DNA of 63,313 bases, the filler included, from Olpidium bornovanus S191 (taxonomy: Eukaryota; Fungi; Olpidiomycota), in the NCBI GenBank assembly GCA_017911155.1. It is 28 parts of 28 records of this genome, joined end to end, with 100 filler letters (N's around TTAATTAATTAA, not from the genome) between each part and the next. Parts side by side here need not be neighbours in the genome. Positions count along the whole stretch, not along the records: positions 45,532 to 47,455 come from JAEFCI010003598.1; 27 more parts are not named here. One strand, given 5' to 3'. Of the stretch, positions 1-63,313 are shown piece after piece (position 1 is the stretch's first letter; each line of letters opens with the position of its first letter). Made by a program: the position numbers and the translations under genes. The notes beneath the pieces were generated by a model. The model was not told where the DNA came from and did no database searches. It was given only the letters and a program-made list of their open reading frames with translations.

Positions 1-101
1 CATGGCAAGATAAAAGATCACCAATCAGCGCCTCCCTGACCACACCCGCTATCCGCCTACGCAAAATTCAATCCCAACTGCCGTAGTGCCAAAAAACCGA
101 C

Positions 102-1389
102 CTTGTTATTTGTGATAAAGAACTGCACGGCCAGTTCGGCAATCTTTCGGACGTAATTGTGTCTCTTCTCTTCCCGCAGGCGAGAAAATCGCAGAGCGGA
201 CTGCCCTCCTCTGCCGTGCTTCTTGGGCAAGTCAACAGTCATCTTGTGCAGGATTTCCCTAGTGTTTCCCGCAACAGTACCGAAGAGTGTACCGTTGCCA
301 TCCATGACGATGAATCCAAACTTGGAATCAGACTCGAGGAGCTCCGAGAGCGCTTCAGTGTGAAACCGGTTGTCGCACATGTAGAGAGTAGTGTTGATGG
401 GCTTGAAGGGCTCGAAGTCAATGTTCACCTTCTTTTCTTTGCCCTCGTCGGTCATGATCGTCCCGCAGAATATGACAAGGCCATTAGGCGGGACTGAGAG
501 AGGCGGTGGGACGACATGAGGATATCAGAGCTGAAAACATTTTTTAGGGGGCTGCCCCGAGCAAGCCATAAAATCCTCGTCCTGCGCACCCTTGTTGTAA
601 AGCTTAAGTCGTTGTTGTGTCGACGTGATCGCCGCGAGGACGGATAACCGGTTCACTCTGCTCTTGATATTGGAGGCGGTACCGTACTCCTCCGCCAGCA
701 GCTTGGCTTGTTTTGTAATTTGGTCGCTCGGAGAAATGATGAGGGAAATCATCGATGTCCCGGCTCCCCGGGCGGCCTCTAAGGCCTTGATCATCTGCGA
801 GTGGCGGACGCCGTTGCGCAAACAATGACGCGAAAGCCGCGTCCGGGACGCACGGGAAAGAGAAGTGGAAGCAGAAAGCGATGTGTCAACATTTTCCCAC
901 AAGTGGCTTCCTCGTGGAAACCCAAAACGTAATTTCCAGCTTATTCGACGCTGTTCTTGGCTCTTAGGCAGCCAATGAGACCCTTAGTTGGAAACTCGCG
1001 CGTCGCAAGGTACGAGCTCTCCCAGACGGCAAGCGGTCGGCGCGCCCACGTGGTTTGCGGCACAACATTGCACCCCGCCGCTCTTGCTTCCGTGCGGAAT
1101 CGGAGTCAATCATCGTCCGCGCTTTCGCAAGGGGGGTTGCGACAGACGTTGGAGGAGACCGCAGAACAAGCCGCCCACTTCGTCCCGTCGTACAAGCTGC
1201 GTTCCCCTTTCCGGGTCTTCCACCCTCGTTCCATCTCCCCCGCCCGAAGTTCGTTCCTGCGGGTTCCACTTTCTGGTCTGCCTCCGCAATCCGTCTTCCA
1301 TCTACCCCCGTCCTTCCTTCCGCCCCTACCTTCTTCACTTTCCATATCTCGACCTGGTCCGCATTCTTGTCCTGACCCTCGGACGACAT
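102..1389 (-). CDS. SUP45: Eukaryotic peptide chain release factor 1 (eRF1), 5' part, 3'-truncated. Exons 1389-1330, 794-590, 493-102.
   Basis: Spliced translation [20 protein letters not shown]|[20 protein letters not shown]...[17 protein letters not shown]...YNKV|[11 protein letters not shown]...YMCDNRF...[13 protein letters not shown] contains the NIKS, YxCxxxF and GGQ motifs. Introns are GT..CAG. Confidence 0.97.
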
Positions 1390-1651
1390 TGCGGGTACAG
1401 AGCTTCCGGCGAGCGTCTCCGGGCGGCAGTCGGCAAAGAGCTCACGCGTCTCGCGCCGTCGGGAGACACAATTCGGGCGTCGATGCGGGAGGCAAGCAAG
1501 GGTAGACTTGCCCCCGCGCCTCTGCCTCCCGTTTCGTTTCTTTCCGGTCGAACGTTCCTTTTCCTCGCTGTCGCCTTCTCCCTATCCCGCCTTCTAGCCT
1601 TGTCTCTCTTCGTTGGCGCGGCGTCTGCCTGGCTCTCTCACTCTGTCTCTT

Positions 1652-1696
<45 letters not shown>

Positions 1697-2374
1697 TTCT
1701 CTCCCCCTCTCTCACTCTCTCACTGTCTCAATCCGCCGCAAGTTCTTTCTCGCTCTGGCGCTCTCGTCGCTCTGACCTCCCGGCCGGGAAACAGCGCCTT
1801 CGGCGCGGACTTCTCCTGGCCGTTCCGACGCCGCGCTTCCTCGGGGAAGGGAAGGAGGGGAGGCGGGGAGCGAGCGGGCGGCGGGTTGCGGATTCCGCCC
1901 GTTTTCGCGTTTGAGAAAGGCGGTCGTCGGTCAGCCGGTTGCGGGCCGGGGCGGGGCGGGTTGCGGCTGGCGGGGGAAGGGGAGGGTTTTGTCGGAACTG
2001 GGGGCCGAAAAAAAGCAACAAGAAAACCTTTGGGGGAAAAAAAGCACGTGACCGGCGGAAAAAAAGAGACCGGACTGGGGCACAGGGAGCAAGACCCGCA
2101 CGCACAGCGCAACAAAAGCCCCTGCCTACCTCCTTGCCTGCGGCGCCCTCCTGGCAACAAGCCTTGCCGTCTGGCACTTACGACATTAACAAACGACTTG
2201 GGAGGCTGCCTGCTGGAGAGTGTAAGTTGACGGTTTTCATGTTTCGTCCTTTCCATGTTTTGTCCACGCGGAATTCTGCCCGTTTGAGCTGTCTGTGCAC
2301 AGTTGGATCAGCGTTCCCGACAGGCGCGCGTGGCCGCGAACGTCCCCGCCTCCATCCGCGAGATGGCGATGACA

Positions 2375-2474
2375 NNNNNNNNNNNNNNNNNNNNNNNNNN
2401 NNNNNNNNNNNNNNNNNNTTAATTAATTAANNNNNNNNNNNNNNNNNNNNNNNNNNNNNNNNNNNNNNNNNNNN
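2375..2474. other. Artificial contig linker N44-TTAATTAATTAA-N44 (first of 27 identical linkers)
   Basis: Fixed 100-nt length and stops in all six frames. It recurs identically between all contigs. Confidence 0.99.
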
Positions 2475-2493
2475 ACATGCTGCCAATAATTAC

Positions 2494-3744
2494 CCTGGTA
2501 CGACAGACCTGCGATCCGCATAAACAGCTCCTTTTCCGTGAATTCCTCCGGTAGGTACAGCAACGCCGTCCGCAACGCGGAGGTGAGATTCTGAAGCTGA
2601 GCAGCGCGGACACGCGCGTCATCGCGGAGTACGCGGACCTAGTGCGGGTAGCGGCAGGCGAATCGTAACTATAACTGGCGTGCCCTTTCGAACCTCGCCG
2701 TATTCGAGCAGGATAGCCCGCGATCCCGTTGACTCACCGGCTTGTGCATTCGACCGGCGATGTAGAGGGTGTTCCAGTTCGTGAGGTCGTCACATATGTT
2801 GTCAATGGATGTAACGCCGTATTTGATTTCCTGATAATTGGTGAGGGAAGGCATTGCGCCGCACTTTGTTTCAGAGTTTTGTTCCTTCGGCACAGCTCAC
2901 TTCCAAATCCATCTTCGTGCTCGTTCGTTGCACACGGGCAATTGCGTTTGCCGCGGCGTTCGCGATGTAATATCTTGAAACCGCGCCGGCTGACCATTCC
3001 GTTCACATGCACGTATGGGTTGAAGTACACTCCCGCGCCTATCCGTTCTTGGAGAAGAGTGACAATCCTCGACCCGAGCCTGCCAAAGCTTGAGTAATGA
3101 CCGGGATTCTGGGTCAAATTCAGCGAGTGCCAGTGCTGAGGATGTGTTACCCCGAATATGAAGTCGGTCATGGGCTTAGCCTGCAGACCGGGTGGATAGG
3201 CGGCACCGGTCGGTAAGCTGCCGCCATTCGACGGGGCTCCTCGCATTTTCCGGCACGCGCAGGAACAAACCTTCGGGTCGTACCCCTTCTGAGCCCTAGC
3301 GCCGCTGCCGTACGCGAAGGCGAACCGTACTGGAGCGCGGAAAGTGTCGACGACAGATCGGAGGCGGGTCGCCGTTGGCTCCTCCCGGTTGACCTCCCGT
3401 GCGGCCAGAGAAGGGAAACGCGGTTCGGCGTGGTATCGGCGGCGGGAAGCGCCGGCGGCGACGGCTGCCGGCACAGTTCGAAGTTTTCGTCGCCGAACGA
3501 GGTGAAACTGTGGACTCTTCTGACTGGCCGACGGCGAAGACCGGCTCTGGGGCGACCGTCGCGGTCCGGCGAAATGACGCTCTGCGGCTGCACCGGGGGC
3601 GAGCGAGCAACGTCGAACCTGCGGGCCGTGCGGCAGCGCCGCTCCCGCGCCTCTCGCGGCCCTCGGCAGCACCGCCGGAGAGAAGCCTCCACGAGGAAGC
3701 AAGCCGCCGGCCGTCTTGGACAGCGGGGAGATCGCCGTCGGCAT
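2494..3744 (-). CDS. TAM41: Mitochondrial phosphatidate cytidylyltransferase Tam41, 3'-truncated, at least 4 exons
   Basis: Motifs VRFAFAYGSG, DFIFGVTHPQHWHSLNL, GAGVYFNPYV, IKYGV, LYIAGRMHKPV and VRVLRDD...NLTSALRTALLYLPEEF...IAGLSYQG. The start codon at 3744 is inferred. Confidence 0.93.
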
Positions 3745-4729
3745 TTTGCCGCAGGTGGGCGGAGGGGGCCGGGTTCCGATAGGCGGCGACGTGATACGTT
3801 TCGAAGCGGGGATGGGGAGCGGGCGCAGCTCTCCCTCTGTGCGCAATGGTTGGTGACGACGGCGGCCGAGAAATGATTTGACCCCGGTCAAGGAGGTACG
3901 GAGCTCCGCCTCCCCCGCAAAGAAGAGCGGGCTGGCGGCGGGCGGTTCCCTCGCCCAAGAACACCTCTACGCGGGTCGCGATGCGTGCAGACGGAAAAGC
4001 GCCGAGGATACACAGATCCCTTTCTCAAACACCGGACGCCGGCCAGTGGGGTTAGGCGCCTGCTCCGCGTGCACCAGATGAGGGACAGCTCGGAACGCGA
4101 CTGCGCCAAACCATCGCTTTCTGGGTCCGAATTCAGCGCTGCCCGGGAGCGCGGGCCGGCCCCTCCGGGACCGCACCCAAACCCGCAGGCGATTCCTTGA
4201 GCCAACACCAACGGCGAACGCGAATCCCGTGTTGGGTCATCACCGGATCAGCCACGTGCTGGGAATCGGGCCGGGACGGAATCGCCCCCCTTCCCCGCTC
4301 CCTTACAAATACTAGTGCTCCTCTGCTCGCGGCGGCGCCCGCACGCCTTCCGCTTATTCTCAATTTCGACTCCCATCGCCCGTCCGTCGGTGGCGATCGC
4401 GGGGGCGAATCCAGGAGTCCGGTGGAATAACCTCCGTATCTTGCGGCCAAACCGGCCGATCGAATTGGAGTCGACCCCAATAGAAGGTACCTAGCGCAAC
4501 CCACCGGCCTGCCCTTTGTTTCGCGTACATCTCCAGCCCCGAGTGGGACATCGGGGGCACCATCGCGCACCGGGCTGCCGCTCTTTCAAACTCGTGAGGT
4601 GCGCGATGCCGCCCAACTTCGAAAGACGCGCGCCGAACGACGTCGTCGAAATTAAATGTTTTCTCCCGGGTTACTGCGCAGAGCGTCCAAAAACCAGGTT
4701 CTGATTACGGCCGATCGAATTTCCCTCAG

Positions 4730-5039
4730 TTACCCGTGCGAAGTGGCGGGGCTTGGAGCCAAAGAGGCGATCCCGCCACCAACCTCTGACCTCCCCATCA
4801 AGTTCGGGACGGCGGCCGAGATAACCCCTCCGGATCCGCCGTACTCAGCGACGGAAGTAACAAGATTTAAAGCCGTCCCTCCCTGAGCCCCGGCGCCGGC
4901 GGGCGAGGGCGTTTGAGGCCCCAGGGATTTAAGTTCGTCGGTAATTTCGGTAAGGTCGAGCATAAACTGCTGAATTTTTTCCAGCTGGACGGCGGTCTCG
5001 GTGGTGTTGTTTAACCGGTTGTTCAGGTGGAACTTCATG
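4730..5039 (-). CDS. C-terminal fragment of an unidentified protein
   Basis: Open frame from the contig edge to a stop (KFHLNNRL...QFMLDLTEITDELKSL...) with protein-like composition. No family recognised. Confidence 0.3.
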
Positions 5040-5139
5040 NNNNNNNNNNNNNNNNNNNNNNNNNNNNNNNNNNNNNNNNNNNNTTAATTAATTAANNNNN
5101 NNNNNNNNNNNNNNNNNNNNNNNNNNNNNNNNNNNNNNN

Positions 5140-6846
5140 CCCATGATATGCCTCATCGGCACCAAAGGCCGGATGTGCCTCCAAAGTGAATGCAGGCGTC
5201 CGCGCGTCTGCCGTGCCAACGTCCTCGTGTTTCGACTCGGTGGCTTCCCCGAGCTCGGGAGTTTCCATCCGAATTAACCTTGGCGACGGTTCATTTTTTG
5301 AACCGCGGAGGTCCGTTGCCTGCACCGCGCTCTGCGCGAGTATTCCAGTTGTCGAATCTTCGTCTGTTTGCAGTGCTGCGTTTGGAAGCTGGAGCGCTTC
5401 CGTAGCGGGTTGCGCGATCGCCAGGGCGCCCGAAGCGGTTCCGCCAGGAGCTGCTGGGTACTGAGTTAGAGCAGCATTTGTCTTCGGCTCTATAAGTGAG
5501 GTTTCTTCGTTTTTGGAATCCAATTGCACCTCTGGAATAAGTAAGGCGTGTCGTTCCGACTGCGCAGCATGGCTTTGACCGTCCTGCGGCGCCGAGGATA
5601 TCTGTTCGATGGGCTTGACCGGAATAGGCTCTGGCAGTTGCGAAAGCTGACTTGATTCCTGTTCTGAGCCCTGCGCATCTTCGCCACTTGCTGAGGTTTC
5701 GTACTGCGCGGCATGGCTTGGCCAGTCCGGCGCCGCCGAGAACGTTTGTTCACTGGGCTTGACCGGAAAAGGCTCTGGGAGTCGCGGGAGCCGACTTGAT
5801 TCCCGTTCTGAGCCCTGCGCATCTTCGCCACTTGCTGAGGTTTCATACTGCGCGGTATGGCTTGGACAGTCCTGCGCCGCCGAGAACGTTTGTTCACTGG
5901 GCTTGGCCGGAATAGGCTCTGGCAGTTGCGGGAGCCAACTTGATTCCCGTTCTAGATCCTGCGCATCTTCGCCACTTGCGGAGGTTCCGTCGAGGCTACA
6001 CGACGGCGCTGTACAAGTTTCTGCTATCCAGGGACCATCAATGATGCTGTGGATAGCTTCCGCACCTCTCGCCGGTTCTGCAACGGGGGAAAAAAGGCGA
6101 CATATGGCCGCCGGGACTGGCTGGCTTTCTCTGGTTTCCATCGGGGCATGTGATTCCGGATGGCCTTCGCTTTCTACCGAATGAACGTCGGCAACCCGCG
6201 AAGTTCCGGCGGTTTGGTCCGCATGTCCTCCCTCAGAGGTCGGAAACGAAAGTAAATCCTCAGTTTGTTCCACAGTGAACGGGGTTTCCCAGTTGGTCCT
6301 TCCGGCGTGGGAGTCATATCCGGCCGACAGCACCGCCGCGGGCTCATCCACTCCGGTCTGGGAAGGTTTTTTGGAAGGCTGCGGGGCGACCTCAATGCTC
6401 GCTGTTTGCCAATCTTTCGCTAGAATCAGCGAGTCGCGTTTCTTGGCCACGGCTTCCTCGGGAGAAACGGTGACGCAAGCGGCAGGCGTTGGAAGCGGTT
6501 CAGCTCCCGAAACAACTGGCGACTTTTCCCCTTGGATGCCTTCGCCAACTACCCAGGTAACGGCTGGGTCCCCTGCAACACTGCCTTCTGCCGCAGGCGC
6601 GGGGGGCGAACAAGAGGCTTGTAGCTGGAGTGGCACATCCTCGAAGCCCTGTTCGCCAAATGCGTAACCGGCTCCCATGCGCCGTTCTCCGCTGTCAGGC
6701 TCGCGTAGTTCAACATTCTGGGCTTCCGCTGCAGGATCCGGGATTTTTGCCGTGGAAATAAAGCCTGGCTCGTCTGGTTGCAAGGCTTCGTTTGATGCTC
6801 TTTTGTCGGTAGCTGGAGCAGGTGATTGGACTCCGTGTTCATTCAC
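5140..6846 (-). CDS. Large acidic, Ser/Pro/Ala-rich low-complexity protein with 48-aa repeats (partial)
   Basis: Stop-free frame of about 1.7 kb running to the contig edge. The in-frame 144-bp repeats preserve the frame. Confidence 0.55.
5554..5985 (-). repeat. Three tandem 144-bp (48-aa) repeats
   Basis: The anchor CTGCGCATCTTCGCCACTTGC starts at 5671, 5815 and 5959 (period 144). Unit is TSASGEDAQ.SE.ESS.L..LPEP.P.KP.EQ..SA..D..SH.AQ.E. Confidence 0.95.
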
Positions 6847-7467
6847 AATGTTTTCTGTCGAAAGCGGGGCAATCGGAAGTCAATGTTTTACTCAAGAGGA
6901 ATCATTGGGAACACATGGGAACATGATTTAATAGCTCACCTTCGTTTGAGGATACTAGTATGCCTTCACCGGGAACTTCCTGCTGCGCCCCTGCCGACGA
7001 TTGTTGTAGATCAGGATGCGATATTTGAGAAATGCTCTTCACNNNNNNNNNNNNNNNNNNNNNNNNNNNNNNNNNNNNNNNNNNNNTTAATTAATTAANN
7101 NNNNNNNNNNNNNNNNNNNNNNNNNNNNNNNNNNNNNNNNNNCATGCCCCCCCCTCCCCCCCCAACACACCAAAGGCGTTCTCAGAAAAAAAAAGATAAT
7201 CCACTATAAAAGCTGAATCGTAGAAACGGGGAGACTAAAGAGATATTAGGTAAACTATAAGCGGTCGAGGATAGAGCGGTACACACAGGGACGCCTCTCA
7301 CAACCTGATACAAAAAGGGACACGAAAGGGAGAAAAAAAGAAACAAACCAACCCCCCCCCCCCCCCCGCCCAACCTCTTTCGCCCTATCACGTCGGAAGA
7401 CGACCCTCCCTCCCCCCCCCTAGGCCACCGACCCCACGGCGTTACGGGTATCCAGAACAAACGCTCA

Positions 7468-9180
7468 CTATACAGCCCTGGCCGCCGTGTTGTTCTGCGG
7501 GGCCGGATCCGGTTCCGGACCCTCCTGCTGCTGCTGCTGCGGCGGCGGCGACGGCGGCTGCTGCTGCTGTGGCTCCTGCGGTTGTTGGTGGTACGGTTCG
7601 GGCTCTTTGTCATCCATTATCTCATCATCCTTGCTGGACGACGGCAGGCGCTCGAGCAGGCCGCCAAGGGCCCGCTTGACGTCGTAAACGTGGCTCCGGT
7701 AAACCTGCTTTTCGAGTAACTCTTCGCGGTACAGGTCCTCGAACAGCTTCAGCTTCCGCTCCAGGCGGCACTTGGCCGCCTCGGCTTCGTCGCGCTCGAC
7801 GCGGAGGGTGTCGATACGCGCGTTTAGTTCGCGCATCTGGGCGACCGACTGCCGTTTGTACTGCTCGAAATCCTCCCTCAGCCGCGCCGGAGCTGAAGAT
7901 GACGGCGAGAGCGGGGAGTGCGACGTTGCAGACGAGTCCTGTCGGAAAGTCGCAGCAGACGAATGCCGCCACGAAGATGGAGAGGAACCCGGAGGGACTC
8001 CGGAAAAGCAACCTAACGAAGGCTCCTTCCTAGATGGCTTAAATGCGAAGGTGAGCGAAGCCCGGTCCGCATTGTTCGCCAGTTCCGAAGAGCTGCGCGA
8101 AGCTCGCTGTGGCGGTGGCAAGCGCGAAAAAACTGAGCCCGACGAAAGATAGAGAAAAAAAGAAAAGAAAAAGCGGGGTCGCAGGAGGCCGGCGGAAATA
8201 ATGCGTCTTTACCATCTTTCCGACTGTACCGCCAGCGTCATTGCCTCGATCGCGTGAGTAGGGCGCGTGGTCGTTTGAGCGTCTATGATCCGTGGGGCTT
8301 CCAGGATACGGTTTGCGCTGCTCGGAAAGATGGAACGGATAGAGCAGAGCGGTCACCGCCGGCGTCTCCGTGCGGCGAAAACCCTCCGGAAAAAGCCCTT
8401 TCTTCCGCGATCCCCAAAAGCAAGTCAGGAAACACCAACCCAACTCCCTTCATTTGGGCCTTCTCTCCTCCTGGAGTTGCTACTGGACTCGACCATCATT
8501 TCCGACTCAAAATCGTGGGAAACTCTGACGTCAAAAGTGTAACCCTCGATCTCGACCGACCGAATGTCTTTCGCGGCGGCGTACTCGGGTTCGGCGCCCT
8601 CGTTGAAGTAGACCAGGATCTCCTCCTCCTTGAAACCTACATAACGTCCCGCCGCGGGCCAGAGCTGCACTTAGACCAACAGAATATTTTTTTCCTTTTT
8701 GTCGGTGGTGCAGCACCCGCCCCCCTCACGGTCTCCCACACCGCGTCGTACAGATGTGCGCCCAGGGCAGGTCGGGGATGCCAAGCTTCTCCTTTAGCTC
8801 TTTGATCGCGTAGCGATGGATCTTCCCGCGCAGCGTGAGCAGCCCGACGGCTCTCGGCTTTTCCGTGGCGTGAACGTCGTAGTACCTGTCGCGCTCGGTG
8901 TAGCGCCAACTCCTGCGCTGCTTCAGGGCGTCGTGCAGGTCGTCCTCGCAGGCGAAAGTGACTGTGGCATTGCAAGTCACGGGGTCCATGAAAACCCTTG
9001 CGTCGGGGAACGTGTCCTTGAGATCCCGCCAGGGCCCGTGCATCCGCCAGTCGCCGCCCTCATTCGGGATCCGCGGGTAGCCGACGACAAACAGCCGCGG
9101 TTCGGAGGAGTGTTTGGTCATCGCCGAGTCGCTGTAATAGTACGCTTGGTCGCCTTTGCTGATCGAACACCCAAGGCTCC
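7468..9180 (-). CDS. Multi-exon hypothetical protein: two possible degenerate RRM-like domains, then a coiled coil and a Q/P-rich tail
   Basis: Same-strand exon blocks at about 9180-8755, 8669-8445, 8317-8213 and 8106-7468 with GT/AG-compatible edges. Segments RLFVVGYP..LKDTFPDARVFMD..ATVTFACEDDLHDALK and GFKEEEILVYF..SVEIEGYTFDVR resemble RRM folds. The heptad segment is LREDFEQYKRQ...LERKLKLFEDLY. Confidence 0.5.
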
Positions 9181-9725
9181 CTGGGGAGAAGACGCAAGGG
9201 AGTTGAGGTCAGAAAGGAGGAAAAAAATGAAAAAGAAAAGAAAAAAAAAAAGAAAAAGAAAAAAAACGCCGAGGCCGCGACGCGTTCCGTTGGCGCCCGG
9301 GGTTGAGACTCCGGGGGGCACCAAGGGGAAAATCACCGTTTCGGCGCGCCTCGCTCCTGGCTCGGCGGGACCCGGGGGAGCGGGCGGCGGCGTCGCTGCG
9401 GCCGAAGGCGAGGGCGCCGCCGCTGCCAGACACGAGGCGCTGCCGCTTTGCCGCCCGTTCGTGGCTGTGTCCCCCCGCCAGCTTTGGCGGCTATCACGTT
9501 CGCCGCCGCCGCCGCCGCCGCCGCCCGCCGCCGTCTTTCTTCCCTCCGCTCGGGAGGGGCGTGCGGCCGCGGGGGTCCGTGCGTCGTCCGCCCGCCGTGG
9601 GGAGGAGGAGGGGCTGCGCGCGGTGCAGAGATGGGAGAAGCGCCCGCGCGCCCCGGGCCAGCTCAGAAAGAGAGACAGAGAGACAGAAAGAGGAGGGCGG
9701 GCGGGGGGTTTTCCTTTTTCCGTTT

Positions 9726-9770
<45 letters not shown>

Positions 9771-9990
9771 CCCTTTCCCCCCGCCGCCCGCCGCCGTTCC
9801 CCTCCCGCACCCACAACGAACGGAACGAAACGAAACGGAACGAACCATCGAACGAACCATCGAACGAACGAACGAACAACAACACTTTAANNNNNNNNNN
9901 NNNNNNNNNNNNNNNNNNNNNNNNNNNNNNNNNNTTAATTAATTAANNNNNNNNNNNNNNNNNNNNNNNNNNNNNNNNNNNNNNNNNNNN

Positions 9991-11605
9991 CATGCAAGTC
10001 CACACGTTCGTCACCGTCATCTGGTTCCTTGTCAAAGTTCCGGTCTTGTCGGTGGCGAGAAGCGTGATTGCGCCAAGGGTTTCGACACCCTGGAGGTCTT
10101 TAATGAGCACGTTTTGCTTTGACATCCGCTTGGCCGCGATCGTCAGGAGCATCTGTGTAGTAACCGAGATAAGCGATCTGCACGGCTTCACCCGATCAAA
10201 AGCTCCCGAGGTGCAAACGCACCGTGACCGTAGCCGGTAGCCCTTGGGGGACGAAAGCGACAAGGACGCCGATGGCGAAGTTGATGTTCTGGGACAGCAC
10301 GGAGTACACGGTGAAGCTGATCCCGAAGAAGATGATGGCAAAAACGATGGCGATGGCGGCAGTGATTTTAACAAGGTGATCGATTTCCATGCTCATCGGC
10401 GACGGGTTCTTTTTCTCTTTTTGGGTCATTCCCGCGATCTGCCCCAGGACGGTGTTATCGCCGGTGCGCACGACCACGCCGTAACCTTCGCCGGCGACCA
10501 CGAGAGTGCCGTTAAACGCAAGGTTCGGCGCCTCCAGCGGGTTGTGCGCGCCCGCGGCATTGCGGCCCTTGCGCTCTTGCGGTTCCGACTCCCCGGTCAA
10601 GCTGGAATTGTCGACCTTCATTTCCGACGTGTGGAACAAGGCCAGATCCGCCGGAACCTTGTCTCCGAGCCTCGTGAAAACCACGTCGCCCACCACGAGA
10701 GTCTGGGCCTGCACGCTGCTGAGTTTCCCGTCCCGCATTGCGGTAGCATTCGCCGGAATCAAGTTCATGAAGCCTTTGAGAATCGCCGCAGATTTTGCCT
10801 CCTGGTAGTACTCGATCGCAGCGTTGAGGAATGCAACCCCGACGAGGATCGACCCGTAGATGATCTGTGGAGTTCATAAGGTTGTCAAAAGTGTTGAACC
10901 GTCTGGAGCTTGCTACCGTTGAACTCGTCAACTCAAGCCAGAACCCCGCTATCACATACCGAAGGTTTGTTGCCAACAGGGTCGACCGCAAGCAAAAGGT
11001 AGTTGAGTACGCCGGAGACAAGGAGCAGAAGATTGAACAGGTTGCATAAATATCCCAAGAACACCACGAAAGCAGATTTGTCCTTTGGTGGGGTGAGGCG
11101 GTTGAGGCCGTTCCGCTCAAGGCGCTCCTGAGCGTCGGCCGACGCCAGGCCGTGGGATTCGCCGGGCGCCTCGATGTTGACGCTGGTTTTGTACCTGGCC
11201 GCAAGTTCCTCCACGGTCAGCAAGTGCTCGTCCTGCCAAAGGCGGAGGCGGTCAGGTTTGAACGAAACACGGGGCATTCGAGTCAGCGTTTGCAGGCAGG
11301 TCGAGTCGTACCCCACGCCGACGATCGCGCCCGGTTCACCGAGGCACGATCAACCCACACACCATCGCAACGGCCTGCTCGCCGGCCTTCCCCTTTCCCG
11401 AGCCGCCTTCCTTTGGCCTGTCCGAGGTCGGCACCCGCGTCAGGGGCAGCGACGCGGGCGCCGGCCTCTCCGGCTTTTTCTGTTCCGCGAAGGCAACCTG
11501 CGAGGCGGACGTCGATGCGGGCTGCTGCACATCGAGGGTCGGTGCGGCAGCCGCCGGGGACAGCGAGTCGCCCGGCCCGGCGCCTGCTCCGTTCTGCTCC
11601 GCCAT
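9991..11605 (-). CDS. P-type ATPase, type IIC-like (Na+/K+- or H+/K+-ATPase alpha family), N-terminal part, 3'-truncated
   Basis: DEHLLTVEEL..GL..ERNGLNRLTPP, KVDNSSLTGESEPQ, TGDNTVLGQIA, VPQGLPATVT, ETLGAITLLATDKTGTLTRNQMTV (phosphorylation motif DKTGT). Confidence 0.93.
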
Positions 11606-11844
11606 CCTGCCGGACGACGACGACGGCCTTTGCGCCAGCGGCGGCGGGCCCTCTCTCGCCTCTCGCCTTGCGTGCGCTTTGGCTGGCGGAGGGGAGAAGT
11701 GACGGTGTGCGGGCGACCGAGGTGGGGGGGGGGGGGGGGGGGGGNNNNNNNNNNNNNNNNNNNNNNNNNNNNNNNNNNNNNNNNNNNNTTAATTAATTAA
11801 NNNNNNNNNNNNNNNNNNNNNNNNNNNNNNNNNNNNNNNNNNNN

Positions 11845-11882
<38 letters not shown>

Positions 11883-11986
11883 AAAGAAAAACCGCGCAAC
11901 CCCCTCCCCCCCACTCCCCCTTCCCCGCAAACCCAGGGAGGAAACAACGCCACCTCCGCCCCCATTCAAAACCCTCCCCCTTCGCG

Positions 11987-12585
11987 ATGGCGTCGCGTTC
12001 GCCCGTCACCTGCCACGTCCTCGACCAGGCGGCGGGACGCCCGGCCGCCGGCGTGACGGTAACGCTCGAGAAGCTTTCCTCCGCCGTGCCGCTGGCCGCC
12101 GCGGCCCGCGGCGGCCCGGCCGACTGGGAGGTCCTCGCTGTCGGGTGAGAGCGACGGCCGGGGGCGTGTGGGGGAGGGGGAGGAGGCGGGGGTGGCGTTT
12201 TTTTTTTTTTCGCTTTTTTTTTTTGGTTCTTTCGCATCTTCCCGACGCCTTCGCCTGCTGACCCGGCTCGCCCTTACCGCGCTCGACTCTGGCCTTCTTC
12301 GGGCACCCCCTCCGCGGTTTCGGAAGACGGACGGACGCGGACGGCCGTTGCACCACTCTCCTCGACCCGGCGGTGCCGCCGGACGCAGGCGTGTACCGCG
12401 CGACCTTCGACGTCCAGGAGTATTTTGAGGCGCGCGGGACGCAGACGTTCTACCCCTTCGTGCAGGTGGGGGGCGGGGAAAAGGGGGGAAGCTCTTTTTT
12501 TTTTTTTTTTTTTTTTCCGAGAAAATATTTCCTCAGATTTTCTTCGGTTCCTGTAAACGAAACGGCCGGCGGGAATGAGCGGGAA

Positions 12586-12624
<39 letters not shown>

Positions 12625-12830
12625 GCGCGGAAGAGTGGGGAGGGCGGAAACGCCCCCCGCCTCCCCCCTCGCTGACCAGGTCAAGGTAACGCTGCTGCGC
12701 GCGTGCGCTTCTGATCGTGCTATCTTTTCCGCGCGGGTAGGTCCATTTCAACCTGGCCGACCCCCTGGAGCACTATCATATCCCGCTGCTTCTGGCACCG
12801 TTTGGGTTCTCGACGTATCGCGGCAGCTGA
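11987..12830 (+). CDS. 5-hydroxyisourate hydrolase (transthyretin-like), complete. Exons 11987-12144, 12327-12465, 12741-12830.
   Basis: SPVTCHVLDQAAGRPAAGV...G|RTDADGRC...GVYRATFDV..YF..TFYPFVQ|VHF...EHYHIPLLLAPFGFSTYRGS* ends in the diagnostic YRGS. Confidence 0.96.
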
Positions 12831-13320
12831 GAACTCGCGGCGCGAGGCCCAGTCGAACGTGCGTTCTCTCGTCGTTCGCTCGGCGGAACAAAAAGGTTAC
12901 GGGTAGGAAGAGACGGAAACGATGGGGGGCCCTTGCCCCACGCAAGCGGTCGCCGCCGCGACCCTTCCTGGTCTGAAGAGCGCAGACGAACCCTGGCTCG
13001 ACGGGAGGAAAAGACACAAATACGAACCAGCGCACATCCCCAGCGTGATTACGTTCCGCGTCGAGTTCGACACAGGGGCCGTGCCGCACATGACCGCTTC
13101 AGAACCGGCGATGAGCGGTCGTTTTCCTGGTGGGAACTCACACCCCGACTTCTGAGCCAGATGTAAATGAAAGACGCGTCTTTCGGCTTACGATATCTGA
13201 CGGTAAAGCCGCGCTGCATGNNNNNNNNNNNNNNNNNNNNNNNNNNNNNNNNNNNNNNNNNNNNTTAATTAATTAANNNNNNNNNNNNNNNNNNNNNNNN
13301 NNNNNNNNNNNNNNNNNNNN

Positions 13321-14958
13321 AATACGCCAAACGCGATTTGAGGCTAGACGATTTCCCACAGCCGGACTTTTTCCACACGTTGGATTACGAACGGGCGTCA
13401 AAGCTCTCAAAGTTGAGTGCCGTAGACTACATATACCATGATAAAAATCTTTACGTTATGAATAACGTGAGTTTCGTTGAGCACACTGCCGTCCCCCACT
13501 TCCCTGGCCTCCCCCCTTCCCTTACCTTCCCCCCTCCCCTCTCCCCCCGGATGCTCGCACGCTTTCTCCATAAGGAAGGTTCCTGAAGTTCGGCGCCCCG
13601 CCACACTAGAACGGCGGCCGCAACCTCGCCCTGCTCCACGGCAAACATCTGCGCGCCCGGTGGATCCTTCCGTTCGACGGCAACTGCTTTCTAACCTCGC
13701 GCGGCTTCGAAGCAATAATTGAAAACCTGGAGCGCCACGGGGCCAGCACGAAACACTTCATCGTCCCGATGTCCCGCGTGATCAACAACACGGAAATCCT
13801 TGTGCCCGGTAACGACGCGCCGCCGGTCGCTCCCGCAGAGCCGCAGTTGCTCTTCCGCGCGGACACGAACGAGGCGTACAGCCTGAACATGCGTTACGGC
13901 CGGCGGTCAAAGGTGAACACGGCTTGTCCGGGAGAGACAAAGTTGACCCCCCTCTGTTCAAGGGAGCGCTGATTTTCCCCCCCAAAAACCCCCTCTCGTT
14001 TTCGCTTTCCCCCGCTTTCCGACGCGCCAAGCTCGAACTTCTCCGGCGGTTAGGCGCCGCGGAAGGCCGGCCTACGGCAGGCATGCGGGCCGCTCCGTGG
14101 GAGGCCCAGGAGCGGACGACGGATTCGCCGGAAAAGGGAAATTTCCGGTCCGCGGGATGGGTGTACCGCCTGTTTTCCGGCGAGCCGAGCCAGGAGGCTC
14201 CGAACCGCGCGGCGAGCCGGAACCGCGCTTACAAGCGTCTCCTGGCGGTGGCGGACTTCCTTGACGCCATCGACGAGGGCATCGCCCGGCGGACGTTCCG
14301 GCACTCGAACCTTTTTCTGTACAACGAGACGCGTCTTCGCCAATTTCGGCTCGGCGTCTGGGCAGGCGACGCGGCCGCCCAAAGGGAGGTGGCGTCCGTG
14401 CTCGAAGGCGCGGCAGGAGCGGCCGAGGCCGCCCGCATAATGGGCTCCCGGGCATCGGCGTGCGGCGACGGCGTCGCGGCAGGCCGTGCGCTCCGGATTA
14501 CGGACCCCGGCGCCCTGGACGACGTCCTGCGGAACATTACCATTCTCGCGCTGGCGCACTACTTCTCCGGGGAAGTCCGCCACGCCCACGCCGGCGCGAA
14601 TCTGGCCAGGATGTGCCTGCTCGGCGAACCGCCCAAAGAACTCGAGCCGGATTTCGGGTTCGAAGCCGTCCCTTTCGCAATCTCGGACGAGACTTCACTT
14701 CTAGGGCCGGCGGCGGCGGTACCGGCAACGTTTTCGTGCCCGACGCCCGCCGCACGACGGCCGGACGTTTTCGACACCGCGAACGGCGCAGCCGCCGCCG
14801 GTGCCGGCTCCGAATCTTGGCGGTGGTTCGTCGACCCCGAGGCGCTGTCGAAAGTGGACGTGTCGCACGCGCTGGACGGCTTCCGGTTGCTGAGGCGAGC
14901 GAAAGCGCTGACGCAGCGGGAACTCGCCGCGCTCAGGTCGCTGGCGGCGGACCACATG
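13321..14958 (+). CDS. Alginate-lyase-domain family protein with an N-terminal glycosyltransferase-like region (internal fragment). Exons ..13465, 13610-13912, 14032-..
   Basis: Spliced translation DFPQPDF..DYIYHDKNLYVMNN|NGGRNLAL..WILPFDGNCF..FIVPMSR..EPQLLFR..MRYGRRSK|LELLRRLGA..AGWVYRLFSG..LALAHYFSG. I recall this motif series from early-diverging-fungal proteins annotated as alginate lyase domain-containing. Confidence 0.75.
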
Positions 14959-15058
14959 NNNNNNNNNNNNNNNNNNNNNNNNNNNNNNNNNNNNNNNNNN
15001 NNTTAATTAATTAANNNNNNNNNNNNNNNNNNNNNNNNNNNNNNNNNNNNNNNNNNNN

Positions 15059-16166
15059 ACGCTGTTGTAGACGCCCACGAATTCCAGGATCTGCCGTCGT
15101 CGGGGGTCGCATTACCATCAATATTTTGCGGGGCGGCGAAGCTCGGTCAATAGACTTCGTCGACGCCGGCCAGTCCATGAAAAAAGCAATTCTGCCCAAA
15201 AAAAATCAGCCCCAAGTGGGATTCCGAGCCGCAGACGAGTCGCGTTTCCAGTCCGCCGTACTTCTATCACGTGGGAACAACAGCATCCATACTGCTACCG
15301 AAAAAAATCCCCCCCCCCTCCCCCCTCCCCCCGCGCTTCCACCGCAGATTTGTTTGCAAACTTGTTTCCGCGCGGGAATTCCCGTCACATCCTCCCAACA
15401 GTTCCAATTGGGGGTGCTACGGATGCCCGGCGTTCCACGTCCCGCTGTTTTCGCGGCCGGTTCTGCCTTGAGGTTGTGTTCCCCTACAAAAAAAAAAAAA
15501 AAACAAAAAAAAAAAAAAATTCCATAAAGTCTCCGGGCTCCCCGCACCTTTACAATGGCCAGCGGCGTGCACGGTATGATGCACTTGTGCCTCTGCTCCT
15601 CGTCGATGAAACGGATGTTGTGGAACATGTTGTACCGCCACCTGTGGCACAGGCCCTCGACGTCCTTAAGCGGCACGACGGAGTTGCGGACGTACGTATC
15701 CCGCTCGCCGTTCCAGACTGGGTAATAGACCATGATTCCGTGCACCGCCGGGTCGTCGTTGGCCCTATCCAACTCGGCCTCGAGCGCCTGCCGGGAGACC
15801 TTGCGGAGGGCGAAGTCCATGCCGGTCTCCGCGCACGTCTTCGACGTCCATTCGGCGTACTTGGCCGCCGCCGGGTCTTCGTTGGCCAGGAACCCGACGA
15901 GCTTCGGGTTGACTCCCTCGGCTTTGAGCTGCTTGATTTTCAGCTTGAGCTCCTCCCTTTTTGTGGTGGGGGAAGAGCGAAATAAACGAAACGAATAGGA
16001 AAAGGGGAAAAAAATAAGGGAATACCGAAAACTCGAGGCTTTTAGGGTGTGGAAAAGACGAAAGGTTCTTTCCCCGCGCACGGTTTGCGGCCAAAGGGGA
16101 GGAACTTTCGCTACGGCACCTGAAAGGGGCGGACACCTCCGCTGCGCTGATGACTTTGCAGGGCAT
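15059..16166 (-). CDS. MTD1: NAD-dependent methylenetetrahydrofolate dehydrogenase, 3'-truncated. Exons 16166-16120, 15956-~15555, ~15091-..
   Basis: MPCKVISAAEVSAPFR|EELK..PKLVGFLANEDPAAAKYAEWT..VHGIMVYYPV..KDVEGL..CIIPCTPLAIVK|ILEFVGVYNS. Confidence 0.94.
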
Positions 16167-16441
16167 GGCAGGTGGGGGGTCGCCGGCGGCTGCGACGAAG
16201 GAGGCGACGACGGCGCGGCACACGTTGTTGCGAGGCAGGAGCGAGGGGCAGGCAAAGGCAAAGAAGAAGCGCCGTAACGGGAGCGTCGCAAGGCGATTGG
16301 CGACAAGCATACACCGGAGGTAGCGCGCGCGGTGGACGTCCCCCGCCTCCCGTTCGCCTTCCCCCACAGAGCGCTGCGGGGACGCCTCCTTCGTGTGGCT
16401 GGTCGGGCAGAGAGGGTGGGGGTGCGTTTCCCCGGCCGGGT

Positions 16442-16501
16442 GGAGCCGGAAAGAGTGCGAAGGTACAAATCGGAGCCGGAAAGAGTGCCAAGGTACAAAT
16501 C
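16442..16501. repeat. Two tandem 30-bp copies upstream of MTD1
   Basis: GGAGCCGGAAAGAGTGC(G/C)AAGGTACAAATC x2, one mismatch. Confidence 0.9.
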
Positions 16502-17160
16502 TTCGCATCGCACACGTGTATGCTAAATACTTTCAACGGTTGAATCCATTTATCAATTTGGGTTAGTGACATATTTAGGTTTCAGTTTGCATTGCAAAAG
16601 CCTGTGTCCGAGCAATCGTATGCAAAATAAATTTGATTACACTGCTATCATTTGACTACTGTTTCGGTCTGCGAACCAGGAGCAAAGAGATGGTGCCTGA
16701 AAGGTAAAGACGCCCAGGCAGTGAGTATCCCAATGTGGAGAGGCACGCGGGCATTATTCTGAGCACCTTGCTTGGCTATTTGGGAAGGGATGTCAATCCA
16801 CAAATGCCCCTCCATTATTAGTACCGCAAATATTGGTATAAGCTTCGACCCATAGCGCCAGACGGTGAACCGGTGTAAATTGGAGCGGCAAAGGATGTAT
16901 TCGGACGGAGGACGGAATTCCCGAGTACGGCAGCCGCTCCATGCAGGTACCCCGCGCGCCACAATGTGTGTGTGTGTGTGCGCGCGCGCGCGCGATGTGC
17001 AAGTATATTTATATACTTGTTCGTATGATAACGCACATCCTGCCCGTCAGAAACGTCAATNNNNNNNNNNNNNNNNNNNNNNNNNNNNNNNNNNNNNNNN
17101 NNNNTTAATTAATTAANNNNNNNNNNNNNNNNNNNNNNNNNNNNNNNNNNNNNNNNNNNN

Positions 17161-18820
17161 AGTGCCCATTTTCAGCAGGTTCGCGGCATCGTCAACCTTG
17201 CCCAGGTGGAGCCAGTAGTCTGCGGCGTCGTACCTTGTGCGGAGGCCAAACGGACCAGCGTCAGAAACCACGGCACCATGACGAGCATCGAAGGAAGGCG
17301 TTCGGGCACGCTCCCCGTCTTGCCGAGGTCACTGGAAGGGGCCGCCGGCCCGTCTGAGGCAAGACGTGTGTCCGAGGCTCGTTGCACCCAACATACCACA
17401 TCTCAGGATAGAACCGCAATACCAGCAGCGCCTGTTTGTAAGCGTAAATTATCCGGGCAGCCAACGCGGGCGAGTCCTCGTCGAGCTGAAGAGGGTTCGA
17501 CTTCTCCCAGGCGATGTACCGTTTCCATTGCTCGAGCTGGTGAACGTGCAACGTACGGGTGGGCGGGTGACACCGGATTACGGCGGAAGAGGGGCGACCG
17601 CACAGTAGCGACCAAAAATCGGGCGGCCAGCAGATAACGGGGCCCAACAGATGCCAAACGACAGCCGGCGTTGGGGGCATTGTGGTATAGGCAACCACGA
17701 GTTGCGCCGATGTGAACGAGAAAATCACCCAAGCAAGCCGTTGGAATTATTGTTGAAAGGTTCCGGACGTCATGTGTAGGCAACAATCCCATAGTCCGAA
17801 AATCACCGGCACACGACCGGGCATTGGAAAGGAAGAGTTAAGGACACCGTCAATACATCGATCCAAGAAATCCCAAATGTGGTTTTCGGCGTCTTCGCCA
17901 GATGCACTCTAAAGACACTTTCCGCACGACCCGCAAATCTCGGACCCTGGTGGCAGAGCTTTTTCTTCTTCAACTGTACGTTCTTGTATATAATGTGCGT
18001 CCCGTTCGACAACCAGGACCGATACTCGCCGCTGGTAAAAGAAAGACGCCGCCATCCCGCCCTCCCTTCCCCCTGCTCCTCCCCCCCCTCCCCCCCTCCC
18101 CCAACTTCCAGCCCCACCCACCCCACCCTCGACAACAGGAAACAAAAGAAAATAACGAGACGCAGGAAAAATCCACCAAACGCCAAGGCCATCGTCGCGC
18201 AATGCGATCCCCACACCCCCTGTAACATTTGCGTTTAAAGTGTCACGAACCTGGTTAACCTCTTTGGAGGTCCACTTAGGTGGTCTGGCGAGTGCCGAGC
18301 GGCTGATTCCCTCCGTGACGGACCTGATCTCCCTGACGGCGGCGCGGGCGGTCATGTAGGCGGGGCTCTTGTCCGCCAGGAACTTTTTCGCCGTGACGCG
18401 GTTGAGGCTGTTCTCGAATGCGTCGTATTCCCTCCAGAGGTGCTCGACGTTGGCGAGCGGGGTGGAGACGGCGCGGTGGTAGGCTTTGCGCATAGCGTCC
18501 ATCTTTTGCTGCTCCTCCCACGTGCCGTTCACGTCGGCCAGTTTTTGGAAGTAAAGATAGTCGGCCCAGATAGGACCCGAGTCCCTGTCCAGGCCCACGT
18601 ACTGCAGCACAAATTCGTACGCCTTCGAGATCACGCCTCGCGCGGCCAGCGTCCTCGGTTTGCCCTTGTCATCCGTGTTGATCCGCCGGATGTACGCCAG
18701 ATAAAACCGCCACAAATCCACGCTCAGCACCGAGCGGAGGCATCGCGCAAAAATCGCCTCGACTTTCTCCAGCTCCTCCAGACGCAGCTCGTATTCCGCG
18801 TACTGGATCCAATGCCGCGC
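17161..18820 (-). CDS. RNA14: mRNA 3'-end processing factor Rna14/CstF-77 (HAT repeats), internal fragment
   Basis: HWIQYAEYEL..VEAIFARCL..LSVDLWRFYL..VGLDRDSGPIW..MRKAYHRAV..VEHLWREYDAFE..|LEQWKRYIAWEKSNPL..YAYKQAL..FYPEMW|YDAADYW. Confidence 0.95.
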
Positions 18821-19905
18821 CTAAGTAAACGCACAGAGGGAGAGAGGGAAAGCGAGAGACAAAGTGTTGGACGTGAGCACGGTGGAAAACAACCGCCTGC
18901 GAATTTGCATGGNNNNNNNNNNNNNNNNNNNNNNNNNNNNNNNNNNNNNNNNNNNNTTAATTAATTAANNNNNNNNNNNNNNNNNNNNNNNNNNNNNNNN
19001 NNNNNNNNNNNNCATGAAGGCAACAAGAAAAAAAATTCTAGCACAGAGCCGATATCCCAAACTCAACAGAGAGAAAGTTCTAATGTGGGAGGCTGAAGTA
19101 TCACGATGCCAACAAGGGCGAAATTTCTAGCACGACGTGCCGAATATAATGAAGCTAACAAAATGTAGGGTTTTACTGTTCCAAAGTGACTTCAATACTT
19201 CCCCTTTTTTTTGGCAGTTTCTGCTCGGCTGCCAAAACTACCGACTCGGCAGACTGTTTGCCGCTGCAAGCTTCACGCCACCGGAACTCGGGATTAACGA
19301 ATCAGCAAGAGGCACAGTTCCAAAGCCGCCTTTCAGCCGTTTCTCCTACGGACGAATGCACCTGTTTCTTCTGTTCAACCTCCCTTTTTTTTCTCTTCCT
19401 TCTTCGAATTGCATCTGCTGCCCCGATCAAATTGTCTGGGAGTTCCAACCCGCGTGAGCAGCTCGGGCGCGTGCAGCGGAGCGGGGGCCAGCGGCCCCGA
19501 AAGCCAGCCGCGGGAGGGGCGCGTGTTCCTTTGGGAAGAGCGGGGAGAACCGCTTTCCCAACAAGACCGGCCCGGCCCCGGCGGCGGCAGGGCGTTTGGT
19601 TTAGGCGTGCTGGGCTCGAGGAACTCTTGAATACTTTTTTTTCTTTTTTTTTTTTTTTTTTTCTTTTTTTTTTCCGGCCGAAAAAAAAACACGGTCAAAA
19701 AAAAAAAAAACAAAAAAAAAAGTATTCGGCCGCCGACACGCGCACGTAGAAAGAAGAGGGGAAGAGGTGAGGAAACGATTGAACGACACAAAAAAAAAAA
19801 AAAAAAAAAAAAGGAAAAAAAAAGGAAAAAAAAAAAAGCCGAGAGAAAGAGAGAGTGAGAGAGCGCGCCCCCTCAAACACGCGCAAACGCGACCGCGCGC
19901 GAACA

Positions 19906-21627
19906 ATGCCGCCGTTTTTCGCCGCTGAAGGACTGGCAGGTGTGGCGGCTTCGCTGGTCTCGATCGTGTTGACCCCCTACCGGCGCTGCGTCGGCAGCCA
20001 CGAAGCGACGGCCGCGGGTGAGGATCCCTCGCCGGACGTGCTTGCACCACGAGGGGCGAAGGGGCCCGGGGAGGGCGGGAGCGCCGGGGAGAACCCGGAG
20101 AGCAGCAGACCCGCCGCCTCCCCCGTGTGTGGCCGGGGCAACCCCGCCGGTGGTCACCCCACGCCGTGGCTGGCGGGGGCTCGCCGGTCGCATAGGCCTT
20201 GGCGCAACGGCGGGGCGCACCAGCCGTATAAGGAGAATGCGCCCGCCCAAACGCCGAACAGTTACCGGTTCGACGAGGGCCCCCGCGGCCGGAATCAACC
20301 CCGCACGCGCTCTCTTCCGCTGAGCATTTACCGCTTCGACGAGTCCCCCCGCAGCCGCCGCGGGCGTCGCGAATCGCCGAGAAGGCAGGAGGCCAGCAAG
20401 GTTTGTGGAAGAGACGCGCGCGACTGTTTTCGCGGCCGGCCGGGAGCGGCGCAGGGTGGCGAGAGCAGCACCCGGAAGGGGGAGCGGACGCTGTCGGTCT
20501 ACGAGCGTGATTACGAACAAAACACCAACGTGCAGGCGAATTGGACCGTTCGAAGCTTGGACCAGTCCCGAGCCGATGTGGATCGTTGTCAACCGCGAAA
20601 GCGAAAGCAGGCGCCTGGCCGCGATGCTTCCAGAGGTTTCGACCGTCACGACGTTCTTAGAGAATCCGGCCGTCACGACATTTCCGGAGATCCCGACCGT
20701 CCCGACGTCCCCGGAGAACCGCCTGCGGCAGGCGCAAATTCATCCCACCGCCTGTCGAAACGACAGCGGGTCGCAGAAGAGGAGCTCAACAGTTTGAAGA
20801 AGGACAAGGAGGAATTATTGCGATCCGCCGCCCGTCGGCGGAGGTTGCGCAACGTCAAAAACAGGCAGGATCCTTTCAACGCTGTTTTGAAAGATGCGGG
20901 CAAATCTACGAGGAATATGACGCAGCCTTGGAAACATGACGATATTCTCTCCGGTTTTGCCGACAAGCACGGCGTCGTCGGACCGTATATCGTCCCGGAC
21001 GAGGTGCCACGAAGTTTGGCGGATAAGCGTGCTATTATATAAATGATGTTACAAGGCATGTTAGTTGCTTGACGCTGTTTTAACCATTGTACTCCGCAAC
21101 GCGCGGCGCCTTGGCCATCGGTCCGCAGAACGTGGAACCCCACAAGAAATTTGTCGTCCGGCGGGCACCAAGGCCATACAAAGTTTTTGAGGTTGCCAAC
21201 AACGCGTTTGAGGTCCACCGGCATTACTGGGCCGGCGACAGTAAGGTGTGTTTTACGCAGGAGGCGCCTTAACCGTCGTCGTCCCACCGAATTTTGTCCA
21301 CCTTGCCGTGTTGACGTCCCATCCCGCCTTCGCCCCAGCCGGAAACGTCCTCCAGGAATCACGGCACTTCTGCGGGAAATGAATGGGTGCTTGGGGAAGC
21401 AAATGATGCGCCCCTACCACCGCCGGCGGATCCTGCAGTCGACGAATTGACGCGTATGGAAGCAGCTGATGCTGCCCTTACGCATATCAGCAATCTGCTC
21501 GGCAGCTGGCCCGACGGACGCACGCCAGTGGAGGCGGCCGATGTGGCCCTTCCTGCCTCTCCGGACCGGGAACGGGCCAAACAGGACGAGGACAGGTTCA
21601 TTGCGGAGTTTGGCAAACGTGTGCATG
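19906..21627 (+). CDS. Hypothetical multi-exon protein (disordered N-terminus, coiled coil), 3'-truncated
   Basis: A 1.1-kb open frame, followed by exon-like blocks NVEPHKKFVV..HYWAGDSK and PETSSR..ALTHISNLLGSW..FIAEFGKRVH bounded by cag/gt. No family recognised. Confidence 0.4.
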
Positions 21628-22124
21628 NNNNNNNNNNNNNNNNNNNNNNNNNNNNNNNNNNNNNNNNNNNNTTAATTAATTAANNNNNNNNNNNNNNNNN
21701 NNNNNNNNNNNNNNNNNNNNNNNNNNNCCCGGGGGGGGGGGGGGGTTTTCCCCCAAAGGGGGCCCCCCCCCCCCCCCCCCCCCCTACCCCGTTCCCTCTT
21801 CCCCCCGGCCCTGGCAGACCGACACACGCACCGCGTCGCACAGCCGCTCGCGCCTTCTTCGCTCCTCCTCCGCGTCTCCTACCCCGCCGCGGGCGCCTCC
21901 TCCTCCTCCTCCTCCTCTTCCACGCATTCCTCCTTCCCCTCCTCGTCGTCCCCCCGAAGAGGCGAAGCGCCTATCCAAAGAAGAAGAAGAGGAAGGGTAG
22001 GGGGGAGGCGGCACGCCGGCCGCCGCGCGAAGCTCGCCCGCGGCGGCCCTTGGGGAGACTCCGGGCCCTTCGGCGAGCATTCTTCCCCTTTCCGCCGGGG
22101 ACGTGCGGGTTTGGGGGGCGAAGG

Positions 22125-22156
<32 letters not shown>

Positions 22157-22221
22157 CTTCGGGTGAGGGGGAAGACGAGGGGGGGAAGAAAACTTCCACC
22201 GTTTGTAAAGAAAAATGCGGG

Positions 22222-22262
<41 letters not shown>

Positions 22263-23911
22263 AGGGGTAACGCTGATGAGGTTCCATGTGCTTGAGCCTG
22301 CGAGAGTCTTCGCCGGTCAGGACCGATATTGGTCGCACCGTGGTAAAAGGGCGTTCGGAAGTCAAATTTTGCCGGAACCAGGCGAGCTCTCGTCGGGCGT
22401 CGGGGGCCGCCGTGATTTCTGCCACTGAACTGCTGTGCGCGGGATGTCTGTCTGTCTGCCGCGGCGCCAGGTGACCAGGTCCCCTCCGCGAAACACAACT
22501 CAACCCGTAATTCTGCGACGATCTTTTGCAGAACAAGCCCCGTCTTTATCCCGTGAAGGTGGTGATGGCGAGCGGAAGACCGGGCGTGCCGTGGGGAAAG
22601 GGCGGTGTGCGAGGTGCCGGAGAACACCCGATGAGCATCTCGATACAAAGAGCCGGAATGCGCTTCAGATGGCCGAAGGCGCGGCCATTTGGTTGGCTGC
22701 AAAGCGGATTAGAAAACTGCCGGAAGTTGTGATATCGGGGTTCTGTTCATCTCTTCAAGTAGAGCGAGGAGGCCAAGCATTTGAGGAATTCAGTGCGATC
22801 TGGGAGGAATTTCTTCATCACGGGTAGTAAATGACCCGATCGCTGATGGACCGAGCGGGGTAGCTACCGCACGGGATTTGCCGAGATAAAACCGAGCCAG
22901 GAGTTCGTTGATGTGGTGTTCCTGAAAAAAAAAAGCCGTCATTTTACCTTGACCCGTTGTCGCAGGGATTTGGCCAAGACAGCCAGAGAGTATGAGTGGC
23001 AATTGTCGTTGAGCATCCGTAATGATAGTAGAAACCAGAGAATAGGGTTAAGACCCATAACGAGAATGACATCTACCCGTGTGCACAAAAGCAGACAGAC
23101 AAGGGAGAAGGTGTTGTAACACGTCGCGGGGAACGGGATCGGCGGTAGCATTTCTTCCTCGACAGATTTGACGGGTCTGATGAGCGGGTGTTTGCACCGT
23201 GCGCTGTTCACTTTACTTTACGGATTACTGTTTATGTTTTTATTCCCAAACCGTTAGGTTACGCGGAGGCGGACGAACGACGGGAGAGAGGGCAAATACG
23301 GGCGCAGGGCAATGGTGCTGATAACGTGTTATAGAAAGCTTCTTCTTCTTTCCGTCTTCCTCTCTTCTCTCCTTTGTTTGCGGTTTTGGACGGCGGGAGG
23401 GATAAGCCCACTGGAACTCCCCTCCCGGTCTTTAGCATCTTTGATCACATAAAACCGTAGAGCGCACTCTTACGGCTCACAACAGGCTTTCGCAGTCACG
23501 CCACGTAACCATTAATGTCATGCCNNNNNNNNNNNNNNNNNNNNNNNNNNNNNNNNNNNNNNNNNNNNTTAATTAATTAANNNNNNNNNNNNNNNNNNNN
23601 NNNNNNNNNNNNNNNNNNNNNNNNCATGGGCCCCCCTTGATTGGGGGCCCGAACAATAAGGAGAAGCGGACGGTACATCGAGCTCGAGTGGTGGGTATTG
23701 AAGTCGGGCGAAGAGCATTGGGATCGAGCGGAGGGCTTCGAGCTCGAGCGAGAGGCATCAAAATCGAACGGAGAGCATCGAGGTCAAACGGTACATCGAT
23801 GGAAGGCAGCGCGTTGAGCGGAGGAGGGAGGGAATAATAGAGTGTCCACTACAGACGGTTGGGCTGGACGCTTAGCGGATACGGCTGCCACTTTCTCGTT
23901 CCTGATATACA

Positions 23912-24165
23912 GGTACAGAGGGTACCTGCCCGCACCGCAGCGGGCACAGTTCATGCGCCATCGGCAGCTTGTCAACGCGTTCGTGGATCAGCGTATCCGG
24001 CGGCGGTCGCTCGCCGACCTTGGGGGGGACCTTCGAGAGAGCGGCACCTCCTTATTCAATGACAGTGAGCAACGCTATCTGGATCCTGGCAGGGCAAACG
24101 AGCCCCGAGACCGGGGGTGCTGGGCCTGGACTATGCGCGACCTGGTGTACAACCCCCTGATGTGA
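23912..24165 (+). CDS. Possible terminal exon of an unidentified protein
   Basis: After tacag the frame reads YRGYLPAPQRAQFMRHRQLVNAFVDQRIRR..RGCWAWTMRDLVYNPLM*. Confidence 0.3.
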
Positions 24166-24273
24166 GCCAGGGCGTTCGGGCGCAGAGGGTGAAAGAGTCA
24201 GGAGCCTCTGCGGTCGTTTGCCAGTCTCACACGCCCTAGCATCAAGACATTTGAAGAGTCTTTCGGACATCCT

Positions 24274-24422
24274 TGTTGGTATTCAAGCCGTAACGTGCTT
24301 CCAGAACCCCTGAAAATTCAAGCCTTACATAGACAGCCCTCCTTCCTTCACCCTGTCTCTCTGTACCTCTGTCTCCCTACACACACAATAAAAAGGCGCA
24401 ACAACCAACAGGTTATGAGCCC
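24274..24422 (+). mobile_element. Putative short 5' LTR (24274-24410) plus primer-binding site GGTTATGAGCCC (24411-24422) of a Ty3/Gypsy element
   Basis: Ends TGTTGGT...ACCAACA form a 7-bp terminal inverted repeat. AATAAA lies at 24387. The same 12-mer follows the LTR end at 42429-42440 in another contig. Confidence 0.6.
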
Positions 24423-24439
24423 AAGGCTCCGCTGACCGC

Positions 24440-24615
24440 ACACCGCGCTTCGCTGTTGCCGCACCGCGCTTCGCCGTCGTGCACCGCTTCGCCGCCGCAA
24501 CCCGCGCTTCGTCGCAGCCACAACGCCATCCGCGCTTTGTCGCGTGCCGTTGCCGCCATCCGCGCTTCGTCGCCCGCCGTCGCCGCAACCCGCGCTTCGT
24601 CGCCACCAGCGCCGC
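24440..24615. repeat. Degenerate minisatellite, 7 copies of core CCGCGCTT(C/T)G
   Basis: Cores at about 24443, 24464, 24484 (variant), 24502, 24530, 24560 and 24590, with spacing 18-30 bp. Confidence 0.85.
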
Positions 24616-24749
24616 CGTCGTCGCTCCATGGTCCCAACCATGCACACACCACTACCAGGTTCCTGCGAAAATCAAACCTGCGAAGATCCTGGAAATCCGG
24701 TAAGTGCACATGCGTTGCCTGCGGCGCGCTCACGCCATAGGCACAACTC

Positions 24750-24948
24750 CACCACCGTTTTCCCCACCGCTACGGAAGACACAGGAGTGAACAGCCAAAA
24801 AGGAAGTTTTTCCTGCACGTTGGACGCGCGAGGGGCCGCCCTGCGTGAGAGGGAAGAACGCCTTGCCCGTTTAGAAGAAGAACTCACGGCCAAACAGGCC
24901 GCTGCAACAGATGCCGCCACAGGCACGCACGCGTTAAAGAACGAACTA
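24750..24948 (+). pseudogene. Coiled-coil segment, possibly the Gag N-terminus of the LTR element above
   Basis: LDARGAALREREERLARLEEELTAKQAAA..LKNEL runs to the contig edge, downstream of the LTR, PBS and leader. Confidence 0.35.
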
Positions 24949-25443
24949 NNNNNNNNNNNNNNNNNNNNNNNNNNNNNNNNNNNNNNNNNNNNTTAATTAA
25001 TTAANNNNNNNNNNNNNNNNNNNNNNNNNNNNNNNNNNNNNNNNNNNNAAAAAAAAAGAGAGGGAGAGAGAAATTGCGCCCCGCCGCGTCCCGAACGAAA
25101 CGAAAACGAAAACCATCCCGCCCGCCCCTCCGCCGGCCCGCCCGGATTATTCCCCCGGCCTTCCGCCGCCGACCACACCCGCCCCTTTTTTGTTCCCACC
25201 TCCCGCCCCGGCGGAACGAAAATCCCCGCCCCGCCCCGAAAAAGCCCGCCTGGACCGTCCCTTCCCGTCCGCACTCCCGTTTGGCCCCCCCCCCACCCCC
25301 ACCCCACTTCCTCTCCGCGCGCGCGCGCGCGCGCGTCACGCGCAACCAAAAGAAAAAAACAAAACAAAAAAAAAAAAGAGTGAGCAAGAGTGGGAGGCGG
25401 AGGCGTTTTCCGGACCCCGTCGCCGTCAGCCCCGGTCGGTCTC

Positions 25444-28374
25444 TCACGCTCCGTCCGGTTCCTCGCCCGGTCGCGATGATCCCCCTTCTCGCCCTGCCTC
25501 CGGCGACGCTGCTCCTCCCTGCGGCCCCGCCGCCGCCGCCTCCTCCTCCTCCTCCTCCCTCTCCTCCTCCCCGCCGGACCCGCCTTTTCGCCCTTCTTCC
25601 CGCACCGCCGCTTCCGGCGGCCCCTCCTCCGCGACCGCGGCGGGCCGCTTCTCTTCCCGCTCCGGCCCTGGCGGCGGCGGCGGCGTTGGCGGCTCTTCCC
25701 GTTCCGCCTCGGCCTCGCCTTCCGGCGGCTCCTCCTCCTCCTCATCCTCCTCGTCCTCCTCCGCCTCCGCCTCCGCCTCCTCGTCTTCCGCCGTCCCGGC
25801 GGCCTCCTCTTCCTCTTCCGGCGTCGTTCCCGCGGGCTCGCCACCGTCGGCGTCGCCGGCCGCCGCCGCCCGCGAAACGACGGACCGGTGGACGCTCCCG
25901 TACACGCCCTCGACCAGGCACCGCCGGACGTAGGGCGCCAGCGTCGCGGTGAGCGCCTGGACCACGGCCGGCACGAGCGGCTGGCCGCGGCGAAAGTCGC
26001 GCGCGTGGGTGTGTGCGTGTGCGCGCAGCGTGGCGTGTGACAGTGTGAGCAACGAGACGCTCTCTGTTTCCGATAAGAAAAAAAAAAAACATAAAAAATA
26101 TAAAAAACAACTCACGTGTACCGGCTCGCCCGCGCTCGCCGCCGCCTCCTCCGCCAGCTCTGCCCACCGGCGCAAGACCCCGGCGGCGCTCGCGAGCGCG
26201 GCGTCCGTCTCGCGGACCAGGTCCCGCAGGACGGCGACGGGGGCGAAGGCCCGGAGGCCGTTGAACGCGGCCAGGAACGCGTTGCACAGCCTGGCGATCG
26301 GCGGGTAATCCACCAGGTGCGCCGGCGGCGCGAACTTCGCCGCCGCCCCGGTCGACCGCGGCGGCGCCCCGGCCCCGGCTGCGGCGAGCATCCCCACGCT
26401 CCTCCGGACGTCGGGGAGCGCGGCGGCCGCGGCCTCCACCTCCCTCGCGAACCCGTCCGCGCCCGCGCGGACGGCGGCGGCGGCGATGCGCAGGGCGGCG
26501 TCTTCGAAGTGCGGGGCGACGATCTTGCGGAAGTCGATCCCCGCCCGGCCGAGGCTCATGCCGCAGTACATGGTTTGGGTGAGCAGGGTGGCGAGCGTCG
26601 AGGGGTCCGTCACGCGCGCGAGGGCCTCCCGCAGCGGAGCGACCAGCTGCGTCTCCAAGACGTACCCGACGTGGGAGACGAGCAGCGCGGCAGCCTCGTC
26701 GGCGGGCGCCGGCCCCTGCGGCGGCGGCGGCGGCGGGCCGGAAGACGGGTCCGCAGGCGGGTTCGGCGGCGTGCTGGTCGCGCCGTACCCGTGGCTCGTC
26801 AGGTAGGCGCCGCCGCCCGCGCCCGCGTCGCTGAAGAGCGCGCGGTACTGGGTCACGACGTCAAACAGGTGCTCGCGGACGACGTCGACGCGCCGGCGGA
26901 GGACCTGGGCGGCGCGGTCGCCGGCGGCGTCGCCCGCTCCGGCCGCCGCCGCCGTGGACGAGGGCCGGCGCGAGCGGTAGGAACGCTGCAGCGCCGGCTC
27001 GCCGCCGGCCGCTCGCGTCTCGCTCAGGGCCCTCCGCAGGTTGGCGCAGCGGTTCTTCAGGAACGCCATCCGCAGGCCCCGCTCTCCCTCCTCCAGCGCT
27101 TCCCCGCGGCGGAGGTACCCGATCACCCTGAGCGCGCCGGGCAGCTTGGTTTCCTCGCCGAGCTGCCGCAGCAGCGCGCCGAGCATGCGCGCCCTCTCCT
27201 TCTCCGTGTCCGCGGCGACGCAGCGGATCACCTCGACGTCCGGATACCGGGCGGCGAGCCTCTTGACGTGGCCGGCAAGGTCCATGGCTTCCGCGTACCT
27301 GTTCGACCGGACGCAGGCGGCGACGAGCTCCGGCAGCTCCAGCAGGTCGACAAGCACGTCGTACTGCGAGCGCAGGCACGAGGCCTTTCGGCGGTCGTCG
27401 GCCAGCGCGCGGGCCGACTCGAGGAAGCGGTCGGCGGCGCGGCGGAAGTCGTCGGCGCGGCCGGCGGACAGGGAGTCCAGGCGCAGGGACAGCGAGTCCA
27501 GGGACGCGGCCAGCGCGGCGGCGGCGGCGTCGGTGTGGAGGAAGGAGTGGTAGTGGGCGAAGGCGAGCTCGGACCGCGCCGCGTCCAGGTTCCGCGCCTC
27601 GGCCGCGAGGGCGGCGGGCTCCGCCAGGAGGGCGGCGAGCGGCGACGACGCCAGCCGCGAGAGGTACGCGTCGGTGGCGGGGCTCGCCGAGGAGATGTCG
27701 CGCAGGATCCGGTCCAGCTGCTTCCGCGGCCGGGTGCCGGGCGCCGGCGGCGAAAAGGGAGGTGGGGCCCGGGCGGCGGCGGCGTCGGCGTCGGCGGCCG
27801 ACTCGGCGACGCCGCCGCGGTGGCGCAGCTGCTCGTCCTTCTCCTCCTCCGGCTCCTCCGCCAGCGCCGCGCCACCCGCCGCGCGGGCCGGACCCTCCTC
27901 CTCCTTGCCGCCGCCGCCGTCGTCCCCCTCCTTCCCGCCCTTCTGCTCGTCCTCGTCGTCGTCGCCGCCGCCGGCGCCGTCGTCGTCGCCCTCGCCGTCG
28001 GCCGCGGCCAGCACGCGCAGGGACATTTTCCTGAAGGCCACCAGGCCCGACTTCCGCCGGCCCGCGGCCGCGCCCGGCGCGGGGGCGGCGGGGACGTCCA
28101 GCAGGGCCGGGTGGTCCGCGACGGCGCGGGCGAGCGCCGCCAGCAGCAGTTCGTTGGCCGCGGCGGGTTCGGCGCGGGCATTGCCGTGGTGGTGGTGGTG
28201 GTGGTGGTCGTGGTCGCGGTCGCGGTCATGGTGGTGGTGGTGGTGGTTGCGGCGGCGGGGGGGCGCGCCGGCGGCGGAGAAGGACACGCGCGGCTTCCGG
28301 CCGGCGGCGGCGGAGGGCGAGGGCGAGGGCGAGGGCGAGTCGGCGGCGGCGCCAGGGCCGCGGCGGCCGGTCAT
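25444..28374 (-). CDS. COG8: Conserved oligomeric Golgi complex subunit 8 (Cog8/Dor1), with a probable intron at 26115-25981
   Basis: ELAFAHYHSFL, LVDLLELPELVAACVRSNRYAEAMDL, LPGALRVIGYLRR, REHLFDVVTQYRALF, TQTMYCGMSLGRAGIDFR, LVDYPPIARLCNAFLAAFNGLR. Confidence 0.92.
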   Translation of the reverse strand: MTGRRGPGAAADSPSPSPSPSAAAGRKPRVSFSAAGAPPRRRNHHHHHHDRDRDHDHHHHHHHGNARAEPAAANELLLAALARAVADHPALLDVPAAPAPGAAAGRRKSGLVAFRKMSLRVLAAADGEGDDDGAGGGDDDEDEQKGGKEGDDGGGGKEEEGPARAAGGAALAEEPEEEKDEQLRHRGGVAESAADADAAAARAPPPFSPPAPGTRPRKQLDRILRDISSASPATDAYLSRLASSPLAALLAEPAALAAEARNLDAARSELAFAHYHSFLHTDAAAAALAASLDSLSLRLDSLSAGRADDFRRAADRFLESARALADDRRKASCLRSQYDVLVDLLELPELVAACVRSNRYAEAMDLAGHVKRLAARYPDVEVIRCVAADTEKERARMLGALLRQLGEETKLPGALRVIGYLRRGEALEEGERGLRMAFLKNRCANLRRALSETRAAGGEPALQRSYRSRRPSSTAAAAGAGDAAGDRAAQVLRRRVDVVREHLFDVVTQYRALFSDAGAGGGAYLTSHGYGATSTPPNPPADPSSGPPPPPPQGPAPADEAAALLVSHVGYVLETQLVAPLREALARVTDPSTLATLLTQTMYCGMSLGRAGIDFRKIVAPHFEDAALRIAAAAVRAGADGFAREVEAAAAALPDVRRSVGMLAAAGAGAPPRSTGAAAKFAPPAHLVDYPPIARLCNAFLAAFNGLRAFAPVAVLRDLVRETDAALASAAGVLRRWAELAEEAAASAGEPVHVSCFLYFLCFFFFLSETESVSLLTLSHATLRAHAHTHARDFRRGQPLVPAVVQALTATLAPYVRRCLVEGVYGSVHRSVVSRAAAAGDADGGEPAGTTPEEEEEAAGTAEDEEAEAEAEEDEEDEEEEEPPEGEAEAEREEPPTPPPPPGPEREEKRPAAVAEEGPPEAAVREEGRKGGSGGEEEREEEEEEAAAAGPQGGAASPEAGREGGSSRPGEEPDGA

Positions 28375-29187
28375 GAGAGAGCGTGAGCGCGCGCGTGCCC
28401 GCGCGGGGTGCGTGTGTGGCGTGCGGGGGCGTCGGGGGGAGGGAGGGGAAAGGTTTTTCCTCCCGGCGGGGGCGTTGTTGGTGGATCCGCGGAAGGAAGG
28501 AAGGAAGGAAGGAAGGAAGGAAGAGACGGGGCCGGCGCCCCTCCCCATCCACCGGGCGGAGTTTTCCGCGAGAAGGAGGCGGGAAACCCGAAAGTCGTGT
28601 GTTCCTTCTTCGCTCCCCGGGGGATCCGCCGCGTCCGCGTCTCTAAAAAAGCTCTAACCCCCCAACCCCCCCCCAAAAGCGCCCCCCCCNNNNNNNNNNN
28701 NNNNNNNNNNNNNNNNNNNNNNNNNNNNNNNNNTTAATTAATTAANNNNNNNNNNNNNNNNNNNNNNNNNNNNNNNNNNNNNNNNNNNNCATGACAATTT
28801 CTTTCTCAAGACACTTGCATTTTTCTCTTTCGGACGAATCAGACGAATCGCGGGGTGGAAAGGGCGAGCAGGGAGGAAGAAGGCCACGAACGCGTCTGAT
28901 GAGGTAATTTTCCGCCGCGAGACCGAAATAGAACTTTTCCGCCCGGTGGTGGCGGTGGGCACACGCTCTGCCGCGCGTCACCCTTCCTCTCCTTGCGGAG
29001 GCGTCGGGCGACAACCGCGCGGATTCCGCGCGTCAGGATATTAGTAACGGCAGGTGGGGCGGCTCGCCGGGAGCGTCTATTTCGCGGTCGACCAAAACGG
29101 GCGCGGTGCCTCCAAGGCCGTTCGTGTCTAGGGGCCAACGGCGGGAACATCGAACGCACCGCCGCGATCCCGTTTTTGCCCTCTCCA

Positions 29188-30563
29188 ATGGACATCTCCG
29201 TAACCCTTACGCAGACTCTTTCGGAAGGTCGACGCCGTTTTGGGAGGCGGGAAATCTGGCGAACTTGCGCGATAGATCCGTGAAAACTTGCGTTGTCCCC
29301 TCACCCTACGATCTCCTTGACAGACGCTGCAACTCGCAATGGGGCAACTCAGCACCTTGCCGCCCTTGCTGACCAGGCTTTTGTACGTGCCAAACCGAAA
29401 AATCTTTCTCGCTTCCTCAACACTTGCCCGATCTAGCGAGCTCGAATAAGTTTGCGATCGCCGTTCCGCCTACCCCAGCCCCAGTATGTCGCTCTACTCA
29501 CTCAAGTGCTGGAAAACGAGGCGGCCGCAACGGACGCCCGAACGGCCGCTGGCCTCGCGTTGAAGAACTGTATAAGCTCGCGGGTGAGTTTCGCTGACCG
29601 AAACATGTGCCTCCCATGACGCTAGTCAGGCTGATAGGACTGTGAGACGGTCAAAAGGACAAAAAGACTCTCGGGCAATGCGCGCAGCGTTGGCTGTCTC
29701 TGCCGGAAAGCACGAGGGACTACACGAGGGACGCGGTCAGTGCTAGTTATAGGGAGCAGCAGGCTCTGATCGCAAACCAGCCTTCCTGGCTCACCCACTC
29801 ATCCGCCCACGATATCAATTGAATGCCAGGTCCTGCGCTCCCTGGGGTCTGCGGCCGGACAAACCGCCGCACAGGTCAGGCAATCGCGGAACTCGACATG
29901 GGGGATGCGGATGTTTAGAGTGCATCTCACTCGTGTTATGTCGCAGGTTTTGTGTTCTTTGGCACAAATCGAGATTCGCAAGAAATCGCTGGAGTTAGTG
30001 TCAACCCTGGCCGACGGGGCGCTGGACGAAAGATTTCCAGAAATCCGCTATAATTGTATCAAAGCAATAAGTTTTGTCTGCGAATCTCTGGTAATGCTTT
30101 TTCCCTTCCCCCTTCCCCCCTCTCTGGCGCACTTTACCACGCCGCTGGGTGCCGATTTTCGGCCTTTGACGCGGTTCGACCGCGCGGGCCAAACTCGAAT
30201 TTCAGGAAGGCGATCAGCTTCGACCGATGTCCGACGATATTCTCACCGCGCTCGTGCACGGCGCGCGGAACGACGAACCGGAGTAGGTCGGGCAGGGCCT
30301 TCTTAAAGCGCGAAAGATTTCGCGGCCTTGCCAACCATTACTTTCCCGTCCCCCGACCACCCCCAGCATCAAAGTTCGGCGCGTGGCAATACGTGCTCTT
30401 ATTAACTGCCTGGAATTTACGGGACGAAACTTCAGAGTCGAGAGCGAGCGTGACTTCATCATCCAGGTGCTCTGCGAGGCCACGCTCTGCCCTGACCCGG
30501 GAATCCAGGCTGCTGCATTTGAATGCTTGTATTACGCAATGCACTTCTATTACAGGTACATGA
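29188..30563 (+). CDS. KAP95: Importin subunit beta-1 family protein, N-terminal part, about 8 exons, 3'-truncated
   Basis: MDISVTLTQTLSE|DAATRNGATQHL..|YVALLTQVLENE..AAGLALKNC|..QRWLSLP|VLRSLGS..AAQ|VLCSLAQIE..AISFVCESL|..ILTALVHGARNDEP|..ERDFIIQVLCEAT..AAFECL. All exons are joined by GT/AG. Confidence 0.85.
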
Positions 30564-30662
30564 NNNNNNNNNNNNNNNNNNNNNNNNNNNNNNNNNNNNN
30601 NNNNNNNTTAATTAATTAANNNNNNNNNNNNNNNNNNNNNNNNNNNNNNNNNNNNNNNNNNN

Positions 30663-31976
30663 NGTCAGGGTACTGGGCCAGGAACTGCGAGGTGATGTCG
30701 CTGCCGCCGCCGCGGAAGAGCGAGATGAGGCCGGTCGGGAGGAAGTCAGTGCTGCCCTGGGGGGTGTACCCGGGGGGGAACATGAACTTGCGGATCCCCA
30801 GGAAGTACGGCGTGACGTCGTACACGTCCTGGTCGATGATGGAGATAGCTCGGCCCTTGGACTGCCGCAGAGTGTCGACAAGCTGGGGGGAAACGGCGGT
30901 GTGGCCGGCGAAGTAATGGTAGCGAAGGTACTAGGGAAATTAAAGGGAAGGAAAGGTCAGTGGGATAAAAAAGACGGGAAAAGAAGGACAAAAGCCAAAA
31001 AAAATAAAAAAAATAGAAAATATATTAAAGGAAAAAAAGAGAAAAAAAAGGTATAAGTAAAAGGAGAAAAAGAAAAAAAAGAAAGAACAAAGAAAGGGAA
31101 AAAAGGAAAAGAAAGAACAAAGAAAAGGGAAAAAAAGATTGAAGAAAAAACTCCCACCTGCATCGACTGCCAATACCAATACGGCCGGTAGTTGCCGGGA
31201 TGGAACCTAAAATCGTGAAAGGCAGAGGAGCGGTCGAAGGTGGTGTTGTCGTTGCTCACAAGGACCAGCGAGGGGTCGATGGAGCCGGGCCCTCCCAGGC
31301 CGTCGCACATGGCGGAGACGGGCACAGGGAACAGGTCGTTTCCCACTTCCTTGCCGGTGTACGCATCGGTCCAGATGTCGTCCGGGGAGACGGTCTTGCC
31401 GTGCAGCCAGTTTTTGAGGTGGAAGACCTCACCGCGGACGGCGAGCCAGCCCTGGCCCTTGCTCAGGAGCTCTTCGGCGGAGAAGACGTATTGACGCGGG
31501 CACACAATGGGAGAGAACAAGCCGATGAAGAAGATGACGACGAGGCACATGAAGAAGATGATGATGCACAGGGCGACCTTTTCCCTCCACGCCATCTGCA
31601 CGTCCTTCCTGGTCATGCCGCAACAGCGCAGGCACGGCGTCGGGATCCACCACGTCAGGAACCACGTGCAACAGACCCACTTCCGGCGCTGCGGGCTCTT
31701 CTTCGGTTCATCAATTTCCTCGTCGTCGTCGTTCGCGTACTGCGGCGGCTGCGCCGGGGCGGCGGCGGCTGCCGCGGCCTTCTCCGGAACGTTCGTGCCG
31801 GACGAGCCGGGCTGGCCGTCCATGCTGACGACCAGGTGGCCCTGCTCGTCATTCCGGTGGATGAAATAGTCGGAATCTTGCCGGTGGTAGGGCCGCCGCG
31901 GCTGGCCGTCCGCCGATCGGTCATTCTCCGAGATTGTGGCCGCCCATGGGTCCGGCGGCCTGTTGGGATCGCTCAT
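30663..31976 (-). CDS. Division-2 (class V/VII-like) chitin synthase with cytochrome-b5-like domain, N-terminal part. Exons 31976-31158, 30930-..
   Basis: RRKWVCCTWFLTWWIP..DVQMAWREKVALC..CPRQYVFS..AVRGEVFHL..FPVPVSAMCDG..FHDFR..RPYWY..|..VYDVTPYF..GSDIT matches the region that follows the myosin head in class V/VII enzymes. Confidence 0.9.
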
Positions 31977-33605
31977 CTCTCTCTCTCCCTCTCTCTTTTG
32001 TTCCCTCGGCGGAAAAATGCGGGTGAGGCAGATGGGGGGGGGAGGAGGAACAAATACACTTGGGGATCCGTGCAAACGAAGAAAGGGAGAGGGGGAAAGA
32101 GAGAAAGAAAAAAGAGGGGCGAGAGAGAAAGAAAGAGAGAGAGGGAGAGAGAACGAGAAAATCGAAAACGAGCGAAACGGGCAAATGGAAGACGGAGCGA
32201 CGGAGGGATTTTTTTTGTACGTTTTTTTTTTTTGCCCCCGTCTTAATGATGTCGATTTTTTTTTTCCGGAGTGTGATGGGGCGTTGGGAGGCTGGGGAGA
32301 CCAAGCGGAAGGGGCCAATATATATATATATAAAAAAAAAAAACGTTTCGGCGCACACGTCACATCCCTCTGCCCGCCCGGCGCGCGCGCCGCACTCTGG
32401 GGGCTATCCGAAACACGACAACAACAAAAAAAACCACACGTCCCGCCCACAACCCTCCATCTACCCCGGGAAATGAAACTTGGCAGGCGGCCCGCGGGAG
32501 CCGACCGACTTGCTCGACTGCGCCGCCTAATCGCGTTCAGCCGCGCCCTGCGCGAGGCCTCGCCCGCCGCCGGCGCCCGGCGGTGGAGATGCCCGGCGAC
32601 GGCGGGGCGACTCCCCGCGGAGCGGCCGGTGAACGACGAAATGAGCCGGTGTCGGCAAGAGCAACTGCGACAGCGTCCGGTGTGTGTGTGTGAGTGAGAA
32701 AGAGAGAGCAGATTGACCAGTTCTAGGGAATGGCGAAAGGCGTGGTGGATTGCTGTTAGCAAAGACCTCGCCATTCACCACACTTCTTATTTTTAATGTT
32801 TTTTGTTTAGCTCATGTAATACTTGGAGAGCGGGACATCATCCGCCGTCGAGGGGGACGTCCTGCCGCCGGTAAATGCGCGCGGCCTCCGCCAACTCCGC
32901 CACAGATCCCGAACGAAGTGCACGCGCTGGTCTCATTTTGTTCGCAGTGGCGCACCGCGCAGGAGGAACGGGACCTGCCCGCAACGGCGCGGTTAGTATT
33001 ACGGCGGCGCCATGGAAACCCGCACCGTCACCAGGTTCCCTTAATCCCGTTGTCGTGAGTTGGGGGAGAAAGGGAGGAAATTTGAAGAGGTGAAAGGTGC
33101 GGAGGTCGTTGCTTCCGTTCCCGGTTTTCCCTTTCTGATCTATTCTCTCAAGGGGGAGGGACGTGCGTGCTTTTCAAAGGCTTTGCGCGGAACCCCCGCA
33201 TCGGCCGGCGGCCGCTGCGACGGCCGCTTTCGGGCCAAGCAGAAAACGCAAGTCTTCGGCCCTCCGACATACGAAAGCCGCATTTTAGAAGAGGGCAAAG
33301 TGTTTGGTAAATTTTAATCGGAATGCAGCGCGGACAGGGACAAAACCCAGGGTTCTAGCATACTGCTGCCCAATTGTTTGGGGTTCAGTTGCACAACCAA
33401 ACGGAGAAAAAGCGCCTTTTGAAGGAATCAAGATTTTTCTTGACACCCGACGACTTGCTGCCTGTAATACTAGGTTAATCAAAGAAGCAAAATTCAAATA
33501 AATTGTCGCAAGCAAAAAAAATAATTGAGCGTATGGGATCTCCGGTGCACAATGTGCTTGCATTTACAGTTGGAAGAAGACAAAAAGGATTATATCCACA
33601 GGTTA

Positions 33606-33743
33606 TTAAGCTTCTTCTGCGTCAATCAACGCGTCGGTCATGTCGGGTCGAAGACTTTGCATGACGCGAGCGTCAACTTTCTCGCTGTCGGGGGGTGGTG
33701 GGTGAATGTCTTCATAATACACGCGAGCATATTTTTGAGCTTT
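33606..33743 (-). CDS. Possible terminal exon of an unidentified protein
   Basis: KAQKYARVYYEDIHPPPPDSEKVDARVMQSLRPDMTDALIDAEEA* follows an AG. Supported by composition only. Confidence 0.25.
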   Translation of the reverse strand, partial: KAQKYARVYYEDIHPPPPDSEKVDARVMQSLRPDMTDALIDAEEA

Positions 33744-36398
33744 CTTGGGGCAAACGTGTGGGGGCGGTGCAACCACGCCCCGTCAATAGTTTAATATTTC
33801 GACTGCTTACCCAAAAGGAACCGCATGGAGCCAAATCATAACCCTAAACCACACACTAACCCCTGGCCCTAAACTAACAGTACAAACCTTCCGTCCTGCT
33901 GCGCAACCAAGTTACAACGCGACCTGCGGCGCGTGCGCATAAACNNNNNNNNNNNNNNNNNNNNNNNNNNNNNNNNNNNNNNNNNNNNTTAATTAATTAA
34001 NNNNNNNNNNNNNNNNNNNNNNNNNNNNNNNNNNNNNNNNNNNNCATGAGTCGCAGTGCATAATTTACGAAGACGACTGTTATTGGGTAGCTGATGAGAA
34101 GTACGTCGTGCGCTTCCTGCTTCAGTAATTGTGATAATCGTTCCTGAAACAACTAAAATTCTTTCATTTCTCCCAATTATAGGATGTGTAAAAACATCGA
34201 GACCGTTGATTATGACGTCTAATCTAAGAAGAAGCGTTTCCACTGCTCTGTGTCCATATGAAACTTGTCCAAAACCCATTACCCAACGAAATAGTACGGT
34301 TGCTGGAAGCCATAATAATGGAGGGCCGTTTCCGCTCTATCTTCTTTCTCTCTGTCTCTCCCGCTCGCTCGTGCTCTTTCATTTTTCACTGATTCCATCC
34401 GCTCACCAGAGAGACGGTACGGAAAGAGTGCGTCCGGGCGTGCGTTCGCGTCCCTCCGGCTCTGAACAGAATGCAACAGGGAAACAGATAACAGCAGAGC
34501 GATATGTAACAGGATAGCCTTCCACCAACGCGGTGGAAGAGCACATTTTGGGCAAAAGAGTGGCGACGCTGGGTCTTTGAAAGTGACCACCAGTTTATTT
34601 CCAAAACTTTTCAGCCAAATTCCAAATTCACTCTTTCAGAATTTCGCAGTGCAGTCTCCCGGTTTCTGTTTTTGTCCGTCCGCTCGCGGAACTTTCGAAC
34701 CGGCCAAGCACCCGTTTTTCTCTGTTACAAACGCTCTCGTTTTTCCCCTTTGCCCTCGTCGGCTCTTGTTCTCCCCGCGTCGCTCCCGTCCGTACACGTT
34801 TCTTCAGTTCGCTTCGCTTCGCTCCCTATTCCGACTCTTTTTCGTGGCTCGACGACGGGTGGAGAGTTTCTTTGAAGCGGCTACGACGCGTCTAGCTTAT
34901 AGTGCAAAAGGGAGGAAAACCGTCGTTTCCCTGGCACCGGCTTTCCCTTACGAAGAGGGATTTTATGCTTCGGTTGTGGAATTTGGCTGGGAGATTCTGG
35001 TTTTATCCACCGATACCTTTCTTTGCTCGTACCCCACTTTTTTTTTTCTTTTTTTACAACAGCCGCCACCCCCCAGGACAGCCAGATTTAACCGACACAA
35101 CGCCATCGTCCGTCACCATGNNNNNNNNNNNNNNNNNNNNNNNNNNNNNNNNNNNNNNNNNNNNTTAATTAATTAANNNNNNNNNNNNNNNNNNNNNNNN
35201 NNNNNNNNNNNNNNNNNNNNCATGTTTCCCTGGGTGTTTTTGAAGAGAATGTTATGTCCCCGAATTCACGTCCTTGCGCGATAGAAGCGTGATCCCATCG
35301 AGAACTCGATGTCCTCAAGCGCTCCCGGCCAAGAATGTGCTCCGTTGATCACAGCGTCCTGGATGTCGAAAGGCAGCTTCATAATTGCCTCGAAAATGTT
35401 GGCTGCGGCAGTCGTTTAAGTAGTCACTTCCCTTTGCGTGTACCCTCCGCCTCTCCTCGTCCTCGTCCCTCCCTCTGCGTACTCCTCCCCGAAGTAAAAA
35501 AAAAAAAAACCCCGGAGCACGGCAACAGAGAGGTCTTGAACACTGCCGATCGTGCGGTCGTTTGTTATTCTTTTAACTTTTCGTCTTTGGCCAACAAGGC
35601 GTATTCGTCACAAAAATACTTGAACACACGAATTTATAGAATCGCGAGGGTCATCAAACGAAATTGCAGGCGATGAACTGGCTTGCGCTTCAGAATATCA
35701 GCGATGATCGTGCTTTTGGGGTCGAAGCAGACTTCGTTTACCCGCCTTGCGTTCCAGCAGACTTTCACCTCGCGTGACACGCGTTGAATTTTCTTCGCTC
35801 GGCTGCGACGGGGACGGGAGTCTAGTATTTTCGTCTGCGACGCTTTGTTTCCGAACCTTCCCGTCTTTGTGGCTTCTTTTTTTTTGCTTTCTGCTACAGT
35901 TTGCATCGCCATCGATGCGTGCAACAACAAGCGCAACGTGCAGGAAACAGAAAGAGAGTTCGATCACGCGACTCACAGGGAAGTAGGGCGGTCGTTATGC
36001 GCGAGAAAACGACGGTCCATCGCCGAAAATTTCCCGCCCGGGTGGTAGGGAGCCCGGTAAACTCGAGTATAGTCCCGCGTTCCTTTTTTCCTTTTTGGTT
36101 GGAAGAAGGTGGCTTTTTGTATCCCGGGGGTTGGGCGTTTTTATGCGCCCAAAACAACTTTTTGGTACGACGGATCGGAAAAAAAAAAGTGGATTCTCCG
36201 ACCAATCATCCCCGGGATGCAACAGCTGCTGCCTTTCCACACGCGCGCGCGCACGTATAATTTACAGATCAACCTAAAAAAAAAAAAAAAAAAAAAAANN
36301 NNNNNNNNNNNNNNNNNNNNNNNNNNNNNNNNNNNNNNNNNNTTAATTAATTAANNNNNNNNNNNNNNNNNNNNNNNNNNNNNNNNNNNNNNNNNNNN

Positions 36399-36480
<82 letters not shown>

Positions 36481-36656
36481 CCCGCCCCCGCCCTCCCCAC
36501 ACGTCCGCCTCCGCCTTCCCGCCCTTCGCCTCCCGCACACACACACACCACGACGTGTGGCAGGCGGCGCGCGCAGCCCCCCACCCCCGCCAGCCGGGCC
36601 CGAAAGACAAGCAGCAGCAGCAGCGCACTCCGTGGAAAAAGCAGGCCAGGACCGAG

Positions 36657-37834
36657 ATGGCGACCAAGCACGCCGCGACCAAGGTGGACTGGCAGAAGCT
36701 CCTCACGGTCGTCTCCTCCATCAACAGCACCACCGCCGCGCAGCTCAGCGCCTTCAAGAAGCGCCACGACGAGCTGCGCCGCACCACCAAAGCGCTTGAG
36801 GATTCAATCCCCGAGATTGACTTCGAGTACTATCGCCGGGTGCTCAAAAACCAGGACGTCGTCAAGCGCGCCGAGAGCGCCCTCGCAGACTTCAAGCCCG
36901 TCAAGATGGCCCTCGACGACCAGCTTGCCGTTATCAGCAAGTTCGAGAAAAAGGCGGTGCGTGCGAACGACCGCGCGCTTCCTTGGGACCGGTCGCCGGA
37001 GATCTCGGCGCCCGACGGGTCCCGGCGAGCCCCGTCTCGTCGCCGCTGTCGGCCGGGCCGAAATCGCAGTTCGACGCGACGAGGAGCGCGGAAGCGAGAA
37101 AAAGCAGCGATTAGACGACGGAACCTGCCGGGCAGCATTCTCGAATGCGTGTGTTGTGCCGCGTGGACGTGTAGAGCAACGGCCCTGACGGCAGTTCAGG
37201 GAACGTGTCAGGCCTGAAGCGCCTCACTGTCGGGGCAGAAACTGACACAACGACCGTCGGACACCGTCGCTCGCTAACGCTAGATCGAGAAAGCTGAGGA
37301 GACCGCGAAGCAGGTTGAAGCTGAGGTCAATGATCTGAAGCAGACGATAAAGAACATCGAGACCGCCCGACCTGTTGACCAATTGACGGTACGTTTTTGT
37401 TATGCGCGTTCACGTTATATTACTGCGACTAGTATTTCATTATGGAGCACCATTCCAATCTCGACCTTTTTTCTACGACTATCTACCCGGCTGTGAGCCA
37501 CGCGCCGCAAGTCATTTCCGCTGACGAATGAAACGCAACTCTTTTGTAGCTGGACGACATTGCCATTGCTTACCCTCTGCTAATCCCGACCGTCGAGAAG
37601 CACATCGCGAAGGGCCGTTCCGTAAGTTGCCGCGGCGACCCCCCTCATTGGTTTTCTTGGGGTCGCCCATGATTGCTCCTACATCAGGATATTTTGGGAA
37701 ACCGGCTCGTTGGGATACTCTGACGTTTCCGCCACCGACCGTTCTGGTTTTCGTGCTGCTCATCCCTTCGTCGTGTCTTCCCGAAAAAGCTCTGCCCCGG
37801 ATACTTTAAGAAGTTCGGCAGGGCAATAGGCTAG
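36657..37834 (+). CDS. ATP7: Mitochondrial ATP synthase subunit d, 4 exons
   Basis: MATKHAATKVDWQKL..SAFKKRHDE..IDFEYYRRVLKNQDVV..FKPV..|IEKAEET..IKNIETARPVDQLT|LDDIA..PTVEKHIAKG..PGYFKKFG. The last junction is inferred. Confidence 0.93.
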
Positions 37835-38272
37835 TTCCGGAAGCAAGGTATTCACGAAAGCTGTGAAACATGACGAAATGCATTCCCGGGCCGGAGTGAT
37901 ATTCTGGCACGCTTCAATCATCGTTCCTATCAGAGATAATGAGTTGCGTTGCTGGGTCTGAGTGGGCCGTGGTCAGTTGCCGGCAGAGCCTGGGGCCAAC
38001 TGGCGCAAATCTGGATTGGGAATTGCGTGTCTGGGTTGCTGTTACTGCTGACATGGAAATCACGATTACGCTGCGCGAAATGAACTTCTTCCAACAAACC
38101 AAACTCCCGTGAGAAGCGACCTGAAAAGATGGCTTGGTCTTTTTAATATCTGTGCATTGTTAACATCCAGAANNNNNNNNNNNNNNNNNNNNNNNNNNNN
38201 NNNNNNNNNNNNNNNNTTAATTAATTAANNNNNNNNNNNNNNNNNNNNNNNNNNNNNNNNNNNNNNNNNNNN

Positions 38273-38600
38273 CATGACCCGAGAGGATGCCCTTGAGGTC
38301 AAGGATGCTTGCCTGAAGGCGCTGAAGGAACGCCTCATTTCCAAGGCAAACATCATCCAGGCGCGTTACGAGGAGCAGACGACTGCGTATCAGAAGCGTC
38401 AGCTGCAGTACTCGCGGAACTCTGAGTCTATGACAATCGAGGAGACGGAGGACTACGTCAACTACTGCAATGACGTTTTGTTCCGGATACACATCCTTGA
38501 AAAACGCCTGCAAAAGCACAAGGAATCGGCACCGGACAAATACGTTGCACTGGATCGGAAACTGAGGACTGATCCACGTTTGTCGGTGTTGGCGAAGTGA
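38273..38600 (+). CDS. DRC7: Dynein regulatory complex subunit 7 (DRC7/CCDC135), C-terminal part
   Basis: DACLKALKERLISKANIIQARYE..QKRQLQY..YVNYCNDVLFRIHILEKRLQKHKESAPDKYVALDRKLRTDPRL parallels the DRC7 C-terminus as I recall it (QRLINKANLIQARFE..YC..MFRIRILEQRLNRHKELAP.KY..L..DPRL). Confidence 0.88.
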
Positions 38601-39706
38601 AAAAAAAAAAAAAAAAAAGGAAAAAAAAAGAAAAAAAAACACGGCTTTCTTGATCATTATGCGAAAAAGGTCGAATGCGACACCATAATTAATTCCCCCA
38701 TTCTCATCCGGCGCACCCCAATTACGGTATTACACGAGTCAGACAAGGGAGAATACCTAAATTGAGCGAAGCGCTCGGCTATGCTCGGTGGACATATTGT
38801 GAACCGCGCTAACATGCCCCAGAATATTTTCTCTGTGTAGGTTCTCGAAGGGAGTGATGGGTGGGTGGGGGGAGGGGAATGTTATTACAGCCAAACCATT
38901 GGAGAAAATGAAGTTCGCGAGGTTCAAGGAGACGCTAGGAGTATGCGAAGTCTAAGATCGGCAAGGCGTTAAAGAGGCGCTCCGCCGGGGAAGGATCGTC
39001 TTCAAAGACGGAAAGGTCGGAAGAAGGGAATTTGGCGTGACCACGGAAGATACAGAGCTTTACAGGTCTCTTCAGAATCTTGCAGATCCTTTTTCGCCTA
39101 ATGAGGTGGGGATTTCGAAAAAAGGAAGCGCAGTACAAGCGCAAAACGGATGAGCCCCTTTCTTGGCGGCTCCTCGCGGGGCATAGAAGGGCAGTTGCTC
39201 CCCACACAAAATGCACTGGACGGACATAGCGAACAAGTTCGGTAGAAGCAAGCAAAAAACCTCCCTCTGCTTCCCATCTCGCCTTGGGCGTCGTTTTTGC
39301 GCATTCTCTATCTTCCTCCATTTGCGCGGTTCTTGTGGCGCGGGTGCCCCATGCCCTGTTGAAAATAGAAGGGGGAAAGGGGGAGGTTGAGCCGCGGACG
39401 CAGAGTGCGCACACCCAGCCCCTGTTGCCCCTGTGTAGAACCCTTAGCTCCCGCCATACAAACTGGGCCCAAAAGAGATAATAAACACATGCCCCGAATA
39501 CAGTTTCTCTTTCGCTCCTTTTCTACGGACTCGCGGCGTACGGACGCGTCTTCGCCTTCCTCGGCTCGGCAAAGTTTCAACATCACCTTCCCCCCTTCCC
39601 CCCCCANNNNNNNNNNNNNNNNNNNNNNNNNNNNNNNNNNNNNNNNNNNNTTAATTAATTAANNNNNNNNNNNNNNNNNNNNNNNNNNNNNNNNNNNNNN
39701 NNNNNN

Positions 39707-40030
39707 CATGGATCAATTACGCCAAGCAACGATGCTCAAGCAACTATCTATTGTGTTCTGAGAAGCAAGGCGTCACTCCAGAATGCGCAGATCCAGCAGG
39801 CCACGAAATACAACAATCGTCGACGCAAGATTAAACTCCAAGTAGGAGACCGCGCCCTCTTGAAGTGAGAGGCTATCTCGCAAGATCCACGCCTCGCTGC
39901 CAAATTTTGAGCTCCTTGCATCAGCCCATATGAAACCATTTACGTCGACCGCGACAAAATATCTATTCGTTGCATAGCAGTAGTATTTAGTAGTACCCTC
40001 CTGTAACCCGCGTCTCACTTCCGCCCCTCA
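39707..40030 (+). pseudogene. Ty3/Gypsy integrase C-terminal remnant with in-frame stops
   Basis: ASLQNAQIQQATKYNNRRRKIKLQVGDRALLK*EAISQDPRLAAKF*APCISPYETI matches the AQ..Q...YN.RR...F.VGD.V.L...KL...GPY pattern downstream of the integrase core. Confidence 0.8.
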
Positions 40031-40347
40031 CGGCCGAAACACACAACAACGGCGAAGGCAAACGCAAAGCTTTTGACTCCGGCTGACATTCGATACGCAA
40101 GTTCACCCTGTATTGTCCATGTTGCAAAAATACGAGACGCCCGGAAAACCGAAAGCATGTCAGTAAACCAAGACCCATCGCAGGTGAGAAACCTAAAGTC
40201 GAAAATTTTCGCCACGTGGCTTTGACACAGTCATTGACAACACCTGGTTTTATGGCTGGGTTACGACACGTCGGAGGCAACCAGAATAGCGGCTACGTCA
40301 GCGTCCGTGCAGATCACGAGACTCAAGCCCTGGCCATGGCCTAAGAA

Positions 40348-40600
40348 TTATCCATGCAACCTAGACCTAACCACCTGGTAGTTAAATGTGATCCACGTCG
40401 GAGGAGGCTCGTCCAGAAACTCCCCAAAGAACAGGACGAGCTCCTCTGAGAGAAAGGCATTGTCCGCCCCGACATAAGTCAAAAACTTCGCACAAGGCAA
40501 GAGTTTGGATAAACCGTCAAGTTCACGGTGCACGTCATGCTTAGGCAAATAGGCGTGCAGCTCGCCTGTCCCCCGAGCGACCGTTAACCCGGTACCAGCT
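40348..40600 (-). pseudogene. Probable Gag (capsid-like) remnant of the minus-strand LTR element
   Basis: PKHDVHRELDG..AKFLTYV..SEELVLFFGEFLDEPPPTW resembles the P..FDG..F...EE.V.F...L...A..W capsid pattern. It lies downstream of the LTR, PBS and leader on the same strand. Confidence 0.45.
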
Positions 40601-41956
40601 AACCACTCGCCTGACATGCTCTCACGAGCTTTCTGTTGAAAGCTATAGTCGGAACCCCTTAATGTTTACCATAGTTACTTCCTCCTTCCTCGAATAAACG
40701 CGAACGCGTCCGCCTTGCCGGAGCACAGATGCAAAAACCAACAGATAGGAGGGGGGTGCGGCTGTGGGGCGGGCCCGGGCCGCCGACAGTCCCGGCCGGT
40801 CTCTCCCTGTATTACCTCCCTCCAGCTCTCCAGCTCCCCCTGTTCTTCCTCTACCCTCCCTCTCGCGCATGGCAAACAATAAATAACCCCCCCCCCTCGC
40901 CTTTGACGGCGTCACTGACGGTCCTCCGAGAATCCCCGGGATAGCCTAGCTCTAGCCACCCGCACCTGCGATGCCCTCCGACGGGCGGTTGGCAGCTCCT
41001 GGGGTTGGAGGGTAGAGCCTGGAGAAGGAAGGGCGGGCCAGGGGTTGCTTTGAAGAAGGCTTCGAAGGTCGCAAGGAGGGAGGTTCCGTGCCCCGAGGTC
41101 ACTTGTATCTACGGCCAAGTGTGCGCGTAGGACAGCCCATAGCAGCCCAACAAACCCTGCCAAACCCCCGTCAGAGGCGGAAGTTTCCTGACACCGTACG
41201 ACTCGTCTCCCCAGCAATTTGGTGCAGGCCAGTCCCTTGATGAAAAACAGGGTATCCATAGTGTCCATACGGCATGTGTCCGGTCGTGGGTGCATAACCA
41301 GCTGTCGGTACCGACGTAGTAGGCATTGAGATAGGAAAATTGTGCCCAGGCCTGGCATCATTGGCAGTCGTCCATAAAAATCGGTCGGGTAGATTGGCGC
41401 CATGGTTTGTACGTATTATCTATGCGCCGAGGTGGCAGTCGTCACTCTCGTAATTGTAAGATACGTGTACGCCGGGGTTATGATCGGTATTGAGCCCGAA
41501 GTTGTATGGAACAATTCTGAGGTGGCGGGCAACGGCCCCGAAGTAGCGCGCCCGTGGTCAGAGAAGAAGTCTGAGACTTCTGGCGTCCGGGTCAGTTTGA
41601 TGTGGATTCCAAGACTACAAAGCGGTCTGTGATGCTGATTAACATGCTTCCGGCTTCCACAGCATTGGTTTCCTGCGTTGTCTCCCGGTTGTCTAGGGAA
41701 TGCGTGATTCCTCCTCAAGCCGTGAGAACAATGCGGATTCCATCTCACCTGGGAGTTGAGAGACAGGCGACCGCGGTATTCTTTGCAACAAGACGAGTTT
41801 TTAAGACAAGAACCAGGTTACGATGTTGTAGATAGTGCACAAAAACGCGGTTGGTTTTTGGCAAAGTGCTTTTGGCTTTTGGCAAATTACGGTTGGTTTT
41901 TGGCGAAAACGCTTCATGCGCGACGCGTCTGACCCGAAAATGAACTTTGTCTCGGC

Positions 41957-42361
41957 GAAGAGATGAAAGAGGGAGGCCGGCGTAGTCGTCCCGGCACTCC
42001 GGCGCAGAGACAAAGGAGGGGAGGCCGGCGCGGTTGTCCAAACGCTGCGCTTCTCGCTTGTAGCCGCTACGCGTCTTGCCGCGGTTCTGCGCATGCTTCT
42101 CCCGCCGCTCCGCACACGTTTCTTGCCAAAGAGACGAAGAGACGAAGGGAGGAGGAAGGAGAGGCTGGCGCGATCGTCCTCGCGCTCCGTGAGCGCAGTG
42201 CGTGCGGTGCAGAGACGAAAGAGAGGAGGCCGGCGCGATCATCCCGGCGCTCCGTGAGCGTAACGCGGTAGTCCGGACGCGTACTTTTCGCCGCTGCTCC
42301 GAGCTCCAGGCGAAGAGACGAAGAAGGAGGGGCCGGCGCGATTGTCCCGGCGTTCCGTAAG
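41957..42361. repeat. Five degenerate ~45-55-bp repeats in the element leader
   Basis: Consensus GAGACGAA..GGAGGCCGGCGCGATCGTCCCGGCGCTCCGTGAGCG, with copies at about 41957, 42007 (partial), 42131, 42210 and 42312. Confidence 0.85.
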
Positions 42362-42428
42362 TGCTCCTCACTACTGTTCCGCGCATGCTACTTTGGTCGA
42401 GGGTTAAAAGGGACGGGGCGGTCCGTTT

Positions 42429-43805
42429 GGGCTCATAACCAGTCACGGTCAAGGACGGTTTTGAGTTGTGTGTTTATTCTTTCGTTTGGGTGGGGAGTTT
42501 TCTTACACGGTTGGCTATGAGACGATTATCTCCCCCCGCCCCGCCCCCTCTTTTACTCGTGACTGGGCGATCCCCGTTGCCTTTTATCTATGCCGCGATT
42601 TAGACTCGGCGGGTTTTGCGACTGACTGACTGTCTTTGGCTTTTTAAAGTTTTGCGGTCGAAAAGTGGCGGGGGGGTCACGGCGGGGCCATTGAACACTT
42701 CTTTTGCCAAGCTGCGGCAGTCATAATGATTACGTGACATCATAATTGCAATTTAGTAAACGCCCGCAACGAGTGTACCTACTGACCAAGTCACGTGATG
42801 TAATGATTGCGCCTCGACAAGCTGCCCGCCGAGTGGCCACGCACAAGTCACGTGATGTCATCCTCCAGATTCGAGCCCAGTCAAGCGGCCACACCGAGTG
42901 CGCCGGCTGCACAAGTCACCTGACGTCACCAAGCAGTCTCGTCCCGCAGTGTGTGTAGCTGCGTGGACACGTGACCTAGAGAAAGACCAAGACAACAGTG
43001 GTACAGTGCGTATCAGCGTTCTGGGAAGCCATATTATCGGCAAGTCCCCAGTCATATTATCAGCGAATTTCCCCATCCTGCGGCCTTATTGGAATATTTC
43101 TGAACCAGCCACCAGTACCGTCACCGCAATACAGGATATTGCTCGTGCCGTACGCGGCCAGAATGGAAGTACTGTCTAGATACACATCGAGCGCGCGCGC
43201 AGAGGCGTCGGCCGCGGTCTGCCCCTTACCTATATAAAGCATGTGCGCATGCCATAGATTCCCCAGGCCTTTCTAAATTTAAATCTAGAGCCAGACATGT
43301 GAATACGAATATCCAGATTGCGCTGCGCTCAGATTGCGTACTTCACTTGTTACAGTAAGGCCTGGTACTGGCCGCTGGCTCGAAGAATAATTCAGGAGGA
43401 AGTTTTCTGAAGGCAGTGCCACCACGTTGGTGTTTGAGATACCACGGCAACGGCTTCACTACGCACACTGGTTTTGGATTCTAGGTCTTGGCCTGAATCA
43501 GTCACGTGACCGGGCAACTAGACGCACCAGCGCTCCAGGCGCGTCGGCAGCGTCTAGTGGTCTGGGTGGTGACATCCCATGACTCGCGCAGTGGCGCACC
43601 TGGCGCAGCTGCTGGACTTGACGCAGTCACAGAAGAATGACGTCGCATGACAGAGATCGCTCTCGCACTTGCTCGGGCGGCTTGGCGCAGCCACGACGTG
43701 ACGTGACAGGTGCAGTGGACTGGCTTATCTTGGCACAACAATGACGCCACGTGATGGAAAGGTTTGACGGTTCGCAAGAAAAAGTTTGACGGCGCAGCCG
43801 TGACA
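42429..43805 (-). mobile_element. Putative 5' LTR (43805-42441) plus PBS GGTTATGAGCCC (42440-42429) of a Ty3/Gypsy (chromovirus-like) element
   Basis: On the minus strand it starts TGTCACGG and ends CCGTGAC(T), immediately followed by GGTTATGAGCCC. AATAAA is at 42478-42473 and a TATA-like ATAGATAAAAG at about 42591-42581. The far LTR boundary is less certain than the PBS end. Confidence 0.6.
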
Positions 43806-43955
43806 GAAACTTACAGTCCAGTCTTTTCCTTCCTCGCTCTGCAACTTATCATGGNNNNNNNNNNNNNNNNNNNNNNNNNNNNNNNNNNNNNNNNNNNNTT
43901 AATTAATTAANNNNNNNNNNNNNNNNNNNNNNNNNNNNNNNNNNNNNNNNNNNNC

Positions 43956-44069
43956 ATGGCTAAATGGTACCGCGAGGACGTTCTGCTCAGGCTTGCGAAC
44001 GCCTGCAACGAGGTGATCCGCCCGGTGAGGAAGAAGCCAAGTGTGTGGTACGGTGATTACGAGCTTTGA
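43956..44069 (+). CDS. C-terminal tip of an amidase-signature family enzyme (FAAH-like)
   Basis: MAKWYREDVLLRLANACNEVIRPVRKKPSVWYGDYEL* resembles amidase ends such as GRPW.EATVL.LA.A.E....KKP..Y. Only 37 aa are visible. Confidence 0.55.
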   Translation: MAKWYREDVLLRLANACNEVIRPVRKKPSVWYGDYEL

Positions 44070-45531
44070 GAAAAGCTTCGACGTCTAGCAGGCGACGACG
44101 TTATGCGGGAATGACGGCCCGAAACCGTGCGAGTTGCGCGAGGGAAAGGAGTTCGTTCTCCAGGTTTCGTTTGGCCAAATGTGCCCCAGTAAGCTGGCCG
44201 CCGTGTTTTGGGGCCCTGGCCGCAGAACAAGAAATTCGGCTTTTGAGTGCCCCAAGCACCAAGTTATGTGATAGCCTTTCGGTTATAAAATGATTTTTTT
44301 TGACCAAGACCTTCCGAATTTTGTTTCAGCACAAAACGACCCAAAATATTAATAAGATACGCAATTGCAGCGTTTCAAAACTCCGGCGTCACCGGACCAG
44401 CAAGCAACTCGCCCAGATGAGTCGGCGCTTAAGTTGGAGGGGCGTGGCTTTCTAACCGTGGGCACGGCTGTAAAAACTTGCCGAAAATCCGACCCTTCTC
44501 GGTCCTGAGCAGGACGAACGCACCAAAGTGTTGCATTTTTTTTTTCGTACGAGAAAACGTGCGACAAGTGGACCCCAATTTCGCCAAATTTCTCCTGCAA
44601 GAATCAAACGCGTAGTCCGGTAACCTCAAAAGCGAACGTTTGCCATCACCCACTATTGATCCGACACACACCTCACACCACCACCACACCGTGAGCCCGT
44701 AAGCGCCACGCCGGCTTTTGAAAAAATGACTGTGGTACTTATTGTGTGTGTGCGTGCGTGTGGGGAGGGCGGGGGCGCGGTCGCAGATTGCAAGATGCGG
44801 CTGGCGCTTGGGCCCGGGTTAAGAAGGAAGGAAGGAACTTCGTTTGTCGTGACCGATGCCAAACTCGAATGTTGATCCGCCGCAGCGGACAAGGAGACAG
44901 CGCGAGCGGGGACAAGGACCCTGGAGTGGGGAATTTGCAGAGATGTTGACGCCCTTCAGTCACACGGCGAGGACGTCTTAGGAGAGGGATACGGTGAAAC
45001 CTGGCATGCGGTAACGACACACTTGGGCAAGCGTGAGCGGCGGTGAGCCGTTGTTCGCGTGCGCAGGTTTGGGCTGGTGGTTCTGGCGGCGGCGGCGGCC
45101 TCCCGCCGCCTCGTACCTCTGAAAAACGCGTTTTCGACATCTTAAAGGAGGCAAAACTGGTCGGGCGGCGCAGCGGGTTTGTGACACGGGCGTTTGGTGC
45201 TTTCGCCGGGGGTACGGCGCGGCCGGTCTCGTGCAACGTTCCCCCCCCCCCACACCGGAAGCGAGCGGGAAAACCCGGAGTTTCGTTCGGGCGGCGGGAG
45301 GGAGGGGAAAGAGGGGGGAGGGAGTTCCAGGGGAGCGGAACGAACGAACGGGGCGGCCTGCTTTTTCGGCACCCTCTCGCCTCAGGACGGCTCGAGGACG
45401 AGCGGAGAGGCAGAGCCGGCGGGCGGGGGGGNNNNNNNNNNNNNNNNNNNNNNNNNNNNNNNNNNNNNNNNNNNNTTAATTAATTAANNNNNNNNNNNNN
45501 NNNNNNNNNNNNNNNNNNNNNNNNNNNNNNN

Positions 45532-47455
45532 CAGCTTCTCGTCCGGACTGCTTGCCACCGCTTTCTTGGCGGCGGCCACCACGTCGTTGTAGCTTTGTCC
45601 CAGCGACGCCGCAGCTTTCTCGGGAGGCACGTCCGGCTTTCGGGACAGCATGGCCGCAACAATGTCGCCGTGCTTGCTCGATGTTGAGCAGATCTCGCTG
45701 ACAGCTTGGGAAAACGCTGATTCCGATCCTGCGGTCCCCGTCGCGGCCTGCTGTCCGCCCAGATCAAAACTGTACAGTTCCTGCTCGATTCCTTTAATGA
45801 CCTTGTTATACTCCCCGGCCGCTTCTACAGCCCCCTCAAACGTAGTCTGCAGTTTTTCGACCGCCGCCTGCACGAACTCCCGAGACCGGTCAATCTCGCC
45901 ATGAACCACATTTTGCGCGTTTTCCGGACGTCCTCCTTCGGCGCCGCCGGCTCCCGCGCTGCGGCAAGCCTGCAAGAAGACGAGGGCGGCCTCACCGAGA
46001 TCTCTGGAATCCTCGAGGATCTTCGCGCCCAGCTTACGGTCCGCGTTTACTCTGACCATGTCGACGGCGGCCCCGATGGCCTGTTCGAAATTGGTCGCCA
46101 TCTGGCCGACCGGCGACCCTATCGAGGAAGCTTCGACCTTCGCCGCTCGAAACACCGTGTCGGCCGTCAAAATAAAGTCCCTGAGCTTGCCGAGCAGCAG
46201 CTCGCGGCAGCCTTCCTCGCTCATGCTGCCCGGCTCAAGCGTGCCCGCGTGGAGCTTCACGGCGACGCTGTCGGCCTGCGCGACGTTCTGCGAAATCCTC
46301 TCTATCGCGTCGTCGCATTCCCGTTGTCCAGGCGCAGAAGCGAGCATGGATTCAACCAGGCTCCTGAGCGAGTCTCCGATCGACTTCGCTTGAGCGGCGA
46401 GGAGCGCCTGGTACTGCGGAGACCTGGGGTTGGAGCACATGGAGCGCAAGGTGCCCACGAGGTCCCGGCCGGTCACCAGGCTGCTCCGGGATTCTTCGAC
46501 CAACTGCTGCTGGAGGACCTGCGTCGCCGCGGTGACCGCGGAGGGCTTCGGCGCAAACTCCGGCGAGGCCGAGAACATCACCAGGGCCTGGACGGCTCCC
46601 AGGAGCGGGGCGGCGGCGGCGGCGCATTTTTCCTTGGATTCCGGCCCGGGCTGAGTTGCCAGCGTTTTGATGCTGGCGACGAGGCCGGCCGTGGCCATCG
46701 CCAGCTGTTTTCCGAAATCGGCGAACTGCTTCTGGGCCCCCGGGGTGAGCGCGGAAAGGTTCCCGTACTCCTTGCAGGAGGCGCAGAGGACGGAGGTTTG
46801 CTTGGCAATAATGGACGCCTGCGCGAGCACCTGCTGCTGCGTCAGCTGGCTCGGGCCGGTCAGCTGTTCGCACGCCTCCCGCAGGTCGTTGCTGGCCCGC
46901 CCATTCTTTTCTTGATCCACCACCCCGGGAACCGCCGCTACGGTCTGGGGGTCGGCCAGCCCGATGAGGAACGCGGCGCGGACGGTGCGGTCCGCCACTT
47001 TCTGCAGCGCTTCTGCTATCTGCGTCATGAAACCGCACAGCTTGGCGACGTCCGCCGACCTCGCGGCCGACGGCGTCGCCTGCAGGATCGCGTTGACGGC
47101 GGCGGCGGACTCGTTGACGTCGGCCACGCAGTTCGCATATCCCAAGCTGAGCGTCGACGGGTCGTTGACGGCGTCCAGCTTGGCCTCGGCGAGAGCCAAA
47201 GCGCGGGTCGCGGCGTTCGCTTCTCCTTGGCCGGGCGCTGCGGCAGAGCACGTCTGCAAAAGCTGTTCTAGAGCGTCTCCCACGTGTTTGGAGGACTGCG
47301 CCAGCTGGTGCTTCAAGTTCGGCGCGTTCGGGTCCATGCCGACCGCTTTCACGGCAGACAAAAGCTTGCACCCGTTCAGGCCGACCTCCCTGACGTGAGA
47401 AACCACGGTTTCTCGCGCGGTCACATCGGTGTGGTGTCCTAGCACGGCGTTGGCG
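45532..47455 (-). CDS. Talin, central rod domain fragment (whole contig is one open frame)
   Basis: DPNAPNLKHQLA..AAAPGQGEAN..AAFLIGLADPQ..QQVLAQASIIAKQTSVLCASC..KQFADFGKQLAMAT..CAAAAAPLLGAVQAL..ASPEF..SMLASAPGQRECDDAI tracks the talin rod as I recall it (DPAAPNLKSQLA..APGQKECD..AAYLVGVSDP..QVLSAATIVAKHTSALC..KAPGQLECETAI). Confidence 0.92.
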
Positions 47456-47569
47456 NNNNNNNNNNNNNNNNNNNNNNNNNNNNNNNNNNNNNNNNNNNNT
47501 TAATTAATTAANNNNNNNNNNNNNNNNNNNNNNNNNNNNNNNNNNNNNNNNNNNNCATGCAACGCCTCG

Positions 47570-48330
47570 GGGCTGCCCGCTGGTGCGTAGATTCGAAGAT
47601 CCGCAAGACTTGCAGGATCGCAGGGTTCCCGGGTTTCGCGCTTTGCCGCGGGTTTGCGCGTCCGCACCTTCGATATATACCCTTTCCTCTTTTGCACATC
47701 CGCAAAGTTTCGCATCTTCGAACCTGTCGAACCACTTTCGCGCCCCTCGCGCATTCCCCCGTTCGCAAACGAGCGGGACTTGCCGGTCTGTAGATCCGCA
47801 AGGTTTCGCGGGATTTGCACATTTCGCAGGTATGCGGGGATTCGCGGATTCGCTTTTTGCGCTAATCTCCACAACGCGCAGATTCGCAGGATTTATCGCG
47901 GTCATCCACAGCTTTCCCCGGTACTCGGCGGATTCCTGGATTTGCAGATTCGCGGGATTCGCAGATTCTCCATTTTGCGCAGGTTCGCAGAACATGCAGA
48001 TTTGCCAGGATTTGCAGAGCCTACGCTGCGCGCATTGCGCACGTAGTTGCGTGTTTTGCGTACATCGTTGCGTAAGTACTCTACGTTGCGGATATCCGGG
48101 CGTATATTGGATGCGTTACGTACGTTGCGTATGTTGCAGATATTGCAGACATTGTTGCAAACGTTCCAAGCGTTGTGTGCATTTGCAAACGTCGCGTGGC
48201 AGACATCATTATGCACATCATGCGTCCATCTCGTGGCATTTTCGATGTAAACTGATGGGCAAAATGACGACAATGTTACGCACATTGCGCAAGTTGTGTA
48301 AGATGGCGTACGTTTCATATTTTACGCAAG
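47570..48330. repeat. Two abutting degenerate ~9-bp-period satellite blocks (GATTCGCAG-type, then TACGTTGCG-type)
   Basis: About 47570-48020 is rich in (G)ATT(C/T)GC(A/G)G. About 48020-48330 is rich in (A)CGTTGCG/CATTGC. Translations show 3-aa periodicity (ANP.., RNV..). Confidence 0.8.
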
Positions 48331-49693
48331 TTGCCCGGAGTTCCGGCAAAACCTTTGGGGACCCCCCTCACGCCTTGCGACTGCGACGAAGCCCACGACG
48401 GTCGGCGAGAGGCGGGTTAGGGTCGATTGGTGAACAAGTTGACGGCGAAAGGAAACCACGGACGATTGATTCACAGTCAAAAGTGTCTTCGCTACCAGAC
48501 GGCAAAAGAACAATTTTCCCCGCGTTCGGGTGGGAAGATGTAGCTCCACCCCCGCGCGATAGCGGAGCCGGCACACGGCAGCGCACCAGCGCCTATTTTT
48601 AATTGCGGGTGTGCCAAAAGGCACCATACGCCGGGCCAGCAAGCCCGTTGTGCGCAAATCCCCCAAAGCCGCGGGGGGGGGGGGGGGGGGGGGGGCCATC
48701 TGAAAGCAACAAAAAACCCCGGAGAGGGTGTGTGTGTTTTTTGTGTTTGTGTCGGCTGTGGTGGGAGGAGGGCGGGGAATANNNNNNNNNNNNNNNNNNN
48801 NNNNNNNNNNNNNNNNNNNNNNNNNTTAATTAATTAANNNNNNNNNNNNNNNNNNNNNNNNNNNNNNNNNNNNNNNNNNNNCATGGTTCTGCTCGACGTC
48901 GAATTTTTTTCTGAGTCCCTTGACCCTTGCTTTCGCATCGCGCGGGAATGGGACAGCAGCCGGCTAAACCTTCCCCCCCCCCTTTCCCCGCGCGCGCGCT
49001 TATCCGTGGTTGATACCCAGGCCGTTCGTTACCGTCGAATTGCCGTCCCTCTGGTCGCCTGGCCGTACATTGGCAGATTTGTTTTTGTCTCTGGTGAGAT
49101 TGGTCAGGTTCTCGTGGCAGAGCTCTGAGCTGGGCGGCGTTCTTTGCATTGCGGCGTTGGGTCCGATGGGGAGGAACCCCGAGGCCCACCGGGCAACCGC
49201 CTCTTATTCCCGAACCGTTAGGTTAGGGTATACAGGAATTTTTTTTTTCACTTTTCGCTGTAACGATCACGTGACCGTAACCACCAGTAGCGGTTCGGGT
49301 CCGCCGCGAAGTCAGAAGAGGTGCAATTAGCAGAGCAGGTTTTCCTTAATAGTATGGGGCTTAAGACTATGGTTAGCATTGGTGTCAAGAACGCTTGGAA
49401 GTCCGTTTCGGTGAACTGAGACAGATAATGGCAGGAGGACGATGGCGTTTGGTTCCCCTCGGGTTTTGCAGAGTCACAGAGTAGCATATGACAACAGATC
49501 AAGGAAATCAAAGCAAAGACCAAAGAAGGTTTTCGTTGTATTAGCACCGGGAAGGCGATAATAATACTAGGACAAAAGAAAATAGGAATACGGCAACTAC
49601 TGTACGCAGCTTAAAGCCCGAGCCGACGTGCGTACGCGTGCCTGCTGTAAAGAACCGCGGACTGCTTTTAGCCGTGTTCACTGCCGACCGCGG

Positions 49694-49758
49694 TCAGCCG
49701 TCTGCGTTCTCTTTTAACAGCTCAGCCGTCTGCGTTCTCTTTTAACAGCTCAGCCGTC
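49694..49758. repeat. Perfect 28-bp tandem duplication (2.3 copies)
   Basis: TCAGCCGTCTGCGTTCTCTTTTAACAGC at 49694 and 49722, with a partial copy at 49750. Confidence 0.95.
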
Positions 49759-49885
49759 CACAGATGCTGCGACCAGGCGGTACTCAACCTTTACTCCCAC
49801 TTCCAAAAAAAAAAAAAAAAAAAAAAAAAGGCCGGCCCCCCCAAGCCCCCCAAGGGGGGAAGGGAAAAGAAACCCCGGGGACGCG

Positions 49886-49931
<46 letters not shown>

Positions 49932-50039
49932 AAAAGAAANNNNNNNNNNNNNNNNNNNNNNNNNNNNNNNNNNNNNNNNNNNNTTAATTAATTAANNNNN
50001 NNNNNNNNNNNNNNNNNNNNNNNNNNNNNNNNNNNNNNN

Positions 50040-50578
50040 CATGCTTTCTTCCAGCTCGGACAAGGGCTCTATCTGCTCGCCGACGGAGGCTTCGATCCAC
50101 CTGGGCTCGCCGCCCGCCCCGGGAGGGCGTAGTTTGTGTGTTTATTGTTTGTTTGTTTTTTATATTTTTATTTGGCCCGGCAAACAGCGGGGGAGAAAGT
50201 CACGCGCGTTGTCAATTTCCACGGCGCGTCCGAGAGAACGGGGGGGTGGGGGGAGGGGCGAAAGAGGTTTTTTTTCCCGCCCGTCTCTATTTTCGTTCTT
50301 TAACACAAAGAAAAAAACCAGAATAACTCCGCCGTCATCCGAGATCACCGTAAACGGGGCGAGCTGAAACCCCTCCACACCCGCCCCTCCCCCTTTTCTT
50401 CCATAGCCTCTCTCTCCATATCTCTCTCTTACTCTCTCTTTCTTTCTTTGCAGGCGAGCCGCAAAAAAACATTTGCAATTCGAGATATAAAAAAATAATA
50501 ATTTCGGACTTACTGCTTGACCTCCCCGATGTGACAGAGGTACTCGTACGCTTGCACCTTTTTCCGCTCCTCGTCCAT
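50040..50578 (-). CDS. IQG1: IQGAP family protein, start of the calponin-homology domain (fragment; true N-terminus probably further upstream)
   Basis: MDEERKKVQAYEYLCHIGEVKQ|WIEASVGEQIEPLSELEESM matches IQGAP MDE.R....AYEYLCH..EAK.W.E.......ELEE. Confidence 0.9.
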
Positions 50579-50695
50579 CCAGCTTCCGGCCGCAGCGGAC
50601 CCGCCGCCGAGCTTCGGCGCCACGCTCTTGAGCGGAGAATTCGGTTCGCCGCCGCTTGCTCCGGCTTTGGAGATTCTCACGCGCCCCGATTTCCC

Positions 50696-50727
<32 letters not shown>

Positions 50728-51208
50728 AAAGGGTCGGAATTGCGGCCGTGGGAGGAATTGGGAGGGCGCGCGGGGAGGGTGGAGACCAGGGATGGGTGAC
50801 GAGGAAGAAGCGTTGTGTCGTCAATCGCGGAAGTTGAGGGCGGGTAGTGTTTTGTTTTGGCTTGACGATGGTGAGAAAGAGAGAGAGAGAGAGATGTTCC
50901 GCGCGCGCGCCCCTCACCATGTACCTCCTCGACCTCTGGCGGAAGGTGAGAGGAGACGGTCAACTGGGGAAGTGGGTCCGGGACCGGCATGATTGATTTT
51001 TCTCTCCGCCGTTTTTTTTTCGTTTCTCTCTCTTTCTTGCAACTCTCCGTGTTCTCTCTGTGGTTCTCGCACTTGCTGCCTCCTTCGTTTTGATCGGCGG
51101 GTAGGCTCNNNNNNNNNNNNNNNNNNNNNNNNNNNNNNNNNNNNNNNNNNNNTTAATTAATTAANNNNNNNNNNNNNNNNNNNNNNNNNNNNNNNNNNNN
51201 NNNNNNNN

Positions 51209-53196
51209 CGCGATTTCCAGCTGGTGATTCAAATCAGCGAGGATATCCTGGTAGTCTTGAAAAATTTTGTGTTTCTGCGCGATGGTCAGGAGACGGTCTT
51301 TTCGCCGGCGATTGAGGCGCAACTGCATGAAAAGTTCTCGCTGGTGCTGACGCAGCAGTGAAGCGACCTCGCCGTTTTCGCCGGTGTGCCGATCCGCCTG
51401 ATCGAAAAAAAGAAAACCGCGAGGCGACGAGCGCGAGACGCACAAACGCGGTAGCGCGACGCTGTGAGTTCTCGATTTCTCCGGCGACCGTACAGGCCGA
51501 GCAATTCGGGAGCCGCGGCGCTTTCGCGTCTTCCAAACCGGTTTACCTGAACTTCGGACGGCAAGGCGCCGAAATGCTGCAGCTCCTCGAGGATGCGCCG
51601 TTCCAGGCTCTCTACCGGCGGCGAGCAGTCCGTGTCGGATTGCCGCGGAAATACCACCTCGCCCTCGCTGTCCGGCCGCGCTTGGGCGACCGGGCCCGGC
51701 TTGCCGGCTCCCTCGTCGGCGCCGTCCGGCGGGACGCCGAGGCTCGTCGTCGGCACAATCCCCTCGCCGGCCAGGGCGCGCAGCAGGCGTTCCTCCAGCC
51801 CTTGAACTTCCGCCAGGCCGCATACCGCCGTCGGCCGCGCAGGTTGCTCGACCGGCCCCGCCGTTTCTGCCGCCCAAGCCGTCTGCCCGTCAAACTCCGC
51901 CCATACTTGCCGGTAGTGCCGTCCGAGGGTCGGGAAGATAAAGGAGTCGACGTCGATCACCTAAAAGGGGAGAGGGGGGGGGGGGGGGGGAGGCGTTTGA
52001 TTCCGTAAAACGTCGACGCAAAATACGCCTCTATCCCCAGGTAATGTGCAGGCGCAACCCGCACGCAGAAAGGCGTGCAAGTATCGCGTACAGCAGTTTC
52101 AAGCCACGCGATGTCGTCGTTCGTCACGGGCCTGAAATAAGGATCCAGCGACGCGTAAAACGTCTGGATCGGAACCTGGTGGACAGAAGGCGAGCTATGA
52201 GGCTGACCGGGCCCTCCTATTGGCCGGACGCCCCGCCTCGGCCGTTTTCCGGATTTTTGCTTTGCGAGGGTCAGGCGCGGGGAAAGTCGAAGGGACGGAA
52301 ACCGCAGAGGAAAAGGCGCCCGTGATCAGTTTGGTGTAGGTTTCGAACTGGGAAGCTGCTTTCGGCGCTTTCCAAAAACAGAAAACAAAAAAAAAAGAAT
52401 TTGGCAACCCCCTCGCCCGCTTTACCTTTGGTCTGGGCGTCCAACGAACCGACTGAGCGGGACTGCTCGCCGCGCTGGACCTCTTCCTTTTCAACCCATG
52501 CGTCGCCTCCAACATATCTGCGTCGCCCTCTTTTCCGTCGCTGCCAAAATGGCCTCGCTGCCGGACGGAGGGCTCGGCGGTTTCCTGCCGCCCGCGAACG
52601 GCCAGCGCCAGCCCCTCCTCCTCCTCTGCACGCAACGCCTCGGCCCTGTATCGCCGGAGCACGTCCGCCGCGGTCTCCTTCACGGGCCGCGCGGACGACT
52701 GTTTTGGCGACGCCGCGCTGCGCGCGGAAACCTTCTTCTTCCTCTGCGGCGGCGGCGGCGGCGGGGAACGATCGGTGCGCACGATCACGCCGACATCGGC
52801 GCCGGCGTCATCGGGGGAAGCGGCGGGGACGGCCTTCTTCCGCTTCGGCACCCTCGAAGCCTTAGCCGGCGACGGGGGGGGCGAGGCGGCGGCGGCGGCG
52901 CGCAGGCGATCGCGGAGCCTCAGGACGCGGGCGCGGCGCAGGCCGGCCTCGTCCAGCAGCTGCGACAGCCTGGTGTGCAGCTCCAGCAGGACGGCCAGGG
53001 CGGGGACGTCGTCGGGAGGGGCGGCGCCTGGGCCGGCGGCGGCGGGGCGGACGGGCGGCAGGTCGACGTCGGTGTCACAGGACGGGCGCAGCCTGGGGTA
53101 AGCGGGCGAAGGCGGGGACGGCGGAGACGGCGGAGACGGCGGGGGCGGGGGCGGGCGCGGCGGGGCCGCGTGGCGGGCGCGGCGGTTGCCGTTCAT
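51209..53196 (-). CDS. NGG1: SAGA/ADA complex subunit Ada3, 3'-truncated
   Basis: FPTLGRHYRQVWA, GLEERLLRAL, SLERRILEELQHFG, GEVASLLRQHQREL..NRRRKDRLL..FQDYQDILADLNHQLE. The N-terminal LLELHTRL..RRARVL and KAASQF segments also fit. Confidence 0.8.
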
Positions 53197-55858
53197 GGCG
53201 GGCGGTGACGGGCGACGGCGGTGGGAGGCGGGGCGGGGAAGCGGTCGAGAGGGGAAATTTTTTTTTTTTCTTCGGTTTTCTCTCCCTCAAAAACGCGCGC
53301 GCGCGCACGGGGAGAGAACAGAGGCGACACGGCCGGAGGACGCCGCGCGTGGCTGCGGGGCGGGCGGGAAGGTGGGAGAAGAACACATTTATGCAGGGCG
53401 TCGTCGCTTGCTTCGTGGCCGCCGCTGGCGGATGCTGGAACCGGACGGTTCCCGGTTCCCCCCCCCCCGCCCCAGACGCATGTTACGGCAGCAGCACGCT
53501 CCTCGCGTCCAGAACGATCAGCGAGTTCTCAATGTTGCACGATTTGCACGTGCTGTTTCCGTCCTGCTTCCCGCTCGATCTGCTACCGCGGCGGCGTTGG
53601 GGTTTTATCGCCGGTAAATCAAAATGACCGGGCCAGCGACTCCCGCGACCGTGCACGCCGGTCTCCCACCCGCCAGGCGGGTTTTCGGGGTAAGGCGCCT
53701 TTGCTTTCTTCCTCGGATTCGGGCTCGCCAGCATAAGCCCGCTTCCCGAATACGATCCGCCGGCGGTTTCGTCGACGGAACCTGCCTCAAAATCTTACAG
53801 GTTCGCAAAACAGGAAGTATCGCGAGCAGATATCGCAATTACTGCCGCTTTTGCGGAACTTTCGAACACACACGCCCGCCGCACCTGCGAATTCTGCGGC
53901 ATCAGAAAACGAACACAAAAAGAAGGAAAAAAGAATAGAACGAAAAGGTACGCCGGCAGCCGTCAAGAAAAAAAAAAATGTACACAAGAAAAAAAAAAAA
54001 AAAAAAAACACGGCGGCAANNNNNNNNNNNNNNNNNNNNNNNNNNNNNNNNNNNNNNNNNNNNTTAATTAATTAANNNNNNNNNNNNNNNNNNNNNNNNN
54101 NNNNNNNNNNNNNNNNNNNAGCCGCAGGTAATGCCGAATGGGAGGTTCCGAGTTTGCGTCTGGCAGGGACGAGGAATGATGCGTGGCAGGTGAACGAGGT
54201 CTTTTTGCGGGGACACGGACGACGGCGCAAACGGCATGTTCCCCGCCAAACCCCCTTTAGGTAAGGCGTCCGGTCCCCCCGCCCCGTCCGGTTCTCCCAC
54301 CCTCCGTCCTTCGGCCCAAGAAAAACAAAAAAACCTGCGCGGTCACACTTGTAGCAGCGCCCGCCTCCCTCTAGGGCAAAGGAAACCCGCCGGCTGACGC
54401 CGTCGCAGCGCGGGTGGTGGGTGTTGGAGTACTGGCCCGTAGTACTGTACGCATCACTTCCGTAGCAAACGGGCGAACGGAGAAAGAAAGGAATAGGAGC
54501 AGCGGACGCACGGCATACAAATATTATCTAATGATAACCCATTTACAGGATCGACGGCGCGCACGAGCCGATGTCGACCAGAAGTTTAATCAAGAAAGGG
54601 TAACGGAACGAGGTGGCAAAATAAAGCAGCACGGGGTCATTTGACCCACGTCCAGCGGGTGGTCATCACGCCCAAAGACAAATCCCGTGCAGCGGTTAGC
54701 GCACTGTCTCGAGGCACAACACACAGTTGACCGCAGTCGTGAACCGCCGTAGAGCGTTGGGCATAACGTCGTCCAACCGGCCGATTTGGCCCAAAAGCTG
54801 CATGACTGCAGGTGCTGTTAGTCCTGGAATTTACAGCACGCGGCGGCGACGTACTAATCAGTCTATTGTGAAACAGATGTATCCGTTTCGGAGCGAGAGC
54901 GACGCAATCGGAGGCCAAAGGAAAGTTCCACGTGCGTCTCTATTCAGAATGGAGGTTTTGACAGAGGGTTTCTGCGAATGAATATGGAGCAAGTTTGGGG
55001 CGCTGATAATCGGGACGAACACTGATTCGGATGTGCCAACAGATAACGCGCGAAGTGCTGGCTGGAGAAGGCAGCAACACGTTGTCCGACTGGTAAATTT
55101 GGACCGCGCAGGGCTGTGGCTACCCGCCCCAGCTCGACTTTGCTTGCGAAGCTCGCTGGGCGGTCTGGAATCCCTCTTTGACTCTCCTGCAACACCAGAC
55201 GCACCAGCCTGACCCTTCGGTGTCGGCGTACCACCGCTCGGTTGACCGATTTTGTGCATCGCCGGCGCAGACGCCAAATGAGTTACCGACTGCGCGCCGA
55301 ACAACGCGCCGCCCCGCGCACTTCCGTATACCCCGCCAACCGCCTCGTGATTTGCATCAAAGCGCCGCCAAGAATCCCCTGCAAATGCTCAGGTCGTATC
55401 AATGCTGGTGGGCGTGTAATCAGCTGCCGGAATGTGGGATCGCGGCGACCAAAACAGACCAATCGGTGAAAAACGAGACAGACCGGCCGACTGCTTCCCC
55501 GGTCTTGTAGCCTGGAACGACCAACACGAATCGACAGCATATCGAAAGCGCCACGGAATAATCTGGCAATTGCAGGGATGCGATTTCTTAGAGAATCGTG
55601 ACCTTGAAGGTGGCGGGGTCAACCAGGTGGCGGTCGGCGAAGACGATGTGATGGACAGGAGGGCAGGCGGACGACCCTGTTACACGACTAAACGTGAATA
55701 TCTTCAATTGGTAAATATCTACGAGGTAATGCAGAACACTAACGAAAGTGACGTATGCTCGACGCGTGAAAAAAAAAAAACCTGAAACGAGGGGCCTCTT
55801 GCGAGGATGCGGTATGTAACGAGGCCTCCACGGAACCAGTCTGGCAGTTATTTTCGTC

Positions 55859-56807
55859 TTATCGGTCAGTCAGCGAAGGCAGCTGGCTCTTGGACAGTTC
55901 CTCCTCGACGTCCTCGTCGTCCTCGTCACTAGTCCCTTGCCCCTCCGTGTAGTCAACGTTCATGAGGAAATATTCTATCAAGTCCTTGTGTCCGCCCGTC
56001 TGGGCCTCGTATATCGGCGTGTGTCCAGAAGAATTTTTTATCTGCACAGCCGAACGGAAAACCGCCCAGGCGTTGCCCGCAGGTGTCGTGGACCAGAACA
56101 CGGGGAAAAGGCGGTCAGCGCGGGCGAGTTCTGAACAAAAAGAACGAAAAGGTCCTGGGACAGCCTGGGGGGGTTTGTCTCCCAAGCGTCTGCGCATGAT
56201 TCGCGTGGACACGGGCACGCACCCTCGCGTTCGCGCCGGCTTTAACGAGCTTGTCAACGATGCTGGCCCGGCCGTTCAGGGCTGCCCAGTGCAGCGCAGT
56301 GTTCCCGTGGTCGTTCTGCACGTCCAACTTGGTCTGGTCCGGAAGGACGTCTAGCAGGAAAGAAACGACATCTGCAGCGGGCGGAGTAGCATTCGTCAGG
56401 TCAGACATCGGCAGACGGTTCCGAACGGCGGGCTGGCCACGACACGGCGAAAGGGGATTGGGGGGAAAGGGGGTCTGTGCCTTTTCCCTTTCAGCGGAAG
56501 GGCGTCCCGGTGACCTGACCTGCATTGTTTTGGGGTTGAGTTGGGGGAAAGGAAGGGGGCCAGGTGGCACTTCGACGCCCCTCGGGCACATACCGTCGTG
56601 GCCGTTCGCCGCAGCCATGTGCAAAGCGGTGTTTCCCGCCGCTTCCCCCCGGGCGAACATGAACTCCGCGCGCCCTTCGGCCTCGTGCCTTTTCAAATCG
56701 TCCAGGTCCCCGCACCTCGCCGCGAAGATGATGTCGGCTAGGAGAGGGCTCGCACGGAGCGCCTCCCCGGCCGCGACAGCGTCCGGCTCAGCCTCGCGCC
56801 CGGGCAT
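55859..56807 (-). CDS. YAR1: Ankyrin-repeat protein, Yar1-like, 3 exons, complete
   Basis: IIFAARCGDLDDL..GNTALHMAAANGHD|..QNDHGNTALHWAALNG..|IKNSSGHTPIYEA..LIEYFL followed by an acidic tail. Confidence 0.8.
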
Positions 56808-56820
56808 TTTTGCGAGCGGG

Positions 56821-56851
<31 letters not shown>

Positions 56852-57171
56852 CAATTTTTCCTTTATTTTCCCCTTGGGGTGAGTTTCGTGGGCATGCGGG
56901 AAAGTCCGCTCAGGGATAACGAGGCGCGCAAAAGAACCAATGGAAAAAGAACACAACGAAGAGAAAAAAAAATTATCCCGATCATTTCCCGAGAGGTTCC
57001 TGGAGCGGCGTTTTCGTCGGGCACCGCACCACGTCACGGACACTCGGCTCGACCCCAAGGTCACCTATCCTTCTGGAAAAAAAAAGATTATGAAAATGTT
57101 TCCCACATTAGAAGATGAGACAAGAGAGGGGGAGGGGGGGAAAGGGAAAGTGGGGAACAGAGAAAAGCTTT

Positions 57172-59133
57172 CTAATACGAAGGGAAATCAGCTTCCCATG
57201 GGGCGAACGAGCGGAGGTTAATTCGGGCGTTGGGAACCACCCTCCGCATTTGCTCGATCAGCTTCGTCTCTCTCTTCGACAGTTTGTCGCCTCTGGCGGC
57301 TCTGTGGTCCCACGTGTAGTCGGGGTTGATCACTTCTAGCGTTTGCAGCCCGGGGTACTCAGTCCCCGCCAGTTGGGCGGTCAGCGAACCCAAAGTGTCA
57401 ACGAGGTTATCAACGGCGTACAGGAACAGGTGCCGCAAGACGGGCAGCGCCTTGATCGCGTCGCGGACCGCGTCACGCTGCGGGGACCCGCCCGAGGAAA
57501 TAAAGCCCAAACGCAGGAGCTCCAAGCGCGGGCAGCCGGCGCCAAGGCGCGCCCAATGGGCGTCCGACCCGGACGACCAGTACTCGGGGACGTGCACGCT
57601 CAGGCTCCGAAGCTGCGGAAACAGCTCGCCGACCAGCCCGACCGTGTCCCAGTCCGGGCATCGGAACGACAGGTCGCGCACCGTGCTCCGCGGCAGCGCC
57701 CGCAGCAGGCGCGCCAACAGCTCAGGTTGCCCAATCGGGCGTGGCGGCATCCGGATGAACGGGTCAAGGCACAGGCACTCCAGCCTGGTCAGCCGCCCAA
57801 ACAGGTCCACCAGATGCTCTGTCATTTCCATCGGCGGCACACGCAGGTGGCGCAGGCCCTCGGCAACGCAAACCACCTCTAACTCTGTGGAATTGTGTCC
57901 AAAAACGTTGTCTGTCACGGGTGAGCGGCTGGAACCTGCGCCGCGGTAGACGGTGAGGGCCAGCAAGAACTCGTGGTGTTTTCCCATGGACGTCGCCATG
58001 ACGCTCAGCTTGCGCAGACGAGTGCCCATAACTGCGCAAGGCGCGCCGGAATCGGACAGATCGACGAATTCCAAAGCCCGATGGGCGCAGGACGACGACA
58101 AAATCGGATTACGAACGAGGCGTCTCTGGGTGGGATCCGGCGGGAAGGTGGATATCAAAAGGCTCAGGGCGCCGTCTAGGGCACGGCAGGTGAGGAGGTC
58201 GTCGCTGATCACAAGCTCCTCGAGGCGTTCAAATGGCCCGCCGAGCTCGGGCAAGAACGCTGTGTACGGCACGAGTATTCGCAGACGGCGCAGCGACGAG
58301 GCGAACTTCCGGAGAATGCGGACAGCCTTTCCCATCAGGTCGCCGTTCACCTCGCACAGCCGAAGACTCAAGTCGAACAGCGCGGTACGGTCGACGGCCT
58401 CGGCGGTGTAAAGGTGGCCAAGGACGACTGTGTCCAGGTGCGGACCGCAGTGAGTGAGGAAATAGTGGACCGCCGTCGTCGACCACGCCGTGAACGCGGC
58501 GTTCCCCGCGGGCCGGTGGCATCCAATCACCTCGTCGAACGCTCTCGCGATGTTCAACGCGTTGAGGGTGCGGAAGTGCGAAACGTCCGCGAGACCACGC
58601 GTCTCCTCCGCGCCTCTCGTCCGGCGCCCGTCCGCTTCTTTCCCGGCTGCGGCTGCGGCGTAAAGCTCGTCGAGCCAGCACGCCGGCACCTGCCCGTCGA
58701 GGTGGCGCGCCACCGCGCCATCTTTGTCTTTCCAGAATTCCTCGGCCCAGACCCTTGCGCTGACGGCGCAGCCGAAGTGCAGCGCGCGGCCGCGCAGTAT
58801 CCGAGTTGCGGCGCGCCGGAAGGCCCGGCTCACTAGCAGGCACGAGTGCAGGGTGGGTCTCTCCGAGGCGGAGGACCCCGCGGGCGGGCGGTGCGGCAAG
58901 GGCGCCCTGCTGCGCGCGTACGTGTCGCGGTTCGGGTGGCGGTGCTCGGGGGCCTGCTCGTGGACGAGGAAGCCGAGGACGTGCTCGATGATCTCATAGG
59001 GGAGGAGGGGCGTGCGGGCGCCGTCCGCCGGAGAAACATCTGGGAGCGGCGGCGGCAGACGAAGCGGACGCGCGGTATGAAACACAGAACTCGCCGAAGA
59101 AGGGGTCGGGAGCACGGCTGCCGCCGAACGCAA
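57172..59133 (-). CDS. F-box protein with RNI-like leucine-rich repeats (1.9-kb final exon; 5' exon not found)
   Basis: LLPYEIIEHVLGFL..LHSCLLVSRAFRRAATRIL (F-box) followed by LxxLxL repeats (SLRRLRI, RLEELVI, RLECLCL, QLRSLSV, RLELLRL, VLRHLFL). Confidence 0.8.
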   Translation of the reverse strand: MRSAAAVLPTPSSASSVFHTARPLRLPPPLPDVSPADGARTPLLPYEIIEHVLGFLVHEQAPEHRHPNRDTYARSRAPLPHRPPAGSSASERPTLHSCLLVSRAFRRAATRILRGRALHFGCAVSARVWAEEFWKDKDGAVARHLDGQVPACWLDELYAAAAAGKEADGRRTRGAEETRGLADVSHFRTLNALNIARAFDEVIGCHRPAGNAAFTAWSTTAVHYFLTHCGPHLDTVVLGHLYTAEAVDRTALFDLSLRLCEVNGDLMGKAVRILRKFASSLRRLRILVPYTAFLPELGGPFERLEELVISDDLLTCRALDGALSLLISTFPPDPTQRRLVRNPILSSSCAHRALEFVDLSDSGAPCAVMGTRLRKLSVMATSMGKHHEFLLALTVYRGAGSSRSPVTDNVFGHNSTELEVVCVAEGLRHLRVPPMEMTEHLVDLFGRLTRLECLCLDPFIRMPPRPIGQPELLARLLRALPRSTVRDLSFRCPDWDTVGLVGELFPQLRSLSVHVPEYWSSGSDAHWARLGAGCPRLELLRLGFISSGGSPQRDAVRDAIKALPVLRHLFLYAVDNLVDTLGSLTAQLAGTEYPGLQTLEVINPDYTWDHRAARGDKLSKRETKLIEQMRRVVPNARINLRSFAPWEADFPSY

Positions 59134-60577
59134 GAGACTAATTCTCGATACCTCCTTCCGGCATTTGTGCCAGGGGGCAGGGGCGCGGGCAGGAGGAAGG
59201 GAGTCTCAGCTCGTTCCGATCGACCATGGGACGTTGGCAGTCGCTGCGTGAGCTCAGAATCACGCTGCGATCTGCAAACTCTGGGCAACACTTACAACGC
59301 CTTGCGCTCTGCGTGCGTCGTGCTGCACAGCCCGTTGATGAATGGCGGAAGGAAGAATGGCCAGTAGGCCCTGGCGATGTTCAGGCCGCCCCTGGGCGTG
59401 GTGCACAGGGGGACGGCGCGCAGGCCATTCACACCGCGACACCGGCCAGAAGTTCCCAGAGCGAGTAAAGGAACGCTGTTTGAAGCAAAAGCTGTCGCTG
59501 GACAGCTCCGAGCCGGAGGGGCGCGGTTTCCACGGCAGATTGGTTCGTTGCGCAGTAGTCCCCTCTTGAATTGGTTCGGATATTACGTCCAGTTCGTCTG
59601 AAATCAAGTAAGTCTTTCTGGATTTCAAGGAACATCCGGGCCACCGGCACATCGGCGAAAAATGGTGCTTCCTCAACGCGGGGTGCGCCGTGTTCCGGGT
59701 TTTTCTCGCTCGTGCTCCACGGCCTGCAGGGATCCGCAACACCAGCGCGATCCAGCTTTTGCAGGCGAATAAAACGCTTCTGCCGCGTTTGGGCAACAAA
59801 TTTCAATGGCAGCTGCAAGCTTCGCCTAGGTTTGCTGTGCTTTAACCAATATAGACGTACATCAAAACCTCTCGCGAAAAGGTTAAGTCGGGCGTCCCAC
59901 CCGTTGAGTTGGGCATCAAAACTTCGTCCGTAAATGCGCCGCAGAACAGGGCGAGTCAGAAGCGAATCGACCCCGGTGTTCGATGAGAACCTTCCCCACC
60001 CTTATCCCTTTTGTCCGCATAAAAATTCTGTCAACGTCAGGGGAAGAGACAAAGGCGGTAGCGCTAATTATAACTTTTACGGGCATCGACGATGGTGGTG
60101 GTGGGGGGAGGGGGCGTGGGGCGTTGCTGCGTGCGACTTGCTGGTGGTGCGCGCGCAACGGTGCGTAAAAAGGGGCACAAGGCGGGCGCGAGGGCAGGTG
60201 CGCAACGATGCCTACGGGCGCACGAACTGACATCGAAAGACGGTAAAATGTTTACATCTACGTTCTGTGCTGCTAGACCTCGGCTGTCGACTGACAACAA
60301 CTTCTCATTTGGACAATCAGATTGTCGCGGAATTCACGGTGCACGCCGAATACACCGGTTGCTTTTGCCTGCCCTGAAACCTCAGGCATTGGTCTATTGG
60401 TTTTGTCGGGATCCGGCAATCGAAAGGGGCCCGGCCGAAAAGTCGACCAAATTTCCTATGCGGCACCCGCGCGCATGNNNNNNNNNNNNNNNNNNNNNNN
60501 NNNNNNNNNNNNNNNNNNNNNTTAATTAATTAANNNNNNNNNNNNNNNNNNNNNNNNNNNNNNNNNNNNNNNNNNNN

Positions 60578-60611
<34 letters not shown>

Positions 60612-60644
60612 CCACCGCCCCCGGCTCTCACGTCGCGGCCGATA

Positions 60645-60699
60645 ATGGACGTGAAGGCACAGCCGCCGACGTGGGGAGCGCGGGCGCGCGCCATCGGCC

Positions 60700-60730
<31 letters not shown>

Positions 60731-61323
60731 GGCCTCGCCGTCGTCGCCTTCCGCCCTCTCGCCCGCGACCTCGTCGAGGCCCCGGTCCGCCGGAACGCCC
60801 AGGCAGACGCCCGCCGACGCCTCCTATTCCGCCTCCGCCTCCCCCTCCTCCTGCGCCTCCGCCTCCGCCTTCTCCCCGGCGGCGGCGGCCGCCGCCGCCG
60901 CCGCCCACGCCGCCGCCGCCAACAGCTGCTGCAACAGCGCCGACATCTCCCCCGCCGCGTCGCTGCCCAACTCGCTGAGCTCGAGCCTCGGCCTGAGCTC
61001 CAGCTTCGCCCTGGCGTCGCACCTCCTCGCCGCTCCCACGCCCATCAACACGCCGATCTTCGGCTCCGCGTATATCCACCGGGCCGCCCGGCTCCCCCCC
61101 GGAGCGCCCGCCGACGGCCGGGAGGGAACCGCCGCCGGCGGCGGCGGCGGCGGCGGCGCGTGCGAGAACGCGGCCGCCGGAATCATCGACTTCAGGAAGT
61201 GGCTGGTCCGGTCGCGGCCTCCCCGGAGGTGGGTGGGAGAGGACGAGGACACGGAAGGCGAAGCGGACGGCGTCGTCGACATCGAGGAGGAACCCGAGGA
61301 TGACGACGAGGTGGAAGCGGGAC

Positions 61324-61364
<41 letters not shown>

Positions 61365-61544
61365 GCGGAGAAAGAGGGGGAGGAGGAGGAGGAGAACCTC
61401 GACGACGACGACGACGACGACGTCGAAAACGAAGGGGACGCGACCCGGAAGGGCCAGGCGATACCGCACCCGCGAAGGTAACCGGCGGCGTTTTTGCCGT
61501 CGCCGTTTTTGCCGTCGCCCCCTTCGCCAAAAACTGCACTTTTG

Positions 61545-61588
<44 letters not shown>

Positions 61589-62038
61589 AAGAAGAGTACG
61601 GCGCTCATCAAACCTTTCCAGGTGATACCCGCCCCTCGCCCTTCCTGGGCCGCGGTCCGCCGGCATTGCCAAACCCCGTTGAAGATATTATCACGTACGC
61701 AGAACGAAATAACGGATAGTCGTTCTTTTATCACTTTTCCCCTCACACCAATTATGTCTTGTTTTTGCTCGCAGGCGGGTCGGTATTCTGCACCCCCCCC
61801 CCCCCCCCCCCCCCACACACACCCACACACACACACGCGCGCGCGCGCGAATATATTCTTTTACTTTTTCCTGTTTTTTTTTCTTTTTTTTTTTTCTCTT
61901 AGAAACGACCTTGCTTTCCCGTTCTGCCACATCCCCAAACCCCCTCCCCCTCTCCTTCTCTGTTTCCCCTTACATTGCAGGGCCCCCATGTTCGTCGTCG
62001 ACATTATATGCTCGTCTTGCATGCGCTGTATCAGTACA
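60645..62038 (+). CDS. Hypothetical protein: Ala/Ser-rich then Asp/Glu-rich exon (60645-61478), plus a possible CxxC exon (61981-62040)
   Basis: ATG-led frame ending at an AG|gtaacc donor. The phase-compatible next exon reads APMFVVDIICSSCMRCIST. No family recognised. Confidence 0.45.
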
Positions 62039-62320
62039 GGTGGTACCGTGACAAGTTTGCTGCCTGTCTTCGTCCGGTCTCCGTTTTTTCGCTGCGGCCG
62101 GTCGGCCGGCGCTCCGCTCGTTGCCTTTTGATTCATCGGGCCGGCAGCCAACCCTTGCTTCAGCGAACCATGTGCGCGTCCCAAACGTGGGGTGACGAAC
62201 CAAGTCGACCGCCAACTCAACACACGTCCAAAGTATCGCACAGTGTCCGTTGTCGCATTCACGTTTCCCTATCTTCCTTCCCTGTTAATCACTAGTAAGA
62301 ACCCGCACCCGGAAAGTATC

Positions 62321-62426
62321 GCATGGACTAGTTCGGGCAGATAAACGATGGAGTGGAATAGTTTGGGCTGATAGGCTAGTTCGGCCTGAGAACCGCTGGC
62401 ATGGACTAGTTCGGGCTGAGAACCGC
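62321..62426. repeat. Four degenerate copies of TAGTTCGGGCTGA(GAACCGC)
   Basis: GCATGGACTAGTTCGGGC at 62321 and 62399, with variants at about 62359 and 62377. Confidence 0.75.
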
Positions 62427-62553
62427 AGTTCGAGGCGTTGATAGGGATGCGGTCAGCGGAAGCTAGGTTGAAGTCTAACACCTTCCCCCCCACCTCCCCG
62501 CCCCACTCAACCACGACCACCACCACCACCACCACCACACCTCTTCGTCCTCC

Positions 62554-63313
62554 TTACCAAGGAAGAGGTTTAATGTGCCAGATCTGGATAAGGTGCAGGA
62601 GTACGAGTTCCGTAAGAAGTTGTCCTGTTGCGGCACGAGCAAAGCAAAAAGCACAAAAAGAAGTCCAAAATCCGCACCTGCTCCGCGTACTCTTTCACCG
62701 CGCGGTCCCTGCGTAGCGTGAATGCAAGAAAACACGCGTGAACGGATTTGTCCTCTCGCAACCCACCCGCCCCCCCCATCCCCTCCACCTTTGTCCGAAA
62801 AATCACGTAAAATCGAAAACGCCAATTGCGAAGCGAAAATGTTTTCCCGTATTTCGGCGGAGAAAAAAAAACGCCCGTCGCTGCTTACGAAGAAAATTTG
62901 CCCATGTTGGCCGTGCACAGGATCGATTTCTTGACCCACTGGGCCCTGTTCTTGTAACACTCGTTGGCGGTCTTCTGCGCGGTCAGATCTGGAAACGCGA
63001 GACCCGTCATCAGACATTGAAATAACCTGCTTTAAAACATGTGGACGATAATAGGCGTACACGCGTCAAAGTCAACCGAGATGAGGTAGAAATCGCCTCC
63101 GGTCGTGAGGGTGCTTAAAAGCGAGGTGAAAACGCTGGGAGTGCCAAAGTCGCCCCGGCTGATCGAGTCGATGACAGCCCGGAGATCGGCGTTCATGCCC
63201 CTCCCGTGATAGCGCTGTGCGTGTCGCAAATCAGAAACTTCCTCCGTCTTGGCACCGAAGAAAAAGATGTTTTCCTCGCCAATTTCTTCCCCGATCTCGA
63301 TGTTTGCTCCGTC
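62554..63313 (-). CDS. GPH1: Glycogen phosphorylase, C-terminal part, 4 exons visible
   Basis: DGANIEIGEEIGEENIFFFG..DFYLISVDFDA|YLTAQ..WVKKSILCTANMGKFSS|DRAVKEYAEQ|IWHIKPLPW*. Confidence 0.96.

Follow-up and report, generated by a model that had tools for sequence, protein, structure and literature searches.

Talin links adhesion receptors in the membrane to actin. It is known in Chytridiomycota, Blastocladiomycota and Neocallimastigomycota; Dikarya are not known to have it, and its presence in integrin-less zoosporic fungi has reportedly been in the literature since 2010. Zoosporic fungi have been reported to lack integrins, FAK and Src and to keep talin, vinculin, paxillin and alpha-actinin, and in Orpinomyces talin transcript levels shift with zoospore formation and germination (PMC5042518). 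A role in zoospore crawling has been suggested for the talin of chytrids (bioRxiv 10.1101/2020.06.12.142943), and that of Dictyostelium bears force without integrins, through the receptor SibA (PMC12686525). Earlier papers have thus described talin in zoosporic fungi that have no integrins (PMC5042518; bioRxiv 10.1101/2020.06.12.142943). The first-pass annotation of the locus described here had pointed to the same occurrence, and this part stands, as published (PMC5042518); the novelty was overstated, an integrin-independent mechanism having been shown in Dictyostelium (PMC12686525). Among the papers searched, none names Olpidium together with talin.

The contig encodes the middle of a talin rod

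Within the window, by which we mean the whole stretch of 63,313 nucleotides that was analysed, positions 45532-47455 correspond to the entire contig JAEFCI010003598.1 (1924 bp, GC 0.645) of the Olpidium bornovanus S191 assembly GCA_017911155.1. A single minus-strand frame (45532-47454) runs through 641 codons with zero stops and, across 1.9 kb, no introns, and has a third-position GC (GC3) of 0.79. It covers approximately residues 1285-1910 of talin-1, both termini being truncated by the contig edges. An exact look-up of the full 641-aa frame gave no match, and the contig record was reached through the public gene call for this locus. That call, the unnamed protein P0001 (328 aa, window 46353-47336, L001:119-1102), covers residues 40-367 only; it thus spans 328 of the 641 open codons, indicating that the talin is under-annotated in the collection. 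Other frames of the contig also contain long ORFs, the longest being of 456, 339, 144 and 111 aa, and two of them, the 456-aa ORF at 45901-47271 (plus strand) and the 339-aa ORF at 46352-47371 (minus strand), overlap the talin frame. A Pfam scan of the ORFs in these other frames matched no family, and an antisense ORF was rejected as a reading. The overlapping long ORFs are most likely by-products of high GC.

The first-pass annotation had claimed that about 640 residues of this frame are collinear with the central talin rod, that two APGQ.E linkers are present, and that the protein is a true talin rod distinct from the I/LWEQ domain of Sla2/HIP1R. These points were borne out. When compared with all PDB chains by HMMER, the fragment gave one collinear match, query 13-636 aligning with residues 1297-1907 of human talin-1 (6r9t, E 1.7e-68). 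Sub-matches were obtained with the R7R8R9 triple module (5ic0, query 72-547, E 2e-53), R7R8 (2x0c), R9 (2kbb, 4f7g_B) and the end of R6 (2l10). Two talin-specific Pfam profiles scored far above their cut-off of 27 bits, Talin_IBS2B at 98 bits (residues 179-298) and TLN1-like_RS at 92 bits (residues 376-547), so that HMMER and Pfam together place collinear talin-specific rod bundles from R6 to R10 on the fragment. The linkers APGQGE (residues 73-78) and APGQRE (residues 374-379) were both found, and their P-G columns are conserved across all aligned talins. By contrast, the I_LWEQ profile reached 16.4 bits, below its cut-off of 27.5, on a stretch that fits talin R6 better, and the I/LWEQ domain of Sla2/HIP1R was rejected for this reason. 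These data confirm that the contig encodes the middle of a genuine talin rod.

Residues could be assigned to bundles along the whole frame, all features lying on the minus strand. The last two helices of R6 occupy residues 1-71 (47242..47454), with PDB 2l10 matching query 12-71 and helices modelled at 11-40 and 45-70. The APGQGE linker between R6 and R7 (47221..47238), recognized by its motif and by the conserved P-G, lies at the start of the first three helices of R7 (residues 72-170, 46945..47241), which are supported by PDB matches, the structural model and Foldseek. Inserted into R7 is the four-helix bundle R8 (residues 171-307, 46534..46944, including its two short beta linker strands), which contains the Talin_IBS2B match and is also seen in the model. 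R7 then resumes with its last two helices (residues 308-373, 46336..46533; PDB matches, model). The APGQRE linker between R7 and R9 (46318..46335), identified by motif and talin alignment, opens the five-helix bundle R9 (residues 374-543, 45826..46335), to which TLN1-like_RS and PDB 2kbb and 4f7g_B correspond. Finally, R10 is cut by the contig end after three of its five helices (residues 544-641, 45532..45825; PDB matches, model).

An AlphaFold model computed from a 47-row alignment had a mean pLDDT of 89.4 and a pTM of 0.75. It displays 20 helices, which follow the order 2 (R6 end), 3 (R7), 4 (R8, inserted), 2 (R7), 5 (R9) and 3 (R10 start), with short paired strands at 172-175 and 303-306, at the point where R8 is inserted into R7. 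The predicted model and Foldseek thus both show R8 inserted into R7 through a two-strand linker. The top Foldseek match was the talin R7R8R9 crystal structure 5ic1 (E 2e-23, TM 0.75 by target); R7R8R9 crystal structures ranked first, full-length talin next and R7R8 complexes third, with E values of 1e-14 to 2e-23 for the R7R8 and R7R8R9 crystal structures. Alpha-catenin and vinculin reached just E 1e-4 and a TM of about 0.1, and these families were rejected. Hence talin is the best match by HMMER, Pfam and Foldseek alike, and the possibility that profile searches would favour another helical-bundle family, which the first-pass annotation had named as a refutation, did not materialize.

Residues with assigned roles in animal talin were located in an alignment of the fragment with eight other talins (nine sequences in total), among which was a 2541-aa bird talin-1; the mapping was calibrated on nine mouse talin residues, 9/9 of which lie one position earlier in the bird protein. 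Mouse K1530 and K1544, the lysines of the LD-motif site in R8, align with K249 (46708-46710) and K263 (46666-46668), and both are identical in 9/9 aligned talins. D1676 and E1770, on the face of R9 to which the F3 subdomain of the head binds when talin is autoinhibited, align with D395 (46270-46272) and E488 (45991-45993), so that acidic residues are retained in the fragment. By alignment, the fragment therefore has both the lysines of the LD-motif site and the acidic residues of the F3-binding face. G1404 and W1630 of mouse talin-1 are KANK-site residues in R7. The position aligned with G1404 is N121 (47092-47094) and that aligned with W1630 is Q349 (46408-46410); among the fungal talins aligned, the glycine occurs in Blyttiomyces only and the tryptophan in none. 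Variation in R7 beside invariant R8 lysines would fit a scenario in which KANK binding is an addition on the animal side.

Relatives, full length and selection

Searched exhaustively with HMMER, 1.8 billion representative proteins yielded 332 matches, and all of the best ones are talins. Besides the gene's own fragment, the closest representatives share 34-38% identity with it. The best named matches are the chytrid talins of Phlyctochytrium, Blyttiomyces, Quaeritorhiza and Nowakowskiella, followed by those of Paraphysoderma, Zopfochytrium, Caulochytrium, Cladochytrium, Gonapodya, Batrachochytrium, Fonticula, Corallochytrium and many animals. Atlas searches retrieved talin families only, and a metagenome scan retrieved only distant relatives (25-29% identity).

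One search cluster contained the only close relative found, P0152, a protein of 2517 aa from the Logan assembly of SRR27165748 (L003:211-7764). P0152 aligns with all 641 residues of the fragment at 53% identity and with small gaps only. By Pfam it is a complete talin, with F0, FERM_M, an IRS-type F3, Talin_middle, VBS2, R4, IBS2B, TLN1-like_RS and I_LWEQ (residues 2365-2513). It is the sister of the fragment in every tree (100/100). Its coding GC is 0.56 vs 0.645 in the fragment, and the divergence is too great for the two to come from the same species; P0152 may be a further representative of this deep lineage.

Neither a FERM head (F0-F3) nor a C-terminal I/LWEQ (THATCH) domain is on this contig. 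Recovery of these two regions, which the first-pass annotation had proposed, succeeded only in the sister: P0152 carries both, whereas searches with its head and rod gave no further O. bornovanus piece and two head candidates from other records. A word search with the P0152 rod was swamped by vertebrate talins. In run X2, which is only guessed to be RNA, a single contig of 8374 nt at depth 59 covers the whole piece with one mismatch and zero gaps. Beyond the piece, it has 4145 nt towards the N terminus and 2305 nt towards the C terminus, where a talin the size of P0152 needs approximately 3801 nt and 1842 nt, respectively; judging from these lengths, the contig would fit a complete mRNA or an intronless gene.

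Near-identical sequence, defined by 74-100% of sampled 31-mers, was found in nine runs, one with organism label A (the probable source) and eight with label B, from two studies. Smaller shares of 31-mers were detected in more label B runs and in runs of two further labels, as well as in root metatranscriptomes and a soil metagenome. The nearly unchanged recurrence in runs of one other label from several studies and in root and soil metagenomes is as expected of a root parasite. Strain variants were examined in X11, a soil DNA run, and X14, a root metatranscriptome prepared as a cDNA library; most of their aligned pieces are 90-99% identical to the frame, with no indels. Of 97 variants, 40 are listed; among these, 21 synonymous and 9 non-synonymous changes occur in X11, and 19 synonymous and 7 non-synonymous changes in X14, a synonymous share of 70-73%. 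Set against the 484 synonymous and 1439 non-synonymous sites of the frame, these listed variants (40 of 97) give a pN/pS of approximately 0.13. The low pN/pS and the zero indels indicate that the frame is a gene under purifying selection. The talin sequence is also present in the X14 RNA library, a type of library that can carry DNA.

With the head and the tail absent from this contig, the fragment might come not from a full talin but from a protein that consists of a rod alone, as TLNRD1 does, or from another helical-bundle family such as vinculin or alpha-catenin. TLNRD1 does have the R7R8-type fold of the fragment (6xz4; HMMER E 1e-10, Foldseek E 9e-11). We nevertheless consider this very unlikely. 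The match to TLNRD1, a two-bundle, stand-alone R7R8 protein of approximately 360 aa, is confined to R7R8 (query 144-343) at 17% identity, whereas the fragment continues collinearly and in-frame into R6, R9 and R10; in addition, the sister P0152 is a complete talin, the 8374-nt contig has suitable room on both sides, and the vinculin and catenin matches are marginal. A decaying pseudogene, in a lineage that is losing its adhesome, would likewise account for finding only a fragment and for a public gene call that covers about half of the codons. However, 641 codons without a stop or a frameshift, strain variants that are mostly synonymous and free of indels, the retention of the functional lysines and acidic residues, and the presence of the sequence in a cDNA library led us to reject it as scarcely credible. 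An intact talin gene is the reading that we retain.

Origin and phylogenetic position

The O. bornovanus S191 genome was obtained from DNA of non-axenic zoospores that cucumber roots had released (Chang et al. 2021, PMC7865070). Tetranucleotide binning, for which fungal-like transcripts served as anchors, cut the raw assembly from 187 Mb to 29 Mb, after which contigs with a non-fungal best match were discarded (PMC7865070). Because the assembly was binned from non-axenic zoospore material, contamination is a real question here.

A tree of the rod region was built from 37 rows and 630 columns under LG+C20, with labelled talin rods of apusomonads, breviates, nucleariids, aphelids and rozellids absent from it. 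The fragment and P0152 are joined at 100/100, and this pair falls outside the clades of Metazoa and Holozoa (each 100/100). In the best tree the pair lies outside the clade of chytrids and Gonapodya (96/95). A branch supported at 99/92 sets the pair and 10 labelled fungi against Fonticula, its two relatives, Holozoa and Metazoa. Constraining the pair to group with Holozoa/Metazoa costs 14.9 lnL (AU test, p-AU 0.054), a borderline rejection, and constraining it with the chytrids costs 2.95 lnL (p 0.26) and is not rejected. In the full-length tree, the amoebozoan heads of Cavenderia and Planoprotostelium split from all others, the pair included, at 99. The talin phylogeny that the first-pass annotation had called for therefore sets the fragment on the fungal side of the 99/92 branch, outside Metazoa and Holozoa. 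The backbone of the tree is weak, and the AU tests leave the exact place of the pair unsettled. The protein is an opisthokont-type talin, neither animal nor amoebozoan, that forms its own deep lineage on the fungal side of Fonticula; this position is compatible with Olpidiomycota, and is not proof of it.

Several other talins were noted. P0002 (L002:34-3972; third-position GC 0.95) and P0186 group with Fonticula alba (98/89), and L009 (10001-11617), from the metagenome scan, is an intron-bearing talin contig of GC 0.70 whose translated segments resemble P0002 by eye, not the query. These three probably come from uncultured nucleariid-like organisms. P0019, P0037, P0058, P0082 and P0427 form a well-supported talin clade (98/96) beside Paraphysoderma and the chytrids, P0058 and P0082 being flagged for unusual amino-acid composition.

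What these trees leave to be weighed is whether a real talin from another organism was binned with Olpidium. It could stem from a unicellular relative of fungi and animals that was co-washed from the cucumber roots, a nucleariid, apusomonad, breviate, aphelid, rozellid or member of an unsampled lineage. Such an origin would accord with a pair that sits on the backbone, inside no labelled fungal clade, with the borderline rejection of a place beside Holozoa (p-AU 0.054), and with a nearest relative that is 53% identical and differs in GC (0.56 vs 0.645). We regard it as unlikely: the assembly authors purged contigs with a non-fungal best match, the 99/92 branch separates the pair and the fungi from the Fonticula group and Holozoa, the best named matches are chytrids, and the depth of 59 in a run under another label, together with recurrence across studies and root metatranscriptomes, is easier to reconcile with an abundant root parasite than with a casual grazer. 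A metazoan or amoebozoan contaminant, which the first-pass annotation had raised as a potential refutation by phylogeny, is extremely improbable. The talins of Pecten and Branchiostoma are among the good matches, but identity to every metazoan talin is just 25-30%, the Metazoa and Holozoa clades leave the query out, the two amoebozoan talin heads stand apart from the rest of the full-length tree, and the gene runs for 1.9 kb without introns at a GC3 of 0.79. The guess of an Olpidium-like source, made in that annotation, agrees with the O. bornovanus S191 assembly as the origin of the contig and with the side that the pair takes with fungi against Fonticula and Holozoa. We conclude that the talin gene is quite probably Olpidium's own.

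Proposed function and comparison with known talins

Taken together, our results support, with a probability that we put at roughly 0.7, the view that the contig carries an inner stretch of a canonical full-length talin gene, most likely of O. bornovanus, that is intact, transcribed and under purifying selection. The identity, the fold, the conserved sites, the selection and the presence in an RNA library come from the data given above, whereas we infer that a head and tail lie on the same gene and that it is Olpidium's, as well as the receptor and the role in the cell. By analogy with known talins, an N-terminal FERM head would anchor the protein to the plasma membrane by binding the cytoplasmic tail of an adhesion receptor other than an integrin, and a C-terminal I/LWEQ domain would grip F-actin. 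The bundles encoded here would then form the force-bearing middle of the molecule, in which R8 may act as a docking site for LD-motif partners and R9 may fold back onto the head and keep talin off. If the organism lacks integrins, as reported for zoosporic fungi, a canonical integrin is impossible as the partner receptor. The precedents of zoosporic fungi, chytrids and Dictyostelium favour a coupling of membrane to actin that is independent of integrins. Such a talin would likely be used in wall-less stages, during zoospore attachment, encystment on roots and in the young thallus, as opposed to integrin-based matrix adhesion.

The value of the finding is phylogenetic, in that it extends talin to the lineage closest to land fungi; the known distribution of fungal talin is refined, not overturned. 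If the gene is Olpidium's and land fungi lack talin, talin and the flagellum were lost on one and the same branch; the dating of talin loss to flagellum loss, which the first-pass annotation had suggested, depends on all non-flagellated fungi being without talin. An Olpidium talin would shift the latest possible point of loss in fungi to the branch that lost the flagellum and the wall-less swimming stage. It would also tie talin more firmly to wall-less motile cells and provide a concrete gene to localise in a root parasite whose zoospores carry plant viruses. We consider as evenly balanced the broader proposal that Olpidium, the closest flagellated relative of land fungi, has retained a talin that is complete, expressed and under selection and that represents a deep lineage of its own, that talin was lost on the short flagellum-loss branch, and that in this obligate root parasite the protein couples actin to an undescribed non-integrin receptor in zoospore attachment or in the naked thallus.

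Among the known systems, the talins of Chytridiomycota, Monoblepharidomycota and Blastocladiomycota have the same bundle order as the fragment and match it with E values of 1e-76 to 1e-62, although identity is just 26-31% (examples being those of Phlyctochytrium planicorne, KAJ3096387.1, Blyttiomyces helicus, RKO94095.1, Gonapodya and Paraphysoderma). Vertebrate talin-1 (6r9t, 5ic0, 2x0c, 2kbb) is collinear over R6-R10, with the same nested R7/R8 topology, and its R8 LD-motif lysines and the acidic residues of its R9 autoinhibitory face are also found in the fragment; it differs by an identity of approximately 28-30% and by having G1404 and W1630 where the fragment has N121 and Q349. TLNRD1 has the R7R8 part of this architecture, and Sla2/HIP1R has in common with talin only the C-terminal I/LWEQ, a domain that this fragment does not contain. 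Dictyostelium talin A/B offers a functional model, in which force passes between membrane and actin without heterodimeric integrins, via SibA (PMC12686525), but it belongs to a different lineage, amoebozoan talin heads being split from the query's clade at 99.
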